Of a DNA stretch of 64,000 nucleotides, positions 1 through 64,000 are shown piece by piece. Source of the DNA: Dehalococcoidia bacterium (GTDB lineage: Bacteria; Chloroflexota; Dehalococcoidia; Plut-88900); contig CBDBLV010000003.1 in the NCBI GenBank assembly GCA_965207225.1, positions 192,001 through 256,000 on the forward strand. The letters run 5' to 3'. The notes beneath the pieces were generated by a model, which was not told where the DNA came from, searched no databases, and was given only the letters and a program-made list of their open reading frames with translations. The first letter of the stretch is position 1, and every line of letters starts with the position of its first letter. Both the position numbers and the translations under genes were made by a program.

Positions 1-112
1 AACAGGGAACCGCTTATGGGGCTGATTCTACCAGACGTGCGGTCGAGCAACAAAAGAAGGTGTGGAGGTTTCATTTTGTGTCGGGGCGGGATACCCTACG
101 CCCGGAGGATTT

Positions 113-913
113 ATGCCTGTACTGAGCAAGAGCCGTGAGGGTCGTAAAGAGATAATCGGCGTCGTGCACCTGCTGCCGCTCCCCGGGAGTCCCGGCTGGA
201 AGGGAGACCTTGACGTTGTCGTGGAGCACGCCTTAAGGGACACCGAGGCCCTCGCCCGCGGCGGCATCGACGCCGTGATATTCGAGAACTTCGGCGACGT
301 TCCTTTCCTGCGCGGGCCCCTGCCTCCCGAGACCATCGCAGCCATGGCAGTGGTGATCGAGGGTGTGGCCAACAACGTCGAAGTTCCCTTCGGGGTGAAC
401 GTCCTGCGCAACGACCCCATCGCTGCCCTCGGCCTGGCCTATGCAACAGGTGGCGAGTTCATAAGGGTCAATGTTCACACCGGCGTAATGGTCACCGACC
501 AGGGGATCATCGAGGGTCGGGCCGAGGATACAGTGAGGAGAAGAACTGCACTGTCAGCACCCGTCAAGCTCCTCGCAGATGTCCTGGTGAAGCACGCCGT
601 GCCCCTGGGAGAACAGGACATCCGGGACGCTGCAAAAGCCGCTGTTTACAGGGGAATGGCCAATGCGCTGATAGTGACGGGGCCTTTTACGGGGAAAGAG
701 GCCGACCTATCGGACGTAAAGGCGGTGAAGGAGTCGGTGCCGGAAGGCACTCCGGTGCTGGTCGGGAGCGGAATCACCGAGGCCAATATCGGGAGCTACC
801 TGGAGTGGGCAGACGGGGTGATTGTGGGGACAAGCCTGAAGAGGGCTAGCGTGGTATCCAATCCGGTCGATGTGGAGAGGGTGGTGAGGCTCGTGTCGGC
901 GGGGCGGGGCTAG
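113..913 (+). CDS. BtpA/SgcQ family TIM-barrel protein
   Basis: Motifs IGVVHLLPLPGSP, ENFGDVPF, GVNVLRND, FIRVN, ADVLVKH, DGVIVGT; GGAGG at 104-108 supports ATG 113. Confidence 0.9.
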   Translation: MPVLSKSREGRKEIIGVVHLLPLPGSPGWKGDLDVVVEHALRDTEALARGGIDAVIFENFGDVPFLRGPLPPETIAAMAVVIEGVANNVEVPFGVNVLRNDPIAALGLAYATGGEFIRVNVHTGVMVTDQGIIEGRAEDTVRRRTALSAPVKLLADVLVKHAVPLGEQDIRDAAKAAVYRGMANALIVTGPFTGKEADLSDVKAVKESVPEGTPVLVGSGITEANIGSYLEWADGVIVGTSLKRASVVSNPVDVERVVRLVSAGRG

Positions 914-914
914 G

Positions 915-1024
915 CAAAGGAAAAGCCCCGAGGCGCTTCAGCCTTACGGCAGTCCCGGTGGACAACCCGGGAACCTCGGGGCTCGGTGCCTGTGCGGATT
1001 CCGTAAACGGAACCCATCGGGCAC
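915..1024 (-). terminator. Branched terminator-like structure of the minus-strand small transcript
   Basis: AGCCCCGAGG (924-933)/CCTCGGGGCT (974-983) 10-bp stem enclosing two hairpins, followed by TTTCCTTT on the minus strand; additional hairpin at 986-1024. Confidence 0.55.
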
Positions 1025-1042
1025 AACATCGTGTCAAACCGT

Positions 1043-1087
1043 TTACGTTACAGACACCTCACCAGTCCGTTTATCATCTATTTCCAA
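1043..1087 (-). CDS. Putative 14-aa small ORF MEIDDKRTGEVSVT (TTG start)
   Basis: AGAAAGGAGGTGATC on the minus strand (1090-1104), with GGAGG 7 nt before TTG at 1087; TAA at 1043-1045. Confidence 0.45.
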   Translation of the reverse strand: MEIDDKRTGEVSVT

Positions 1088-1240
1088 TTGATCACCTCCT
1101 TTCTTGATGTACTTCCAATATAAGGCCATTGTGGTGAATCGCGCAATACCGGACTTGCACAAGCCGATGTGTATTGCTGAATGGGTGGGGCGGGTCTATC
1201 ATGTCGAGCAAAATTTTTCGAGCCGGGGAAGGGGCGCAAC

Positions 1241-2494
1241 ATGGACTCGGCAAACGGAGAAGCGGGATGTACCTCAGGGCCCTTGAAGGGAATTCGGGTC
1301 ATCGAGCTGGCCGTATGGCACAACGGCGGCGCTGCCGGCTACATGCTCGGAGACCTGGGTGCCGACGTCATCAAGATTGAGCAGCCCCGAGTCGGAGACC
1401 CGAGCCGGGGCGTCACCCAGGCCTTCGGCCACAACCTCGAACTGCCCGGGGGTCGGACCCTGTGGTTCGAGATGGTGAACCGGGGCAAAAGGGCCATGAC
1501 TCTCGACCTCAAGAGCCCTAAAGGCAAAGAGGTCATGCACAAGCTCATCGCCGAGGCCGACGTCTTCTTCACCAACTACACCTCGGACGTCGTCGAACGT
1601 CTGGGTGCCGACTACGAGACCCTCTCCGCCATCAATCCCCGGCTCGTCTGGGCCATAAACACCGCCTACGGCACCCGGGGCCCGCTGGCCAACAAGCACG
1701 GCTACGACTCATCCATCCAGGCCCACACCGGCTATGCCTATCGCATGGGCAACGCCGAGGGCGGGGACCCCATAATCGTCGGGGGCGGCACCTTCGACCA
1801 GTTGGGCGCAACGATGCTGGTCTACGGCATCATGGCCGCGCTGATAGCCAGGGAGAAGCAGGGCGTCGGGCAGGCGGTGGAAGCCTCGATGCTGGGCAGC
1901 TCCGTACACCTGCAGCACGACAACTTCCACATGTACCTCTGGAAGAACGATTCGACCTTCGGAACATCCCCACGGGCTTCACTGGACCCCTTCGTAAACT
2001 GGTACAGGTGCGCTGACGGCAAATGGATCATGCTCAACGAGCCCCATCCCGAGAGGGTCTGGGAAGCGTTCTGCTCCACCATGGGGCTGGACAGGTATGT
2101 GGACGACCCCCGCTTCGACACCCTCGCCGTAAGGCTGGAAAACGCGGCGGCCTTCAGGGACATCCTGATCGAGACCTTCGGGTCTAGACCCAGGCAAACG
2201 TGGACCGACCTGTTCACCAAAAGGAAGGTACGGTTCGTCTACACCCTGGTGAATACGGTGGCCGAGTCCGCCGCCGACCCCCAGGTCCTTGCCAACGAGT
2301 ACGTGGTCGAGACCCAGCACCCGACAATGGGCGCCACCAGGACCACGGGCCTGCCGATCAAGTTCTCCAGGACACCGGCGGAGGTCGGGCATGCGGCCCC
2401 CGAGTTCGGCCAGCACACGGAAGAGGTCTTGACCGAGGTGTGCGGGTATGGCTGGGAAGAGGTCGTCGAGCTGCGGGAGTCGGGCGTGGTCTAG
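1241..2494 (+). CDS. Class III CoA-transferase (CaiB/BaiF family)
   Basis: PLKGIRVIEL, LGDLGADVIKIE, NRGKRAMTLDLK, ADVFFTNY, APEFGQHTEEVL; start inferred at ATG 1241. Confidence 0.92.
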   Translation: MDSANGEAGCTSGPLKGIRVIELAVWHNGGAAGYMLGDLGADVIKIEQPRVGDPSRGVTQAFGHNLELPGGRTLWFEMVNRGKRAMTLDLKSPKGKEVMHKLIAEADVFFTNYTSDVVERLGADYETLSAINPRLVWAINTAYGTRGPLANKHGYDSSIQAHTGYAYRMGNAEGGDPIIVGGGTFDQLGATMLVYGIMAALIAREKQGVGQAVEASMLGSSVHLQHDNFHMYLWKNDSTFGTSPRASLDPFVNWYRCADGKWIMLNEPHPERVWEAFCSTMGLDRYVDDPRFDTLAVRLENAAAFRDILIETFGSRPRQTWTDLFTKRKVRFVYTLVNTVAESAADPQVLANEYVVETQHPTMGATRTTGLPIKFSRTPAEVGHAAPEFGQHTEEVLTEVCGYGWEEVVELRESGVV

Positions 2495-2506
2495 CCTGCG
2501 CTTATA

Positions 2507-3787
2507 ATGGCTGCCAGTACTATGGCAGCCATATCCCGGGAAACCTCCCACCAGCGTCCCCCCGCCGAGGATCCGATACCGCCGTACCGATGGGCGGTCA
2601 TAGGGGCCATGTCATCGGGCATTGCCACCTCCATGGCGATGCTCTTTTTCATCGGTCTCCTTCTCCCCGACATCTCCGAGGAGATGGGCCTGTCCCCAAC
2701 ACAGCAGGGTCTGGTGGGGTCCTCCGCATTGCTGGTGAACCTGGTGCTTGTTATGCCGATAAACAGCCTGATGTCCAGGTTCAGGCCCCGTCGCATGCTC
2801 ACCTTTGCCCTGCTGGTAGTCGCCGGGTCGGTGTTCATCCAAGCCCGGGCCCCGGTATTCGGGGTGCTGATTCTGGGCAGGGTTGTCCTGGCCCTCGGGA
2901 CCATGTTCACCCAGGCCCCGAGAGTCCTGCTCATCCAGCAGTGGTCCAACCGTCGCCAGATGGCCATGACCAACGGCATCCTGGTGGGAAGCGTTGACAT
3001 GATGTTCGGTGCGGTGTCATTTATGACGCCGTTCATCGTCCAGTGGTCAGGAGGGTGGAGGCGGGCGCTGGATACGTGGGGTTTTGTGTGCATTGCTCTG
3101 ATGCTGGTGTGGTTCGTAGTGGGTCGGGAGCGGGGGGCGGAGGAGCAGAGGGCCCGGGTGAAGGAGCAGGAGGGCACGCCCCTGAAGACCGTCCTGAAGT
3201 ACCGGGAGCTTTGGTATGCCAGCATAGGCCTCTTCGGAGTGGTGCTGGCGGAGATGGCCTTCAGCGTGTTCTGGCCGACCTTCGCAGAGACCCAGCTGAA
3301 CCTGTCGGCTACGATGGTCGGGGTGGCGGTCGGGATTTCGGCCATAGCCGCCGCCCCGAGCTCCATCGGCATCAACGCCGTGGCCTTCTTCAACCGCAAC
3401 AGACCCCTTGTCCTGGCTACCTGCGGGATCGCCAAGTTCATCCTCATCCTGCTGTTGCTCTACACCGAGCCCGCAGCCCTCGTAATCCTCCTGACGACGC
3501 TCAAGGGCATCTTCTCTGCCTTCTTCGCCGTGCTGATGGGCATGGTATTCTACCTGCCCAACATCAAACCCAGGGAGGTCGCCGTCGGGCAGGCGTTCCT
3601 GAGGTTGTCCATATCCACCGGCGCAGCCCTGGGGCCGATGATGGTGGGGTTCGTCCAGGAAGCGACGGGAGACCTGCGTCAGGCGCTGTTGTATACGGCC
3701 TTTGCACCGCTGGCCCTCGTCCTGACCTCGGCGCTGTTGTGGAAGCCGGGTCGGGCCTCCGGCCTCGAGCCCCGGGCCACGACCTAG
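2507..3787 (+). CDS. MFS transporter
   Basis: About 12 hydrophobic segments, YRW N-terminal motif, GGWR loop; directly downstream of the CoA-transferase. Confidence 0.85.
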   Translation: MAASTMAAISRETSHQRPPAEDPIPPYRWAVIGAMSSGIATSMAMLFFIGLLLPDISEEMGLSPTQQGLVGSSALLVNLVLVMPINSLMSRFRPRRMLTFALLVVAGSVFIQARAPVFGVLILGRVVLALGTMFTQAPRVLLIQQWSNRRQMAMTNGILVGSVDMMFGAVSFMTPFIVQWSGGWRRALDTWGFVCIALMLVWFVVGRERGAEEQRARVKEQEGTPLKTVLKYRELWYASIGLFGVVLAEMAFSVFWPTFAETQLNLSATMVGVAVGISAIAAAPSSIGINAVAFFNRNRPLVLATCGIAKFILILLLLYTEPAALVILLTTLKGIFSAFFAVLMGMVFYLPNIKPREVAVGQAFLRLSISTGAALGPMMVGFVQEATGDLRQALLYTAFAPLALVLTSALLWKPGRASGLEPRATT

Positions 3788-3869
3788 AGGAACGATGCGT
3801 AAGCCATAACTCTGACATCGTCATCATCCCCGTCCCCGTCCATGCTTAAGCGCCCCCGCCGTATTGAGG

Positions 3870-5441
3870 CTAGCCGGAGTCTGTCACCCGCTCTCCATGA
3901 AAGCTGCCCATCCCCGGCATGGTTACCGTCACCCGCTCGCTGCGTCCCGCGTCGGGCTGGAACTCCAGGACCGCTGGCCATTCCAACCAGACGAAGCTCC
4001 CGTCCTCAGTCTCCCGGACCTCCGACAGGTAGGGCGGAAACAGCTCGCCGCTCAAATCTTCTTCCCCGTTGGAGTAGAGCTTGTCTCCCCGGCGGATGAT
4101 GTCCAGGGCGGGGTGCTGACCGAGAAACCCGACTATCGAATACCGACCCACATGATTGTCGAACCGGGAGGGGTCAGGCACAGCGAATTCCCTAGACATT
4201 GACGGCGGAAGCGCCACCTCCGCTATGGAGACGGTGCGGTGGAATATCAGGCAGTCCCAGGCAAGTCCCGGCGCCTGGGGGGTATAGCGAAGATTGTGAC
4301 GTGTCATCCGCTCGGTGTTCAGCCAGTCCGCCACGGGCCCTGAGTCCGGCGCCCCACGCAGGTCCAGGAAGAAGCAGTCCGGCCCGACCTGGTCATAGGC
4401 GAAGGCGTTGGAGTCGGGTATCGGGTCTTCGCCCTTGACGGAGTAGGTGCAGGAAACGCCGATGTACAGCAGCTTTTCCCTGCCTATACGATTTGCAGCG
4501 TAGGAACCCATGGAGGTCCCTTTCTGGATTCGCACCGGGTACAGCTGCAGGTGGCTGTTGTGGGCCCCGACAACCATCCGGGCCCCGGGGCCTTCACGTT
4601 TCAGGATCCATTCCAGGGAACAGGCCATGGAGACGTCGCGGGTATTCCAGAAGGCCCGGAACCCGTCGTCGGAATCGAGGTCCCCGGTCTGGGCCAGGGT
4701 CAGGAACAGGTCGCGTAAGATCTCTGCACTCCTCAACGCCCATTCGTAGTCGTCCTGTGAACTGGCCTCGATGTAAGCCAGCCTGCGTTGTTCGATCAGG
4801 TTCACAACCAGGGTCGATTCCGCGATGAGCCTGCGCCAGGTTTCTTCTTCAACGTCGCCCCGATTGTCAAAATTGATGCCTCGGACCGGCCCTCCAAAAA
4901 TAGTCTCCACTTGGTCGGCAAGACCGTCATCCACCTTGCGGCCAAATTCCACCACCGCATTGAAAGCGTGCCGTGCATGGAACCAATTCCCGGAGCCGTC
5001 CATCCCGTAGAAGCGCAGTTCCCGGTCACGGTCGGGGTTGGCGTTGTAGTCCCTCATCCACTGGATAAGCTCCTGGAGCTCCGCCCATATCCCCCAGGCA
5101 TTGGTCACCGAGTTGACCACCGTATCCCAGTCGACATCCGCCCCAGCCACGTATTCGTGGATTGCACGGCTTTCAACCAGCCCCGACTCCAGCACGAAAG
5201 TGTTGAATCCGTGCTCTTCGACAAGGTACTTGAACACACGCGCACGGATGCGGTTCCATTCGTGCAGGTAGTGGGCGTTCTCGCCGATTGCTACGATGCG
5301 GGCGTCCCCGACCACCTCCCCCAGGAACCCCAGATCGTCATAGTTCTCATCATGCCGGGGAATGGAGAGGGGAATGGCCTCGCCCCGCGCCCAGGCTATG
5401 AAGGGTCCTGCGTCGACCGCCGTGTTCTTTTCATCGGCCAT
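3870..5441 (-). CDS. Erythromycin esterase (EreA/B-like) family protein with C-terminal extension
   Basis: ARIVAIGENAH, LVEEHGF..FVLESG, FYGMD, RD..MA, AHNSH; SD GGAGGA at 5451-5456 supports ATG 5441. Confidence 0.85.
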   Translation of the reverse strand: MADEKNTAVDAGPFIAWARGEAIPLSIPRHDENYDDLGFLGEVVGDARIVAIGENAHYLHEWNRIRARVFKYLVEEHGFNTFVLESGLVESRAIHEYVAGADVDWDTVVNSVTNAWGIWAELQELIQWMRDYNANPDRDRELRFYGMDGSGNWFHARHAFNAVVEFGRKVDDGLADQVETIFGGPVRGINFDNRGDVEEETWRRLIAESTLVVNLIEQRRLAYIEASSQDDYEWALRSAEILRDLFLTLAQTGDLDSDDGFRAFWNTRDVSMACSLEWILKREGPGARMVVGAHNSHLQLYPVRIQKGTSMGSYAANRIGREKLLYIGVSCTYSVKGEDPIPDSNAFAYDQVGPDCFFLDLRGAPDSGPVADWLNTERMTRHNLRYTPQAPGLAWDCLIFHRTVSIAEVALPPSMSREFAVPDPSRFDNHVGRYSIVGFLGQHPALDIIRRGDKLYSNGEEDLSGELFPPYLSEVRETEDGSFVWLEWPAVLEFQPDAGRSERVTVTMPGMGSFHGERVTDSG

Positions 5442-5570
5442 AATCGGGTGTCCTCCTTCGATGTTATCCGAGAGTATACGGGTTAACGATAATCCCAGGT
5501 TATCGGAAGCTCCATTGGGGTAAAGTACGTTGAGCCGCGACTCCCGGGCCATAACGCAGGGATAAGGTGC

Positions 5571-6215
5571 ATGAGCAGACAGACAGGAGACCCCTTCCGC
5601 CCCGAGTACTTCAGGAGAGAGGACGAAAGGCCCGACGTACTCTTCTACGCCGAACCCCGCCTTGTAGTCCACATAGACGCACACGCCATCCGGGCCATAG
5701 GGGACTACCTGTCAGAGACCCTGCCCTCCGGGGGCGTGATACTGGACCTGATGAGCAGCTGGAGGTCCCACTTGCCGGAGGACCAGGCGAGAGGGAAGGT
5801 GGTCGGGCTTGGGCTCAACGGCGTTGAGATGAACGAAAACCCCCAATTGGACGACGCCGTAGTCCACGACCTTAACGCCAGTCCTGCCTTGCCCTTTCGA
5901 GATGCGACCTTTGATGCTGCAATTCTGACGGTGTCGGTGCAGTACCTGACCAGGCCCGAACAGGTATTCGCAGAGGTGGCGAGGGTCCTGAAGCCCGGGG
6001 CCCGGTTCCACGTAATCTATTCCAACCGCATGTTCCCAACCAAGGCAACCGCCATCTGGAAAGCGCTCTCGGACGGGGACAGGGCGAAACTAATCGGGGC
6101 ATATTTCCGGCGGTCGGGGAGATGGGACGAACCCAAGGCACGGGACATCACCCCGAGAACCGGGGCCTACAATGACCCGGTGTACGTGGTTTCGGCAGCG
6201 TCAATTGACAAGTGA
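5571..6215 (+). CDS. Class I SAM-dependent methyltransferase (type 11-like)
   Basis: FYAEPRLVVHID, ILDLMSSWRSHLP, GLGLN..E, SVQYL, SNRMFPTKA. Confidence 0.88.
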   Translation: MSRQTGDPFRPEYFRREDERPDVLFYAEPRLVVHIDAHAIRAIGDYLSETLPSGGVILDLMSSWRSHLPEDQARGKVVGLGLNGVEMNENPQLDDAVVHDLNASPALPFRDATFDAAILTVSVQYLTRPEQVFAEVARVLKPGARFHVIYSNRMFPTKATAIWKALSDGDRAKLIGAYFRRSGRWDEPKARDITPRTGAYNDPVYVVSAASIDK

Positions 6216-6233
6216 CAATGGCGACTTTACATT
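6205..6233 (+). promoter_or_regulatory. Sigma70-type promoter of higBA, probably leaderless
   Basis: TTGACA (6205-6210), 17 nt, TACATT (6228-6233), then 6 nt to GTG 6240. Confidence 0.6.
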
Positions 6234-6239
6234 CTTGAT

Positions 6240-6530
6240 GTGATCCATTCTTTCAGACACAGCGGGCTCAGCGCATTCTTCAGTAAAGTGGAGAAGCAAC
6301 AGGTCTATACTGAGCATGCCAAAAGGCTAAGACGCGTCTTGACAATGCTCAACAGCAGTACGTCCATGGAGAGTCTGAATTTTCCAGGACTTCGGATTCG
6401 CCGGCTTTCGGGAAAGAAGAATGGTCATTACGCTGTGTTGGTGTGGGACAATTGGTGGATTACCTTTCGCTTTAAAGACGGAAACTTATACGATGTCGAC
6501 TACAGGACTTTCACTGTGGAGGCGATGTGA
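6240..6530 (+). CDS. higB: HigB-type toxin (plasmid maintenance system killer family)
   Basis: MIHSFRHSGL, PGLRIRRLSG, NWWITFRF..G...DVDY; overlaps the antitoxin start. Confidence 0.8.
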   Translation: MIHSFRHSGLSAFFSKVEKQQVYTEHAKRLRRVLTMLNSSTSMESLNFPGLRIRRLSGKKNGHYAVLVWDNWWITFRFKDGNLYDVDYRTFTVEAM

Positions 6531-6847
6531 TGCCGATGGCCGACCCCTGTCATCCCGGCGAGATAATTAGACACGAATGCCTGGCGCCATTGGACCTGCA
6601 CGTTAAAGGGGCGGCCAGGGAGTTGGGCGTAAGTCGGCAGGCGTTTTCGAACCTGCTCAACGCCAGGGCCGGGGTGTCGACGAGCATGGCTTTCAGATTG
6701 TCCAGGGTGTTCGGCTCTACGCCCGAGACGTGGCTCGCCATGCAGACGGCATACGACCTCTGGCAGGCGCGAGAACGGGCAAAAGAGACCAAGCCCGATG
6801 ATTTACCGGGCCCGGCGCTGCCTAGCCGGACCCCGACTCCTCCGTGA
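6527..6847 (+). CDS. higA: HigA-type antitoxin (XRE HTH)
   Basis: HPGEII, AARELGVSRQ, MAFRLSRVFGSTPETWLAMQTAYDLWQA. Confidence 0.88.
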   Translation: MMPMADPCHPGEIIRHECLAPLDLHVKGAARELGVSRQAFSNLLNARAGVSTSMAFRLSRVFGSTPETWLAMQTAYDLWQARERAKETKPDDLPGPALPSRTPTPP

Positions 6848-7493
6848 TCCCCACACTCCCCAGGGCCGCAATAATCTCTTCCCGGCTCAGAAATGCCCCG
6901 AACTTGATGTGCCGGATCACACCCTGCTCATCCAGGATGAACGTCCACGGAAGACCCGGCACCTGGTAGGAGTTCGCGACCTCGCGGCGGGTGTCGAGGA
7001 CCGTGGGCATCGTCAAGCCTAGCAGCTCCTTGTATCCCTTTACCCTCTCCGCGGACTCCCGGACGTCCACCGCCAGCACCACCAGTTCATCACCCAGCGA
7101 CTGGTGGACGCTCTCTATCTCCGGCATCTCGAAGCGGCAGGGCCCGCACCAGACCGCGAAGAAGTTGATGAAAACGGGCTTCCCCCGGTAGTCGCTGAGA
7201 ACAATGACCTCGCCCTCTTCCGTCTCAAGCCGGAAGTCCGGCGCAAGGGTCCCGACTTCCGCGCCTATGGGAAGGTCGTCGGGATTGGGTGTCTCCTTGA
7301 TGCCCAACCTCAGCGCCGACTCCGGCGTCGGGGTGGCGGTGGGGATGGGAAGGGAGGTGGGTGTAGGTCTGACGGTTGGCTCGGCAGTAGGCTCGGGGGT
7401 GGGGGTGTCCGCGGGGCTGGAACACGCTACCGCGATGAGCAGGGTGAGGGCCAGGAGGAGAAGCAGTAGTCGTATGCACCTTTTGCCGTTCAT
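6822..7493 (-). CDS. TlpA/ResA-like thiol-disulfide oxidoreductase lipoprotein
   Basis: Lipobox IAVAC, PT-rich linker, APDFRL, NFFAVWCGPCRFEMP. Confidence 0.88.
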   Translation of the reverse strand: MNGKRCIRLLLLLLALTLLIAVACSSPADTPTPEPTAEPTVRPTPTSLPIPTATPTPESALRLGIKETPNPDDLPIGAEVGTLAPDFRLETEEGEVIVLSDYRGKPVFINFFAVWCGPCRFEMPEIESVHQSLGDELVVLAVDVRESAERVKGYKELLGLTMPTVLDTRREVANSYQVPGLPWTFILDEQGVIRHIKFGAFLSREEIIAALGSVGITEESGSG

Positions 7494-7564
7494 GGTATGA
7501 GGGGTATTATAGCCCTTGACCCGAACAGAGTCCCCGAGTTACTCGCCACACAGATATTTCCACA

Positions 7565-8938
7565 ATGACGGCAACCGTAATCAAGAACACGACAATCGTG
7601 ACTGGAGGCCCGGGCAGGACCGTCCTTCACGACTCTGCGATTGGGATTGAGGATGGAAGAATCGCCGCCTTGGGCTCTTCCGATGAAGTCATCGCCCGGC
7701 TCCCGAACGCCGAGGTGATCGACGGCCGGCGAAAGGCCGTGTTCCCGGGCCTGGTGAACGCCCACACCCACCTCCTGAAGACCATCAACAAGGGCATCCT
7801 GGAAGACACGGGGTTCCCCACCACCCTCCGCTTCCCCGAAGACACCCGGGGCCTGATGGGCAAGGAGGAGGATAACATCTTCGCCGTGCTGGGGATTATC
7901 GAATCGATACGCAGCGGGGCGACCTGTGTCCTGGAGATCGAGCGGGACATCGCCAACTACGCCGACTCCCTCGCCGCCACCGGCATGAGGATGGTCCTCG
8001 CGGAATACGTCGAGGACGTGGACATGGACCTGGCCCGACAGAGCCGCTACGAGTTCATCCCAGCCAAGGCCGACGAGGGAATGCGCAAGAGCGTCGACCT
8101 CATCGAGGCCTGGCACGGCAAGGCCGAGGGCCGGGTCACGTGCATGACCTCCCCCTCCACCCCCGAGTACTGCTCGCCCGAGCTGCTGCAGGAGAATCGT
8201 CAGGTGTCGGACAGGTACGACATCGGGATGACCGTCCACCTCAGCGAAAGCTACGACGAGGTACAGGCGGTGATGCGGACAAGGGGTGTCAGGCCCACCC
8301 AGTACCTCTACGTCAACGGCGCCCTGGGCCCGAGGGTCGTGGCGGCCCACTGCCGGTACCTGGACCAGTCGGAAATCGCCCTTGCCGGACAGACCCGCAC
8401 CAACGTCTCCTTCAACCCGGCCATCGCCGCCCGGCGAGGCGCAGCAGCCCCGGCCACGGAGCTGGATGCGGCGGGATGCAACATGGGCATGGGCTCCGAC
8501 AACATGGACGAAAACATGCTCCACGTAATGCGCACCGGCCTCTTCGCCGAGCGCGTGCGCCGCCACACGCCCATGTCGCCCCAGCCCGAGCAGATGCTGG
8601 AGTGGGCCACTATCGGCAGCGCCCGGGCCCTGGGCTTGGGGGACGAGGTTGGAAGCCTGGAGGTCGGCAAGAAGGCCGACCTCTTTATGATAGACACCAT
8701 GCGGCCCCATCTCGTGCCCAACCACCGCATAGTGTCGGCCTTCATCCACAACGGCCAGGCCGACGACATAGAAGCCGTGATGGTGGACGGGAATTGGTTG
8801 ATGAGGGATGGGAAGCTCTTGACCATCGACGAGGAGGACGTCGTGGCCCGGGCCGAGGAGATGGGCCAGGCAGTCTGGCGCCGGCTCCTCGATCGAAATC
8901 CCTCGGTCCACTTCCCCTTTGCGCTTCCCCCTCGGTAG
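7565..8938 (+). CDS. Metal-dependent amidohydrolase (MTA/SAH deaminase/AtzB-like)
   Basis: PGLVNAHTH, VHLSES, AHC, GSDN, GSLEVGKKADL. Confidence 0.9.
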   Translation: MTATVIKNTTIVTGGPGRTVLHDSAIGIEDGRIAALGSSDEVIARLPNAEVIDGRRKAVFPGLVNAHTHLLKTINKGILEDTGFPTTLRFPEDTRGLMGKEEDNIFAVLGIIESIRSGATCVLEIERDIANYADSLAATGMRMVLAEYVEDVDMDLARQSRYEFIPAKADEGMRKSVDLIEAWHGKAEGRVTCMTSPSTPEYCSPELLQENRQVSDRYDIGMTVHLSESYDEVQAVMRTRGVRPTQYLYVNGALGPRVVAAHCRYLDQSEIALAGQTRTNVSFNPAIAARRGAAAPATELDAAGCNMGMGSDNMDENMLHVMRTGLFAERVRRHTPMSPQPEQMLEWATIGSARALGLGDEVGSLEVGKKADLFMIDTMRPHLVPNHRIVSAFIHNGQADDIEAVMVDGNWLMRDGKLLTIDEEDVVARAEEMGQAVWRRLLDRNPSVHFPFALPPR

Positions 8939-9012
8939 CGCCATCGGCCCCGTCCTGATAATATCCCTCGGGCCCCATTCGCGAGAGTTCCACCACGTCA
9001 AGGAGGACTGAT

Positions 9013-9216
9013 ATGCCTATAGTGAGAGTCGAGATGCTGCCCGGCAGGAGCGAAGCGCAGAAGTCCGACCTCGTGAAGGCCATGACCGACGCCATGGTCA
9101 ACATCGCCGGCACCCCCTCGGCTGAGTCCGTCCACGTCATCATCACCGAGACCGCGGGCGAAAACTGGGCCATGGGCGGCGAGATGCTGGCCGAGAGGAT
9201 GAAGGCCCGGTCCTAG
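9013..9216 (+). CDS. 4-oxalocrotonate tautomerase family protein
   Basis: Catalytic Pro-1 (MPIVRV), GRSEAQK, WAMGG; SD AGGAGG. Confidence 0.9.
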   Translation: MPIVRVEMLPGRSEAQKSDLVKAMTDAMVNIAGTPSAESVHVIITETAGENWAMGGEMLAERMKARS

Positions 9217-9310
9217 GGCGCATCCCTCCCTTCAGGCAAGCCTTTCCTTCAAGTCGTGCGCCGGGCGCACGATTTGAGGACTCTTTGTCCGGAAAGCAAG
9301 GTGGACGACC

Positions 9311-10285
9311 ATGGCTGACATGAGCAGGTTCAGCGCGTACATTTACGGTTGGGGCGCGACACCCCCGACCCTCGACTCCCTGACCGACGTGGTTCAGCAG
9401 CTCGACCGGCTGGGGTTCTACTCCGCCGGGTTCCCGTACCACATGACCCTGCCCCACGCCCCCATGTTCGACCGCTTCAGCAGCCACCACCTCTTCGACC
9501 CCCTCGCCCTGCTCCCGGCCCTGTTCGCAGTCACGAAGAATCTGCGACTCGGCATTCACTCCCTCATCCTGCCCGTGCTCCCGCCCTACTTCTGGGCCAA
9601 GAACCTTTCGACCATCGACGTGATCTCGGGAGGTCGGCTGATACCTGGGATGTGCATGGGCTGGTCGCCCGGCGACTTCCACATGGCCGGGGCGGATGAG
9701 CACCACCGGCGCAGGGCCCGGGTCACCGACGAGCAGATGGAGCTGATCACCCGGCTCTGGACCGAGGACGGCGTGACGCACAACGGCCGGTACTACCAGC
9801 TCGAAAACGTCACCCTTGACCCGAAGCCCGCCCAGAAACCCTACCCGCCCATCTGGTACGGCGGCGGCCTGCCCTCCATACCCAGGGCGGCGAAGTACGC
9901 CACCCACATCCTGCCCGCTCCCATGCCCGTCGAAGAGATCAGGGAGCAGTGGGTCCCGGCAATCGAGGCCGAGAACGAGCGGACGGGCGCATCCCTTAAG
10001 ATCAGCCTGATGAACTTCGTCGCCATAGTAGACGACGAAAGCAAGGTGGAGACCGAGATCGTCCCCCAGCTGCGGCAGTGCATACGCCTGACGGCGTCGG
10101 GGGTGCAGCCGGAGGACATGACCATCGTCGGCTCCCCGGAATCGTGTGCAGAGAGGGTCAGGGTGTTCCTCGACGCGGGCGTGGACCACCTACTCCTGGA
10201 CTTCAGCTACCGGGGCTCGGCCTCCCGGGAGCACCAGCGCGAACAGATACAGCGCTTCGCCGAAGAGGTAGCGCCCCTGGTTTAG
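9311..10285 (+). CDS. LLM-class flavin/F420-dependent oxidoreductase
   Basis: DPLALL, TIDVISGGRL, GRYY, PKPAQKPYPPIWYGG, GSPE. Confidence 0.88.
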   Translation: MADMSRFSAYIYGWGATPPTLDSLTDVVQQLDRLGFYSAGFPYHMTLPHAPMFDRFSSHHLFDPLALLPALFAVTKNLRLGIHSLILPVLPPYFWAKNLSTIDVISGGRLIPGMCMGWSPGDFHMAGADEHHRRRARVTDEQMELITRLWTEDGVTHNGRYYQLENVTLDPKPAQKPYPPIWYGGGLPSIPRAAKYATHILPAPMPVEEIREQWVPAIEAENERTGASLKISLMNFVAIVDDESKVETEIVPQLRQCIRLTASGVQPEDMTIVGSPESCAERVRVFLDAGVDHLLLDFSYRGSASREHQREQIQRFAEEVAPLV

Positions 10286-10321
10286 CGCGAGATTGTCCTG
10301 AAAGAACCCTTCTTCCTTCCC

Positions 10322-10439
10322 CCAGTACCGAACTAGAGGCCGACGTGTGTCCAGAGCAAGCACGTCGGCCTCTGTTCTTCTCTCCCCCTCTCCCTTAATG
10401 GCCCTAAGGGAGAGGGGGACCAAGGCGATGAGGCTTCCC
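10322..10439 (+). repeat. Composite double-hairpin repeat, copy 1 (others at 24693-24770 and 63390-63532)
   Basis: CCAGTACCGAACT, 13-bp perfect stem (10335-10373), GTTCTTCTCT, then 14-bp stem CCCCCTCTCCCTTA/TAAGGGAGAGGGGG; may terminate the LLM gene. Confidence 0.75.
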
Positions 10440-10486
10440 CCGGGGGCTCGGGGGCAAACTCCCCCAAAACTGCCCCCTTTGCCCTA

Positions 10487-10514
10487 TTGACAAATATGCT
10501 ATAAGTTCTATACT
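10487..10514 (+). promoter_or_regulatory. Near-consensus sigma70 promoter
   Basis: TTGACA (10487-10492), 16 nt, TATACT (10509-10514), upstream of ATG 10529. Confidence 0.6.
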
Positions 10515-10528
10515 AACGTTCAGACCGA

Positions 10529-11656
10529 ATGTCTACACCCAAACTTCACAACAAACCATTGTCAATAGACCATCGCCCTTCCAATGGGGCGTCCGCTCAA
10601 GAGGCGGCTGATCTCCCCCCGGGGCCCGACCTGTCCCCGGATGCCCGCGGTCCTGCGCCGCGGAAGAACCCCCGAGGCCCGGCGTCCCCCGACGCGATCC
10701 TCACGACCTCGGATGCCTGCGGCAACCTACCGCAGAAGAAGACCCGCACCCCCGCTCCTGTACGTCAGGAGCGCAGTCGACGCGGAAGACCGTACCCGCA
10801 AAACCGCGATGGGTCCGGTAATGCCGGCTTAGCCGAAGGCTCGTTGCCGCGTCTGGCCCCCGAGGGCCGGGGCTTCGAGCAGGAGATTACTCTCCTGCGT
10901 TCCATGATCAACCGCCTCTTGAGCAGGCGCCCCCTGGACCACACCTACATCTCCCGCTACATGCGGCTCCTCATCCAGGCCCAGTCCGCCCAGTCCAGGG
11001 CCCCCAAGGAGCTCACCGACGAGCAGGAAGTCGACTCCCTCATCAAGAAGCTCTTCTACAAGAGGGTCGAGGACAGCCAACTCTCCTTCTTCGACCTCCT
11101 GCCCATACGCACCGCCAGGCCCGGCGAGAAGTGGTGGCCGTGGAGACAGCTGATGTCCGTGGAAGAACGACGCCGGGACGGCCTCATCGGCCCTGAAGAC
11201 CGCTGGCCCCGAGAAGTGGACGAATACCTCGATGAAAAGGCAGCCCATGAAGCTGAAATGGCGGCCTTTAGAGCAGAGACGTGGAGAGACATGGAAGCGG
11301 TCCTTGACGGCATGTTCGCCCGTGACCCCGTCCTCAGCAACCTCCATGACCCGGACGAAGAATCCGCTAACCCCGACGACGATGACTATGACCCCGATGA
11401 CCCGGACCCCTCCCCTTCCGACCCCGATTACGAAGACACAGATGACGAACTCCCACCCGACTTGACCGTAATCCCCGCGGATGTGGGAACCCCGAACTGC
11501 GAAGAAATGGGTCCAATCCCATCCCCTGTAGGGGTGCCCCTCGTGGGTACCCTGGACGCTGCCCACGCCGATACCGGCCGGTCGCCCGGTTGGGCCGACC
11601 ACGCTCCGCCCCCCAACCCCAAACCCCGCATCGCCAGAGGCCGCCCCCCGCCCTGA
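10529..11656 (+). CDS. Hypothetical protein: disordered ends, helical core, acidic tail with in-frame palindromic repeats
   Basis: 375-codon ORF behind a good promoter; core GFEQEITLLRSMINRLL; no family confidently recognised. Confidence 0.6.
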   Translation: MSTPKLHNKPLSIDHRPSNGASAQEAADLPPGPDLSPDARGPAPRKNPRGPASPDAILTTSDACGNLPQKKTRTPAPVRQERSRRGRPYPQNRDGSGNAGLAEGSLPRLAPEGRGFEQEITLLRSMINRLLSRRPLDHTYISRYMRLLIQAQSAQSRAPKELTDEQEVDSLIKKLFYKRVEDSQLSFFDLLPIRTARPGEKWWPWRQLMSVEERRRDGLIGPEDRWPREVDEYLDEKAAHEAEMAAFRAETWRDMEAVLDGMFARDPVLSNLHDPDEESANPDDDDYDPDDPDPSPSDPDYEDTDDELPPDLTVIPADVGTPNCEEMGPIPSPVGVPLVGTLDAAHADTGRSPGWADHAPPPNPKPRIARGRPPP

Positions 11657-11707
11657 GCGAAATAACCCGCGCCCAAAACACAATAACGGGCATTGCCCCA
11701 CCCTCAT

Positions 11708-11734
11708 GTCATTCCGAACGGCAGTGAGGAATCC
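11708..11734. repeat. REP-like palindrome GTCATTCCGA..GAGGAATC
   Basis: Reverse-orientation relatives at 43524-43553 and 62042-62073. Confidence 0.7.
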
Positions 11735-11884
11735 GGGGAAGTGGGGTGCAGGTCTGGCAATGCACCTGGACGTTCACCATCACTCCTCCCTCGTAGGGAT
11801 GACCGCGCCCTCTCCCCCTGAACCCCCGCAACGGCCCCTGCGATATAATCGCCCCAGGGAAGGCGCACCATCGGAGGGAACGGC

Positions 11885-13012
11885 ATGGCGGACTACAGGG
11901 TAATTTCATCGGACAATCACATCGTCGAGCCTCCGGACCTGTGGGAGAAGAGGATGGAACCGGAGTTCAGGGACCAGGCCCCGGCCATGCGAGAAACGGA
12001 GATGGGCCCCTTCTGGTTCGTTGAAGACCGGCCTACCTTCAACATCACCAGCATGGCCAGCCAGGCCGGGAGGCGGTTCGAGGACGCCGATTCGCTGCAG
12101 ACCGTCGACTCCTGGGAGAACGCCAGGCTCGGGGCTTACATCCCGGAGGAGGCCATCAAGGACATGAACCTGGACGGGATAGACGTCGGGGTCGTCTACC
12201 CCAGCCTTACCATCTTCCTGTACGCCTTCGTCGAAGGAAGCGACCTGCTCTCGGCCATCCTCAGAGCCTACAACAACTTCGCCGCCGAGTACTGCCAGGC
12301 CGTCCCCCGTCGCCTCAAGGGCGTCGCAACCATTAACATCGACGACGTGTCGGACGGCGTCGCCGAACTGGAACGCTGTGCGAAGATGGGCTTCGTCGGA
12401 GCGGCCATCCCCGAATACATGTCCGCCCGACCCTACTTCGACGAGGCCAACGAGCCCCTGTGGGCCGCGGCCCAGGACCTGGACATGCCCCTCGGCCTTC
12501 ACATCTCCACGGCCAGGGTCAAGGCCGGCCGGGGGTGGGACCGGGAGCTTGACGCCTTCGGCTTTGCCAACCTTATGCTGGACAATGCAGACTTCTGGGT
12601 CCGGGTCTCCCTGACCGAGATGATCCTCAGCGGCGTTTTCGAACGCTACCCGAAGCTGAAGGTCGGGGTCGCCGAGCACGAGCTGAACTGGGTGCCCTAC
12701 TGGATGGAGCGCATGGACTACAGCTACAACGAGCGGGCGGCAGGACGGGCGGGGTTCAGGCTGAAGAACGACATGGTCCCCAGCGACGTCTTCCACTCGA
12801 ACTGCTTCGTCGACTTCCAGGAGGACGCCCTCGGCATCACCCACCGCGACATCATAGGCGTGGACAACATCCTCTGGGGCTCCGACTACCCCCACACCGA
12901 GGGCACCTTCCCCAAGTCCCGGGAGTTCATCGAGACCACCCTGGTCAACTGCACGCAGGAGGAGAAGGAGAAGATCGTGGCGGGCAACGCCGCCCGTATC
13001 TACAACCTCTAG
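11885..13012 (+). CDS. Amidohydrolase_2 family protein
   Basis: ISSDNHIVEPPDLW, LGLH, GVFERYPKLK, WGSDYPHTEGTFP. Confidence 0.92.
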   Translation: MADYRVISSDNHIVEPPDLWEKRMEPEFRDQAPAMRETEMGPFWFVEDRPTFNITSMASQAGRRFEDADSLQTVDSWENARLGAYIPEEAIKDMNLDGIDVGVVYPSLTIFLYAFVEGSDLLSAILRAYNNFAAEYCQAVPRRLKGVATINIDDVSDGVAELERCAKMGFVGAAIPEYMSARPYFDEANEPLWAAAQDLDMPLGLHISTARVKAGRGWDRELDAFGFANLMLDNADFWVRVSLTEMILSGVFERYPKLKVGVAEHELNWVPYWMERMDYSYNERAAGRAGFRLKNDMVPSDVFHSNCFVDFQEDALGITHRDIIGVDNILWGSDYPHTEGTFPKSREFIETTLVNCTQEEKEKIVAGNAARIYNL

Positions 13013-13042
13013 GAAGCCCTAAACTGTTTGTAGATGGCATCT

Positions 13043-13209
13043 GACGCATACCCAGATTAGATGCGTCCGCCCCTGCTCATACTTCGAGGGCTCAGCATGA
13101 GCGGCCTCACGCCTCCGGGGAGGGCGACCAGCCGGTCGCCCCTACGGGGAAGGAGGGCCCTTCCACACCACCCCGCGGAATGGATTCCCGATCGGAGTCG
13201 GGAATGACG
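13043..13209. repeat. Cluster of several REP-like palindromes
   Basis: GACGCAT..ATGCGTC; CTTCGA..CTCAGCATGAGCGG; AGGGCGACC..GGTCGCCCCTAC; GGATTCCCGATCGGAGTCGGGAATGAC (13182-13208). Confidence 0.75.
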
Positions 13210-13221
13210 ATGGGAGGCGTA

Positions 13222-14367
13222 CTACCGGGTGGCTTCTTCGATGTCGCTCATCGAAAGCTCGATGCCGAAGCCCGGCGCGTCCGAAGGCACCAGCATTCCG
13301 TCCCTGGGGAAGGCCATTCCGGGGTTGGTGCGGTAGCCGTCGTGCATCGGCTCACCGGGAGCGGTGATGATAAGGAACTCGGCCCACGTGCACACGGACA
13401 TGCCGAAGGCCAGGTGCTGGCCGTAGGAGTCTCCACCCGCAAGGTGGGGCATGACCTGGATTCCGGCGGCCTCCGCCACGTTGCATATCTTCACCGCGGC
13501 AGTCATGCCTCCCACGTAGCAGATGTCGGGCTGCATGATGTCGACTAGGTGCCCGGCGGCTGCGGCGGAGAAGGGCGCAAGCATGTACCACCTCTCACCC
13601 GAGGCCAGGGTCTGCCACGGGAGTCTCTGCCGCACCGAACGGTACCCCTCCAGGTCTTCCGGCAGCAGGTAGTCCTCCATCCACTTCAGGCGGTAGGGGC
13701 GCAGCCGCTCGGCGAGCCGGACGATGAAGTCCTGGTCTGAGCTTATGGCGTAGCAGTCGAGCATTAGCTCCCGGTCGGGGCCGAGGGACTCGCGCGCTGA
13801 GGCGACCATCTCCTCGGTCTCGCCGATGATGGTGGGGGCATGGGTGTCGGTGGCGGACAGGCCGAGCTTCGCCGCCCCGAACCCGAGCTCCTTGATCCAT
13901 TCGATATCGAAGCCGGTGGCGTAGCAGAAGAGGGCTTCCCTGGTCGGACCCCCGAGCAGTTCGTAGACGGGCTTGCCCAGCAGCTTGGCCTTCAGGTCCC
14001 ACAGGGCGAGGTCCACGGCGCTGATGGCGTACCCAGCGAGGCCTGCTGCGCTGTAGTGGACTGAGGAGTCGACCATCAGGGTCCAGAGCTTCTCGGTGGC
14101 CATGCAGTTCTCGCCGGTCAGGAAGCCGGCGTAGTGGTCGTTGATAATGGACGCGACGGGTCCGGCATTGCTGGTCATGCCCAGGCCCCAGGTGCCGTCC
14201 TCGGCAGTGACCACGCAGGCGACGTGGCCCCAGGTCGGAAACCGGGGGGGAGACCAGACGGAACCTCGGTCGAAGATCTCGCCATACCAGTCTGCCTTGG
14301 GTGTCTCGGGGCCGCGGAGGACCCTGTCGTTGGTAATGGGGGCCGCGTGGACGGACTTGATTTTCAT
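13222..14367 (-). CDS. Mandelate racemase/enolase superfamily protein, L-rhamnonate dehydratase-like
   Basis: ISAVDLALWDL.AK..G.PVYELLGG, YATG, LMLDC, WMED, GE, QPD, PH, PGFG. Confidence 0.85.
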   Translation of the reverse strand: MKIKSVHAAPITNDRVLRGPETPKADWYGEIFDRGSVWSPPRFPTWGHVACVVTAEDGTWGLGMTSNAGPVASIINDHYAGFLTGENCMATEKLWTLMVDSSVHYSAAGLAGYAISAVDLALWDLKAKLLGKPVYELLGGPTREALFCYATGFDIEWIKELGFGAAKLGLSATDTHAPTIIGETEEMVASARESLGPDRELMLDCYAISSDQDFIVRLAERLRPYRLKWMEDYLLPEDLEGYRSVRQRLPWQTLASGERWYMLAPFSAAAAGHLVDIMQPDICYVGGMTAAVKICNVAEAAGIQVMPHLAGGDSYGQHLAFGMSVCTWAEFLIITAPGEPMHDGYRTNPGMAFPRDGMLVPSDAPGFGIELSMSDIEEATR

Positions 14368-14475
14368 GGGTAGGTCGTCCTTTCGTGGGCGGCAATTGCC
14401 GTGGTCCTATTGTAAGGGCGCGAAGGAATGGAGACCACAAGGGTCACCGTCCCAGGACAAGGGACAGGCTGGAGC

Positions 14476-15681
14476 TTAAAGAAGGAGGCTGGAGGGTCTT
14501 TCCAGGTAGCCCTTGATCTCGTTGACGAACTGGGCGGCCTCGGCGCCGTTTACCACGCGGTGGTCGGCGGAGATGGTGCACTGCATGATGTCGGCGACGG
14601 TTATCTGTCCGTCCCGCACCACGGGTTGGCTCGTGACGCTCCCGACTGCGATGCTCGCGCTCTGCCGCGGGTTAATGATGGCTATGAAGCTGTCAACCTG
14701 GAACATGCCGAGGTTGCTGATGGCGACTGTGGCCTCGGTGTACTCCTCGGGCTTGAGGACTCCGTTGCGGGCGCGGGTGCTGAGGTCTCGACTGGCCACC
14801 GAGATCTCCTTCAGCGTCTTGCTCCCACAGTCCAGGATGGCAGGTGCTATGAGGCCGTCCTCCAGGGCTATGGCCACGCCGATGTTGATGGCCGGGCCGG
14901 GCTGGATAGCGCCGTCCGAGTAGTGGGAGTTGAAGGCGGGGAACCTGGCAAGCGCCAGCGCCGAGGCCTTGATTATCAGGTCGTTGACGGTGAGGCGGGC
15001 CTCGCCGGTCCATAGCTCGTTGAGCTCTTCCCGCAATGCCATGGCTTTTGTCATGTCTATGCTGGCAGTCACGTAGAAGTGGGGCATTTCCTGCTTGCTC
15101 TGGGTCATGCGCCGGGCGATGGTCTGGCGCATCCGGGAGAGCTCGACGACCTCACCTGCAGCCGTGGGTGCGGGGGCCGGAGCAGGGCTGGACGCTTCGG
15201 CCGCGGCCAGGACATCCTCCTTGGTAATCCGGCCCTTAGGTCCGGTGCCCGTGACCGTGGACAGATCGACACCCTTCTCATCGGCGATGCGTCGGGCCAG
15301 GGGGGACACCAGGACGCGGTCACCCTTGGGTGCAGCAGCAGGAGGAGCTTCCGCTGCAGGAGGCGCCGGGTCTGGTTTGGAGGATTCGACTGCGGTCGGG
15401 GGTGGGGAGGGGGAGGTTGTGTCCAGGTCGGCGATCTCCTCGTCTGCGGCGCCGATTATGCCTATGACCTGGCCTACGGGGACGGTGATGCCCTCAGTGA
15501 CGACGATGCGGCGCAGGAGGCCGGAAGCGAAGGACTCCACTTCAACGGTGGCCTTGTCGGTTTCCACCTCAACTATGGGCTCGCCCCTGTCAACGTGATC
15601 GCCCTCGGCCTTCAGCCAACGAACGACTGTGCCCTCCTCCATGTCGAAGCCCATCTGGGGCATTATCACGTCAGTGGCCAA
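14476..15681 (-). CDS. pdhC: Pyruvate dehydrogenase E2 (dihydrolipoamide acetyltransferase)
   Basis: Lipoyl domain VETDKA, E3-binding SPLARR..GTGPKGRI, ISNLGM, DHRVV. Confidence 0.93.
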   Translation of the reverse strand: MATDVIMPQMGFDMEEGTVVRWLKAEGDHVDRGEPIVEVETDKATVEVESFASGLLRRIVVTEGITVPVGQVIGIIGAADEEIADLDTTSPSPPPTAVESSKPDPAPPAAEAPPAAAPKGDRVLVSPLARRIADEKGVDLSTVTGTGPKGRITKEDVLAAAEASSPAPAPAPTAAGEVVELSRMRQTIARRMTQSKQEMPHFYVTASIDMTKAMALREELNELWTGEARLTVNDLIIKASALALARFPAFNSHYSDGAIQPGPAINIGVAIALEDGLIAPAILDCGSKTLKEISVASRDLSTRARNGVLKPEEYTEATVAISNLGMFQVDSFIAIINPRQSASIAVGSVTSQPVVRDGQITVADIMQCTISADHRVVNGAEAAQFVNEIKGYLERPSSLLL

Positions 15682-15737
15682 GGGTCTGCCTCCTTTGAAA
15701 TAGCTGCAAGTGCGACGATATGGAATGGACTGTGTGG

Positions 15738-16712
15738 CTAGAAAAGGCGGTGAACAGCCTCAATGACCCGGTCTTCGTCCGGCATAACGGCCTGTTCCAA
15801 GGGTCGGGCGTAGGGCATGGGGACATCCAAGGATGCTACCCGCTGGACGGGGGCATCCAGGTATTCAAGGGCGTTCTCCATGATCCGCGCCGATACCTCT
15901 GCGCCTATGCCCATGGGCTTCCAGCCCTCCTCCACGACAACTGCCCGGCTGGTCTTTTGGACTGACTGGACTATGGTCTCGGTGTCCATGGGGCGGAGGC
16001 AACGGAGGTCTACTACCTCGGCCTCAATGCCCTCATGGGACAGCCTTTCCGCAGCCTTGAGAGAGACGTGTGTCATGCGGGAATAGGTGATGATGGTGAC
16101 GTTGTCGCCTGTTCGCTTCACGTCGGCCTTGCCGAAGGGGATTGTGAAGTCGGGGTCGTCGTTGACTTCACCCTTGGCCCCGTAGAGGAGGGAGTGTTCG
16201 ATGAACATCACGGTGTTGGGGTCCCGGTAGGCGGTCCTGAAGAGGCCCATGGCGTCGGAGGGGGTGGAGGGAGCGACGACAAAGAGGCCCGGGACGTGAG
16301 CATACCATCCCTCCAGGCTCTGGGAGTGAGAGGCGGCAAGCTGGTTGCCGCCACCGCTGACCGTTCGGATGACCAGGGGCACGGTGACCTGACCGCCGGA
16401 CATGTAGTGGAGCTTGGCGGCGCTGTTGACAATCTGGTCTATGGCCAGAAGGCTGAAGTTGATGGTCATCAGCTCGACGATGGGTCGGGCGCCGCCCATG
16501 GCTGCGCCTATGCCCGCCCCAACGATCACCGACTCTGATATGGGCGTGTCTTTGATGCGCTCGGGGCCGTACTTGTCGAGGAAGCCGCGGGTCACGGCGT
16601 AGGCGCCTTCGTAGGTGCCGATGTCCTCGCCCATCATGAAGGCGCGTGGATCGGAGTCGAGGGTCTCCTTCAAGACTCGACTGATGGCCTTTCTGTAGGT
16701 GATGGATGCCAT
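15738..16712 (-). CDS. pdhB: Pyruvate dehydrogenase E1 beta
   Basis: GEDIG, DTPISES, HSQSLE, EVVDLRCLRPMD. Confidence 0.95.
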   Translation of the reverse strand: MASITYRKAISRVLKETLDSDPRAFMMGEDIGTYEGAYAVTRGFLDKYGPERIKDTPISESVIVGAGIGAAMGGARPIVELMTINFSLLAIDQIVNSAAKLHYMSGGQVTVPLVIRTVSGGGNQLAASHSQSLEGWYAHVPGLFVVAPSTPSDAMGLFRTAYRDPNTVMFIEHSLLYGAKGEVNDDPDFTIPFGKADVKRTGDNVTIITYSRMTHVSLKAAERLSHEGIEAEVVDLRCLRPMDTETIVQSVQKTSRAVVVEEGWKPMGIGAEVSARIMENALEYLDAPVQRVASLDVPMPYARPLEQAVMPDEDRVIEAVHRLF

Positions 16713-16720
16713 ACCTTGAA

Positions 16721-17701
16721 CTATGCGTAAACGTCGTCGTAGATGGCTTCGTGGGGCAGGACCGGGCTGGACTCGGCGAAGTCGACCGCATCGTTGATAA
16801 TCTCTTCGACTTCGGCCTCGATGGCCTGCATCTCGGCTTCATCCAGCAAACCGAGCTCTTCCATGTGGCGCTTCATACGGATGATAGGGCCCTTGTTGCG
16901 CCACTCCTCTTCCTCGGTCTTCTTGCGGTAGACCATGGGGTCGGCCATGGAGTGGCCACGGAAGCGGTAGGTCATGGCCTCGATGAAGGTCGGGCCCTGG
17001 CCTTTGCGGGCCCGGTCCACTGCTTCCCTAGTGGCGTCCATAACTTCGAATACGTCCATGCCGTCTATCTTGCCGGGCGTGTTCATGCCGTAGACAGGGG
17101 CGAAGCGGAAGATGTCGGTTCCGGCGAAGGTGTCCTGTATAGGCGACCCCATACCGTAGCCGTTGTTCTCGCAGAGGAAGACTACTGGAAGGTTCCAGAG
17201 GGCGGCCAGGTTGAGGGATTCGTGGAACTCACCTTCGTTGACGGCGCCATCGCCGAAGAAGCAGAGGGTCACGCTGTCATTGCCCAGGTGTTGGGCCGCT
17301 AGCCCGAGGCCCGCGGCGATGGGCATCATGCCCCCGACAATGGCGTAGCCCCCGAGGAATCCCAGTTCGGCGTTGAAGAGGTGCATTGAGCCGCCCTTGC
17401 CCTTACTGGTACCCCCGGACCGGCCAAAGAGCTCGGCCATGACCCGGCGGGGCTCCATGCCCCGGGCAAGGGCATGTCCATGTTCGCGGTAGTGGCTGAC
17501 TATGTAGTCCTGGGGTTGCAGGGTGGAGATGGAGCCAACGGCGATAGCTTCTTCTCCAATGTAGAGATGCAGAAAGCCGCCGATTTTGCCTCTCATGTAC
17601 ATCTCGGCGGCCTTTTCCTCGAACCTGCGGATGAGCAGCATCTGCCGGAGGAGGTCCGTATACTGCCATTTTTCCATGATGGGTTTGCTGAGTACTTTCA
17701 T
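16721..17701 (-). CDS. pdhA: Pyruvate dehydrogenase E1 alpha
   Basis: GFLHLYIGEEA, GKGGSMH, GDGA..N TPP motif, YRFRGHSMADP; SD GGAGG supports ATG 17701. Confidence 0.95.
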   Translation of the reverse strand: MKVLSKPIMEKWQYTDLLRQMLLIRRFEEKAAEMYMRGKIGGFLHLYIGEEAIAVGSISTLQPQDYIVSHYREHGHALARGMEPRRVMAELFGRSGGTSKGKGGSMHLFNAELGFLGGYAIVGGMMPIAAGLGLAAQHLGNDSVTLCFFGDGAVNEGEFHESLNLAALWNLPVVFLCENNGYGMGSPIQDTFAGTDIFRFAPVYGMNTPGKIDGMDVFEVMDATREAVDRARKGQGPTFIEAMTYRFRGHSMADPMVYRKKTEEEEWRNKGPIIRMKRHMEELGLLDEAEMQAIEAEVEEIINDAVDFAESSPVLPHEAIYDDVYA

Positions 17702-17720
17702 GGCCTCCTCCCGTGAACCT

Positions 17721-19106
17721 CTACATGTGGACTGCCTGGCCCATGGCGGCCAGTGCGGCTTCCTTGAGGGCTTCGGACAGGGTGGGGTGGGGGTGTATTG
17801 CCAGGCCGACATCCTCGATGGTGGCGTCAAGGGCCTGGGCCACTGAGACCTCTCCCAGCAACTCGGTAACCTCGGGCCCGATCATGTGAGCGCCCAGGAT
17901 CTCTCCGTATTCCGCGCCGGCAACGACCTTGACAAATCCTTCCCTGTCCCCGTGTCCGAGGGCCTTGCCGCTGGCCATGAACGGAAACTTGCCAATCTTT
18001 ACTTCCATGCCGCGTTCGCGGGCCTGGGCCTCAGTGAGACCTACGCTGGCAACCTGGGGCTGGCAGTAGGTGGCCCTGGGTATGTTCTCGGCAACCAGTC
18101 GGATGGTGGGTAGGCCGGCGATGGTCTCGACGGCGATGTGGCCCTGGGCGAAGGCGGTGTGGGCCAGGAGGGGGGCGCCGGTGACGTCGCCGACGGCGTA
18201 GACATTGGCAAGGTTAGTGTGCATCACGTCGTCTGTGGCTATGAAGCCGTTCCGCATCTCGATACCCAGAGAATCCAGTCCAGTGCCCTCAACATTCCCT
18301 TCAAGGCCCACGGCCACCAGCACCTTGTCGCAGTGCACTTCAGTGGTGTCGTCACCTTTGGAGACGGTCAGGGTCGCTATGCCGTTGGTGAATTCGGAAG
18401 CTTCGACACGGGCGCCGGTCATGACGTTGATGGCCTGCTTATGGAAGGACTTTTCCAGGACCTGGCTGATCTCCGGGTCCTCGTTGGGAAGGAGGTGAGG
18501 AAGAAGCTCGATTACTGTGACTTCACAGCCGTATGTGGACCAAAGATAGGCGAACTCGACGCCCGCGGCCCCACCGCCGACTATAGCTACGCGGTCGGGC
18601 AGATCCTTCAGGGCAAGGGCTTCCCTGGTGGTGATTATGCGTTCACCGTCGACGGGAAGGGAGGGGATGCCTTTGTTGAGGGCGCCGGTGGCGACGATGA
18701 TATTGTCCGCCTCGATCTCTTCCTTGCCATCGATTGAGACCCGCCCGGGCCCCGGGATGGAGGCATGGCCGGGAAGCACCTCAATGCCGTAGCGCTTCAT
18801 CAACGATTTAAGCCCGCCGACAAGCCTCTTTACCACTTGCCGGCTGCGGTCGACGGCCTTGCCGTAGTCCACGGTGAGCTTATCGAAAGAGAATCCGAAC
18901 TCGTTGGCCCTGTGCATCAGGGACAGGACCTCGGCGTTGCGGAGAAGGGCCTTGCTGGGAATGCAGCCCCAGTTGAGGCAGAGCCCCCCAAGCTCCTCCT
19001 CTTCCACTATAACGACACTCATGCCAAGCTGGGCGGCACGGATGGCGGCCACGTAGCCCCCCGGGCCTCCACCGATAATTGCTATGTCGTAACTGGCCAT
19101 GTCCAC
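17721..19106 (-). CDS. lpdA: Dihydrolipoyl dehydrogenase E3
   Basis: GGGPGGY, GGLCLNWGCIPSK, HPHPTLSE; start may be ATG 19100. Confidence 0.95.
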   Translation of the reverse strand: MDMASYDIAIIGGGPGGYVAAIRAAQLGMSVVIVEEEELGGLCLNWGCIPSKALLRNAEVLSLMHRANEFGFSFDKLTVDYGKAVDRSRQVVKRLVGGLKSLMKRYGIEVLPGHASIPGPGRVSIDGKEEIEADNIIVATGALNKGIPSLPVDGERIITTREALALKDLPDRVAIVGGGAAGVEFAYLWSTYGCEVTVIELLPHLLPNEDPEISQVLEKSFHKQAINVMTGARVEASEFTNGIATLTVSKGDDTTEVHCDKVLVAVGLEGNVEGTGLDSLGIEMRNGFIATDDVMHTNLANVYAVGDVTGAPLLAHTAFAQGHIAVETIAGLPTIRLVAENIPRATYCQPQVASVGLTEAQARERGMEVKIGKFPFMASGKALGHGDREGFVKVVAGAEYGEILGAHMIGPEVTELLGEVSVAQALDATIEDVGLAIHPHPTLSEALKEAALAAMGQAVHM

Positions 19107-19116
19107 AGGATACTAC

Positions 19117-19995
19117 CTAGACCTGCTCGTGGGCGTGGTATGAGCTACGCACCAGGGGCCCAGATTCCACATGACGGAACCTCATCCTCTGGCCCTCTTC
19201 CTTCAATTTGGAGAATTCTTCGGGGGTGTAGTAGCGGCTGATGGGGAGGTGAGATTCGGAGGGTCGGAGGTACTGGCCTATGGTCAGAATGTCGCAGCCG
19301 ACATCTCGGAGGTCACGCATGGTGTGAATCACTTCCTCCACCTCCTCCCCGACACCCAGCATGATGCCGGATTTGGTCAGCTTGTCCGGTGATTTGGCTT
19401 TGGCCCTCTCCAGTAACTGTAAAGACCTTTCGTAAGTGGCCCGAGAGCGAACGACTTTCTGGAGCCGGGCGACGGTCTCGATGTTGTGGTTTAGGATGTC
19501 GGGCTCGGCGGCCAGCACGGTGTCCAGGCTGGATTCGGAGCCGCCAAAGTCCGGTATGAGAACCTCGATGCGGGTGTCGGGGTTGCGGTCACGGGTCCTG
19601 GAAATGGTCTGTGCGAAGGCGGATGCCCCGCCATCGGGGAGGTCGTCCCGGGCCACTGATGTTATGACCACGTGGGAGAGGCGCATCTTCTCGACGGCCC
19701 GGGCCACGCGCTCGGGTTCCAGGGGGTCGTTCCAGGTGGGCTTGCCGGAGGTGACGGCGCAGAAGCGGCAGGCCCGGGTGCAGACATCGCCCAGGATCAT
19801 GAAAGTGGCTGTACGGTTCTGCCAGCATTCGAAGATGTTGGGGCAGTTGGCCTCTTCGCAGACCGTGTTCAGGGACATTTTGCGCATCAGGGACTTCAGC
19901 TCCATGTAGTTGGGGCCGGTCTTGAGGCGCACCTTCAGCCACGGGGGACGGCGGGAGGGTGGGGAAGGTTTTGTGGGGGTTGCTGTGGGTCCCAT
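19117..19995 (-). CDS. lipA: Lipoyl synthase
   Basis: [27 protein letters not shown]; start approximate. Confidence 0.95.
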
Positions 19996-20165
19996 ATCCA
20001 AAAGGTCTCGGTGCCAATTCCCTAAGGGACACGCATGCACATTATACACCGTCGTCGTTAGGAGAATTGAGAAGCCTGATTGCTATGCAATGGCACGAGT
20101 ACAGGGATGGACGCAGGTTCTGGGCCGGGCCAGAGGAGGATGTCTACTATTAAGACTTTGAATCT

Positions 20166-20190
20166 ATTATTGAGATTCTTTCGCAATAAT
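20166..20190. promoter_or_regulatory. Zur/Fur-like palindromic operator A
   Basis: ATTATTG-AGATTCTTTCG-CAATAAT, AT-rich inverted repeat upstream of the zinc ABC operon. Confidence 0.6.
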
Positions 20191-20239
20191 TGACGCTTTG
20201 TCACACTAAACTTGTTGAATCGAAAACGGCGTATTATTC

Positions 20240-20268
20240 TTGACAATAAGCGCGCACAGCTTTAGCAT
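20240..20268 (+). promoter_or_regulatory. Sigma70 promoter for znuA
   Basis: TTGACA, 17 nt, TAGCAT. Confidence 0.55.
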
Positions 20269-20317
20269 GGCTAGCTGTCCTTAGGCCCAACGCAAGACTT
20301 CTTTGCCAAACAAACAG

Positions 20318-20335
20318 CGAGATTTTATCTCAATA
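20318..20335. promoter_or_regulatory. Zur/Fur-like operator B
   Basis: GAGAT-TTT-ATCTC(AATA), same TGAGA-N5-TCTCA geometry as operator A. Confidence 0.5.
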
Positions 20336-20349
20336 GTGGGGTTCACACT

Positions 20350-21981
20350 ATGACATTCAACACCTTTAGAGGTCGTTTGCCGATGGCGTTGCTAGCACTC
20401 ATGCTGGTCGGCCTGCTGGCATTTGCCGGAATAGCGGGATGCTCGGGTGAAGAAGATGTGGTGGAAGAAGTAGAGCAAACCACCGAAGTAGTTGAGGGTG
20501 AAGAAGAGGTGGAACAGGCCACCGAAGCAGCTGAGGGTGAAGAAGAGGTAGTGGAAGAGGTGGAACAGGCCACCGAAGCAGCTGAGGGTGAAGAAGAGGC
20601 AGAGGAGGTGGAGGAGGCGGATAAGATAAAGGTTGTTACTACCACCAATTTTGTGGCTGATTGGGTCGAAAACGTGGGCGGCAACCGGGTGGAAGTGTTC
20701 AGCCTGGTCCCGACCGGCGCCGACCCCCACGGGTTCCAGCCCGGGGCGAGAGACGTTGCGAGGGTTGCGGATGCCGACCTGGTATTCAGCGTAGGGCTGG
20801 GGCTGGAAGACTCCTGGCTAAATGACCTGCTCCAAAACGCAGCCCGGGACCCCTCCCGCATTGTAGCGCTGACGGATTCGATAGAGCCGATAGAGTTTGG
20901 TGAAACCCACAGGGAAGACGTGGAACTGATCGCGGCCATCGAGGAAATCGTCCATGAAGTTGAAGAAGGCCATTTAAGCGCTGCTGATGCCATCGAGGAG
21001 ATAGAGCACCTCCTGGCTGCCAAGGAAGAGGGCCACGACGACCATGACCACGACGAGGAAGAGGGCCACGACGACCATGACCACGACGAGGAAGATGACC
21101 ACGACGACCACGACCACGATGAGGAAGATGACCACGACGACCATGACCACGATGAGGAAGATGACCACGACGACCATGACCACGATGAGGAAGATGACCA
21201 CGACGACCATGACCACGATGAGGAAGATGACCACGACGACCATGACCACGATGAGGAAGATGACCACGACGACCATGACCACGATGAGGAAGATGACCAC
21301 GACGACCATGACCATGGAGGGGAAAGTGTTGCCGCAAAGGTCCAGGCCATAATCGACCAGGTGGAAAGCGGCGCTATGTCCTTCGGCGAGGCCATTGAGG
21401 AGATCGACCACCTGGTGCATGATGAGGAGGATGCCCACGCGGGACACGGGCACGGCGTAGAAGACCCACACTTCTGGTTCGACCCACTACGGGTGAAGCT
21501 GGCAGTGGACTACATAGCTGAGCAGTTGTCAGTGCTGGACCCGGCCGGGGCCAACGGTTACTGGTCCAATGCGACAGCCTACAAGGCTCAACTGGATGAG
21601 CTGGACGCATGGACGCAAGAGCAGGTCAGTGCGGTGCCTGAGTCCAACCGATTCCTATTGACCTCCCACGACAGCCTCGGATACTTCGCCGACAGGTATG
21701 GCTTCGAGGTGATTGGAGTCATACTCGGAATCACCACGGAGGTAGAGCCTTCGGCGGAGCACCTGGTTGAACTCGTGCATACTATCGAGAGATACAATGT
21801 GCCGGCGGTGTTCGGCGAGACTACGGTCAGTGAACGGCTGGCCGCTGCGCTCGCTGGGGAGACGGGCGCCGAGTTGGTTAAGCTGTACTCGGGCTCGCTG
21901 GGCGCGGAAGGAAGCGGCGCGGAAACCTACATAGGCATGTTCAGGGCCAACGTGGAGAGCATAGTCGGCGCACTGAGGTAG
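20350..21981 (+). CDS. znuA: Zinc/manganese ABC substrate-binding lipoprotein with acidic N-terminal repeats and a very long His-Asp insert
   Basis: Lipobox IAGC, VVTTT, DPHGFQP, GLGLE, DPHFWFDP, HDSLGYFA.RYG. Confidence 0.9.
   Translation: MTFNTFRGRLPMALLALMLVGLLAFAGIAGCSGEEDVVEEVEQTTEVVEGEEEVEQATEAAEGEEEVVEEVEQATEAAEGEEEAEEVEEADKIKVVTTTNFVADWVENVGGNRVEVFSLVPTGADPHGFQPGARDVARVADADLVFSVGLGLEDSWLNDLLQNAARDPSRIVALTDSIEPIEFGETHREDVELIAAIEEIVHEVEEGHLSAADAIEEIEHLLAAKEEGHDDHDHDEEEGHDDHDHDEEDDHDDHDHDEEDDHDDHDHDEEDDHDDHDHDEEDDHDDHDHDEEDDHDDHDHDEEDDHDDHDHDEEDDHDDHDHGGESVAAKVQAIIDQVESGAMSFGEAIEEIDHLVHDEEDAHAGHGHGVEDPHFWFDPLRVKLAVDYIAEQLSVLDPAGANGYWSNATAYKAQLDELDAWTQEQVSAVPESNRFLLTSHDSLGYFADRYGFEVIGVILGITTEVEPSAEHLVELVHTIERYNVPAVFGETTVSERLAAALAGETGAELVKLYSGSLGAEGSGAETYIGMFRANVESIVGALR
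21034..21315 (+). repeat. Coding tandem repeat, 9 x 33 bp (HDDHDHDEEDD)
   Basis: Direct reading: nine HDDHDH units, 27 His. Confidence 0.95.
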
Positions 21982-22016
21982 GGGCCTTCAAAAGGGCGTA
22001 GATACCGGAACCCGAG

Positions 22017-22784
22017 ATGATAAAGACAGTTTCCAGTCCCGGTATAAGCGTCGATGACATCACCGTAGTTCGCGGCGGTCATACGGCGCTGACGGACGTT
22101 ACCTTTTCGGTAGGGCCAGCTACTCTCTTGGGAGTGGTAGGCCCTAACGGAGCAGGTAAGAGCACCTTGCTGGAGGCTATTGTTGGCCTATTGCCCCTGG
22201 ACAAGGGCTCGGTCCAACTTCATGGCTCTGCCGCCGAAAAGGGAGGGATAGCCTACGTTCCGCAAAGGGACAGGATAAACTGGGCCTTTCCGGCCACGGT
22301 GCACGACGTTGTGATGATGGGGAGGTGCTGCAACCTGGGATGGTTTCGACAGCCCGGTAGGTATGACCGGGAGTTGGTCTGCGAATGCCTGGAGCGGGTT
22401 GACATGTGGGACAGGCGCAGTTCGCCAATCACCGAGTTGTCGGGAGGGCAGCGCCAGAGGGTATTCATAGGTCGGGCGCTAGCGCAGGAGGCCAGTGTAA
22501 TCCTGCTGGACGAGGCATTCAGCGGCGTGGATGCCGGGGCCCAGGAAGACATCATCGAAGTACTTCAGGTTCTCCGGGACGAGGGCCGGGTAGCGGTGGT
22601 GGTAACCCACGACCTGACCAACCTTGCCCAGCGCTTCGACGAGATACTCTGCATTAACCATCACCTCTGCGCCAAGGGCCCTCCTGAAGAAGCCTTCACT
22701 CCTGAAGTCATGACGGAGCTCTACGGGTCTCACGGCGTTGAGTTCGCCCCCGATCACTACGAGCCGACCCTCAGCGGACGGTAG
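22017..22784 (+). CDS. znuC: Metal ABC transporter ATPase
   Basis: GPNGAGKST, YVPQR, LSGGQRQR, LLDE, THD. Confidence 0.92.
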   Translation: MIKTVSSPGISVDDITVVRGGHTALTDVTFSVGPATLLGVVGPNGAGKSTLLEAIVGLLPLDKGSVQLHGSAAEKGGIAYVPQRDRINWAFPATVHDVVMMGRCCNLGWFRQPGRYDRELVCECLERVDMWDRRSSPITELSGGQRQRVFIGRALAQEASVILLDEAFSGVDAGAQEDIIEVLQVLRDEGRVAVVVTHDLTNLAQRFDEILCINHHLCAKGPPEEAFTPEVMTELYGSHGVEFAPDHYEPTLSGR

Positions 22785-23602
22785 TGGACTACATATCCGA
22801 TCCCTTCCAGTACAGCTTCATGGTGCGGGCGCTTATCGTGTCGGTGCTGGTGGGGGTGATGTGCCCGATACTGGGGGCATACGTGATCACCAGGGGTCGG
22901 GCCTTCATGGGCGACGCCCTGGCCCACTCCGTGCTGCCGGCCATGATAGCGGCCTTCATGCTGGGTTTCAGCCCCTTCTTCGCCGCGGTGCCGGCAGCAG
23001 TCCTGATAGCCATACTAATGGGGAGCATCAGTCGGCGCACGGGCATCAGCGAAGACACCTCGATTGGCATCATATTTGCGGGTATGTTCGCTCTCGGGCT
23101 GGTGATGCTGTCCACGGCGACAAATATCAACATTGATATAGAGGACCTGTTGCTTGGGCAGGTGCTGGGGGTTTCGCAGACTGATGTCTACGTGTCCCTG
23201 GGGCTGACGGCTCTGGTGCTGGCGGGACTATATGCCTTCCATCGACAGCTGATCTATACGACGTTCGACCTAGTGGGGGCGGCTGTTGTCGGGATCAAGA
23301 CCAGGATAATTGAATACGTGCTGCTGGCCCTTTTGGGCCTGGTGATAGTGATCGGGATCCAGGCGGCGGGTATCGTGCTGGTTATGGCTATGCTCATAAC
23401 TCCTGCCGCTGCGGCCTACCTGATAGCCAAGAGGTTCGTGGGGGTGATGGTGTTGGGGGCAGTGATTGGGGCTGCATCGGCAGTCACGGGCCTTTACCTC
23501 TCTTACTATGTGGACCTACCCTCGGGGCCGGCGATGGCACTGGTGGCGACGGGGGTCTTTGCAGTGACGGCTGTGGGGAAGCGGAGATTCGCGACCAGGT
23601 AG
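22784..23602 (+). CDS. znuB: Metal ABC transporter permease
   Basis: GDALAHSVLP, DTSIG, LLLG, TPAAAA, PSGP. Confidence 0.92.
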   Translation: MDYISDPFQYSFMVRALIVSVLVGVMCPILGAYVITRGRAFMGDALAHSVLPAMIAAFMLGFSPFFAAVPAAVLIAILMGSISRRTGISEDTSIGIIFAGMFALGLVMLSTATNINIDIEDLLLGQVLGVSQTDVYVSLGLTALVLAGLYAFHRQLIYTTFDLVGAAVVGIKTRIIEYVLLALLGLVIVIGIQAAGIVLVMAMLITPAAAAYLIAKRFVGVMVLGAVIGAASAVTGLYLSYYVDLPSGPAMALVATGVFAVTAVGKRRFATR

Positions 23603-23768
23603 TCTGGCGGTCCCGCTCCACGAATGTCCGAAGAGTCCTTCCAACCCCGTTCAAGACGGCTGTGCCTATTCCCCGTTTAGTGAATGTGACGGGCCCCTGA
23701 AGTTAAGGCACTAGCAGTGCTTTTCCAACGAGGATTCGGGCGCTCCGTAAATTGGTTTTGATGTCCTA

Positions 23769-23831
23769 TTGCATTTAATGAGACATATATGACATACTTA
23801 CTGAGACACGTATGAGATTTTGTATCTCATA
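23769..23831 (+). promoter_or_regulatory. Putative promoter and palindromic operator of the His-rich peptide gene
   Basis: TTGCAT (23769), 18 nt, CATACT (23793); TATGAGAT-TTTGT-ATCTCATA (23811-23831); extra TGAGAC half-sites at 23779 and 23802. Confidence 0.5.
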
Positions 23832-23899
23832 GCTTCAGCCGGGCCCCCGGACAGTCCGGGGGTTGGCATGCTGGAGAAAAAGCTCAGGAGGCAAATACT

Positions 23900-24121
23900 A
23901 TGGCAAACGCCCATGACTCTCATGAGTGCGACGCTCATGAGCACCACGGTGACGAGCCCGGGCACATCCACGACGCTCACGAGTGCGACGGGCACGAGCA
24001 CCACGCCGAGGACCACGGCCACGACTCGCATGAGTGCGACACGCACGAGCACCATGGCGACGAAGCCGGGCACGTACATGACCCGCACGAGTGCGACGGA
24101 CACGAGCACCACGGACACTAG
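23900..24121 (+). CDS. 73-aa His/Asp/Glu/Cys-rich repeat peptide, candidate metal-storage protein
   Basis: SD AGGAGG (23886-23891), ATG 23900; 4 x HDxHECDxHEHH with synonymous codon variation between repeats; followed by a terminator. Confidence 0.85.
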   Translation: MANAHDSHECDAHEHHGDEPGHIHDAHECDGHEHHAEDHGHDSHECDTHEHHGDEAGHVHDPHECDGHEHHGH

Positions 24122-24142
24122 ACCGAAATATCCAGAAAATCG

Positions 24143-24200
24143 GCCAAGGTCGCTGGACCTTGGCAAGGAAAAGCGCCGACCTCTTTGGGTCGGCGCTTTT
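24143..24200. terminator. Two tandem hairpins; the second is a bidirectional intrinsic terminator
   Basis: GCCAAGGTC/GACCTTGGC (24143-24164); AAAAGCGCCGACC/GGTCGGCGCTTTT (24169-24200). Confidence 0.85.
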
Positions 24201-24241
24201 GCGTTCACTGCGTTTAGAGGCCCGCTGCTAAGGATGGTGTG

Positions 24242-24544
24242 TTAGATGGGGAACCACTTCCTTCTAACGTTGCCGAAGCGAGACCGGGACACGAGGTGGT
24301 CTTCCTTGCATCCCAGTACGGATTCCTCTGCCTGTATCGTAGCGTGGGTGATACCGAAGTTGTCATGGGCGAGGTCCTTGATGCTCCTCAAGAGCTCATC
24401 CCTGTCTCCTGGGTAGTTGGGATTTATGAGCACATGGGCGGTGAAGGCGACCATTCCGGGGGTGATTGTCCAGACGTGAACGTCGTGGATGAAGGTAACG
24501 CATGGGATGTCCTCGGCGTCCCAGGGCTGGGGATGTGACTCCAC
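24242..24544 (-). pseudogene. C-terminal remnant of a CzcD/ZitB-type cation diffusion facilitator
   Basis: IHDVHVWTITPG..AFTAHV and FGITHATIQ are typical of the CDF cytoplasmic domain; no transmembrane domain upstream, where REP-like repeats lie instead. Confidence 0.75.
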
Positions 24545-24589
24545 CGCTGCCTAGATCTGGAAATATCGTCGGAAGTACGGGTCCGTCAA

Positions 24590-24770
24590 TTCTTGAGACC
24601 CTTCGACCCAGTTCAGGGCGAGCGAAATGCCCCGCCCCCAAGGGATGGATTCCCGATCGGAGTCGGGAATAACGTTTATGCAAAGGTCTCCTTTAAGGGA
24701 GAAGGGGAAGAATAAACAGAGAGATGCACCTGCACCAAGACACAAGTGCATCTCTCCGATTTGTTACTGG
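24590..24770. repeat. Repeat cluster: REP-like palindromes, IS-end-like motif and composite repeat copy 2
   Basis: TTGAGACCCTTCGAC..TCAGGGCGAGCG; ATGGATTCCCGATCGGAGTCGGGAAT (24645-24670); TGCAAAGGTCTC (24679-24690); 11-bp stem 24719-24756. Confidence 0.75.
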
Positions 24771-24895
24771 AGGAGGACCAGGGGCCCTGATTGCAATATC
24801 ATTGTTTCAATTTATGGCCTAGTTTGGTACAATCAAAAACCGTGAGCAAAAAAAGCTCGAAATGGGTGCCTGATAGGAGAGGAGTGATTTTAGTC

Positions 24896-26014
24896 ATGAG
24901 ATATAAAGGCTTATTTGGGATGCTTGTACTCGGCGTCCTCCTGGCCGTGGTTGTCGCTTGCGGCGGTGGGCTTTCGGAGGAGGACGTGGAGACCCGGGCG
25001 CAGGAGTTGGCTGACCAGATGGCTGCCGAGATGGCCACGGGCGAAAGGCTGGCCGCCATACAGGAACGGGGCGTAGTAATATGCGCCAGCAGGAACGACG
25101 TACCGGGCTACGGATCCCTTGACGCAGCCGGCAACAACGTCGGATTCGACATAGACCTGTGCCGGGCGGTTGCTACCGCGGTGCTCGGGGACCCGAACGC
25201 CATTGAGATCCGGCTGATCACGGCGGCGGAACGAGGCCCGACGATCCAGTCAGGCGAAGTGGACCTGCTGGTAAGGACCGTGACTTGGACCACCTCCCGA
25301 GACGCAAGCTGGGGCAACTACGTGCAGACCATGTTCTACGACGGACAGGGTTTCATGGTCCCCAACTCTCTGGGCATTTCCAGCGCCCTGGAGCTAAAGG
25401 ACGCCACGGTCTGCGTAACCCAGGGAACTACGACAGAACTGAACCTCCAGGACTTCTCCAACCAGAACAACCTGAACATCACTCCGCTGACATTCGAGGA
25501 CACGGACGCCGTGGTCGCTGCTTATGAGAACGAGCAGTGCGACTCCTTCACCAATGACAACTCCCAGCTGGCCGCGCTGGGCACTGCGCTTTCGGACCGG
25601 AGCGCCCACACGATTCTTCCGGACACGATATCGGAAGAGCCCCTGGGGCCTGTTGTTCCTCATGGGGACGACCAGTGGTTCGACATCGTGAAGACGGTCA
25701 TGGGCATCCTGATCTACTCGGAGGCCTACGGGGTTGACTCGGGCAGCGTGCCCACATCGAGCACCGGAGACACCAAGGTTGACAGGCTGTTCGGCCTAGA
25801 GGGCTCCTTTGGACAGGACGCTCTTGGCCTGGACCAGACTGTTGCGCAGGACGTAATCAAGGCCGTTGGAAACTACGGCGAGATCTACGACCGCAACCTG
25901 GGCCCCGACGGGATCAACCTCCCCCGGGAAGGCGGACGGAACGCACTGTGGTCCAACGCCCCGTGCACCGACTGCCCGAAGGGCGGCCAGATATACGCAG
26001 CGCCTCTGCGTTAA
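24896..26014 (+). CDS. aapJ: General L-amino acid ABC transporter substrate-binding lipoprotein (AapJ/BztA)
   Basis: Lipobox VVAC, GFDIDLCRAVA, TWTTSRD, YDGQGF, SEEPLGP, VGNYGEIY.RNLG, YAAPLR. Confidence 0.9.
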   Translation: MRYKGLFGMLVLGVLLAVVVACGGGLSEEDVETRAQELADQMAAEMATGERLAAIQERGVVICASRNDVPGYGSLDAAGNNVGFDIDLCRAVATAVLGDPNAIEIRLITAAERGPTIQSGEVDLLVRTVTWTTSRDASWGNYVQTMFYDGQGFMVPNSLGISSALELKDATVCVTQGTTTELNLQDFSNQNNLNITPLTFEDTDAVVAAYENEQCDSFTNDNSQLAALGTALSDRSAHTILPDTISEEPLGPVVPHGDDQWFDIVKTVMGILIYSEAYGVDSGSVPTSSTGDTKVDRLFGLEGSFGQDALGLDQTVAQDVIKAVGNYGEIYDRNLGPDGINLPREGGRNALWSNAPCTDCPKGGQIYAAPLR

Positions 26015-26147
26015 GATTTGAGCGCCATAGCGTAAAAGCAAACATGAAGGGTGGCCGACGGATGTGGGCCGCCCCTCAGCTTTTTGTCAAAAACGGGCAA
26101 AAGTCTTGCCGATGTAATAGAATCAGCCTGTTACTGGACTGGCTACA

Positions 26148-27362
26148 TTGCGCAACGCCATTACATCTCGACTCAACAGCCTGACCTACAAGGGCATACC
26201 GGTTTGGCGTCATGCCCAGGTAATCCAGTGGACGGCACAGATAGTCTCCGGGGTGGTGGTGGTTGCACTGGTTGCCTGGTTCTTCACCAATATCGGTAAT
26301 GCGATAAGCGACCGGGACATCCCGTTCGGGTTCAGCTTTCTGAGCCGGGAGTACCAGACGCCCATAGGACAGCATTTCCTGCCCTACGAATCGTCCGATT
26401 CATTCCTTTACGCCCTGGTTGTGGGCGCGACGAATACGATCTTCGTATCGGTCATCGGGGTAATCCTGGCGACGGCGCTGGGGATATTCATCGGGGTATC
26501 CCGGTTGTCGGGGAACTGGCTGGTCTCGAAGATCGCCTTGGTATACATCGAGTTCTTTCGAAACGTGCCTCTGCTGGTACAGCTCTTCTTCTGGTTCTAC
26601 ATCGTGCTTGCCCTCCCGACGGTTCGCGAAAGCTACAGCCTGGGAGACATCATCTACCTGAACAACGCAGGCCTGTACATTCCGATGGTGACTGGAAACG
26701 GTGTAACCCAAGGGTTCCTGTCGCTGGCATCGGTCGTGTTAGCGTTGGCCGCCGGTTACGTGGTCCACAAGGCGATGGCACGGCGAGAGGAGCAAACGGG
26801 ATCGACGTCTTACCCGGTTATTTCAGGCATTGGCGCGACGATCCTAGTGGGGCTGGTGGGATGGTTTGTCATCACGGCAATAAATGGAGGATTTCCCCTG
26901 ACAATCACGACTCCCGAGGCCCAGGGCACTTTTGGGCGTTTCCTGAGGGGCGACGGGTTTGAGTTGTCAGGTGGGATGATGGCGCTCCTGATTGGGTTGG
27001 TGATGTACACGGCATCTTTCATAGCGGAAATCGTGAGGGCAGGGATACAGTCGGTCGGGAAAGGCCAATCGGAGGCATCCAGGTCTCTCGGGCTTTCGGC
27101 CCTGGGCACAGTCAGGGAGGTGACCTTCCCCCAGGCACTGCGGGTGATTGTGCCGCCGACGATCAGCCAGTACCTGAACCTGACCAAGAACAGCAGCCTG
27201 GCGGCGGCAATCGGTTACACGGACCTGACGAACGTTGCCAAGACCATGACCCAGACGGCGCCGGCTCTGTCCATATTTGTCCTGATAATGGCGGCCTACC
27301 TAGCAATGAGTCTGACCTACTCTCTAATCGGAAACATCTATAACCGACGCATATCCTTCTGA
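26148..27362 (+). CDS. aapQ: Amino acid ABC permease (AapQ/BztB)
   Basis: RLSGNWL, FRNVPLLVQL, AEIVRAGIQSV.KGQ.EA, LTKNSSLA. Confidence 0.88.
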   Translation: MRNAITSRLNSLTYKGIPVWRHAQVIQWTAQIVSGVVVVALVAWFFTNIGNAISDRDIPFGFSFLSREYQTPIGQHFLPYESSDSFLYALVVGATNTIFVSVIGVILATALGIFIGVSRLSGNWLVSKIALVYIEFFRNVPLLVQLFFWFYIVLALPTVRESYSLGDIIYLNNAGLYIPMVTGNGVTQGFLSLASVVLALAAGYVVHKAMARREEQTGSTSYPVISGIGATILVGLVGWFVITAINGGFPLTITTPEAQGTFGRFLRGDGFELSGGMMALLIGLVMYTASFIAEIVRAGIQSVGKGQSEASRSLGLSALGTVREVTFPQALRVIVPPTISQYLNLTKNSSLAAAIGYTDLTNVAKTMTQTAPALSIFVLIMAAYLAMSLTYSLIGNIYNRRISF

Positions 27363-27390
27363 CGAGGATGCGGAGAGGAATTTCAATCAA

Positions 27391-28656
27391 TTGGCCACTA
27401 GCCTGAATACGGGCCCGCCTTCGGTCCTTCCCCCGCCGCGATTCAGCCGGGGGGCGGTGGGGTGGGCGCGCGATAACCTGTTCAGCTCGTGGCACAACAG
27501 CGTGCTGACCGTGGTGTCGGGAGTGCTGGTAGTGGTGGGGCTGTGGTGGGGACTGAGGTGGGTGCTGGTGGATGCCGACTGGACGGTGATCTCCACCCTC
27601 GGGGGCTTCCTGGCAATGGGGGAGTATAACACCGAGAAGGCATGTGAGGGGCAAAACTGCTTCTGGCGACCCCAAGTCTCCCTGATGCTGGTGATGGTCC
27701 TGGCCGGGATGGCCTGGGGGATTGCCCAGGGAGGGACAGCCAGGAGGATCGCCATCATAGCGACCGTGGCGTTAGTCGCATTCGCTTTCCTGCCGTACAG
27801 CTTCGAGCGGATGGGGATGGACGTCCGGTTGCTTCTGGCGGCCAACATCCCGGCGGTCGGAGTCGGGTGGGCGCTTGGAAAGTACACGTCTCTGGGATCC
27901 ATACGAGGCGTCGTGATTTCCGGTATAGCTGTCTTCGTGCTTATCCTGTTGCTGCTGAGGGGGATACCCGGGGTCCCGGGCCTGGAGCCCGTGTCCGTGA
28001 TCTACTGGGGCGGCATGATGCTAAACCTGCTCCTAGCAGTTGCAGGAATAGTGCTCAGCTTACCCATCGGGATTGCGCTGGCGCTCGGGCGGCGGTCTCG
28101 GCTGCCGGTGGTGAAAGCCCTGTGCGTAGCGTTCATCGAAGTCTTCCGGGGGGTGCCGCTCATCACGCTTCTGTTCATGTCTTCCGTGCTGGTGCCACTG
28201 GCTTTCCCGGAAGACTTTCCGCTGAACAGGCTGTTTCGGGCGGGGATAATAATCACGCTGTTCAGTGCAGCCTATATGGCCGAGAACGTGCGGGGAGGGC
28301 TGCAGGCGCTGCACCCGGGACAGGCGGAGGCGGGGAGGGCTTTGGGCCTTCCAAGCTGGCAGACGATGACGTTCATATCGCTGCCGCAGGCCCTACGAAA
28401 CGTCATCCCGGCGATTGTCGGGCAGTTCATTTCCCTTTTTAAAGATACGACCCTGGTCACCATTATCGGCATGTTGGACATACTGGAGTTCGGTCGATCC
28501 TTCATCCAGTCGTACACCGTGGGAGGAGAGGTCATATACCTGGATAGACAGGAGGAACTCTTTATTTTCATAGCCCTCTGTTTCTGGGTATTCACCTATG
28601 GGATGTCCTACGTGAGCCGCAAGGTCGAACGGCATCTGGGCATAGGAGAGCGATAA
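27391..28656 (+). CDS. aapM: Amino acid ABC permease (AapM/BztC)
   Basis: [38 protein letters not shown]. Confidence 0.88.
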
Positions 28657-28676
28657 CGGGCATACAAGGTCGGGGG

Positions 28677-29441
28677 TTGAAGATGACTACGATGGAAAGC
28701 AAGAACGGCGCCGAAGACATAATCATCTGCAAAGACGTACATAAGTGGTACGGTGAGTTCCACGCACTGCGGGGGGTGACGACGACGATCAAGAAGGGGG
28801 AGGTGGTGGTGGTGTTCGGGCCCTCGGGGTCTGGGAAGTCGACGTTCATCCGGACTATCAACAGGCTGGAGGAGCACCAGCGGGGGCAGATCATAGTCGA
28901 CGGGATAGAGATGACCAACGACGTGCGGAACATCGACGCGATCCGCCGGGACGTGGGGATGGTGTTCCAGTCCTTCAACCTGTTCCCGCATCTATCGGTG
29001 ATGCGGAATATCACTCTGGCCCCGACCAAAGTGCGAAAGCTCCCGTCCGCCGAGGCGGAGAGGATAGCGATGGAGCTGCTGGAGCGGGTCGGGATCCCGG
29101 AGCAGGCCTACAAGTACCCGAAGGAGTTGTCGGGGGGGCAGCAGCAGCGGGTGGCGATAGCTCGGGCGCTGGCGATGCAGCCGAACATCATGCTGTTTGA
29201 CGAGCCTACCTCGGCGCTGGACCCGGAGATGATCAAGGAAGTGCTGGACGTGATGAAGGAGCTTGCGGAGTCGGGGATGACGATGATCGTGGTGTCACAC
29301 GAGATGGGCTTCGCCCGTGAGGTGGCGAACAGGATGATGATGTTCGACGAAGGGGTGATAATGGAGGAAGGGACCCCGCACCAGATCTTCAACGACCCGC
29401 AGAGCGACCGGACGAAACTGTTCCTATCGCAGATTCTGTAG
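28677..29441 (+). CDS. aapP: Amino acid ABC ATPase (AapP/BztD)
   Basis: [33 protein letters not shown]. Confidence 0.92.
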
Positions 29442-29448
29442 CTTCCCC

Positions 29449-30498
29449 TCATACAGGGGATGTTAGCTGGTCTCGAGCCAGCTGGGCCCCTTCCACCATT
29501 GCCCTGAGTTTTCGTTTGGCCGAATTCCCACTCAAAGGCACCAGTCCGCAGTCGGGGGCGGCCTTTAGCTTTTTGGCGGGGTGGTGCTTTGCTGCTTCAA
29601 GGAGCCTATTGGCCAGGTCCTCGGGGTTTTCCACTTCTTCGGTAGTGTTTGCGATACATCCAAAGAGAACTGTCTTGGTCGGGCAGAGGGATAGTAGATC
29701 CAATGAGAGCATCGGGGACTGAAACTCAAGGGCCAGCTGGTCAATGGAGGATGAGTCGAGGGCAGGGAGAATGGTGGGGTAGCTGGGGACAATGGGGCGG
29801 GGCACACCGGGGAGGGGATAGCTGTAGCAGATGTGGACTGCGGTCTCAGCCTCGATGCCGTGCGCGGACCTGTCCAGGGCCTCGATGCCCCAGTCCAAGA
29901 CCTTGTCAGGGTATCGGCTGAAGACCGGTTCGTCGAACTGTATTGTCGATGCGCCTGCCTCAGCCAAAGCGCGGGCTTCCTTGTTCAGGGCCTCAGCTAC
30001 TGCAAAGGCCATCAACTTCTCGTAGCCGTAAAACTCGTCGAGGATGGAATCGCAGACGGTCATGGGGCCGGGAAGGGTGACCTTGACCGGGGTGCGGGAA
30101 TAGCTAAGGGTGAAGCACAGGTCCTCTACGAGCATGGGGTTGGGCCAGGCCACGGGGCCCGTGCACCGGCCGACCTGAGCGAGGCGTCTACCGCCCCTGA
30201 CCCACTTTTCTCCGAAGGTTTCGAAATCGAATCCTTCCAGCTTACGCACCACGTAACTGAGATAGGACTCTCGCCTCTGTTCTCCGTCGGATATTTCGTC
30301 CAGAGCTGCCGACTCCTGTACACCGATGGCCAGCCTAGTTGCATCATCTTGTGCTTCTCGGAGTTTCTCACCAGAGTAGGCCCAAGCTCCGCCTTTCCCG
30401 TGAATCTGTTTTGGATTAGTGGAGAAGGCCGACGAGTCGTAGAGCCATCGGGGCTTGGGCAGGCTTCCTATGACTGTAGTCTCGAAGGGGACGGTCAT
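29449..30498 (-). CDS. Cobalamin-independent methionine synthase II family (single-barrel MetE-like)
   Basis: GSLPKP, DGEQRRE, KVTLPGP, IQFDEP, zinc ligands HIC and PDCG. Confidence 0.85.
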   Translation of the reverse strand: MTVPFETTVIGSLPKPRWLYDSSAFSTNPKQIHGKGGAWAYSGEKLREAQDDATRLAIGVQESAALDEISDGEQRRESYLSYVVRKLEGFDFETFGEKWVRGGRRLAQVGRCTGPVAWPNPMLVEDLCFTLSYSRTPVKVTLPGPMTVCDSILDEFYGYEKLMAFAVAEALNKEARALAEAGASTIQFDEPVFSRYPDKVLDWGIEALDRSAHGIEAETAVHICYSYPLPGVPRPIVPSYPTILPALDSSSIDQLALEFQSPMLSLDLLSLCPTKTVLFGCIANTTEEVENPEDLANRLLEAAKHHPAKKLKAAPDCGLVPLSGNSAKRKLRAMVEGAQLARDQLTSPV

Positions 30499-30564
30499 GG
30501 CGGCGAGTATATTACAATCCTGCTCAACTTAAGGCCGGGACCATACTGGGCACGGTGCAGAACT

Positions 30565-31278
30565 ATGACTGAAAAGGACGAAATAAGAAAGGCCGTTTGG
30601 CAGGCGATGAGGGATGCCGGGGTGGCGGCGTTTCCGGGCGCGGTGGGTCGGATCCCGAACTTCACGGGGGCTGGGAGGGCGCATCTACAGTTAGCAGAAC
30701 TGGACGTATGGAAAAACGCCCAGGTGATCAAGTCAAACCCCGACCTGCCACAGAGACCTTTGCGAAGATTGGCCTTGGAGCAGGGCAAGACGGTCTACAT
30801 GGCCGTTCCCCGGCTCAGGGAAGAAAAGTGCTTCGTGGAGCTGGACCCGGGCCGTTTCACCGACTACCGGCTGGCCAGCAGCATCAAGGGTGCAACTCAA
30901 CTGGGCCGATTGGTGCATCCGGACGAGATGAGGCCAATCGACCTGATAGTCTGCGGGTCGGTGGCGGTAAACAGGAAGGGCGCGAGGCTGGGAAAGGGCG
31001 GAGGATATTCGGACCTGGAGTACGCGGTGGCCTTGAGCCTCGGGCTGATCAGCAAAGAGACGCCGATAGTGACGACGGTCCACCCTGTCCAGCTGCTGCC
31101 GGACGACCTGCCCATGACGTCCCACGATATCTCCCTGGACTACATAGGCATGCCGGAAGAGCTGGTGAAGTGTGAAGGAGGGTTTCCCAGGCCAATCGGA
31201 ATAATCTGGGGGGACCTGGGGGAGAAGCTGGATGAGGTGCCTATACTTCAGACCATGAAGGCGAGGGGTTGCGGATAG
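30565..31278 (+). CDS. 5-formyltetrahydrofolate cyclo-ligase family protein (COG0212/MTHFSD-like)
   Basis: GRIPNF.GA, KSNPD.PQ, VPRL, GSVAV, RLGKGGGYSDLE, TTVH. Confidence 0.85.
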   Translation: MTEKDEIRKAVWQAMRDAGVAAFPGAVGRIPNFTGAGRAHLQLAELDVWKNAQVIKSNPDLPQRPLRRLALEQGKTVYMAVPRLREEKCFVELDPGRFTDYRLASSIKGATQLGRLVHPDEMRPIDLIVCGSVAVNRKGARLGKGGGYSDLEYAVALSLGLISKETPIVTTVHPVQLLPDDLPMTSHDISLDYIGMPEELVKCEGGFPRPIGIIWGDLGEKLDEVPILQTMKARGCG

Positions 31279-31382
31279 TCCATCCCTGTGTGGAGGTTTA
31301 TGGACGCTCCAGGGTCGGTATGCTATTCTCGGCGAGCGTGCCGAAGCACTTAATCCCCAATCGGAGAGTTGTATAAGCAGTC

Positions 31383-32474
31383 ATGGAACGCCCGATTTTC
31401 AAGGCCCCCGGCACCCCCGTTGAAGAGCTGGATACCCCGGCTTTCGTAATCGACCTTGATGCACTTTCGCAGAACATCGAGACGGCACACTCCTTCTTCA
31501 GGGGGCAGGAATCGGGGCTGAGGCCCCACGTTGAGGCGCACCGGTGTCCGGCGATAGCGAGCATGCAGCTGGCGTCGGAGGGGACGGTGGGTGGGGTGTC
31601 GGTGAACACGGTGGGCCTAGCGGAGCACTTCGCCAATGCGGGAGTCAGGGACATCTACGTGGCTAATCCGATAGTGACTAAGGTGAAGATCGAAAGGTTG
31701 TGCCGGCTGGCGAGGCGCGTCTCGATGCGGGTCTACGTGGACAATGTACGGAACGCTGAAACCATTTCTGCGGTTGCATCCTCACTGGGAGTCAGCCTCA
31801 GTGCCGTGGTAGGCATAGACACGGGCCTGCACGCTTGCGGCGTGACACCTGGCTCTGAAGCCGTGGATCTCGCCAAAGCGATTGACGGGTTGGATGGGTT
31901 GCAGTTTGTCGGGTTTGGGACTTACGAGGGACGCATTGTTGGTGAGGACACGACGCGGGAAGTGGCCTCAGCGATGGTGGAAACCAAGGGCTTGGCGGAG
32001 GAGTCGGGGCTGAGTGTGGAAGTGCTGTCGGCGGGAGGAACGCACAACTACGAAATCATGGGTGCCATTCCCGGTATAACCGAAGTTTGCGCCGGCGCAT
32101 ATGCCCTCCTGGACAGCCGGTACGCGGCACAGAAGCCGGGCCTGGAGCCCGCGGCACGGGTGATGGTCACGGTTATTGGCCGACCGGAGCCGGGTCTTGC
32201 CATCACGGACACGGGTCAGAAGGCGGCAGGCGCGGACTTCGGGCTGGCACACCTGGACGCCGACTTCGATGCCAGCTTGAAGTCGTTAAGCGCAGAGCAC
32301 GGGAGCCTGGCCCTTGCCGACGAAGAAGCCAAGCATTTGAGGATGGGCGACCATGTTTGGTACATACCCTCGGACATCGGAACCACTTCCAATCTTTTCG
32401 ACTACATGCATGCCGTCAGGGACGGTCGCCTGGAGGCGGTCTGGCAGATCACGGGTCGGGGGCTGTACCGCTAG
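31383..32474 (+). CDS. DSD1/D-threonine aldolase-like fold-III protein lacking the PLP lysine
   Basis: LDTPA, RPHVEAHRC (E at the K position), IDTG..CG, AGGT, EVCAG.Y, SAEHG. Confidence 0.8.
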   Translation: MERPIFKAPGTPVEELDTPAFVIDLDALSQNIETAHSFFRGQESGLRPHVEAHRCPAIASMQLASEGTVGGVSVNTVGLAEHFANAGVRDIYVANPIVTKVKIERLCRLARRVSMRVYVDNVRNAETISAVASSLGVSLSAVVGIDTGLHACGVTPGSEAVDLAKAIDGLDGLQFVGFGTYEGRIVGEDTTREVASAMVETKGLAEESGLSVEVLSAGGTHNYEIMGAIPGITEVCAGAYALLDSRYAAQKPGLEPAARVMVTVIGRPEPGLAITDTGQKAAGADFGLAHLDADFDASLKSLSAEHGSLALADEEAKHLRMGDHVWYIPSDIGTTSNLFDYMHAVRDGRLEAVWQITGRGLYR

Positions 32475-32498
32475 CCCTCATTCAAACGGAGGAGTAAC

Positions 32499-33599
32499 TT
32501 GGAAAGCTACAGACCGCCCGTCGGGACATCGGTAGAAGACCTGGATACCCCCTGCCTCCTGGTGGATATGGAGGCGCTGGAGCACAACTACCGGTTCGTC
32601 TCGGAAACGTACAAGGACAGCGTTTGCAAGATGCGGGCCCACGTCAAGAACACCAAGAGCCCCATAGTGGCGCACCTGCAGATCCGGGAGGGGGGCACGG
32701 TGGGGGGCGTATGCACGGCAAAGGTGGCGGAGGCGGAGGTGATGGTGGAAGGCGGCATAGACGACATCCTGATCCCAAACCAGATTGTTACGGAGGACAA
32801 GATCACTCGGCTATGCTCCGTGGCCGAGCGGGCGAAAGTGTCGGTGGCGGTAGACAACGCCGAAAATGTGAAAAATCTATCCCGCATCGCATCTGACAGG
32901 GGGGTCAGCATAGGGGTCGTGATAGAGGTGGACACGTCGATGGGGCGGGGCGGGATTCGGGGCAAGGAGCACGGGGTGGAGCTGGCCAAGCTGGCCCACT
33001 CGCTGCCGGGCATCGACTTCAAGGGCGTGATGAGCCACCAGACCCTGGACGGCTCGCCCGACCGTGAGACCAGGTTCATCTGGGGTCGCAAGTACATCCA
33101 GCAGTGCCTCGACGTTAAAGATGCTATCGAGGCCGAGGGGATTCCAGTGGAAGTGGTTTCCTCCGGCGAGACGTTCACCATAGACGTTGCGGCCACGATT
33201 CCCGGGGTTACGGAGGTGGAGGGAGGCACGTACGCCCTGATGTCCCACAACTTCGACTACATGGAAGACCTGCGGTACGCGGCTAAGATACTCTGCACGG
33301 TGGTAAGCACGCCTCGAGAGGGGACGGTGGTGGCGGATGTCGGGACACGGGCGCTGGCCTCACCGGGAGGCGTAATGCCCTTCGTAGAAGATATGCCGCA
33401 CCTACTACCCGATGCCCTGCACGAAGAGCACATCGTGTTCAAGTGCGATGGAGGGCGGATGCCGGAGGTCGGGGACAAGCTGACACTCATCAGCGGGCAG
33501 CAGGACATGCTGACCAACCGATGGGACCAGTACGTGGCGATACGAAACGGGGCCGTGGAAGCCGTGTGGGACATCCCTGCCAGGGGATGCCACAACTAG
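32499..33599 (+). CDS. DSD1/D-threonine aldolase-like PLP enzyme
   Basis: LDTPC, RAHVKNTK, AKVAEAE, EVD..MGRGG, HEEH, ARG. Confidence 0.85.
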   Translation: MESYRPPVGTSVEDLDTPCLLVDMEALEHNYRFVSETYKDSVCKMRAHVKNTKSPIVAHLQIREGGTVGGVCTAKVAEAEVMVEGGIDDILIPNQIVTEDKITRLCSVAERAKVSVAVDNAENVKNLSRIASDRGVSIGVVIEVDTSMGRGGIRGKEHGVELAKLAHSLPGIDFKGVMSHQTLDGSPDRETRFIWGRKYIQQCLDVKDAIEAEGIPVEVVSSGETFTIDVAATIPGVTEVEGGTYALMSHNFDYMEDLRYAAKILCTVVSTPREGTVVADVGTRALASPGGVMPFVEDMPHLLPDALHEEHIVFKCDGGRMPEVGDKLTLISGQQDMLTNRWDQYVAIRNGAVEAVWDIPARGCHN

Positions 33600-33603
33600 T
33601 CCG

Positions 33604-34503
33604 GTGTGGTTCAAGGGCAACATCCACACCCACACCAACCGCTCCGACGGCGACTCCGACCCGGAAGCGGTGGTCGGATGGTACCAACGCAACGGGTATG
33701 ACTTCCTGGTACTGACCGACCATAACCACGTTACGGTCCTGGAACATGGGGCGAGGGATGCGGAGGGGCCGCTGATGATCCCCGGGGAAGAGGTCTCGGT
33801 GGAACTGGACCGGGGAGAGACCTCCGTTCACCTGGGGGCCATCGGGATCAGGGGGTACGTGGAGCCAGTGGATGCCGTTGAGGTCGTGCCAACCTTGCAG
33901 GCCAACATCGATGCGATACGGGCTGCGGGAGGCATTGTCTCGCTGAACCATCCCAACTACACGTGGGCATACGATGATCGGCACATCGTGCGGGTCTCGG
34001 GGGCAAACCTGCTGGAGATATTCAACGGGAACACGGTAGTCAACAACTACGGAGGCGGGGGTCGGCCAAGCTGCGAAGAGATATGGGACGCAGTCCTGAG
34101 CGCAGGCAGGCCTATCTACGGCGTGGCCGTCGACGACTCGCACCACTTCAAGGGGGACTTCAAACCGAGCCTGGCGAATCCGGGGCGGGGGTGGGTTGCT
34201 GTGGATGCCCCGACGTTGGAGAGGGATTCGGTGGTGGATGCCCTAGAGTCAGGCAACTTTTATTGCTCCACGGGCGTGACGCTGGATGAGCTCCGTATGT
34301 CAGAGGATGGGATAGAGCTGTCCATCTGCCCGGAATGGCACTTCGCATACGACACGGAGTTCGTGACGCGGGGGGGTCGGGTGATGGAACGGGTGAGCGG
34401 GACGCAGGCACATTATGTCATACGCGGCGATGAAGGATACGTGCGGGCGAGGGTGCTATGCTCGGACGGGACGCGGGCCTGGACACAGCCTGTATTTGTT
34501 TAG
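33604..34503 (+). CDS. PHP-domain CehA/McbA-like metallohydrolase
   Basis: WFKGNIHTHTNRSDG, TDHN, NHP, EIFN, DDSH, YVRA, AWTQP. Confidence 0.88.
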   Translation: MWFKGNIHTHTNRSDGDSDPEAVVGWYQRNGYDFLVLTDHNHVTVLEHGARDAEGPLMIPGEEVSVELDRGETSVHLGAIGIRGYVEPVDAVEVVPTLQANIDAIRAAGGIVSLNHPNYTWAYDDRHIVRVSGANLLEIFNGNTVVNNYGGGGRPSCEEIWDAVLSAGRPIYGVAVDDSHHFKGDFKPSLANPGRGWVAVDAPTLERDSVVDALESGNFYCSTGVTLDELRMSEDGIELSICPEWHFAYDTEFVTRGGRVMERVSGTQAHYVIRGDEGYVRARVLCSDGTRAWTQPVFV

Positions 34504-34541
34504 TTGCAACCCCTCGGGAATCGACTATTTGGGCGCCGAAT

Positions 34542-34571
34542 TTGACACTTCAACTCACCGAGTACCATAAT
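34542..34571 (+). promoter_or_regulatory. Sigma70 promoter
   Basis: TTGACA (34542-34547), 18 nt, CATAAT (34566-34571). Confidence 0.55.
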
Positions 34572-34726
34572 TGACCTGGAGGCGACGCCCACCTGACTAT
34601 GCGGTCAGGCGCGTAACAGACTATAAACCCGGCGTTCCACGATAACCACGAACATAGAGACCCGATATCCGACCAGTGGGGAATTTCGCCGGACAGTCTA
34701 TATAGCAGCCTCTATATTCCAAGTCA
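34572..34726 (+). ncRNA. Candidate structured leader/ncRNA upstream of the ribA cluster, unassigned class
   Basis: Nested pairings GAGGC/GCCTC, CCTGAC/GTCAGG, AGACT/AGTCT, CCGGCG/CGCCGG, TTCC/GGAA. Confidence 0.4.
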
Positions 34727-34744
34727 CTCAAACCTCAGATAACC

Positions 34745-36091
34745 ATGCACGCCCTGACCATTGAAAGAGAAGTCTCGACCCGGATCCCGACCCCGGTTGC
34801 CGAGTTCCGCCTCTATTACTATTCCAACAACCGGGACGATAAAGAGCACGTTGCCTTTGTCACGGGAGACGTTGCAGGAGGCGAGGACGTGCTGGTCCGC
34901 GTCCACTCCGAGTGTTTTACCGGTGACGTCCTGGGGTCCATGCGCTGCGACTGCGGGAGTCAATTGAACCTGGCCATACAGCGAGTCGCGTCCGAAGGGA
35001 GAGGGGTGGTCCTCTATCTCCGCCAAGAGGGAAGAGGGATAGGACTCCTCGAGAAGCTGAAGGCCTACAACCTGCAGGATGTCGGGTACGACACGGTGGA
35101 TGCAAACATCGCCCTCGGGCACCAGGCCGACCAGCGAGACTACGAGGTGGCAGCTCTCATCTTAAAGGACATCGGTGTGAAGTCGGTGAGGCTGCTGACC
35201 AACAACCCTTCCAAGATAGACGGGCTGAGGAAGTTCGGGATCGACGTGACTTCCAGAGAGGCGCTGCAGCCACGCATCACAATCGAGAACAAGGACTATA
35301 TCGAGACCAAGGCCTCGAAGCTGGGGCACTTGCTTGACCTTTCGACGCTGCCCGGGTTGGTGGGGACCGAGAGCAATGGCACAACACCTGCGCTGCTGAG
35401 GCACGTGAACAGAAACGGCAAGTCGGGGATACCGACCGTGACCCTGTCGTACGCCCAGAGCCTTGATGGCTGCATCGCCATGCACCCCGGCCGGCCCATA
35501 AGGTTGAGTGGAGCGGAGTCGGAGGCAATGACCCACAGCGTCCGGGGGGTCCACGATGCGATCCTGGTGGGTATCGGCACGGTGCTGGCCGATGACCCGG
35601 GGCTGACGGTAAGGCTGGCCAAGGGGGCCCAGCCGCAGCCGGTAATACTCGACAGCAGGCTCCGATTCCCACTAACCGCGCAACTCCTAGGAGCGAACGA
35701 CATAAGACCCTGGATTGCCACAACGGAGCAGGCGTCCCCGGAAAGGAAGAAGGCGCTGGAGGGTGCGGGGGCAAGGGTGATCTGCCTTCCATCGAACAAC
35801 CGGGGATGGGTAGACCTGCCTGCGCTGCTGTCTCGTCTTGGCAAGGAGGCGATGGGAAGCGTAATGGTGGAAGGAGGGGCCCGTGTGATAACCAGTTTCC
35901 TGACTGAGAGGCTGGTCGACCACGTGGTGTTGACGGTTGCGCCAGTAGTGCTGGGCGGGATGCGGGCGGTCAAGCCCATGGAGGGCGCCTACGCTGAATT
36001 CCCAACCCTGGCGAACACGGGCTACAAGCAGGTGGGCAAAGACATGGTCATCTGGGGGGACCCCGTCTGGGGCGGCCCCTCTGGAGAATGA
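34745..36091 (+). CDS. ribA: GTP cyclohydrolase II fused to a RibD C-terminal reductase domain
   Basis: RVHSECFTGD..S.RCDC, QEGRGIG, TNNP.K; then YAQSLDG, GIGTVLADDP.L.VR, VEGGA. Confidence 0.9.
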   Translation: MHALTIEREVSTRIPTPVAEFRLYYYSNNRDDKEHVAFVTGDVAGGEDVLVRVHSECFTGDVLGSMRCDCGSQLNLAIQRVASEGRGVVLYLRQEGRGIGLLEKLKAYNLQDVGYDTVDANIALGHQADQRDYEVAALILKDIGVKSVRLLTNNPSKIDGLRKFGIDVTSREALQPRITIENKDYIETKASKLGHLLDLSTLPGLVGTESNGTTPALLRHVNRNGKSGIPTVTLSYAQSLDGCIAMHPGRPIRLSGAESEAMTHSVRGVHDAILVGIGTVLADDPGLTVRLAKGAQPQPVILDSRLRFPLTAQLLGANDIRPWIATTEQASPERKKALEGAGARVICLPSNNRGWVDLPALLSRLGKEAMGSVMVEGGARVITSFLTERLVDHVVLTVAPVVLGGMRAVKPMEGAYAEFPTLANTGYKQVGKDMVIWGDPVWGGPSGE

Positions 36092-36095
36092 CCCC

Positions 36096-37115
36096 GTGTC
36101 CCATTCGGCCCTAGTCTTTGCGGCCCCTTACCGCGTCGAAGTGGAACGGTCGACGCTCGGGAGGCCGGGGCCGGGTGAGGCGATGGTAAGGACCCTGGTT
36201 TCGGCCATCAGCTCCGGCACCGAGATGCTCCTGTACCGCGGCCAGATGCCGGCAGAACTCGAGCTAGACGAATCTATTGCCGCGCTGGGTGGAGGGGTCC
36301 AGTATCCCGTCAGATACGGATATGCGGCGGTCGGGAGGGTGGAGGAAGTCGGAACAGGGGTGGAGGGAGTAGGGGTGGGGGACCTGGTCTTCTGCTTCCG
36401 ACCTCACGAGAGTGGTTTCGTCTGTCCGGCGTCGGACCTGATTAAAGCCCCCGAACACATGGAGCCGGAGGACGCCGTCTTCCTGCCGACCATGGAGACC
36501 GCAGTAAACCTCGTAATGGACGGCCAGCCGTCCATTGGGGAGCAGGTTGCGGTATTCGGGCAAGGGGTGGTGGGGCTGCTGGTCTCTGCCCTGCTTTCGA
36601 TGACACCGCTGTCCAGCCTGGTTACGGTGGACCAGTACGAGGAGCGGAGGAAAGAGTCTCTTGCATTGGGAGCCACGGCGAGCCTCGGGCCCGACGAGCC
36701 GGGGCTGATGGAGGCGCTAAAGGGGAGTCGGGGGTACCGGGGCGCAGACTTATCTTTCGAGCTGTCGGGGAATCCGGCGGCACTGGACACGGCAGTGAAA
36801 GCAGCCGGATATGGGGGAAGGATAGTGGTCGGGTCCTGGTATGGGACGAAGAGCACTAATCTGGGCCTGGGGGGTCGGTTTCACAGGGACCGGGTGCGGC
36901 TGATAAGCAGCCAGGTGAGTACAATAGCACCCGAGTGGTCGGGGCGGTGGACAAAGGCGCGCAGGTTCGATGTTGCATGGTCAATGGTCAGGAAGCTTAG
37001 GCCGTCCCGGCTTGTGAGCCATGCCTTCAGCCTGGAGGAAGCAGCGTCCGCCTACGAACTGCTGGACCGGGACCCGGGGAGCGCACTGCAGGTCCTTTTC
37101 ACTTACGAAGATTGA
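36096..37115 (+). CDS. Medium-chain (zinc-binding-like) dehydrogenase
   Basis: SAISSGTE, YGYAAVG, ETAVN, GQGVVG, SWYG, SSQV. Confidence 0.85.
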   Translation: MSHSALVFAAPYRVEVERSTLGRPGPGEAMVRTLVSAISSGTEMLLYRGQMPAELELDESIAALGGGVQYPVRYGYAAVGRVEEVGTGVEGVGVGDLVFCFRPHESGFVCPASDLIKAPEHMEPEDAVFLPTMETAVNLVMDGQPSIGEQVAVFGQGVVGLLVSALLSMTPLSSLVTVDQYEERRKESLALGATASLGPDEPGLMEALKGSRGYRGADLSFELSGNPAALDTAVKAAGYGGRIVVGSWYGTKSTNLGLGGRFHRDRVRLISSQVSTIAPEWSGRWTKARRFDVAWSMVRKLRPSRLVSHAFSLEEAASAYELLDRDPGSALQVLFTYED

Positions 37116-37137
37116 CGTTGCCGCGGGAGGAAAGCGA

Positions 37138-37515
37138 ATGTACACGGTATCCGTAAAACGTGACTTCATAGGCCAGCACTACCTGGTGGGTGGAGACTGG
37201 GGCCCGGAGAACGAGCTGAACTCCCACCATTACGCTATCGAGGTGATGCTGGAAGGGCCGGAGCTGGACGAGCATGCGTACCTGGTGGACATCGTGGATA
37301 TCACGACCCACCTCGAGGCGCTGGTGGACCGATACAGAGACCGAACCCTTAATGACTTTGAGGAGTTCGAGGGGCTGAACCCGAGCATCGAGCATTTTTC
37401 CCGCATAGCGTGTGAGTCTCTGGCCGGGGCGATAAAGACGAAGGGCCTCTCGGCGGTGACGGTGAAGATGTACGAGGACGCCGACGCGTGGGCGTCCTAC
37501 CGTCTCGAACTCTGA
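37138..37515 (+). CDS. 6-pyruvoyl-tetrahydropterin synthase/QueD family protein, non-canonical subfamily
   Basis: QHYL.GGDWGPENELNSHHY, LVDIV, LN, NPSIE, YE; no CxxxHGH motif; SD GGAGG. Confidence 0.85.
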   Translation: MYTVSVKRDFIGQHYLVGGDWGPENELNSHHYAIEVMLEGPELDEHAYLVDIVDITTHLEALVDRYRDRTLNDFEEFEGLNPSIEHFSRIACESLAGAIKTKGLSAVTVKMYEDADAWASYRLEL

Positions 37516-38579
37516 TGCGGGTCGGGCTGGTGATATATGGCCCACTTTCTACGATGTCGGGTGGGTTCCTGTACGACCGGAAGATAGTCGAGCATTTGCG
37601 GGAGTCAGGGGACGAGGTGGAGGTGATATCGCTGCCCTGGGACAGCTACCCGCAGCTGCTTACCCATAACTTCTCGAAGCAGTTGCAGAGAAAAATCAAA
37701 GGGCTGGAACTGGACGTCCTCTTACAGGACGAACTGAACCACCCCTCTCTTTTTCGGCTGAACCGGTCCCTGTGGGGGATTCCCAAGGTATCTATCGTTC
37801 ATCACCTGCGGTCCAAGGAGTCGCACCCCGTGTGGGCGATGCCGTTCTACCGCTGGGTAGAGACCCGCTATCTTGAGACGGTTAATGCCTTCATATTCAA
37901 TAGTCGCACAACCCGGCGTGACGTTGCCGAGGCGTTGGGAGGTATGAAGGGTCACGTCATCGCATATCCCGGCGGAGACCGGTTGAAGTCGGACATCACG
38001 CCGCAAGAGATTATGGAACGAGCGTTGAGGTGCGGGCCGCTGAGGTTGCTGTTCATAGGCAACCTGATACCACGAAAGGGGCTTCATACTCTTGTGGATG
38101 CATTAGCAATCTCGGGGCCGGGGTGGCGGCTGGACGTGGTGGGGTCGGATGCCGACCGCGGATATTCATCAAGGATGAAGAAGATGGTCTCGGAAAAAGG
38201 TCTCTCGGAAAGAGTGCGGTTCCACGGCTCACTAGATGACGATGCCTTGAAGGGCCTCCTTGAGCAGAGCCACGTATTGGCTGTTCCGTCATCTTACGAA
38301 GGATTCGGGATTGTGTACATGGAGGGGATGGGTTTCGGCCTGCCTGCTTTGGCCACGACATCGGGGGCGGCATCAGAGACGATAAAGCATGGGGTGAATG
38401 GGTTCCTGATTGCGCCGGATGATGTGTCGGGGCTGGCGCAGCTTGTCATGCAGCTGGTCAGTGACAGATCGCTGTTGGCTGAGTTGGGCCTGACGGCACT
38501 CGCGACATATGAGGATCACCCGACCTGGGAACAGAGCGCAGAAACTGTCCGGCAATTCCTGCTGGAAATGGCCGGCTGA
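37515..38579 (+). CDS. Glycosyltransferase family 4
   Basis: SGGFLYDR, DELNHP, GNLIPRKG, EGFGIVY.EGM. Confidence 0.88.
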   Translation: MRVGLVIYGPLSTMSGGFLYDRKIVEHLRESGDEVEVISLPWDSYPQLLTHNFSKQLQRKIKGLELDVLLQDELNHPSLFRLNRSLWGIPKVSIVHHLRSKESHPVWAMPFYRWVETRYLETVNAFIFNSRTTRRDVAEALGGMKGHVIAYPGGDRLKSDITPQEIMERALRCGPLRLLFIGNLIPRKGLHTLVDALAISGPGWRLDVVGSDADRGYSSRMKKMVSEKGLSERVRFHGSLDDDALKGLLEQSHVLAVPSSYEGFGIVYMEGMGFGLPALATTSGAASETIKHGVNGFLIAPDDVSGLAQLVMQLVSDRSLLAELGLTALATYEDHPTWEQSAETVRQFLLEMAG

Positions 38580-38588
38580 GGGCTGATA

Positions 38589-39509
38589 ATGCCTGAACCC
38601 GGGGCGCCCGAATACCATCGATACCTTGCGGCCAAGAAGTCGGTAGACGACAGATCGTTGAACCCACGGGTATGGGACACGCTGGCCGGGGCCCTGCCGC
38701 GGGGACGCACCCTGGATGTACTGGAGCTTGGAGCGGGCATCGGACAGATGGTGCAGAGGGTGATCGAACTAGGGCTGTTGACGGACTGCACTTACACAGC
38801 GGTGGAGCTAGAAGCGGGAAACGTGGAGGAAGCGATGCGGCAGCTGCCGGAGTGGGCCGGGGAGTCGGGGTATAGTGTGGAGGGGGTGGGGAGGCGCGGG
38901 TTACGGGTGAGGGGGGAGGGGATGCGTTTCGACCTGTCCTTTGAGACGGCGAATGCCATCGAATTTCTTAATAGGTCCGAGACCCGTTCGGCGTTTGACC
39001 TCGTGATTGCACAGGCATTCCTTGACCTGGTGGACCTGGACGCGGCCCTGCCTCTAATGGCCGGTTCTCTGAAGAGTCACGGACTGCTATATCTGTGCAT
39101 CAATTTTGACGGTGGGACGATTTTCGACCCGCCAATTGACGAAAAATTGGACAGGCGTATAGAGGACGTCTATCACAGAACGATGGACGAAAGGACTGCA
39201 GGCGAGAAGCGTTCTGGGGACAGCCGGACGGGGCGGCAACTATTCTCCGGGCTGAGGAAGACAGGGGCGCGGGTGCTGGATGCGGGGGCGTCGGACTGGG
39301 TGGTATTCCCAAGGGATGGAGGATACAGCAAGGATGAAGAGAGCTTCCTTCACGCCATCATCGATACGGTGGAGGGGGCGCTCCAGGGCAGAAAAGAGAT
39401 CGATGCCCAGGCCCTTGTCCGGTGGGCCCGAGAGCGACGGGCGCAGGTCGAGTCCCGGGAGCTTGTATACATCGCTCACCAGATAGACATCCTCGCCCAA
39501 ATCCCATGA
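38589..39509 (+). CDS. Class I SAM-dependent methyltransferase-like protein
   Basis: YLAAKKSVDDR, LELGAGIG, AFLDL, FDG, SDWVV, AHQ.D. Confidence 0.8.
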   Translation: MPEPGAPEYHRYLAAKKSVDDRSLNPRVWDTLAGALPRGRTLDVLELGAGIGQMVQRVIELGLLTDCTYTAVELEAGNVEEAMRQLPEWAGESGYSVEGVGRRGLRVRGEGMRFDLSFETANAIEFLNRSETRSAFDLVIAQAFLDLVDLDAALPLMAGSLKSHGLLYLCINFDGGTIFDPPIDEKLDRRIEDVYHRTMDERTAGEKRSGDSRTGRQLFSGLRKTGARVLDAGASDWVVFPRDGGYSKDEESFLHAIIDTVEGALQGRKEIDAQALVRWARERRAQVESRELVYIAHQIDILAQIP

Positions 39510-39596
39510 CCTCACGGCTCTCCTCCGCCAAGGGGTAGAATGACCTTGATGCCGGTCATCGATGCATCGCAGCTTTTCCTTTCATAAGGGGTTCCC

Positions 39597-40388
39597 ATAG
39601 ACATTGCTATTGAAATAATCCTCGGGTTGGGGTTGGGATTCGCCGTGGGAGTGACGGGGGTGGGTGGGGCGGCGCTGGCGGTGCCGAGCCTGGTGTTCTT
39701 TCTGGGCTTCTCCACGGTTGAAGCCATCGCCACGACCTTTCCCTTCACGGCCATCGTCAAGTCGGCGGGGTTTGTGCAGCACAGCAGGCAGGGCACATTC
39801 AACTACCGGGTTGGCGGTTCATTGCTCCTGGGAGGGGTGCCGGGCGCGGTGGCGGGTGTAGCCCTCCTGTCGGGGCTTTACGTCGAATACGGGGACTCGC
39901 TGGAGGCATGGGTGAACCTGGCAATCGGGCTACTGGTGCTGATGGGCGCGGGGCTGCTCTTCCTACAGCTGAGGCTCAGACCGCACCACACTGAGAACAG
40001 TGTCGCTTCCCTGAGCCCGAGGAGGTGGGTGGCGGGCTCGGGATTGGGGGCGGGGCTGGGGTTGATAATGGGCGCTACATCCATAGGGGCGGGAACGTTG
40101 ATGACGGCACCCGTGCTTATCCTGTACCGGATCAGCGCGGACAAGGTTGTGGGGACAACTATCGGGGTGTCCCTGGTGCTGATGGTGGTCGGGACTCTGG
40201 GCTATCTGAGCCAGGACCTCGTGGGATGGAGCACGGTGATATTCATGAGCCTCGGGGCTGTACCGGCGGTGATAGTCGGGAGCCGGCTAACCACGCGCAT
40301 CCCTGAAAAGGCCCTGATAGCCGTGCTCACGGCGATGATGCTGACGGCGTCGGTGAGCCTGCTGGTGAAGTCGGGGGTGGGGTTTTGA
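39597..40388 (+). CDS. TauE/SafE (sulfite exporter) family membrane protein; start ATA 39597 or TTG 39627
   Basis: GFAVGVTGVGG, TSIGAG, VGT; hydrophobic throughout. Confidence 0.82.
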   Translation: MDIAIEIILGLGLGFAVGVTGVGGAALAVPSLVFFLGFSTVEAIATTFPFTAIVKSAGFVQHSRQGTFNYRVGGSLLLGGVPGAVAGVALLSGLYVEYGDSLEAWVNLAIGLLVLMGAGLLFLQLRLRPHHTENSVASLSPRRWVAGSGLGAGLGLIMGATSIGAGTLMTAPVLILYRISADKVVGTTIGVSLVLMVVGTLGYLSQDLVGWSTVIFMSLGAVPAVIVGSRLTTRIPEKALIAVLTAMMLTASVSLLVKSGVGF

Positions 40389-40461
40389 GGTGGGAGTCGG
40401 TTGACACCCGAGACCAGGCCCAATATGTTTGCCCCACACCCCGACCAGACAGGAGCTGGCA

Positions 40462-41652
40462 ATGAAGAAAGAGCAGATCACAGCCCCAGGCATCTATTCC
40501 ACGGAGGCGCTGAAGTTTGCGCACGGGGTCAGGGTGGGGAACGTGCTTTATACGTCGGGGATCATTGCCCGGGGGCCGGATGGGGAGATGGTGGGGAGGG
40601 GGGACGTGGAGGCCCAGGCGCACCAGGTGTACCAGAACATCGAGGCGATACTGGCCGCAGGCGGGGCTACCTGGAACGACGTGGTCAAATACAACTGCTA
40701 TCTCGCCAACCCTGAAGACAGGCAGAAGGCCCGGCAAGTGCACTTCCAGTACCTGCCCTATTACCAGAGGGCCGGGGCCACGGTGGGTATGCCCCTACTT
40801 CAACCCGAATTGCTCATCGAGGTGGACGTGATCGCGTACATAGGGGAGCCGAAGCACTGCGTCAGCAACGTGCCGGATACGTTTGTGCCTCTCGGATCCC
40901 CACATTCGGTGCGGGTTGGGGACACGATTTACATTACGGGCCAGCAGCCGATTGCGGGAAAGCAGCCCGTGCTATCAGGGAGACAGCTGGGCAACGTGGC
41001 TTCGCACGAGGCAGAGGTGATCGGGGTTGGGGACTTTAGCGCGCAGACGGAGGCGGTCTACAAGAACTTCGAGAATATCCTGAAAGCGAACGGTGCGGAC
41101 TGGGAGAACGTGGTATGGAGCCATGGTTACGTGACGCGGCACGACATTATTCACGAGTACAGGGACGTGAGATATCGGTATCATCGGCCGGGGCAGGTAG
41201 CGGCGACATCGGTGGTGTGTTCACTGGTCGGGGCGGAGTGGCAGATAGAGGCAGAGATCATAGCGTCGATGGCGCCTCGGGAGTCATTCACGGTGCCGGG
41301 GGTGTCGGTTTCTCCGGGCGTGGCCCATGCCGTGAGAGCAGGCAATACTTTATACGTGCAGGGCCAGGTGGCCAGGAACTCGAAGGACGAACCCGTAGGG
41401 GTAGGAGACTTCGAGGCACAGGCTACGCAGGCTTACAAGAACATAGACGACATTTTGAGGGGAGCGGGCGCCAGCTGGGACAATGTGGTGCGCATCAAGA
41501 CCTACCTGATCGACCGGAAGCACGGCCCGGCGGTAAGGAGGGAAAGGGACCGGTACCTGAAGCCCGGGGCCTACACCAGCACGACGGTTGTTGCAGGCTT
41601 CTTCAAGCCCGAGTACATGCTGGAGGTGGAGGCCGTCGCAGTCCTGGAATAG
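40462..41652 (+). CDS. Protein of three tandem RidA/YjgF/UK114 domains
   Basis: Three (H)xVRxG..LY..G / Q....Y.N...IL...GA.W..VV / ExE repeats; SD AGGAG. Confidence 0.88.
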   Translation: MKKEQITAPGIYSTEALKFAHGVRVGNVLYTSGIIARGPDGEMVGRGDVEAQAHQVYQNIEAILAAGGATWNDVVKYNCYLANPEDRQKARQVHFQYLPYYQRAGATVGMPLLQPELLIEVDVIAYIGEPKHCVSNVPDTFVPLGSPHSVRVGDTIYITGQQPIAGKQPVLSGRQLGNVASHEAEVIGVGDFSAQTEAVYKNFENILKANGADWENVVWSHGYVTRHDIIHEYRDVRYRYHRPGQVAATSVVCSLVGAEWQIEAEIIASMAPRESFTVPGVSVSPGVAHAVRAGNTLYVQGQVARNSKDEPVGVGDFEAQATQAYKNIDDILRGAGASWDNVVRIKTYLIDRKHGPAVRRERDRYLKPGAYTSTTVVAGFFKPEYMLEVEAVAVLE

Positions 41653-41655
41653 ACC

Positions 41656-42072
41656 CTAGCCGTCGGTCAGGGGGCTGTGGAGGCTGCCAACGGTGTCGGG
41701 GGTGATGACTATGGTGAGGCGCTGTTCGCCGGGCTGGTGGAAGGGGTATTCATCCAGGCCCAGGTATTTTTTAGCCAGGGCGTCGATGTGCTTGCTCTCG
41801 GGGTCGGGTCTTATCTCCGTGATCCTACCCCGGATGAATACAGCTTCGTAGGGCCTGTCTTGGTCGACTATGGAGACGGCGACTCTCGGGTCCCGGCGGA
41901 AGTTCCTGGCCTTGATGGTGGATGCGTCGACGTTTATGACTATGTCGTTGCCGATGGCCTCGCACCAGACGGGGGAGGCCTGGGGGGAGCCATCGGGCAT
42001 GAGGGAGGTAACGTGGGCGAAGTTCCTGGCGTTGAAGAGGGCTCGGGCGTCGTCGGGTAGGGTTGCGGTCAA
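41656..42072 (-). CDS. PPOX-class F420-dependent oxidoreductase
   Basis: LMPDGSPQASPVW, K.RN.RRDPRVAVS, IDALAKKYLG..YP. Confidence 0.88.
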   Translation of the reverse strand: MTATLPDDARALFNARNFAHVTSLMPDGSPQASPVWCEAIGNDIVINVDASTIKARNFRRDPRVAVSIVDQDRPYEAVFIRGRITEIRPDPESKHIDALAKKYLGLDEYPFHQPGEQRLTIVITPDTVGSLHSPLTDG

Positions 42073-42093
42073 TTTCTTTTCCTCCTGTTTGGC

Positions 42094-43281
42094 CTAGTGA
42101 AGGCCGATGTCTTTGAATAGCCAGGCCGAGGCCAAGGACTTGCCTTCGCGAAAGCGGCGCATCGAGAAGATGGACATGTCGACAAGGGAAGTTCGGCCCG
42201 TGGTTATCAATTCGGCCATCAGGTCTCCGGCCACGGGGGCCTGCTGCATTCCCAGCCCGCTCCAGCCGCACATGTTGTAGAAGCCTGCTACCTGCGCGCT
42301 CTCCTCGAAGATGGGGGAGTCGTCGGGGGTGATGTCATAGGCGCAGGAATAGCCGCCGCGGTGGACTGCTTTTTCCAGCGTTGGCAGGGCCACGGCACCT
42401 TCCGTGCGGTGCCGGGCCACAAGCTCCGGGGCGGCATCCTCCGGCATGGTGTCGGGATCAACTACTTCGATTTCATCGCGGATTTCCAGGGTGTTGAGGA
42501 CGTTTATCAGGTTGCCGGGTTCGCAGCGGAAGATATAGTCAGTGCGTCCGTCGTGGAAGATGGGCCGGAACTCGGGCATGGACCAATGCCTTTGGTAGAT
42601 GACGCCCTGGCCGCGGGTTGGGGTGATGGGAATGTCGATGCCCACCATCCTGCCGATAGTCGGGGCCCAGATTCCTGACGCGTTTACCACAACCGATGAA
42701 GTGACTGTGCCCTTGTCGGTCTCTATGGCGGCGACACGACCCCCGGTCAGGCTGATGCTAAGGGCCCTGGTCTGCTCACAGATCTCGGCGCCCATTTCTC
42801 GGGCCCGGGCGGCGAATGCTGCGGTGACGCCGCCGGGGTTGGAGTATCCGGCGTCTGGGAAGTGGACGATGGCGCCGATACCTTCGGTGACGAGGCCGGG
42901 GACGATTTCGGTGAGCTGGGTGGTGTCTAGGAACTCGCTTCTCATCCCGACTTTGCTGGTAAGGGCGACCATATCACGGACAAGGTCGGCGTTGGACTCG
43001 GGCTCGGCCCATAGCCGTCCGATGTTCAGGAACTGGCCTCCAACACCGATTAGCTCGTCGAAGTTCAGGTAGACCTTGGAGGATTCGTGGATGATCTTCA
43101 CCGTTTCCTCAACGCCGTGGTAGGGGCGGAGGTTAGCGAGGGAGCGGCCTGTCGGGCCTGAGGCGAGGTAGCCCTGTTCTAGGAGGACGACGTCGTGGGC
43201 GCCTCGTTTTGCAAGGTGATAGGCCGTGCTGGCACCCATGACACCGCCGCCAATTATCACTACTTCTGCGGTACTCTTCAT
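42094..43281 (-). CDS. FAD-dependent oxidoreductase (DAO/sarcosine oxidase beta-like)
   Basis: IIGGGVMG, VVNASGIW, YDITPD..PI, G.SG.G..QAP..G. Confidence 0.88.
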   Translation of the reverse strand: MKSTAEVVIIGGGVMGASTAYHLAKRGAHDVVLLEQGYLASGPTGRSLANLRPYHGVEETVKIIHESSKVYLNFDELIGVGGQFLNIGRLWAEPESNADLVRDMVALTSKVGMRSEFLDTTQLTEIVPGLVTEGIGAIVHFPDAGYSNPGGVTAAFAARAREMGAEICEQTRALSISLTGGRVAAIETDKGTVTSSVVVNASGIWAPTIGRMVGIDIPITPTRGQGVIYQRHWSMPEFRPIFHDGRTDYIFRCEPGNLINVLNTLEIRDEIEVVDPDTMPEDAAPELVARHRTEGAVALPTLEKAVHRGGYSCAYDITPDDSPIFEESAQVAGFYNMCGWSGLGMQQAPVAGDLMAELITTGRTSLVDMSIFSMRRFREGKSLASAWLFKDIGLH

Positions 43282-43523
43282 GACTCCTCTTCATTGTTCA
43301 TCATGTCAATGGTCTGGCCGTGCGGATGCATTATAAGCCTAGAGGTTTGAATGGCAGGCGTTTTGATTGAATTCGGAATTCAGGCACGGGTTTGATTGTT
43401 TAAGGAAAGAACTTTCTCTCGGAGGTGCTGCGGGAACCGGCGGACGGGTAAGCTCGAGGTCCTGCAAATGGTCTTTCGTTGTAAGACATTGGTGAAATTG
43501 ATGTCCAAGCCTGAGGCCCCACC

Positions 43524-43553
43524 CCAGATTCCTCGCGGGGCATCGGAATGACA
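43524..43553. repeat. REP-like palindrome CCAGATTCCTCGC..CATCGGAATGAC
   Basis: Near-identical to 62042-62073. Confidence 0.7.
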
Positions 43554-43682
43554 GGAACTTTAGTGGAAGGATATGGAGGCGGTGCGGGACACGCAAGGGA
43601 CGATTGTCACAGTTCAGCTTGACGGGCATTTCCGCCAACTCCACAATACTCTCGAAACTCCACCCCGCAGAAGGAGCCCATT

Positions 43683-44594
43683 ATGGAAGCAGCGCAAGAG
43701 CCCCTGGTATATGTGAATGGTGAGCTTGTACCAGCAAGTCAGGCGACGGTGTCGGTGTTCGACAGGGGGTTCAGATGGGGTGACGGGGTCTACGAGATGG
43801 CGCGAACGTTCAATGGGAAGATATGGAAGCTACGCGAGCACCTGGACAGATTGTACTGGTCGCTGCAGTACACGAGGATCGACCCCCGGATGGACATAGA
43901 CGTCCTGGAGGCCGCAACCGTAGACTTGGTGGAGACCAATTTCCGTAGGTCGGGGCCCGATGACGTGGGTGTAACGCATATCATCAGCCGTGGGGTGGTG
44001 GAGCCGACCCGGAAGGCGGACATGCCTCCGACAGTGGTGATTTACACGGAACCCCTGGCGTTTGGAATGTATGCCAAGTGGTACAAAGACGGGATCAGGA
44101 TGATTACACCGGCCACCCGGCGCACGCCGCCCCAGAGTCTGTCCCCCAAGGCCAAGATATCCAACAAGATGAACCATATGGTGGCCGACTTCGAGGCTAA
44201 GGCCATAGATCCTGAGGCTCTTCCCCTGATGCTGGACTACGACGGGAACGTGGCGGAGAGCAGCGGGGCGAATTTCTTGTTCTTGCGCGAGGACACGATA
44301 TACATACCCAACCGTCGCCACGTGTTGGGGGGCATCACCATGGAGTCGGTGCTGGAGATAGCGTCGACGCTGGGGTTCAAGGCAGAGGAGGGCGACTATA
44401 CGCCGTTCGACGTATACAAGGCGGACGAGGCGTTCATGACGACGACGCCCAGCCACATAGCTCCCGTTGTGTCGCTGAACGGTATAAAGATCGGGGCGGG
44501 GGTGCCGGGGCCCGCGTTCCAGCAGATCACACAGGCATGGAGCGACATTGTCGGGATCGACATCGTGGACCAGGCGATGGCGTATGCCAGCTAA
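43683..44594 (+). CDS. Class IV aminotransferase (BCAT/D-amino acid aminotransferase-like)
   Basis: DRGF.WGDGVYE, EHLDRL, AK, E.SGANF, LGGIT, ADEAF. Confidence 0.9.
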   Translation: MEAAQEPLVYVNGELVPASQATVSVFDRGFRWGDGVYEMARTFNGKIWKLREHLDRLYWSLQYTRIDPRMDIDVLEAATVDLVETNFRRSGPDDVGVTHIISRGVVEPTRKADMPPTVVIYTEPLAFGMYAKWYKDGIRMITPATRRTPPQSLSPKAKISNKMNHMVADFEAKAIDPEALPLMLDYDGNVAESSGANFLFLREDTIYIPNRRHVLGGITMESVLEIASTLGFKAEEGDYTPFDVYKADEAFMTTTPSHIAPVVSLNGIKIGAGVPGPAFQQITQAWSDIVGIDIVDQAMAYAS

Positions 44595-44597
44595 GCG

Positions 44598-45698
44598 CTA
44601 GGAAACAAGTCGGGTCAGTGCGTATTGGCCCAGGTGGCGGTTTTCTTCGACGTCGTCGGGGCTGAGATCTGAGTTCCAGGCGATGAGAGGAATCGTCTGC
44701 TCGTGGATGGAGGCGTGAGAGCGGAGGCCGACACGCATTTCAATTTCGTTCGGGTCACCGAAGACGACGTTTTTCTCGGCGTTGACAAAGATGTTGCCCA
44801 TTCGGCCAGGGTGCAGATGGTATTCCTGAACGGCCTCGTCGCGGCTGAAAGCGCTGTGGACGCCGGGCGTCTCCCGGATGATATTGAGGGCCTCGTGCAC
44901 ATCTCTTTCGTCCAGATAGACGAAGGTGCAGCCACCGAGATTGGAGTGCTGCAGCACGTAGCGGTCCTTGATTATGGGCACGGGGTTGGAGTCGATGCCC
45001 CGGGCCCCGAGGATGCCCTTGAGGTCGACAATGCGGTCCTTGCTGGACATGCCGTGGTCGGCGGTGAGGAGGAGGGTGATGTCGGGGTGGTGGGAAAGGA
45101 GCTCGCCGATGTTGTCGTCGAGGATGGTCATGTGGCGTTGGGACTCGGGGTGGTCGGGGGGGAAGGTGTGCATCGCATAGTCGGTAGTGGCGATGTAGAC
45201 AACGTCGAAATGGCTTCCTGACATCAGGTGGTCGGCGGCCTGCATGATCCAGCCGTTCACTTCCAGGGAGTAGATGGGGGGTGGGGCGCCAGCAACAGAC
45301 ACCATGTCTTCCAGAGGTTCTTCTGAAGAGAAGCCGACGGTGGCGTGAGCACCGATGAGTGTGCGGAGCTTGTCCTTGGACGACACCATCAGGCTGCGCT
45401 TGCCGAGACGGTTAGCCTTCTGGAAGAGGGTCTCGGCGAGGATGAAGTCGGCGGACTCCATGTAGGTCTCCTGGCCGGTCTCCGAGTTGAGCCAGTAGTT
45501 ACAGTTGATGCCGTGGGACTCGGGGTAGAGGCCCGTGACCAGGGAGACGTTGTTGACGTTGGTCACCGAGGGCATCATGGACCGGCCGATTTTCAGGAAG
45601 CCCCTGGAACAGACCTCATCGATGTTTGGGATGGCACAGGCCTGGAGGTACTCGGGGTCAAAGCCGTCGATGATGATTATTACTATGGGTTTGTCCAT
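44598..45698 (-). CDS. phnA: Phosphonoacetate hydrolase-like (alkaline phosphatase superfamily)
   Basis: IDG, MPSVTNVNNVS.VTG, TTDYAMH, TADHGM, I.D.YV..H, LRSH. Confidence 0.75.
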   Translation of the reverse strand: MDKPIVIIIIDGFDPEYLQACAIPNIDEVCSRGFLKIGRSMMPSVTNVNNVSLVTGLYPESHGINCNYWLNSETGQETYMESADFILAETLFQKANRLGKRSLMVSSKDKLRTLIGAHATVGFSSEEPLEDMVSVAGAPPPIYSLEVNGWIMQAADHLMSGSHFDVVYIATTDYAMHTFPPDHPESQRHMTILDDNIGELLSHHPDITLLLTADHGMSSKDRIVDLKGILGARGIDSNPVPIIKDRYVLQHSNLGGCTFVYLDERDVHEALNIIRETPGVHSAFSRDEAVQEYHLHPGRMGNIFVNAEKNVVFGDPNEIEMRVGLRSHASIHEQTIPLIAWNSDLSPDDVEENRHLGQYALTRLVS

Positions 45699-45752
45699 TT
45701 GGGTAATCGTAGCACAAGCGGGGACGGTGGATTGGCTTGCTTCGGGCTAAGG

Positions 45753-46120
45753 CTAGCCGATGGTGTGGGTGGGGGCTTCAGTTTTAGTGGGTTCGGACTC
45801 TTCCTCATCCGCCGGTCCCTTCGCAGGCATGGGTCGCAGGACCACCTGGACCCGAGGGCTCGGGTGAGGCGCATGATAGTGGCGAAGCTGGGGTTTCCGT
45901 CGGGGGAGAGGGTCTTGTAGAGGCCGGCCCGACTCATGCCAATCTGACGAGCCAGACCGCTCATGTTACTGGCTCGGGCGACATCACATAGGGCGGAGCG
46001 GATGAGGGAACCGTCACCAGGGTCTTCTTCAGCGACGGCTTCCAGGTAGAGTCGGGCGTCCTCCTCGTCGTCTATATAATTGGCAGGGTCCCAAACAGTG
46101 TAGCCCTCAGGCAGTTTCAT
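45753..46120 (-). CDS. Addiction-module antidote (HI1420-like HTH) with an apparent 1-nt frameshift near 45851
   Basis: WDPANY, YLEA..EE, VARA.NMS.LA, LYK.LS.DGNPSF.T; as written it runs on to 45683, while an added G restores LGVQVVLRP and a stop at 45753. Confidence 0.75.
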
Positions 46121-46418
46121 CTCAGCCTCCTCCATTCTTCGGCCAATGTCTGCGCTCGCATAATGTCTTGTCCCTGGGTGGACTTATCACCACCGCTAAG
46201 CAAGACAATAATCCGGTGGCCCTCCCTGATGAAATAGACTCTATAACCAGGTCCATAGTGGATCCTGAGTTCCCATAAACCCCTGCCTACTGAAGTTACG
46301 TCGCCCACGTTGCCTGAGGCCACTGTCTTCAGGCGTCCATTTATCCTGTTCTTTGCCTCTCGATCCCTTAGCCCTCGAACCAATTTTTGAATGACGCGCC
46401 CTCAATAATTTCAAACAC
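46117..46418 (-). pseudogene. Addiction-module killer (HI1419-like RelE/HigB toxin), frameshifted
   Basis: GTG 46418 reads MFEIIEGASFKNWFEG then stop; LRDREAK..GNVGD..VG.GLWELRIHYGPGYRVY..GGDKSTQ continues in another frame. Confidence 0.8.
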
Positions 46419-46424
46419 TCCGGA

Positions 46425-46454
46425 ATTGTAAACCTGAGTGGACACCAGGGTCAA
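46425..46454 (-). promoter_or_regulatory. Promoter of the killer/antidote pair, leaderless
   Basis: TTGACC, 18 nt, TACAAT, then 6 nt to GTG 46418. Confidence 0.55.
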
Positions 46455-46496
46455 AATCCCGATTGGAATTAGGTGGGCTTGTGGTAACATTCGGGG

Positions 46497-49400
46497 ATGG
46501 GAATGGACGGGTTTCACCTGGTAGTCAAATCGTGGTTTGAAGGGCAGTTTGAAGGGCCGACGGAGGCCCAGGCCCGAGGCTGGGAGTCGATTGCACAGGG
46601 GAAGCACACGCTGATCTCGGCGCCTACGGGTTCCGGTAAGACGCTGGCGGCGTTCCTGAAGTGTATTGACGACCTCATCTGGGAGGGGCTGGATGTGGGG
46701 CTGGAGGATGTTACGCAGATCGTGTACGTGTCGCCGTTGAAGGCGCTGTCCAACGACATTGAGAGAAACCTGGCGGGGCCGCTGGCGGAGATTACGACCA
46801 AGGCGGTAGAGATGGGGATACCGGCCCCGGAGATACGGGTCGGGCTGCGGACGGGGGACACAAAGGCATCCCAGCGGCAGAGCATGGCCAAGAGGCCGCC
46901 GCACATCCTGATAACCACCCCGGAGTCGCTTTACATCCTGCTCACGTCCAAGAGCGGGAGGCAGGGGCTGAAGGGCGTAAGGAAGTTGATTGTCGATGAG
47001 ATTCACGCAGTCGCAGACGACAAGCGAGGGTCTCACCTGAGCCTTTCGGTGGAGCGGCTTTGCGAGCTGGCGGAAGGGCCAGTAACGAGGATCGGGCTTT
47101 CGGCGACGCAGAAGCCGATAGAGGAAGTGGCAAGGTTCCTGGTCGGGAATGCGAACATCGGCGAGTCGGGGGAGCCGGACTGCCTGATAGTGAACTCGGG
47201 GCATTCCCGGAAGATTGACCTGGCCATCGAGATGCCGGGCTCAGAGCTGGGGCCAATAGCCAGCCACGAGCTCTGGGCCGAAACCCTGGAAAGGGTAATC
47301 GAACTGGCCAAGGGGCACGGGACAACGCTGCTCTTCGTGAACACGCGTCGGCTGGTGGAGAGGGTGGCACACCAGCTGACCGAGAAGATGGGTGAGGAGT
47401 CGGTAGCGGCGCACCACGGGAGCATGTCGCGGGAGAGGCGGTTCCAGGCGGAGCAGGCCCTGAAAGCGGGCAAGACCAAGATATGCGTGGCAACGGCGTC
47501 TTTGGAGCTGGGAATCGATGTGGGTCAGGTTGACCTGGTATGCCAGATAGGATCGCCGCGGTCCATCGGGCTGCTGATGCAGAGGGTGGGAAGGTCGGGG
47601 CACACGATTTACGGGACACCCAAGGGTCGGATGTTCCCTCTGACCCGAGACGAACTGCTGGAGTGCCTGGCGCTGGCCCGAGCCGTGCGACGGCAGAACC
47701 TCGACACGTTGTCCATCCTGAAGTGGCCGCTGGACGTACTGGCGCAACAGATAGTTGCAGGCTGCGTCACGGAGGAATGGGACGAGGATGAACTGTTTGG
47801 CACATTCCGGAAGGCATATCCGTACCGGGAACTGCCCAGGGAGAAGTTCGACGAAGTGGTGAAGATGCTTGCCGATGGGGTGGCGCCTCGGGAGGGGAGG
47901 AGGTCGGCGCATCTGCACAGGGATGGGGTGGGGGGGACGCTGAGGGCCCGGAGGGGGGCCCGGATAACGGCTCTGACCAGTGGCGGAGCGATACCCGACA
48001 CTGCAGACTACGACGTTGTCGCCGACCCCGAAGGCGTCTTCGTTGGGACGGTCAACGAGGACTTCGCCATCGAGAGCATGCGGGGGGATATATTCCTTCT
48101 GGGCAATACGCCCTGGCGCATTCGCAGGGTTGAGAGCGGTAGGGTGAGGGTGGAGGACGCCCAGGGGGAAGCCCCGACGATACCCTTCTGGCTGGGCGAG
48201 GCGCCGGGGCGCACGTGGGAGCTTTCGGAGGAGATAACAGACCTTCGAAAAGGGATCGAGGAGCGGCTGGAGGCCGAGGGAGAGGCAGTCGAGTGGGTGA
48301 CGGAAGAGTCGGGGGAGGGAGGGGAGGCGGCGCAGCAGGCGGTGGCCTATGTGGATGAGGGGCGTCGAGTGCTGGGCGGTGTGCCCTCGGGGAAGAAAAT
48401 CTACGCGGAGCGGTTCTTCGACGAGTCCGGAGGGACACAGGTGGTGATTCACTCGCCGCTCGGGGCGAGGGTGAACCGGGCGTGGGGACTGGCACTGCGA
48501 AAGCAGATATGCCGCAGCTTCGATTTCGAGCTGCAGGCGGCGGCCACCGACGACGGGATCAACTTCTCCCTGGGCCCGAGCCTATCCTTCCCATTGGAAG
48601 AGATGTTCAGCTTCCTCACACCCCGGAACGTGGAAAAGGTGTTGACGCAGGCAGCACTCCAAGCACCTTTATTCCAGACACGATGGCGGTGGAATGCGAC
48701 TCGGGCGCTGGCGATTTTGCGGTTCTCGGGGGGGAAGAAAGTCCCGGCTCCATTGGTGCGGATGAGGTCGGATGATCTGCTGGCCTCGGTGTTTCCGGCG
48801 CAGGTGCAGTGCCAGGACAACGCCCCGATGGCCGACATAGAGATGCCGGACCACCCCCTGGTCTTCGAGACGGTGCGTGATTGTCTCACGGAGGCCATGG
48901 ACCTGGACGGCCTTACCCGCCTGCTGGCTGATATTGAACAGGGCAAGGTGGAGGTATTCGCTCGGGATACGCCCCAGCCCTCGGTGTTTTCTCACCAGAT
49001 TTTGAATGCCATGCCATACGCGTTCCTGGACGACGCTCCCCTGGAGGAGCGGAGGTCGAGGGCGGTCTCGCTGCGGCGGGCGTTGCCGGAGGACTCCCGG
49101 GACCTGGCATCGCTGGACTCGGAGGCGATTGCGGCTGCGGCAGAGGATGCATGGCCTCCGGCCCGCGATACTTACGAACTACATGACTTGCTTTTGAGCG
49201 TGGGGCCGCTTTCGGAAAAGGAAATCGGGGAGCGGTATGGCAACGTTGAAGGTGGGATGGTGGAGGGGTGGCTGGGAGAGCTGACCGAGACGGGTAGGGT
49301 GACGACGTTCAGCAGAGGGGACGGAGGTCGGGCGTGGGTGGCCGTGGAGTCGGTGCGGGAAATTATGGGGGCTTACCCGGACGCCGTCTTAGACCCCACG

Positions 49401-50816
49401 CCGCCCGCACGATTTCTAAGCGACCGTGACACCGATGCCGGCGAAGCCGCCGTGAAGCTGGTCAGGGGCAGGACGGAAGTGTCGGGGCCGCAGACTTTGG
49501 CGGAAATCTGTGAAGGGCTGGCTTTGCCGGAGGGGTTAGTGAAGTCGGCGCTGGTCCGGCTGGAGGGCGAAGGCCATGTCCTGAGGGGCTTCTTCAGGCC
49601 CGGGGCCATGGAAGAGGAGTTCTGCGACAGGCGGATCCTGGCGCGAATACACAGAGCGACGATCTCGAGGCTGCGGAGGGAGATTGAGCCGGTCTCCGAG
49701 GCGGTGTTTATGCGGTTCCTGCTGCGCTGGCAGCACGCAGAGCCCGACAGGATGCTGAGCGGGGAGTCGGGGCTGGTGGAGGCTATCGAGCAGTTGCAAG
49801 GTTTCGAGGCGGCGGCGGGTGCGTGGGAAGCTCACTTGCTGAAGGCCCGGGTTGCCGGATACGAACCCTCCATGCTGGACGACTTGTGCTTCGGCGGCGA
49901 GGTGGTGTGGGGAAGGATGACGCAGCGCCACCACGCAATCGAGCAGCCAATTTCCAAGGTCGGTCTGACGCGTAACGGACCCATAACTCTTGGGCTCCGG
50001 GAGAACCTGGACTGGCTACTGGACCCGCCTCCCGAGGATGACTCGGGGCTGGGAGGGGCTGCGCGGGACATTCTCCACGTGCTGGAGAAGCGGGGAGCAT
50101 CCTTCCAATCGGACATCGCTAAGCTAAGCCGACGGCTTCCATCGGAGGTGAAGGACGGGCTTTGGCAGTTAGTCGCGGCGGGTCGGGTCACGGCGGACGG
50201 GTTTACACCACTGAGGCAGGTCAACAACGGTCCGCTCCCTGCAATGAGACGGAGGGCGCACTTGAGGAGGCGGGCGAGGAACCGGCCTTCGACGACCCGT
50301 TGGTCGCTATTAAGACCTTTGGACGAATGTGATTCAGCCGAGACGGAGAGGGCATTCCAGCTTCTTCGCAGGTACGGGGTGGTGTTCTACGAGATGCTGG
50401 CACGGGAGCCAATGGCGCCGCCGTGGCGGGAACTGGTGAGGGTCTACCGTCGCGCGGAGGCGCAGGGAAAGATAAGGGGTGGTCGGTTCGTGTCGGGGCA
50501 CGTGGGGGAGCAGTTCGCGCTGCCCGAGGCGATAGAGATGCTGCGATCGACCCGGAGGCAGGAGGGGTCGGGGCGGTATATCCAAGTATCGGCGTGCGAC
50601 CCGTTAAACCTGGTGGGGATCATCAGCCCCGGGACCCGGGTGCCAGCGACGATGGGGAACCTGGTGGTCTACCAGAACGGGGTGGCGGTGGCGGCGGTGG
50701 AAGGAGGACGGCTGAATGAGAGGTCGGCATTGCCCCGTAACGCTAAGCTGGAGGTGCTCGCAGCAACCAGGCCGAGCCCCAGACCTCGTGCCAACCTCAG
50801 AGGCTTTCGAGTCTAG
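46497..50816 (+). CDS. lhr: Lhr-family SF2 DNA helicase, long form with C-terminal winged-helix/HTH_42-like region
   Basis: APTGSGKT, SPLKAL, TTPESL, DEIH, LSAT, HHGS, SLELGID, QRVGRSGH, RGGRFV..GEQFA, SACDPLN. Confidence 0.92.
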   Translation: MGMDGFHLVVKSWFEGQFEGPTEAQARGWESIAQGKHTLISAPTGSGKTLAAFLKCIDDLIWEGLDVGLEDVTQIVYVSPLKALSNDIERNLAGPLAEITTKAVEMGIPAPEIRVGLRTGDTKASQRQSMAKRPPHILITTPESLYILLTSKSGRQGLKGVRKLIVDEIHAVADDKRGSHLSLSVERLCELAEGPVTRIGLSATQKPIEEVARFLVGNANIGESGEPDCLIVNSGHSRKIDLAIEMPGSELGPIASHELWAETLERVIELAKGHGTTLLFVNTRRLVERVAHQLTEKMGEESVAAHHGSMSRERRFQAEQALKAGKTKICVATASLELGIDVGQVDLVCQIGSPRSIGLLMQRVGRSGHTIYGTPKGRMFPLTRDELLECLALARAVRRQNLDTLSILKWPLDVLAQQIVAGCVTEEWDEDELFGTFRKAYPYRELPREKFDEVVKMLADGVAPREGRRSAHLHRDGVGGTLRARRGARITALTSGGAIPDTADYDVVADPEGVFVGTVNEDFAIESMRGDIFLLGNTPWRIRRVESGRVRVEDAQGEAPTIPFWLGEAPGRTWELSEEITDLRKGIEERLEAEGEAVEWVTEESGEGGEAAQQAVAYVDEGRRVLGGVPSGKKIYAERFFDESGGTQVVIHSPLGARVNRAWGLALRKQICRSFDFELQAAATDDGINFSLGPSLSFPLEEMFSFLTPRNVEKVLTQAALQAPLFQTRWRWNATRALAILRFSGGKKVPAPLVRMRSDDLLASVFPAQVQCQDNAPMADIEMPDHPLVFETVRDCLTEAMDLDGLTRLLADIEQGKVEVFARDTPQPSVFSHQILNAMPYAFLDDAPLEERRSRAVSLRRALPEDSRDLASLDSEAIAAAAEDAWPPARDTYELHDLLLSVGPLSEKEIGERYGNVEGGMVEGWLGELTETGRVTTFSRGDGGRAWVAVESVREIMGAYPDAVLDPTPPARFLSDRDTDAGEAAVKLVRGRTEVSGPQTLAEICEGLALPEGLVKSALVRLEGEGHVLRGFFRPGAMEEEFCDRRILARIHRATISRLRREIEPVSEAVFMRFLLRWQHAEPDRMLSGESGLVEAIEQLQGFEAAAGAWEAHLLKARVAGYEPSMLDDLCFGGEVVWGRMTQRHHAIEQPISKVGLTRNGPITLGLRENLDWLLDPPPEDDSGLGGAARDILHVLEKRGASFQSDIAKLSRRLPSEVKDGLWQLVAAGRVTADGFTPLRQVNNGPLPAMRRRAHLRRRARNRPSTTRWSLLRPLDECDSAETERAFQLLRRYGVVFYEMLAREPMAPPWRELVRVYRRAEAQGKIRGGRFVSGHVGEQFALPEAIEMLRSTRRQEGSGRYIQVSACDPLNLVGIISPGTRVPATMGNLVVYQNGVAVAAVEGGRLNERSALPRNAKLEVLAATRPSPRPRANLRGFRV

Positions 50817-51523
50817 GCGTCCAGCCTGAGCATTTTGGCTTCTTTGCCTTCGCCCATCTTGTAGACAGCGGAGTACATGTTCCACCACATGTTGCGGCCC
50901 TCGAGAGCGGCGCGTCTTATCGAGGCCTTGGCCTCGGCCGTGGTGGCCATGGACATGGCGGTGGTCCAGCCCGTTTCGGCGTGGACTTCATCGGCGCCAA
51001 CGTGGACGGCGAAGTAGGCGGCTTCGGCCTCGGTAAAGCCGTATTTCTCGATGAGGGCCCTGGTTACGCCGTCGCAGAACTCGGTGAACATGTCCTCGAT
51101 GCCCATGGAGACGAAGCTGAGGGCCTCCAGCCACTTGCCTCGCATGGCATAAGCGGAGACGGTGTCGGGGTAGACCTTGGTCTCGGGGATCATAGGCCGG
51201 GAGTCGACGTCTTCCTCGGAAAAACCGGCCGCTGCTCCGGCCCGGATGGCGAGCTCCCAGTGAGAAGGAACGTCAGGGGTACCGGTGAGTTCCCCATACA
51301 GGTTCTCGGCGATCTCCATGCGGGTGTGTCTCGGGGCCATGGGGATAATTAGAGACAGGGAGGAAATGCCCTCCTCGACCGTGAATTTCAGCTGGGCGCA
51401 GAGCTCGGCGATGGTGTTTCGCTGGAGGTCGCCGTTGACCAGGTCGATATAGATAGGGTGCTTGCTGACGGCCTCGGACTGGATTTCTTCCCGCAGGTCT
51501 GTCCAAAAGGTGTCGGTGGTCAT
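50813..51523 (-). CDS. TenA/PqqC/CADD-like heme-oxygenase-fold protein
   Basis: KHP, ENLYGE...SH.EL, E, YFAVH..AD..H; SD GGAG supports ATG 51523. Confidence 0.8.
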   Translation of the reverse strand: MTTDTFWTDLREEIQSEAVSKHPIYIDLVNGDLQRNTIAELCAQLKFTVEEGISSLSLIIPMAPRHTRMEIAENLYGELTGTPDVPSHWELAIRAGAAAGFSEEDVDSRPMIPETKVYPDTVSAYAMRGKWLEALSFVSMGIEDMFTEFCDGVTRALIEKYGFTEAEAAYFAVHVGADEVHAETGWTTAMSMATTAEAKASIRRAALEGRNMWWNMYSAVYKMGEGKEAKMLRLDA

Positions 51524-51624
51524 GGCGTTGCTCCGTCGGGGGTGGTGTAGGGCGATTTTAGCATAGTTGGGTTGGTCGGCATCGGCTAGGTTTACAAGAT
51601 AGCCATCACCGAGGTCTCCCCACC

Positions 51625-51708
51625 CATTCCGCTGTTGAGACCCTTCGACTCCGCTAAGGGTGAGTGGCCCCACCACCCAGGAGCGCGCCTACGAGTGACG
51701 GCCCTACA
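51625..51708. repeat. REP-like cluster TTGAGACCCTTCGACTCCGCT.AGGG plus GCCCTAC-type element
   Basis: Near-identical to 63699-63740; relatives at 24593 and 55819. Confidence 0.7.
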
Positions 51709-51723
51709 GGGGAGACGTGAGAG

Positions 51724-52920
51724 TCAGGTTCGGGGGCGGGTGGGGATGATGATGAGAGCAAGGGCAGAGCTTACGTTAGTGATGCTGGCGCAAATAAAGG
51801 TGGACTGTATTGATATGTGGTCTGCGATGAGGCCGCCTACCACGGCTCCGAAAGCTCCAATAGCCATGCTTCCCGTATAGACCAGGCCGACGGAGGTGCC
51901 GTGCATTCCTGAGGGCGACAAATCTATAGTCATGGCTGCAAAGATTGGGAGGTAAGTGTATGTGACTGCACCGAGGGCAATGATGGTCAGAAGCAGTTGA
52001 GTCCCCGGGTCGGCGTAGGCCACTGCCAAGCATAACAGGCCGAATGCCGTTAGTTCGGGCACGAGCGCTGTCTTACGACCGTACCTGTCCGACACAAAAC
52101 CCAAGACCGGTTGGACTGCTATGCCGACGGTATGGAGAAGAGAAATGTACACCCCAACTTTCAGGGAAGAAAACTCCAGGTGCTCCCTAAGGTAGATGGG
52201 CAGGAAGGTTGCCATCGCGTAGTCGCCCATACTGACCACTCCGCAGAGTGCTACGATGGACATCAGACGCTGGTTCCTGAGGAGCGGCACTGCGGCTGAG
52301 AAATACTCTTTGAGCGAGGCAGCGCCCTGTCTGCTCTTCATAGTACGTAGTACAAGCCATACGACAACCGCAGATAAGGCGGCTGGGAAAAAGCTGTACT
52401 GGAGAAGCCGAGGCCAGAGGATGCGCTGCAGAAGCACCCCGGCCACCAGGGGCCCCAACATCTCTCCCAATCCCGCCCCGGCCCCGTGCATCGTGAGGGC
52501 CAGGCCTCTCCTATTGGGGAATCTGTCAGATAGGGATGCTATTGCCGTGGGGTGCCACATTGAAGTGCCCACGCCGACAAGGACGACGGCCAACGCGATG
52601 GCAACGTAAGCCCTTATCGATCCTGAGGCCAAGTAACCGAAGGCGATCAGCATCACCGCCGCCATCAGGATTAGAGGACGCTTGCTGCTGTATCTGTCAG
52701 CGATAAAGCCGCCGGGCATAGCAGCTACCCCGCTGCTTACGTCCCGGGTCATTACGAGGGCACCGGCCGCGAAGTTGCTCAGCCCCAGCCCTAGCTTGAT
52801 TTCGGGAAAGGTAACGGTGAAGGCGGCGCCGTAGAGGTGTTTGAGGGCGTGGCCGGCGACTATTGTGACGGCCAGCAAGCGGGGGCCGGGTTGGCGCTCT
52901 ATAGAGGAGTCTATGGTCAA
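51724..52920 (-). CDS. MFS transporter (paralog B)
   Basis: GH.LKH.Y, G.IADR, WHP.A, SDRYGRK; TTG 52920 follows SD AAGGAGG (alternative ATG 52941). Confidence 0.85.
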   Translation of the reverse strand: MTIDSSIERQPGPRLLAVTIVAGHALKHLYGAAFTVTFPEIKLGLGLSNFAAGALVMTRDVSSGVAAMPGGFIADRYSSKRPLILMAAVMLIAFGYLASGSIRAYVAIALAVVLVGVGTSMWHPTAIASLSDRFPNRRGLALTMHGAGAGLGEMLGPLVAGVLLQRILWPRLLQYSFFPAALSAVVVWLVLRTMKSRQGAASLKEYFSAAVPLLRNQRLMSIVALCGVVSMGDYAMATFLPIYLREHLEFSSLKVGVYISLLHTVGIAVQPVLGFVSDRYGRKTALVPELTAFGLLCLAVAYADPGTQLLLTIIALGAVTYTYLPIFAAMTIDLSPSGMHGTSVGLVYTGSMAIGAFGAVVGGLIADHISIQSTFICASITNVSSALALIIIPTRPRT

Positions 52921-52945
52921 TACCTCCTTGAAGGAGGGCATGGCG

Positions 52946-54160
52946 CTAAGCGGGGACGGGGTCGGGGGTGCGGCGAGTCGGGACAAAGATGAGCAGCAGG
53001 GCAGAGACTATCACCACGATGCCGGCGAAGATGAACGTAGAGGGCAGAGAGACTTGGTCCGCGAGGACACCGCCTAGAACAGCACCTATGCCGCCGAAGA
53101 GCATGGACCCCGTGTAGATGAGAGCTACGGAGGTGCCGTGCACACCAGGGGGGGACAGGTCTATGGCGTAGGCGACGAAGATGTGATGGAAGGTGAACAT
53201 CACAGCACCGATGGCGAGGATGGTTAGGATGAGCTGAGGACCCTCGGCGGCGTAGGCCAGGGCAATGCAGAGCAGTCCGAAGAAGACCATGCCCGGGACA
53301 AGGGCGACTTTTCGGCCGTACTTGTCGGAGATGTAGCCCATGATGGGATGAGTAACGATGCCGACGGCCTGGAGCATGGAAGCATAGATCCCTACTTCGA
53401 AAGAGTTGAAGTCCAGATCTTCCTTGAGATAGATGGGAACGAAGACGGTAATGACGTGGTTGCTAAGGGACCGGAACCCCGATAGTACAACCACGGCGAT
53501 AAAGACCCAGTTCTTCAGGAGGACGCCGGATGTCGAGAAATATTCCCTGATGGACGTGACGCCCTGCTGCCCTCTCAGGTTTTTGAGGGCGAACCATACG
53601 AGGACGGCGGCAACGGCGGTGGGTATGAAACTGTACTGCAGAAGTGCGGGCCAGGCGATGACCAGGAGCAGGCTGCCCGCGATGAGGGGCCCGAGAATCT
53701 CGCCGGCGGACCCGCCCGAGCCGTGGAGGGAGATGGCGAATCCGCGACGGGTCGGGAACCGGGCGGAGAGGGAGGCGAGGGCCGAGGGGTGCCATAGGGA
53801 TACGCCTATGCCGAACAGGACGATGGAGATGGCGACGGCCCAGTATCTCTCCAGGGTGCCGGCGGCAAGGTATCCGATGGCGAGCAAGGCCATGGAGATG
53901 GTGAGGATGGTGGCCCACTTTCCGCTGAAGCGGTCGGCAAGGAAGCCGGCGGGCATGGTGGATACGCCCGCGGACACGTCTCGGGCGGTGACGAGGGCCC
54001 CGGCGGCGACGTTGGTGAGCATGAGTCCCGCCTTGATCTCCGGAAGGACGATCATGAAGGCGGCGGCGTAGAGGTGCTTGAGCCCGTGGCCCGCGACTGT
54101 GGTGGCGGCAAGGAGGTATCGGCCCTGGTCCGTGGGTTGGGAGGCTGCGGTTGAGGCCAT
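52946..54160 (-). CDS. MFS transporter (paralog A)
   Basis: GHGLKHLY, GFLADRF, WHPSA, SDKYGRK. Confidence 0.88.
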   Translation of the reverse strand: MASTAASQPTDQGRYLLAATTVAGHGLKHLYAAAFMIVLPEIKAGLMLTNVAAGALVTARDVSAGVSTMPAGFLADRFSGKWATILTISMALLAIGYLAAGTLERYWAVAISIVLFGIGVSLWHPSALASLSARFPTRRGFAISLHGSGGSAGEILGPLIAGSLLLVIAWPALLQYSFIPTAVAAVLVWFALKNLRGQQGVTSIREYFSTSGVLLKNWVFIAVVVLSGFRSLSNHVITVFVPIYLKEDLDFNSFEVGIYASMLQAVGIVTHPIMGYISDKYGRKVALVPGMVFFGLLCIALAYAAEGPQLILTILAIGAVMFTFHHIFVAYAIDLSPPGVHGTSVALIYTGSMLFGGIGAVLGGVLADQVSLPSTFIFAGIVVIVSALLLIFVPTRRTPDPVPA

Positions 54161-54163
54161 TGG

Positions 54164-55738
54164 CTAGAGTCGGGCCCCGTACCTGGGATTGGGCCCGAGA
54201 CTGTGCTTGATGACGCCCTGGGCGGCTTTGAGGAAACGGATGATGATACCGCGGGTCTCGGTGGGGTCGATCATCTCCTCGACGCCGAAGGCCTCGGCGG
54301 TCTTCCAGGGAGTTGCTGCCTGACGCATACGGGCCTCGACCTCGGCGATGAGGGCGGAGGGGTCGTCGGAAGCCTGGATCTGGCGTCGGTGGGCGGAGTA
54401 GACGCCACCCTCGATGGGCATGTCGCCCCACTCGGCGGTGGGCCAGGCAAGCCTCAGGTTCAGGCGGTCGGCATTGCCGGTTGCTGCGCCCGCCATGCCG
54501 TAGCATTTGTGCAGGTAGACGGAGACCAATGGCACGTTGGCCTCCGCCAGCGCCTGGAAGGCGCGCATCCCCTTGCGCAGCGTGCCCTCCCTCTCGGCGG
54601 CGGGGCCGATCATGAACCCCGGCACGTCCACGAAATAGATCATAGGTATGTGGAAGGTGTCGCAGAAGTCTATGAAGCGGGTCTTCTTCTCGGAGCCCGG
54701 GGCATCCAGGGCGCCGCCCAGGTGCATCGGGTTGTTGGCGAGAATGCCCACTGGGTAGCCGCCCATGCGGGCGAAGCCGCATACGAAGGCCGGGGCCCGG
54801 TGGGCGCCGATTTCGAACCACGATCCTCGGTCTACGATTACTTCAATGACATCCCGGACGTCATAGGCTGCCTTCTGGTCTTCGGGCATGATTTTCAGCA
54901 GGACCTCGTCCTGGCGGTCGGAGGGATCGTCCGTGGGAACGTAGGGAGGCATATCCCAGACGTTCTGGGGGAGGTAGCTGAGGACGATCTTAAGCTGGTG
55001 GATGGCGTCGGCGTCATCCTCGGCTATGTTGTCGATCAAACCGGAAGTAACGGCGTGGACTTCGACGCCCCCCAGCTCGAACTTGTCAATGCGGTGGCCC
55101 AAGGCCCGTTCAACGAGGGGAGGACCGCCGGCGAAGGCACATCCTGCCTTGGTCATGACGCTGAAATGGGAAGCGGCGAGTCGGGCCCCGGTAACCCCGG
55201 CACATGCCCCCATGGCCGCGACCAGAACCGGGACCTCACCCATGAGTTTGTATATCAATGAACCTTTGACACTGCTGACCAGGGGGGCGTAACCCTGGTG
55301 GGCCTCCCACCCGATTCCTCCTCCGACACCCTCCATGAGCATGACAAGGGGTATGCGGTATTCGTGGGCAAGTTCCTCTATGAAGCCACCCATACCGCCC
55401 TTGAGCCGGTCGGCGTGGATTTCAAGGACGCCGCCCTCTACGGTGTAGTCCTCTCCCCCAACAGCGACGTCCCGTCCGTCGATCTGACCGAGGCCCATAA
55501 CGTAACCGGATGAAGTATCCGGCAGGCGGTTGCCTTCGGTATCGAATCGCTTATGGGTGGCAACAGTACCTACTTCAAGGAAAGAGTTGGGGTCGGTGAT
55601 GTGGTCGATGCGTTCGCGGATGGTCCACCGGCCGCCGGCTCGCTGTCGGGCGATGTTCTCGGGGCCGCCGAGTTGAAGGGCGCGCTCACGGGCCTCCACG
55701 AGCTTGGCTCGGGCGTCTTCCCATGTGAATCCGGCCAT
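54164..55738 (-). CDS. Acyl-CoA carboxylase/decarboxylase carboxyltransferase subunit
   Basis: T.RERI, D.TV.GG, GGPPLVE, LGG..H, D.PGFMIG..AE, K.YG.A, IDP.ETR; SD AGGAG. Confidence 0.9.
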   Translation of the reverse strand: MAGFTWEDARAKLVEARERALQLGGPENIARQRAGGRWTIRERIDHITDPNSFLEVGTVATHKRFDTEGNRLPDTSSGYVMGLGQIDGRDVAVGGEDYTVEGGVLEIHADRLKGGMGGFIEELAHEYRIPLVMLMEGVGGGIGWEAHQGYAPLVSSVKGSLIYKLMGEVPVLVAAMGACAGVTGARLAASHFSVMTKAGCAFAGGPPLVERALGHRIDKFELGGVEVHAVTSGLIDNIAEDDADAIHQLKIVLSYLPQNVWDMPPYVPTDDPSDRQDEVLLKIMPEDQKAAYDVRDVIEVIVDRGSWFEIGAHRAPAFVCGFARMGGYPVGILANNPMHLGGALDAPGSEKKTRFIDFCDTFHIPMIYFVDVPGFMIGPAAEREGTLRKGMRAFQALAEANVPLVSVYLHKCYGMAGAATGNADRLNLRLAWPTAEWGDMPIEGGVYSAHRRQIQASDDPSALIAEVEARMRQAATPWKTAEAFGVEEMIDPTETRGIIIRFLKAAQGVIKHSLGPNPRYGARL

Positions 55739-55874
55739 AGGTGGCTCCTTGGGTGGGGGGTGGGGGTATGGTAATGGGAAGGGGGAGGGGATTCAATAGG
55801 GGGTGGTCATCTGCTCCACCCTTCGACGCTGCTCAGGATGAGCGGGGCTGCCGTGCTCTGCGGTCGGCCATTCA

Positions 55875-55904
55875 TTGACAGTGGGAATGAAGTGCAAATA
55901 TCAT
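55875..55904 (+). promoter_or_regulatory. Sigma70 promoter for the sox operon
   Basis: TTGACA, 18 nt, TATCAT. Confidence 0.45.
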
Positions 55905-55939
55905 CGCGTCTGCTTTCGTACGAGACCCGATTTTCGCAA

Positions 55940-57190
55940 ATGAAGAGCTATTCCCTACTCAACCTGATACGGCATTCCTTCAGCCATCACGAGAACTGGC
56001 CGCGGGTGTGGCGCAGCCCTCAGCCGAACGAACAGTATGATGTGGTGATCGTCGGAGCGGGGGGGCACGGGCTGGCGACGGCCTACTACCTGGCAAAGAA
56101 CCACGGCGTTACCAACGTAGCTGTTGTAGAGAAGGGATACCTGGGCGGGGGGAGTGTGGGGCGCAATACTACTATAGTGCGCTCCAACTACCTTTGGGAC
56201 GAGACCTCATTCCTCTACGAACACGCGATGAAGCTGTGGGAAGGGCTGAGCCAGGAACTCAACTTCAACCTGATGTTCAGCCAGAGAGGCGTTCTCAACC
56301 TCTGCCACAACCTGCAGGAGCTAAGGGACACGGCGCGCCGTGTGAACTCCAACAAGCTCAACGGTATCGACGCGGAGCTTTTGAACACCCGACAGGTGGC
56401 GGAGATAGTACCTATCCTGAACACGTCGCCGAACATACGGTACCCCGTGCTGGGGGCGTCCTACCAGAAGAGGGGTGGCACCGCCCGGCACGATGCCGTG
56501 GCCTGGGGTTACGCCCGTGCCGCCGACGCCCGCGGCGTAGATATCATCCAGCACTGTGAGGTGACGGGCATCCAGGTTGAGAATGGGGAGGTAACGGGTG
56601 TGGATACGACGCGGGGGGTGATAAAGGCGAACAAGGTAGCCCTGGCGGTAGCAGGCAACACCACGGTCCTGGCGGACATGGCCGGGGTCCGGCTCCCGAT
56701 TTCCACGCACCCTCTGCAGGCCCTGGTGTCGGAGCCGATCAAGCCGATAATTGACTCAGTGGTCATGTCGAATGCGGTTCACGCCTATGTGAGCCAGACG
56801 GACAAGGGAGAGCTGATAATCGGGGCGGGAATAGACTCGTACAGCGGGTATGGTATGCGGGGCAGCTACGGCGTGGTGGAGGAGACGATCGAAGCGGTGG
56901 TGGAGATGTTCCCTATATTCAGCCGGCTGCGGCTCCTGAGGCATTGGGGCGGCGCGGTGGACATCTGTCCCGACGCCAGCCCTATTATCGGGAAGACGCC
57001 GGTAAAAGGCCTATACGTGAACTGCGGATGGGGAACGGGCGGATTCAAGTCGACACCGGGGTCGGGGTGGGTTTATGCACACACCATCGCCAACGACCAG
57101 CCCCATGAGCTTAACGCTCCCTTCACCCTGGACAGGTTCGTAACCGGAGAGCTTATTGACGAGCATGGGGCGGCGGCGGTAGCGCACTAA
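55940..57190 (+). CDS. soxB: Heterotetrameric sarcosine oxidase beta subunit
   Basis: [50 protein letters not shown]. Confidence 0.95.
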
Positions 57191-57201
57191 GTACAAAGAA
57201 G

Positions 57202-57489
57202 ATGCTCTACATCGATTGTCCATATTGCGGGCCTCGGGAGGAGACCGAGTTCTCCTATGGCGGCGAGGCGCACATAGTCCGGCCACTGAAACCGGAAGAT
57301 CTCTCTGACGAGGAGTGGGCCCACTACCTGTTCGGGCAGACGAACACCAGTGGTATTTACCGAGAGCGATGGGTGCACACCGCCGGATGCCGACGCTGGT
57401 TCAACGCCGAACGGAATACGGTCACCTACGAGATTAAGTCGATATACAAGGCCGGAGAGAAGCCTCCGGGGTTGGACGGTGAGAGTTAG
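57202..57489 (+). CDS. soxD: Sarcosine oxidase delta subunit
   Basis: CPYCG.REE.EF.YGGEAH, W.H..GCRRWF. Confidence 0.95.
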   Translation: MLYIDCPYCGPREETEFSYGGEAHIVRPLKPEDLSDEEWAHYLFGQTNTSGIYRERWVHTAGCRRWFNAERNTVTYEIKSIYKAGEKPPGLDGES

Positions 57490-57490
57490 G

Positions 57491-60400
57491 ATGGTGAGGA
57501 AAGGGCAGAGATTCCGGCTGGAGACGGGTGGTCGAGTAGACCGTAGCAGGCCGTTGAGGTTCACTTTCAACAGTCGGGAATACGGCGGCTATGAAGGAGA
57601 TACCGCGGCGTCGGCGCTGCTGGCGAACGGGGTACACCTGGTGGGGCGGAGCTTCAAGTACCACCGTCCGAGGGGGATCGTGGGGTCGGGGTTGGAGGAG
57701 CCGAACGCGCTTCTGCAGGTCGGGACGGGAGCCCGGACGACACCCAACCTCCGGGCCACGGAAGTCCAGTTGACCGATGGGATGGTCCTTAAAAGCGTCA
57801 ACTGCTGGCCCAGCGCGAACCGGGACATAGCGGCGATAAACAGCAAGCTCGCCCGGTTCCTGCCGCCCGGCTTCTACTACAAGACCTTCATGTGGCCTCG
57901 CAGCATGTGGAAGACCTACGAAGGGTTCATCCGCAGGATAGCGGGTCTGGGTGAGTCGCCGCGGGAGCCCGACCCGGACGTCTACGACCGGATGAATGCG
58001 CATTGTGACGTGCTGGTGGTCGGGGGAGGGGCGGCGGGGCTGGCGGCGGCGCTGGAGGCAGGAGCCACAGGGGCCCGGGTCATCCTGGCGGATGATGGCG
58101 CTGAGTTTGGGGGGAAGCTGTTATCGGAACGGCGCACCATCGACGGGCTGCCGGCCATGGAGTGGGTTAAGGTTGCGGTGGGGCGGCTATCGGAGATGGA
58201 GGACGTGAACCTGATGACCCGAAGCTCTGTCTTCGGGTACTACGACCACAACTTCCTGACCATTGCCCAATCATTCACGCCGGAGCAGGCGGCATCCCAT
58301 GCTCACCACCCCGACCAGCGCATCTGGCGGGTCAGGGCCAGGGAGGTGGTGCTTGCCGCGGGCGCCTTCGAACGGCCCCTGATATTCCCCAACAATGACG
58401 TGCCGGGTGTGATGCTTGCGTCCGCGGTGTCCAGCTACATCAACCGGTATGCGGTGTTGCCGGGCCGTAGGGTCGTGCTGTTCACGAACAATGACAATGC
58501 CTACAGAGCAGCGCTGGACCTGGCAGAAGCGGGGGCGGAAATCAAGGCCGTTATCGACCTGCGCTCCAATCCCCAGGGCGAGCTCCCGGCCAAGGTGCGT
58601 GACCTCGGGGTACGGGTGATGGGGGGCCATACGGTGGTGGACGTTAAGGGTGTGAAGAGGGTCAAGGGTGTCGTGGCGATGGCGCTGAATGAGAGGGGCG
58701 ACAGGGTGCGGGGAGAAGCTGAGAAGATAGACTGTGACCTGCTGGCCGTGTCCGGGGGCTGGAACCCCGCAGTCCATTTGCATTCGCAGTCGGGAGGGAA
58801 AACGCATTTTAACGAAGAGCTGGGAACGTTCGTGCCCGGGGAGCCGGCTCAGCATGAGCGCAGTGCGGGAGCATGCGCAGGCGCTTTCGATCTGGGAGCG
58901 TGCTTACGGGGTGGCATGGCAGCGGGGGCAGACGCGGCAAGGGCGGCGGGGTTCGGGGACATTGGAGTGCAGAACGAGGCGCCCACCGCAGATGACGTGG
59001 AAGAGGAGCCTTCGAGGACCGTGTGGCTGGCACCCTCCCGCAAGGACCTGATTCACGAGCACAAGCAGTTCATAGACTTGCAGGAGGACGTGAGCGCAGG
59101 GGACGTGGCTCTGGCCGCCAAGGAGGGGTACGACTCTGTTCCGCTGCTGAACCGGTACACGACACTGGGATTCGGGACGGACCAGGGGAAGATGGGCAAC
59201 GTCATCGGGGCGGGGGTTCTCGCCCAGTTCTTAGGCAAGGACATCGCCGAGGTGGGAAGCGTCACCTTCCGACAGCCCTATGCCCCCGTAACATTCGGGG
59301 CGATTGCGGGTGGGGAGGTGGGGGAGATGCTGGATCCCGTGCGGAAGACGGCGATTCATCCCTGGCATGCGGCCAACGGGGCGCTGTTCGAGAATGTGGG
59401 GCAGTGGAAGAGGCCCTGGTACTACCCGGAGGCCGGGGAGTCGATGCAGGAATCGCTGGACCGGGAGTGCCTTGCCGCCCGACAGGCGGTATCCCTTTTG
59501 GACCAGTCTACGCTGGGCAAAATAGACGTCCGGGGCCCGGACGCCGCCGAGTTCCTTAACCGGATGTATTCCAACAATTGGCTGAAGCTCGGAGAGGGCC
59601 GGGCGAGGTACGGCCTGATGCTTGGCGAGGACGGGATGGTGATGGACGACGGCGTCTCCTCCCGCCTTGCTCCCGACCACTTCCACATGTTCACCACCAC
59701 GGGCGGAGCTGCCAACGTCATGGCCTGGCTTGAACAGTGGCTGCAGACGGAATGGCCGGAGCTGAAGGTCTACCTCACGTCGGTGACGGACCAGTGGGCG
59801 ACAATGTCGGTGGTCGGGCCCAAGGCCCGGGACACGGTGGCCAAGGTTTGCAACGACATCGACTTCTCCCAGGACGGTTTCAAGTTCCTGTCGTTTCAGG
59901 AGGGGACCGTGGCAGGGGTCCCGGCGCGCGTCTACCGCATCAGCTTCAGCGGGGAACTCACCTTTGAGATCAACGTTCCTGCAGACTACGGGTTGCACGT
60001 CTGGGAGTCGGTGATGGAGGCGGGGGCGGAGTTCGGGATCACGCCCTACGGCACAGAGAGCATGCACGTCCTCAGGGCGGAGAAGGCGTTCATCATAGTT
60101 GGGCAGGATACGGACGGGACGGTGACGCCCAACGACCTGGGTCTGGACTGGCTGGTGTCGGAGCGGAAGGACTTTCTAGGCAAGAGGTCTCTGAGCAGGC
60201 CCGACATCGTGAGGGAAGACAGGAAGCAGCTGGTAGGCTTGAAGTCGGAGTACCCGGTGCGGATGATCCCGGACGGGTCTCAGATAGTGGAGGACCCGAG
60301 GGGCCAGATACCGATAAAGATGATAGGCCACGTGACGTCCAGCTACTACAGTGCCTCATTGGGGCACCCGATTGCACTGGCGCTGGTGAAGGGGGGTAGG

Positions 60401-60511
60401 GCGCGGATGGGGCAAAGGGTCTACATACCACTCCACGATGGCAATTCCATAACCACCAGGGTCACCGACCCCGTGTTCTACGACCCGAATAACGAGCGCC
60501 AGAATGTCTAG
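57491..60511 (+). CDS. soxA: Sarcosine oxidase alpha subunit
   Basis: GDT.ASALLANG, RSFKYHRPRG, DQGK, STLGKI, GcvT-like C-terminal folate domain. Confidence 0.95.
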   Translation: MVRKGQRFRLETGGRVDRSRPLRFTFNSREYGGYEGDTAASALLANGVHLVGRSFKYHRPRGIVGSGLEEPNALLQVGTGARTTPNLRATEVQLTDGMVLKSVNCWPSANRDIAAINSKLARFLPPGFYYKTFMWPRSMWKTYEGFIRRIAGLGESPREPDPDVYDRMNAHCDVLVVGGGAAGLAAALEAGATGARVILADDGAEFGGKLLSERRTIDGLPAMEWVKVAVGRLSEMEDVNLMTRSSVFGYYDHNFLTIAQSFTPEQAASHAHHPDQRIWRVRAREVVLAAGAFERPLIFPNNDVPGVMLASAVSSYINRYAVLPGRRVVLFTNNDNAYRAALDLAEAGAEIKAVIDLRSNPQGELPAKVRDLGVRVMGGHTVVDVKGVKRVKGVVAMALNERGDRVRGEAEKIDCDLLAVSGGWNPAVHLHSQSGGKTHFNEELGTFVPGEPAQHERSAGACAGAFDLGACLRGGMAAGADAARAAGFGDIGVQNEAPTADDVEEEPSRTVWLAPSRKDLIHEHKQFIDLQEDVSAGDVALAAKEGYDSVPLLNRYTTLGFGTDQGKMGNVIGAGVLAQFLGKDIAEVGSVTFRQPYAPVTFGAIAGGEVGEMLDPVRKTAIHPWHAANGALFENVGQWKRPWYYPEAGESMQESLDRECLAARQAVSLLDQSTLGKIDVRGPDAAEFLNRMYSNNWLKLGEGRARYGLMLGEDGMVMDDGVSSRLAPDHFHMFTTTGGAANVMAWLEQWLQTEWPELKVYLTSVTDQWATMSVVGPKARDTVAKVCNDIDFSQDGFKFLSFQEGTVAGVPARVYRISFSGELTFEINVPADYGLHVWESVMEAGAEFGITPYGTESMHVLRAEKAFIIVGQDTDGTVTPNDLGLDWLVSERKDFLGKRSLSRPDIVREDRKQLVGLKSEYPVRMIPDGSQIVEDPRGQIPIKMIGHVTSSYYSASLGHPIALALVKGGRARMGQRVYIPLHDGNSITTRVTDPVFYDPNNERQNV

Positions 60512-61124
60512 CGAGTCCACAGAAATGCGTCGGGGCTCTCCTCTGGTGGAGTTCCTGGCGGAACACCCGCCCGTCGAGCATGATGCATCGCGCGGTGTTG
60601 AGATGTGCGAGTTGGCCTTTTGGGGCCACGTGAACCTGAGGGGAGACTCGGGGGACGAGGCGTTCCAGGGAGGGGTGGAAAAGGCGGTCGGGGCGCGGGT
60701 CCCGACCACGCCGAACACCGTGGCCCGGGCCGGAGAGCGGGCTATAGTCTGGTTGGGCCCCGATGAGTGGCTGGTGGTCTCTTCGCCGGAGAGCAGGGAG
60801 GGTGTAGGCGACGGGCTGGAAGAGGCGCTTTCAGGGCTTCACGTTGCGGTTAACGACATATCGAGCGGGCAGACGATAATAAGGCTGCGGGGGCCACGGG
60901 CGCGGGACTTGTTAAGCAAGGGGTGCCCGCTGGACCTTCATCCCCGGGTGTTTGGGCCCGGGCAGTGCGCCCAGAGCCATATCGGAAAGTCGAACGCCCT
61001 AATCATCCAGGTTGATGATGTGCCAACGTATGACGTCATAGTCAGGCGCAGCTTCGCGGACTACCTGGCACGATGGATGCTTCATTCGGGCATGGAGTAC
61101 GATATCGCCGTAGTATCCGGCTAG
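60504..61124 (+). CDS. soxG: Sarcosine oxidase gamma subunit
   Basis: NLRG, WLGPDEWL, KGCPLDLHP..F, RRSFADY. Confidence 0.92.
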   Translation: MSSESTEMRRGSPLVEFLAEHPPVEHDASRGVEMCELAFWGHVNLRGDSGDEAFQGGVEKAVGARVPTTPNTVARAGERAIVWLGPDEWLVVSSPESREGVGDGLEEALSGLHVAVNDISSGQTIIRLRGPRARDLLSKGCPLDLHPRVFGPGQCAQSHIGKSNALIIQVDDVPTYDVIVRRSFADYLARWMLHSGMEYDIAVVSG

Positions 61125-61151
61125 AAACGGGAGAGGGGCCACGGGGCCCGC

Positions 61152-62021
61152 ATGAAGATAATCGACATCCTCGCTGAGCGGCCCACCCTCTCTTTCGAGT
61201 TCTTCCCGCCAAAGACAGACGCCGGAATCGCATCCCTTTTCAGAGCCATTGGCCGACTCAAGACGCACGCGCCCGATTACGTGTCCGTGACGTACGGGGC
61301 GGGGGGTTCGACGAAGGCGCTGACCGAAGAGCTGGCGGTGCGGATCAAGGACGAGGAGGGACTGCTGGTGATGGCCCACGTCACCTGCTCGGCGCAGTCC
61401 AAAGACGAGATCCACCAGGTGCTGGCACGATATGAAGGGAGGGGAATCGAGAACGTCATTGCCTTGAGGGGCGATCCTCCTCGGGGGGAGGCTGCGTTCT
61501 CGGCGCGGGAGGATGGGTTTGGCCATGCGACGGACCTGCTGAGGCACATCAAGGGCAGCTTCAAGTTCGGGCTGGCGGCGGCGTGCTACCCGGAAGGCCA
61601 TTCAGAGGCCCCGGACCTGGGCTCGGAAATCGAATACGTGAAGCAGAAGGTTGACGAGGGCGCGGAGTTCCTGATTACGCAGCTCTTCTACGACAACTCG
61701 GACTTCTACAGGTTCCGGGACCTGGCAAGGGCGTCGGGGGTGGGAGTGCCGATCGTGGCGGGGGTGCTGCCTATACTGAGCGGGCCTCAGATAAGGCGGT
61801 TCACGGCGTTGTGCGGGGCGTCGATTCCCCGGGAGATAGATGAACGGCTGGAGCAGCTAGGAGATGATGACGAGTCGGTGCGGGAGCTGGGGATAGAGGT
61901 TGCGTCCGCCCAGATTGCGGACTTGAGGGAGAACGGGGTGGAGGGAATTCACTTCTATGCACTGAACCGGTCTTACTCGATTGGGAAGATATTGGGGAAT
62001 CTGGGGGTTGGGGGCAGCTAG
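61152..62021 (+). CDS. metF: 5,10-methylenetetrahydrofolate reductase
   Basis: SFEFFPPKT, SVTYGAGGS, ALRGDPP, YPEGH, ITQLFYD, HFY.LN. Confidence 0.95.
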   Translation: MKIIDILAERPTLSFEFFPPKTDAGIASLFRAIGRLKTHAPDYVSVTYGAGGSTKALTEELAVRIKDEEGLLVMAHVTCSAQSKDEIHQVLARYEGRGIENVIALRGDPPRGEAAFSAREDGFGHATDLLRHIKGSFKFGLAAACYPEGHSEAPDLGSEIEYVKQKVDEGAEFLITQLFYDNSDFYRFRDLARASGVGVPIVAGVLPILSGPQIRRFTALCGASIPREIDERLEQLGDDDESVRELGIEVASAQIADLRENGVEGIHFYALNRSYSIGKILGNLGVGGS

Positions 62022-62082
62022 TCGGGGGTGAGTGGCCAAGTCCCAGATTCCTCGCAGGGCATCGGAATGGCAGGGGGAGGGG

Positions 62083-63231
62083 TCAGCCGGTGGGATGGAG
62101 GCGTTTGATTGCATGGCGGAGGGAGTCGGCGAACTGGGAGACCTGCCAGCGTCGGACATCGGGGGAGTTGAGTTCTCGGTCGAGGGTGGAGGGGGCGCGG
62201 GCGAGGCGGTCCAGGCTGTCGGCGGGCCAGATTAGGGACTGGTCGAGGGATAGGCGCTTTCCGTGGCCGGAGCGCCAGGCCTTCAGCTGTTTCATGTTGT
62301 CCATCTGCCCGTGGGAGGGTCTCGGGGGGGAGGGTTTTCGGAAGTCTCGGCGATCCACGGGTCTGGCTCCCTTGCCTCGGGCCACGGCCCTGGCGATGGC
62401 CTTGCCGTAACGCCGGGCCCCGTAAGGCCCGATGCCCGAGACGGACTTGAGGTCCAGAGTCGGGTCCTGGGCGATGGCGACGAGGGCCTTGTCGGGCATT
62501 ACGCGGAAGGTGGGGCGTCCGATCTTCAGGGCGGCGGACTCCCGAAAGAGGGCCAGCTCCCGGAGGATGGCGAGGCCCCGGCCATCCAGCCCCGAGTTGC
62601 CTTTGATGGAGATGAATGACTTCTCGGGGGGGTCTGGTGGGGAGTAACGGACGTCTTCAATGCGGCGGCACTCCTCCTCGACCCATGCTGAGCGGCCGAG
62701 GGCGTCGGTGCGGCGGACAAGCTCGTCCATGAGGCGCTTGAGGTGGAGGACGTCGGAGGCGGCGTATTCGAGGGCTTCGTCGGACAGGGGCCTGAGGCCC
62801 CAGTCGGCGCGCTGGAGTCGCTTGTCCTTGGCCAGCTTGAGCCCGAGGACCTCCTCGGCGACGTTGCCGAGACCCAGCTTCTCCAAACCGAGGAACCGGG
62901 CGCCGATGGAGGTGTCGTAGAGGTTGACGATGTTGAGGCCCCACTCCTTGTCGAGGGTGCGGATGTCGTTGTCGCCGCTATGGAGGATCTTCCTGATGGA
63001 AGGGTCGCGGAGGATGAGGCCGAGGGAGTCGGGGGTGTCAACGGCGAGGGGGTCGACCAGGTAGCAGCCAGTGTCGGTGGCAAGCTGGACGAGGCAGACC
63101 TGGTCGGGGTAGCGGAAGAAGCCGTTGGACTCGGTGTCCACGCTGACGAAGGGGCTGCGGAGGACCTCGGTTGTGACACGCTGCAGGGCGTCGGGGTCTG
63201 CGATGTATTGGATCTGGGGGCCGGGCGGCAT
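62083..63231 (-). CDS. rnd: Ribonuclease D (3'-5' exonuclease plus HRDC)
   Basis: VDTE, CLVQ, K.LH..D.D, DT, DW..RPLS..YAA.D, HRDC domains. Confidence 0.9.
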   Translation of the reverse strand: MPPGPQIQYIADPDALQRVTTEVLRSPFVSVDTESNGFFRYPDQVCLVQLATDTGCYLVDPLAVDTPDSLGLILRDPSIRKILHSGDNDIRTLDKEWGLNIVNLYDTSIGARFLGLEKLGLGNVAEEVLGLKLAKDKRLQRADWGLRPLSDEALEYAASDVLHLKRLMDELVRRTDALGRSAWVEEECRRIEDVRYSPPDPPEKSFISIKGNSGLDGRGLAILRELALFRESAALKIGRPTFRVMPDKALVAIAQDPTLDLKSVSGIGPYGARRYGKAIARAVARGKGARPVDRRDFRKPSPPRPSHGQMDNMKQLKAWRSGHGKRLSLDQSLIWPADSLDRLARAPSTLDRELNSPDVRRWQVSQFADSLRHAIKRLHPTG

Positions 63232-63283
63232 GTCAGCAATTCTAGGGCATGGGGCAAGACCTTGGGTTTCGGGACGACTGCTC

Positions 63284-63337
63284 CTTTGATTGAACTTTGA
63301 TTGAACTTTGATTGAACTCGTAGCTGGTTTGATTGAA
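63284..63337. repeat. Phased direct repeat TTTGATTGAA x4
   Basis: Copies start at 63285, 63296, 63307 and 63328. Confidence 0.85.
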
Positions 63338-63389
63338 TGACGCCTAGAGTAGAAAACCAGGGGCGTGGTGCATTTTGGGTGGGCCGGAG

Positions 63390-63780
63390 GGGAACCCTCA
63401 CCCCCTTTGTCCCCCTCTCCCCCTCGAGGGACTCGGGGCAGGCTCTTATGGCCATTAAGGGAGAGGGGGAGAGAAAAACAGAGGGAGCCGTTGGCGCGCC
63501 TGCGCCAACGGCTCCCTCTAGTTTGGTACTGGTGGAAAGGGAGGGGATGGCGTGAGTTGCGAAATCGCAGGTGATTGTTCCGGAGGGATGGGTTCCTGCC
63601 TCCGCAGGAATGACGGAGGGGGAGGGGGTGGGAATAACTGTCGAGGCATGACGTCGGGTGTGGGCCGTCTCCCGCTCCGTGGAGGGGACACCACCCCGTT
63701 CCGCTCTTGAGACCCTTCGACTCCGCTCAGGGCGAGCGGAACCCCCACCCATAGGTTCCCGATCGGGGTCGGGAATGAGG
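63390..63780. repeat. Large repeat cluster with composite repeat copy 3 and several REP-like palindromes
   Basis: 18-bp perfect stem 63480-63519; GGTTCCTGCCTCCGCAGGAATGAC (63591-63614); CCCTTCGACTCCGCTCAGGG; TTCCCGATCGGGGTCGGGAATGA. Confidence 0.8.
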
Positions 63781-64000
63781 GATAGGGGGGAGGTGAGAAA
63801 GAAGTAGGCGATGGAAGGACCATGACCAGGGCGCAGGGGCCGGGGGGCCAGCCTGCGCCAGACCCACATGTCGCCAGGGCTGGAGTTAAGCTCCGGCCCG
63901 TGCGTATGCGGGAGACGCTCTACCATTCGGAGGGATGGGAGCGCAGACTCTTTACCGTCTCTGGGTGAATGGGAATCTCCGAGAGGAGAGACAGCGGAGT

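Follow-up and report, generated by a model that had tools for sequence, protein, structure and literature searches.

Analysis of the minus strand of the window (the whole stretch of 64,000 nucleotides of Dehalococcoidia DNA analyzed here) revealed a compact unit at positions 915–1110 that is almost certainly a member of the Ms_IGR-5 family (Rfam RF02471). The unit is best explained, with a probability of about one half, as a free-standing Ms_IGR-5 RNA acting by ribosome engagement. The covariance-model match covers window positions 917–1110 on the minus strand and spans model positions 1–184 of 184. Its score of 55 bits (E = 2e-10) exceeds the cut-off of 45 bits by just 10, and a search of the whole genome gave the same result. 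The unit in the window is itself a copy of a catalogued sRNA family that annotation overlooked. An earlier note made from the letters alone had taken it to be novel and had named a hit to a known Rfam family as what would remove that novelty; the match to RF02471 does so. The same note had described a self-contained minus-strand unit, and this description holds for the ∼195-nt element with its promoter-like boxes, maximal Shine-Dalgarno (SD) sequence, 14-codon open reading frame (ORF), and branched terminal stem.

Family membership, organization, and distribution

Several features that mark membership of Ms_IGR-5 are present in the window, namely a P3-type stem that encloses a hairpin with a GUCC loop and the stem P2 after the GAGGUG block. 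The window copy has the family's order of parts, an 'ACAC' 5′ end, an extended SD, a mini-ORF ending in ...TxEVxxx-stop, and P2 with the stop codon, followed by the linker ...CAGnCACC and then the 3′ domain with its GUCC loop. It differs from the actinobacterial copies in having a third hairpin added to its 3′ domain, in a U-rich tail, and in its start codon, which lies 7 nt after GGAGG and opens 14 codons, whereas the actinobacterial copies start 10–12 nt after GGAGG and have 12 codons. The host also differs, being a Dehalococcoidia bacterium, whereas the family is labeled Actinobacteria. The subtype of Methylomirabilota (NC10) is that of the window, with AGAAAGGAGGUGAUC, a start 7 nt past GGAGG, and the string ...GUGAGGUGnnUGUAACGUAR; the NC10 copies, however, begin with GUG and have 13 or 15 codons, with N termini of VGILHW... 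or VRIPLAIW..., whereas the window copy begins with UUG and encodes MEIDDKR.... One NC10 copy scores 67.7 bits on RF02471.

TABLE 1. Features of the Ms_IGR-5 element, in window coordinates and in 5′ to 3′ order along the minus strand
Feature	Position	Strand	Comment
−35-like box, TTGCGC	1141–1146	minus	hexamer recurs at this site in 10 of the 12 Dehalococcoidia-family copies
−10-like box, TATATT	1117–1122	minus	18-nt spacer; TATA(T/G)T in 11 of the 12 Dehalococcoidia-family copies
Predicted transcript	915–1110	minus	∼195 nt; Rfam match over 917–1110
Extended SD, AGAAAGGAGGUGAUC	1090–1104	minus	complementary to the entire free 16S 3′ tail
Mini-ORF, peptide MEIDDKRTGEVSVT	1043–1087	minus	UUG 1087–1085, 14 sense codons, UAA 1045–1043
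Pseudoknot 5′ strand, GGAC	1065–1068	minus	in the ORF (Arg-Thr codons); pairs with GUCC 963–960
Internal SD-like GAGGUG (Glu-Val codons)	1055–1060	minus	9 nt before the stop codon
P1 5′ strand, GGUGUCUGU	1050–1058	minus	3′ half of the ORF; pairs with 993–985
P2 5′ strand, CGUAAACGG	1039–1047	minus	contains the stop codon
GACAC, local alternative partner of GUGUC (1057–1053)	1031–1035	minus	hairpin around the stop codon
P2 3′ strand, CCGUUUACG	1002–1010	minus	partner of 1047–1039
P1 3′ strand, ACAGGCACC	985–993	minus	linker preceding the 3′ domain
3′ domain, three-way junction	924–983	minus	P3, P3a, and P3b; in the minimum-energy fold
P3, 10-bp closing stem	983–974 with 933–924	minus	covaries
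P3a, 6-bp hairpin	972–967 with 958–953	minus	loop GUUGUCCA (966–959) holds GUCC 963–960
P3b, GCC-GUAA-GGC	950–941	minus	stem changes compensate among the 12 copies of the Dehalococcoidia family
U/C-rich tail, UUUUCCUUUG	915–924	minus	U/C-rich tails in 12 of 12 copies of the Dehalococcoidia family

All 12 genomes compared from the Dehalococcoidia family carry the element, each in a single copy, and the closest named relatives of a gene neighboring it in the window are Dehalococcoidia MAGs. A set of 38 loci of the window subtype included 22 labeled NC10/Methylomirabilota and nine labeled Dehalococcoidia, which shows that the range of Ms_IGR-5 exceeds the actinobacteria and that the label 'Actinobacteria sRNA' is too narrow. 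Outside the sampled genomes, the distribution was drawn from exact patterns and from Rfam's model, which was trained on actinobacteria. A loose motif occurred in 189 of 401 Dehalococcoidia genomes, about as often as a reversed control, and is uninformative on distribution. The element is probably a free-standing gene between two unrelated genes, which in the window encode BtpA (convergent) and a CoA-transferase (divergent). Clustering of the flanks, which was used as inspection of the longest ORFs is useless in high-GC DNA, revealed that flanking genes are kept within genera only.

The promoter proposed previously, TTGCGC-18-TATATT, is borne out as far as the boxes and their spacer are concerned, which are present and recurrent, but a generic σ70 promoter scan of positions 700–1400 called no site. 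A simple terminator scan of the same region also returned none. Both null results reflect the design of the scans, which are blind to a −35 box with three of six matches and to a branched stem. The recurrence of the boxes, like the compensating changes in P3b (Table 1), was read by eye from the comparison of the 12 copies, and actinobacterial copies have a similar TAnnnT box upstream of their 'ACAC' 5′ end. The 5′ end of the transcript was placed from the −10 box; its position agrees with that of the transcription start site mapped for the Mycobacterium abscessus homologue, which lies 2 nt upstream of the Rfam match there. The U/C-rich tail together with P3 is likely to be the terminator.

The original report of Ms_IGR-5 is that of Li et al. 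2013 (RNA 19:74). The homologues carry the names ncMSMEG15794c (M. smegmatis IGR-5), ncMab10731 (M. abscessus), and SLIV_16488 (Streptomyces lividans), and expression of homologues has been reported in Streptomyces and mycobacteria. Within the literature searched, no description was found of the family's extended SD, mini-ORF, pseudoknot, or function; the term 'IGR' does not occur in a mycobacterial sRNA review, and mycobacterial translatome papers yielded no relevant passage for the terms searched.

Conserved pairings of the RNA

The three-way junction described in the earlier note, comprised of a 10-bp stem, a 6-bp hairpin, and the GCC-GUAA-GGC element, is present in the minimum-energy fold, and its closing stem P3 is paired in 84.9% of cells over 131 sequences and in 81.9% over 42 sequences, with many both-side changes. 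P3a is paired in 72.2% of cells, and no conservation of the GNRA loop of P3b was found among the 12 copies of the Dehalococcoidia family. An Rfam match on the strand opposite the 3′ stem of a homologue was observed to be a sub-threshold palindrome.

The architecture around this domain has to be redrawn, as the previous version lacked a pseudoknot and the long-range helix P1, both of which are backed by covariation. P1, which is formed in the minimum-energy fold of the window copy, is paired in 94.7% of cells over 131 sequences, compared with at most 61% when one strand is slid against the other, and in the MAFFT alignment it is paired in 89.2% with both-side changes at five of nine pairs. The pseudoknot helix is paired in 85.7% with both-side changes at three of five pairs. 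Its core is nearly invariant, and the adjacent fifth pair takes all four Watson-Crick types (GC 28, UA 25, AU 15, and CG 15 of 129), linking the third base of the Thr codon to a loop base by covariation; in the window this fifth pair is a U-U mismatch. P2 has 9 bp in the window. At the family level it is paired in 72.5% in Rfam's register versus at most 47.5% when slid, but in the window's register it is paired in just 46.3% (MAFFT alignment).

Two local hairpins had been placed at 1031–1057 and 986–1024. Both are able to form, but neither is among the conserved pairings. The first, built on GACAC, and P1 are mutually exclusive. Counterparts of this hairpin recur in relatives, where 57 of 119 copies have, inside P2, a stretch of 5 nt or more complementary to GAGGUGnnn, compared with 30.5 ± 4.4 in shuffles (maximum 41).

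For the fold as a whole, a MAFFT alignment of 42 sequences has 75.1% of cells paired versus at most 47.2% when slid, and a covariation score of 0.272 versus at most 0.108 when slid. None of 500 shuffles scored as high, a control that overstates the significance of the covariation because the sequences counted are related. The folding energy of the whole RNA is modestly better than that of shuffled sequences (z = −2.26), with two of 200 shuffles folding as well. Stem 1 of the Rfam model, in which gCUGcc is paired to the SD's 3′ half, was not formed in the window, where three of its six pairs are non-standard. At the family level it is paired in 90.7%, but sliding by three leaves 81.9%, and only one-sided changes are seen. 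Stem 1 is therefore a weak candidate for the conserved 5′ pairing, and it competes with the better-supported P1; its failure questions the annotation of the RF02471 model more than the membership of the window copy.

Shine-Dalgarno sequence, mini-ORF, and ribosome occupancy

Positions 1090–1104 read GATCACCTCCTTTCT on the plus strand and AGAAAGGAGGTGATC on the minus strand. The host genome's own 16S gene ends in ...GGATCACCTCCTTTCT, of which the SD is a perfect 15-nt complement, so the perfect 15-nt SD that had been proposed agrees with the 16S tail of the genome itself. The duplex of the SD with this tail has a computed energy of −25.1 kcal/mol versus −8.7 kcal/mol for GGAGG alone. The only 15-nt matches to the 16S tail in the 4.03-Mb genome are the SD itself and the strand opposite the 16S gene, and the next longest matches are of 12 nt (one site) and 11 nt (11 sites). 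The SD core is invariant among every copy examined. The possibility that the plus strand here is the 3′ end of a 16S gene was rejected, as there is no match to SSU rRNA and the 16S gene lies on a different contig; no rRNA or tRNA was found in positions 1–8000 of the window. In the isolated RNA, the SD has a predicted unpaired probability of 0.29 and is mostly paired with the 3′ tail, and consequently ribosome docking may be regulated or hindered.

All coordinates given previously were verified, among them those of a 14-codon ORF opening with TTG 7 nt past GGAGG (1099–1095), and the frame encodes M/L-EIDDKRTGEVSVT. To follow this frame in other copies, 117 loci were fetched by a pattern that selected for GGAC and GUGAGGUG but imposed nothing on start, frame, or stop. 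In 116 of the 117 loci the E-V frame begins with a start codon and is open, compared with 15 and 0 of 117 for two control frames. The stop codon falls exactly three codons past GUG in 116 of 116, with UAG, UAA, and UGA all used, and such an ORF is also present in 45 of 46 copies of the model-based sample. In 99 distinct ORFs, the third positions of codons 2–4 show no excess of variation over the first and second, and 13–16 different residues occur per position. The N-terminal halves are wholly different between phyla, those of Dehalococcoidia, NC10, and actinobacteria being unrelated, whereas a C-terminal T-x-E-V motif is common to copies across phyla. Each of the 46 model-based copies shown writes this Glu-Val pair as GAG GUG, with no synonymous codon used, which indicates a constraint at the nucleotide level. 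As judged from the sequence comparison, the peptide appears to vary freely except where RNA pairing fixes its residues. What is selected is probably translation or ribosome loading. The earlier note had asked whether relatives keep SD, peptide, and stems together; SD, frame, and structure are kept together, but the peptide varies.

Ribosome occupancy has been reported for homologues. In M. abscessus, ncMab10731 has 70.3 RPKM in RNA-seq, whereas ribosome profiling gives 3736.6 RPKM, which is 53 times as much; the other nine ncRNA rows compared in the supplement of the same paper (file 2, sheet 4) have ratios of at most 1.8. According to the text of the paper, the M. smegmatis homologue has the same excess of footprints. 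The density of footprints could in part represent a structured RNA that copurifies with ribosomes, or protection of the SD, and not elongation. Four short assembled metatranscriptome contigs from relatives, with 88–99% likeness, lie inside the element and are weak evidence for its bounds; neither strand nor ends can be told from them, and they may stem from carried-over DNA. None was found over 880–928, past 1100 within 1101–1180, or over the flanking genes, gaps that are uninformative given the way contigs are built. Transcription and translation in the Dehalococcoidia host are presumed from these homologues and relatives.

Ribosome engagement and alternative explanations

The best reading of these data is that translation of the RNA matters and not its peptide, from which we infer the biological role as follows. 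The short 5′ leader would base pair along the whole of the free 3′ end of the host's own 16S rRNA, and ribosomes docked at this leader would translate the 14-codon frame from the UUG 7 nt on. GGAC within the ORF pairs with the hairpin loop of the 3′ domain to form the pseudoknot, GGUGUCUGU pairs with the distal linker to give P1 but has a nearby decoy as an alternative partner, and the stop codon lies in P2. As the 3′ half of the ORF belongs to the RNA fold, translation and the folded state would be mutually exclusive. Selection would keep ribosome docking, an open frame, and the exact position of the stop codon, but not the peptide, and the element is for this reason read as an RNA that acts through ribosomes. 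Possible roles are a sensor or buffer of free ribosomes, or an RNA for which the ribosome is a switch that remodels it; a role as a sponge would need copy numbers of the RNA near those of ribosomes. Function by ribosome engagement, rather than through the peptide or the targeting of mRNA, is plausible but tentative. Of the three functions offered in the earlier note, an RNA working through ribosome engagement is thus favored over a micro-peptide gene, the peptide varying freely outside the positions fixed by RNA pairing.

The likeliest alternative is a conventional trans-acting sRNA that base pairs with mRNAs through its loops or linker, with the ORF and SD tuning its stability or the availability of its seed. 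Translation would in that case open the pseudoknot and free the GUCC loop or the CACC-containing linker, and such translation-dependent exposure follows from the pairings shown. The conserved single-stranded stretches, namely the linker GAAUCC...CAGnCACC and the loop uuGUCCa, would suit this role, and the family was first reported, and is listed in Rfam, as an sRNA. The most conserved loop, GUCC, however, already has a covarying intramolecular partner, and a maximal SD together with start, frame, and stop kept across several phyla exceeds what stability tuning would appear to need, making this explanation rather unlikely. A micro-protein gene, in which a peptide of 12–16 residues (core ...T-x-E-V-x-x-x) is functional and the RNA structure is secondary, would account for the conserved start, open frame, and stop, for the C-terminal T-x-E-V common to several phyla, and for the heavy ribosome footprints on a homologue. 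It is nevertheless improbable, since the residues that are kept are those encoded by paired stretches of the RNA, with the constraint acting on the nucleotides themselves (GAG GUG, and the third base of Thr), the unpaired N-terminal codons take 13–16 residues without an excess of third-position variation, and the N-terminal halves of Dehalococcoidia, NC10, and actinobacteria are unrelated.

A cis-acting element, serving a neighbor as leader or attenuator or the convergent BtpA gene as a bidirectional terminator, draws on the position of the 3′ stem, which lies 4–11 nt beyond the BtpA stop codon (911–913) and could also stop transcription of the plus strand. No co-oriented gene lies downstream here, the element is kept although its neighbors change from one genus or phylum to another, and it has promoter-like boxes of its own, all of which render a cis-acting function very improbable. 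A leader-peptide attenuator in particular was rejected, as the next downstream gene is the convergent BtpA gene and no neighbor is conserved across taxa. Short ORFs and hairpins are common in intergenic spacers and the folding z-score is modest, yet coincidence, by which an SD-like string, a short ORF, and hairpins would have fallen together in a spacer, is practically negligible as an explanation, having been refuted already by the Rfam match, the genome-unique 15-mer, and the covarying pairings, with all parts kept in 12 of 12 genomes of the Dehalococcoidia family and in other phyla. A type I toxin-antitoxin system was also rejected, as the peptide is short and charged and no overlapping antisense feature was seen; in this respect, the previous statement that MEIDDKRTGEVSVT does not resemble a typical membrane-type type I toxin stands.

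The RNA read here as engaging ribosomes may be compared with several known systems. SgrS/SgrT, RNAIII/hld, and SR1/SR1P are dual-function sRNAs, each with a functional peptide and mapped mRNA targets. The attenuator-derived rnTrpL, with its peptide peTrpL (PMC6614838), belongs with these as a small RNA that is both structured and translated. The window element resembles these in being a small, separately terminated, and structured RNA that is presumably translated, but differs in that the peptide of dual-function sRNAs has its own function, whereas that of the window family appears to be under no selection of its own. In the recoding sites of prfB and dnaX, SD-like sequences within the ORF are combined with downstream structure. 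The internal GAGGUG 9 nt before the stop codon, with a pseudoknot or helix downstream of the ribosome, is similar to this arrangement, but the window has no slippery sequence, codons 2–4 are variable, and there is no conserved extended alternative frame. 6S RNA is a mimic that occupies RNA polymerase. The likeness to it is one of analogy only, both being stable structured RNAs that offer a machine its ideal substrate, here a putative ideal translation start from which a short product would be made; the machine is a different one, and 6S RNA has no sequence or structural relation to the window RNA.

A wider and more doubtful proposal is that these RNAs form a multi-phylum 'ribosome-docking' class of stable structured RNAs that pair with the full free tail of 16S rRNA, are translated through a pseudoknotted core, and read out or buffer free ribosomes. 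Its members would be those of Actinomycetota, Methylomirabilota, and one Dehalococcoidia family, probably joined by Acidobacteriota. Were this the case, the class would be a translational counterpart of 6S RNA, the mini-peptide would be a by-product, and the choice between P1 and the local anti-SD-like decoy would be the switch. The family is in any case an under-studied puzzle, being present as a single copy per genome and kept across distant phyla with the strongest possible ribosome-binding site of the genome, the position of its frame conserved but not its product, and by far the highest footprint/RNA ratio among the ncRNA rows compared in M. abscessus. The Dehalococcoidia and NC10 copies supply divergent sequences that sharpen its structural model.

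Identity and genomic place of the element

Scanning with the Rfam models revealed a full-length match to RF02471 (Ms_IGR-5, 'Actinobacteria sRNA') at model positions 1–184 of 184, with a score of 55 bits (gathering score 45; E = 2e-10), and this is the single copy in the 4.03-Mb assembly. The family is thus already catalogued, and the novelty that the earlier note had proposed for a minus-strand mini-transcript does not hold, whereas every coordinate it gave proved correct on re-checking. The passages that name Ms_IGR-5 describe no Shine-Dalgarno sequence (SD), mini-ORF or function, and literature searches, by titles and abstract openings, found no paper on such an RNA.

Because the 16S gene of the same genome ends ...GGATCACCTCCTTTCT, the element's AGAAAGGAGGUGAUC pairs with the whole free 16S tail, with a computed duplex energy of -25.1 kcal/mol compared with -8.7 for GGAGG alone; the SD is indeed maximal, a 15-nt complement. 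When every GGAGG site of the genome is considered, 15-nt matches are confined to two places, the element and the strand antisense to the 16S gene, followed by 12 nt at one site and 11 nt at 11 sites. The possibility that the plus strand is here the end of a 16S gene was rejected, no rRNA or tRNA match being present in window positions 1–8000. The mini-ORF was likewise as described, with UUG 7 nt after GGAGG and 14 sense codons. The proposed promoter boxes recur in the copies of the window's bacterial family (by eye, TTGCGC at the same position in 10 of 12 and TATATT, as TATA(T/G)T, in 11 of 12, with a variable spacer), but a generic promoter scan calls neither. The folding energy of the whole RNA is modestly better than that of shuffled sequences (z = -2.26), and the three-way junction is formed in the minimum-energy fold (MFE).

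Features of the element and its flanking genes, in window coordinates
Feature	Position	Strand	Remark
BtpA-family gene (PF03437)	ends 913	plus	convergent on element
CoA-transferase III gene (PF02515)	starts 1181	plus	divergent from element
RF02471 match	917–1110	minus
SD	1090–1104	minus	plus strand reads GATCACCTCCTTTCT
Purine-rich 5' half of SD	1096–1104	minus
Pseudoknot	1068–1065 with 963–960	minus	ORF GGAC with GUCC in 3'-hairpin loop
P1	1058–1050 with 993–985	minus	ORF GGUGnCUGn with linker nCAGnCACC
Stop-codon hairpin	1057–1053 with 1035–1031	minus	GUGUC with GACAC
P2	1047–1039 with 1010–1002	minus	stop codon in 5' strand
Stop codon	1045–1043	minus	UAA
P3	983–974 with 933–924	minus	closing stem of 3' domain
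P3a	972–967 with 958–953	minus
Third hairpin	941–950	minus	GUAA loop
U/C-rich tail	915–924	minus	UUUUCCUUU

Distribution of the RNA

For the neighbouring gene, the nearest named relatives come from Dehalococcoidia MAGs. Searched with the Rfam model, each of the 11 remaining genomes in the window's bacterial family holds one copy above the cut-off, compared with no such copy in 29 genomes representing 29 further families of the class; in a phylum sample of 151 genomes the window's genome alone is above it, with one weak match elsewhere. This weak match (L212:1501-1635; 27.2 bits), from another Chloroflexota genome (G169), carries AAAGGAGGUGGUG, AUG and a frame of 15 codons that closes with ...HEVSA-stop, without GGAC, and lies ~670 nt upstream of a tmRNA gene (L212:2303-2678); either remote kinship or coincidence could account for it. 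Among 151 sampled genomes of Actinomycetota, matches at E <= 0.001 were obtained in 44 and scores above the cut-off in 20, tallies that take in the unpublished genomes G208 (L235), G238 (L245), G310 and G191.

A motif combining the SD and the ORF core was found at no fewer than 119 loci, and among the matches listed all but two are labelled Actinomycetota, the exceptions being a Methylomirabilis MAG (67.7 bits on RF02471) and a Polarisedimenticolia MAG (51.6 bits; G188, L038/L216, marked unpublished). The motif of the window's subtype recovered 38 loci, namely 9 Dehalococcoidia, 22 Methylomirabilota/NC10, 5 unclassified, 1 'Nitrospinota' and 1 'Patescibacteria', by record labels that may be wrong for MAGs. 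The matches in Dehalococcoidia, NC10 and Polarisedimenticolia make the family wider than its 'Actinobacteria' name, and the window's copy belongs to a subtype that NC10 also has; this instance adds the host class Dehalococcoidia and the NC10-shared subtype. One NC10 MAG carries the element on two contigs (L260 and L270) with an identical mini-ORF, which may reflect a duplicate, mixed strains or a split in the assembly; elsewhere one copy per genome was seen. A loose motif search of Dehalococcoidia genomes, which took in the unpublished G532, returned a recurring 31-nt string, GGAGGTGATCGA(A/G)CC(T/G)CGGTTGGTCGAGGTG, in several genomes from a different family (L286, L287 and L293 of G645, G597 and G520), which is probably a piece of a conserved gene.

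Conservation of the frame and the fold

The frame is kept in the 12 family copies, where indels come in threes (MEIDDKRTGEVSVT, MEIDKRTCEVSAT and MKVDDSKRTREVLVT). In a model-based sample with no motif imposed, which takes in L235 (G208) and L245 (G238), both from unpublished genomes, an SD followed by a start codon (AUG, GUG, UUG or CUG) and a 12–16-codon frame is present in 45 of 46 copies, the one lacking a start codon being L242. These 45 frames end ...(T/P)-x-E-V-x-x-x-stop, and the Glu-Val codons are GAG GUG without exception. Among 117 loci fetched by a pattern that left free the SD-to-GGAC stretch and the region after GAGGUG (L038 excluded), the E-V frame is open with a start codon in 116, compared with 15 and 0 for the other two frames, and the stop lies exactly three codons past GUG in 116/116 (UAG 101, UAA 7, UGA 8). 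In the 99 distinct ORFs, codons 2–4 each encode 13–16 different residues, with entropies of 0.9, 1.6 and 1.7 bits at third positions and 1.4–1.8 at first and second, hence no excess at the third. The N-terminal halves of Dehalococcoidia (MEIDDKR) bear no relation to those of NC10 (VGILHW or VRIPLAIW), nor either of these to those of actinobacteria. What is constrained, then, is the docking of ribosomes, the openness of the frame and the position of the stop; the 3' half of the frame is additionally under RNA-level constraints.

The SD and frame are conserved together with the pairings. In an alignment of 131 non-redundant copies, built with MAFFT blind to structure, P1 is paired in 94.7% of cells, and sliding its partner strand leaves at most 61%; several pairs have compensating types, and the helix also forms in the window's MFE. 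The pseudoknot core is nearly invariant (CGAC/GUCG and AGAC/GUCU occur in single copies), and the adjacent pair, between the third base of a Thr codon and a loop base, is GC in 28, UA in 25, AU in 15 and CG in 15 of 129. P3, in which many changes affect both sides, is 84.9% paired, and P2 72.5% in Rfam's register (at most 47.5% slid). In an alignment of 42 sequences, 75.1% of cells are paired compared with at most 47.2% slid (pseudoknot 85.7%, P1 89.2%, P3 81.9%, P3a 72.2%, and P2 in the window's register 46.3%). The covariation score is 0.272 against at most 0.108 slid, the fairer control; 0 of 500 shuffles scored as high, a control that overstates significance as the sequences are related. 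The covariation alignments exclude L216, L235 and L245 (unpublished genomes) and L030 (doubtful coordinates). Rfam stem 1 is still 81.9% paired when slid by 3 and has one-sided changes only; its support is weak, and it and P1 exclude each other.

The stop-codon hairpin of the earlier note competes with P1 and has counterparts in relatives. In 57 of 119 copies P2 contains a complement of 5 nt or more to GAGGUGnnn, compared with 30.5 +/- 4.4 in dinucleotide shuffles (maximum 41), and within P2 CACC occurs in 67 of 119 (35.1 expected by shuffle) and CACCU in 21 (4.8 expected). This suggests that the same ORF segment may have two alternative partners, in P1 or in a local hairpin.

The stem of the third hairpin changes in compensation among family copies (GGCC/GGCC, GGUC/GACC, GAUC/GAUC), and its GUAA tetraloop, of the GNRA type, is confined to a few, others having AUA, AAUA, GCAA, UUA or AAG. 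In actinobacterial copies (e.g. L213:1497-1715) the SD 3' flank is GGUGGUCC, whose GUCC could pair with the ORF GGAC and enclose the start codon; in the window's family this flank is GAUCAA, making such a hairpin impossible.

Ribosome occupancy and a proposed mode of action

Four metatranscriptome runs from three studies each yielded one contig of the element. A 152-nt contig covers 955–1093, a 165-nt contig lies wholly within 929–1092, and in two longer contigs the first 71 nt match 1030–1100 while the remainder diverges, as a copy from a relative would. These contigs, which carry no strand, end or abundance information and may reflect DNA carry-over, weakly suggest transcription in the window's organism. 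Elsewhere, Ms_IGR-5 is listed as RNA-seq validated in S. lividans (Table 2 of that study), as an sRNA transcription unit in S. avermitilis, and as ncMSMEG15794c (IGR-5) in M. smegmatis. An M. abscessus paper reports significant ribosome reads on the homologues in M. abscessus and M. smegmatis. In its supplement (file 2, sheet 4), ncMab10731 has a TSS 2 nt before the Rfam match, with 70.3 RPKM in RNA-seq and 3736.6 RPKM in ribosome profiling, a ratio of 53; the nine other ncRNA rows examined of that sheet have ratios of at most 1.8.

From these conserved parts we infer a mode of action in which a short leader presents the maximal SD, and a ribosome would dock and initiate at UUG. The first codons, A/U-rich, would be unstructured; from codon 7 the ribosome would open the pseudoknot, next P1 and next P2, terminating inside P2 at a stop codon that follows GAGGUG by 9 nt. 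Since the ribosome must open all three, translation and folding would be mutually exclusive. Because the peptide varies freely and none of the neighbouring genes is conserved among the copies compared, ribosome engagement itself may be the function, as a sensor, buffer or ribosome-operated switch. The main rivals are a base-pairing sRNA with a seed unmasked by translation, and a functional micro-peptide.

In the MFE the U/C-rich tail is base-paired to the SD's purine-rich 5' half, and the predicted mean unpaired probability of the SD is 0.29 in the isolated RNA. This pairing may be self-masking of the SD that gates docking, or the tail may be a mere terminator tail. U/C-rich tails are present in 12 of 12 family copies, and CUCC- or UUCC-like ends in many actinobacterial copies.
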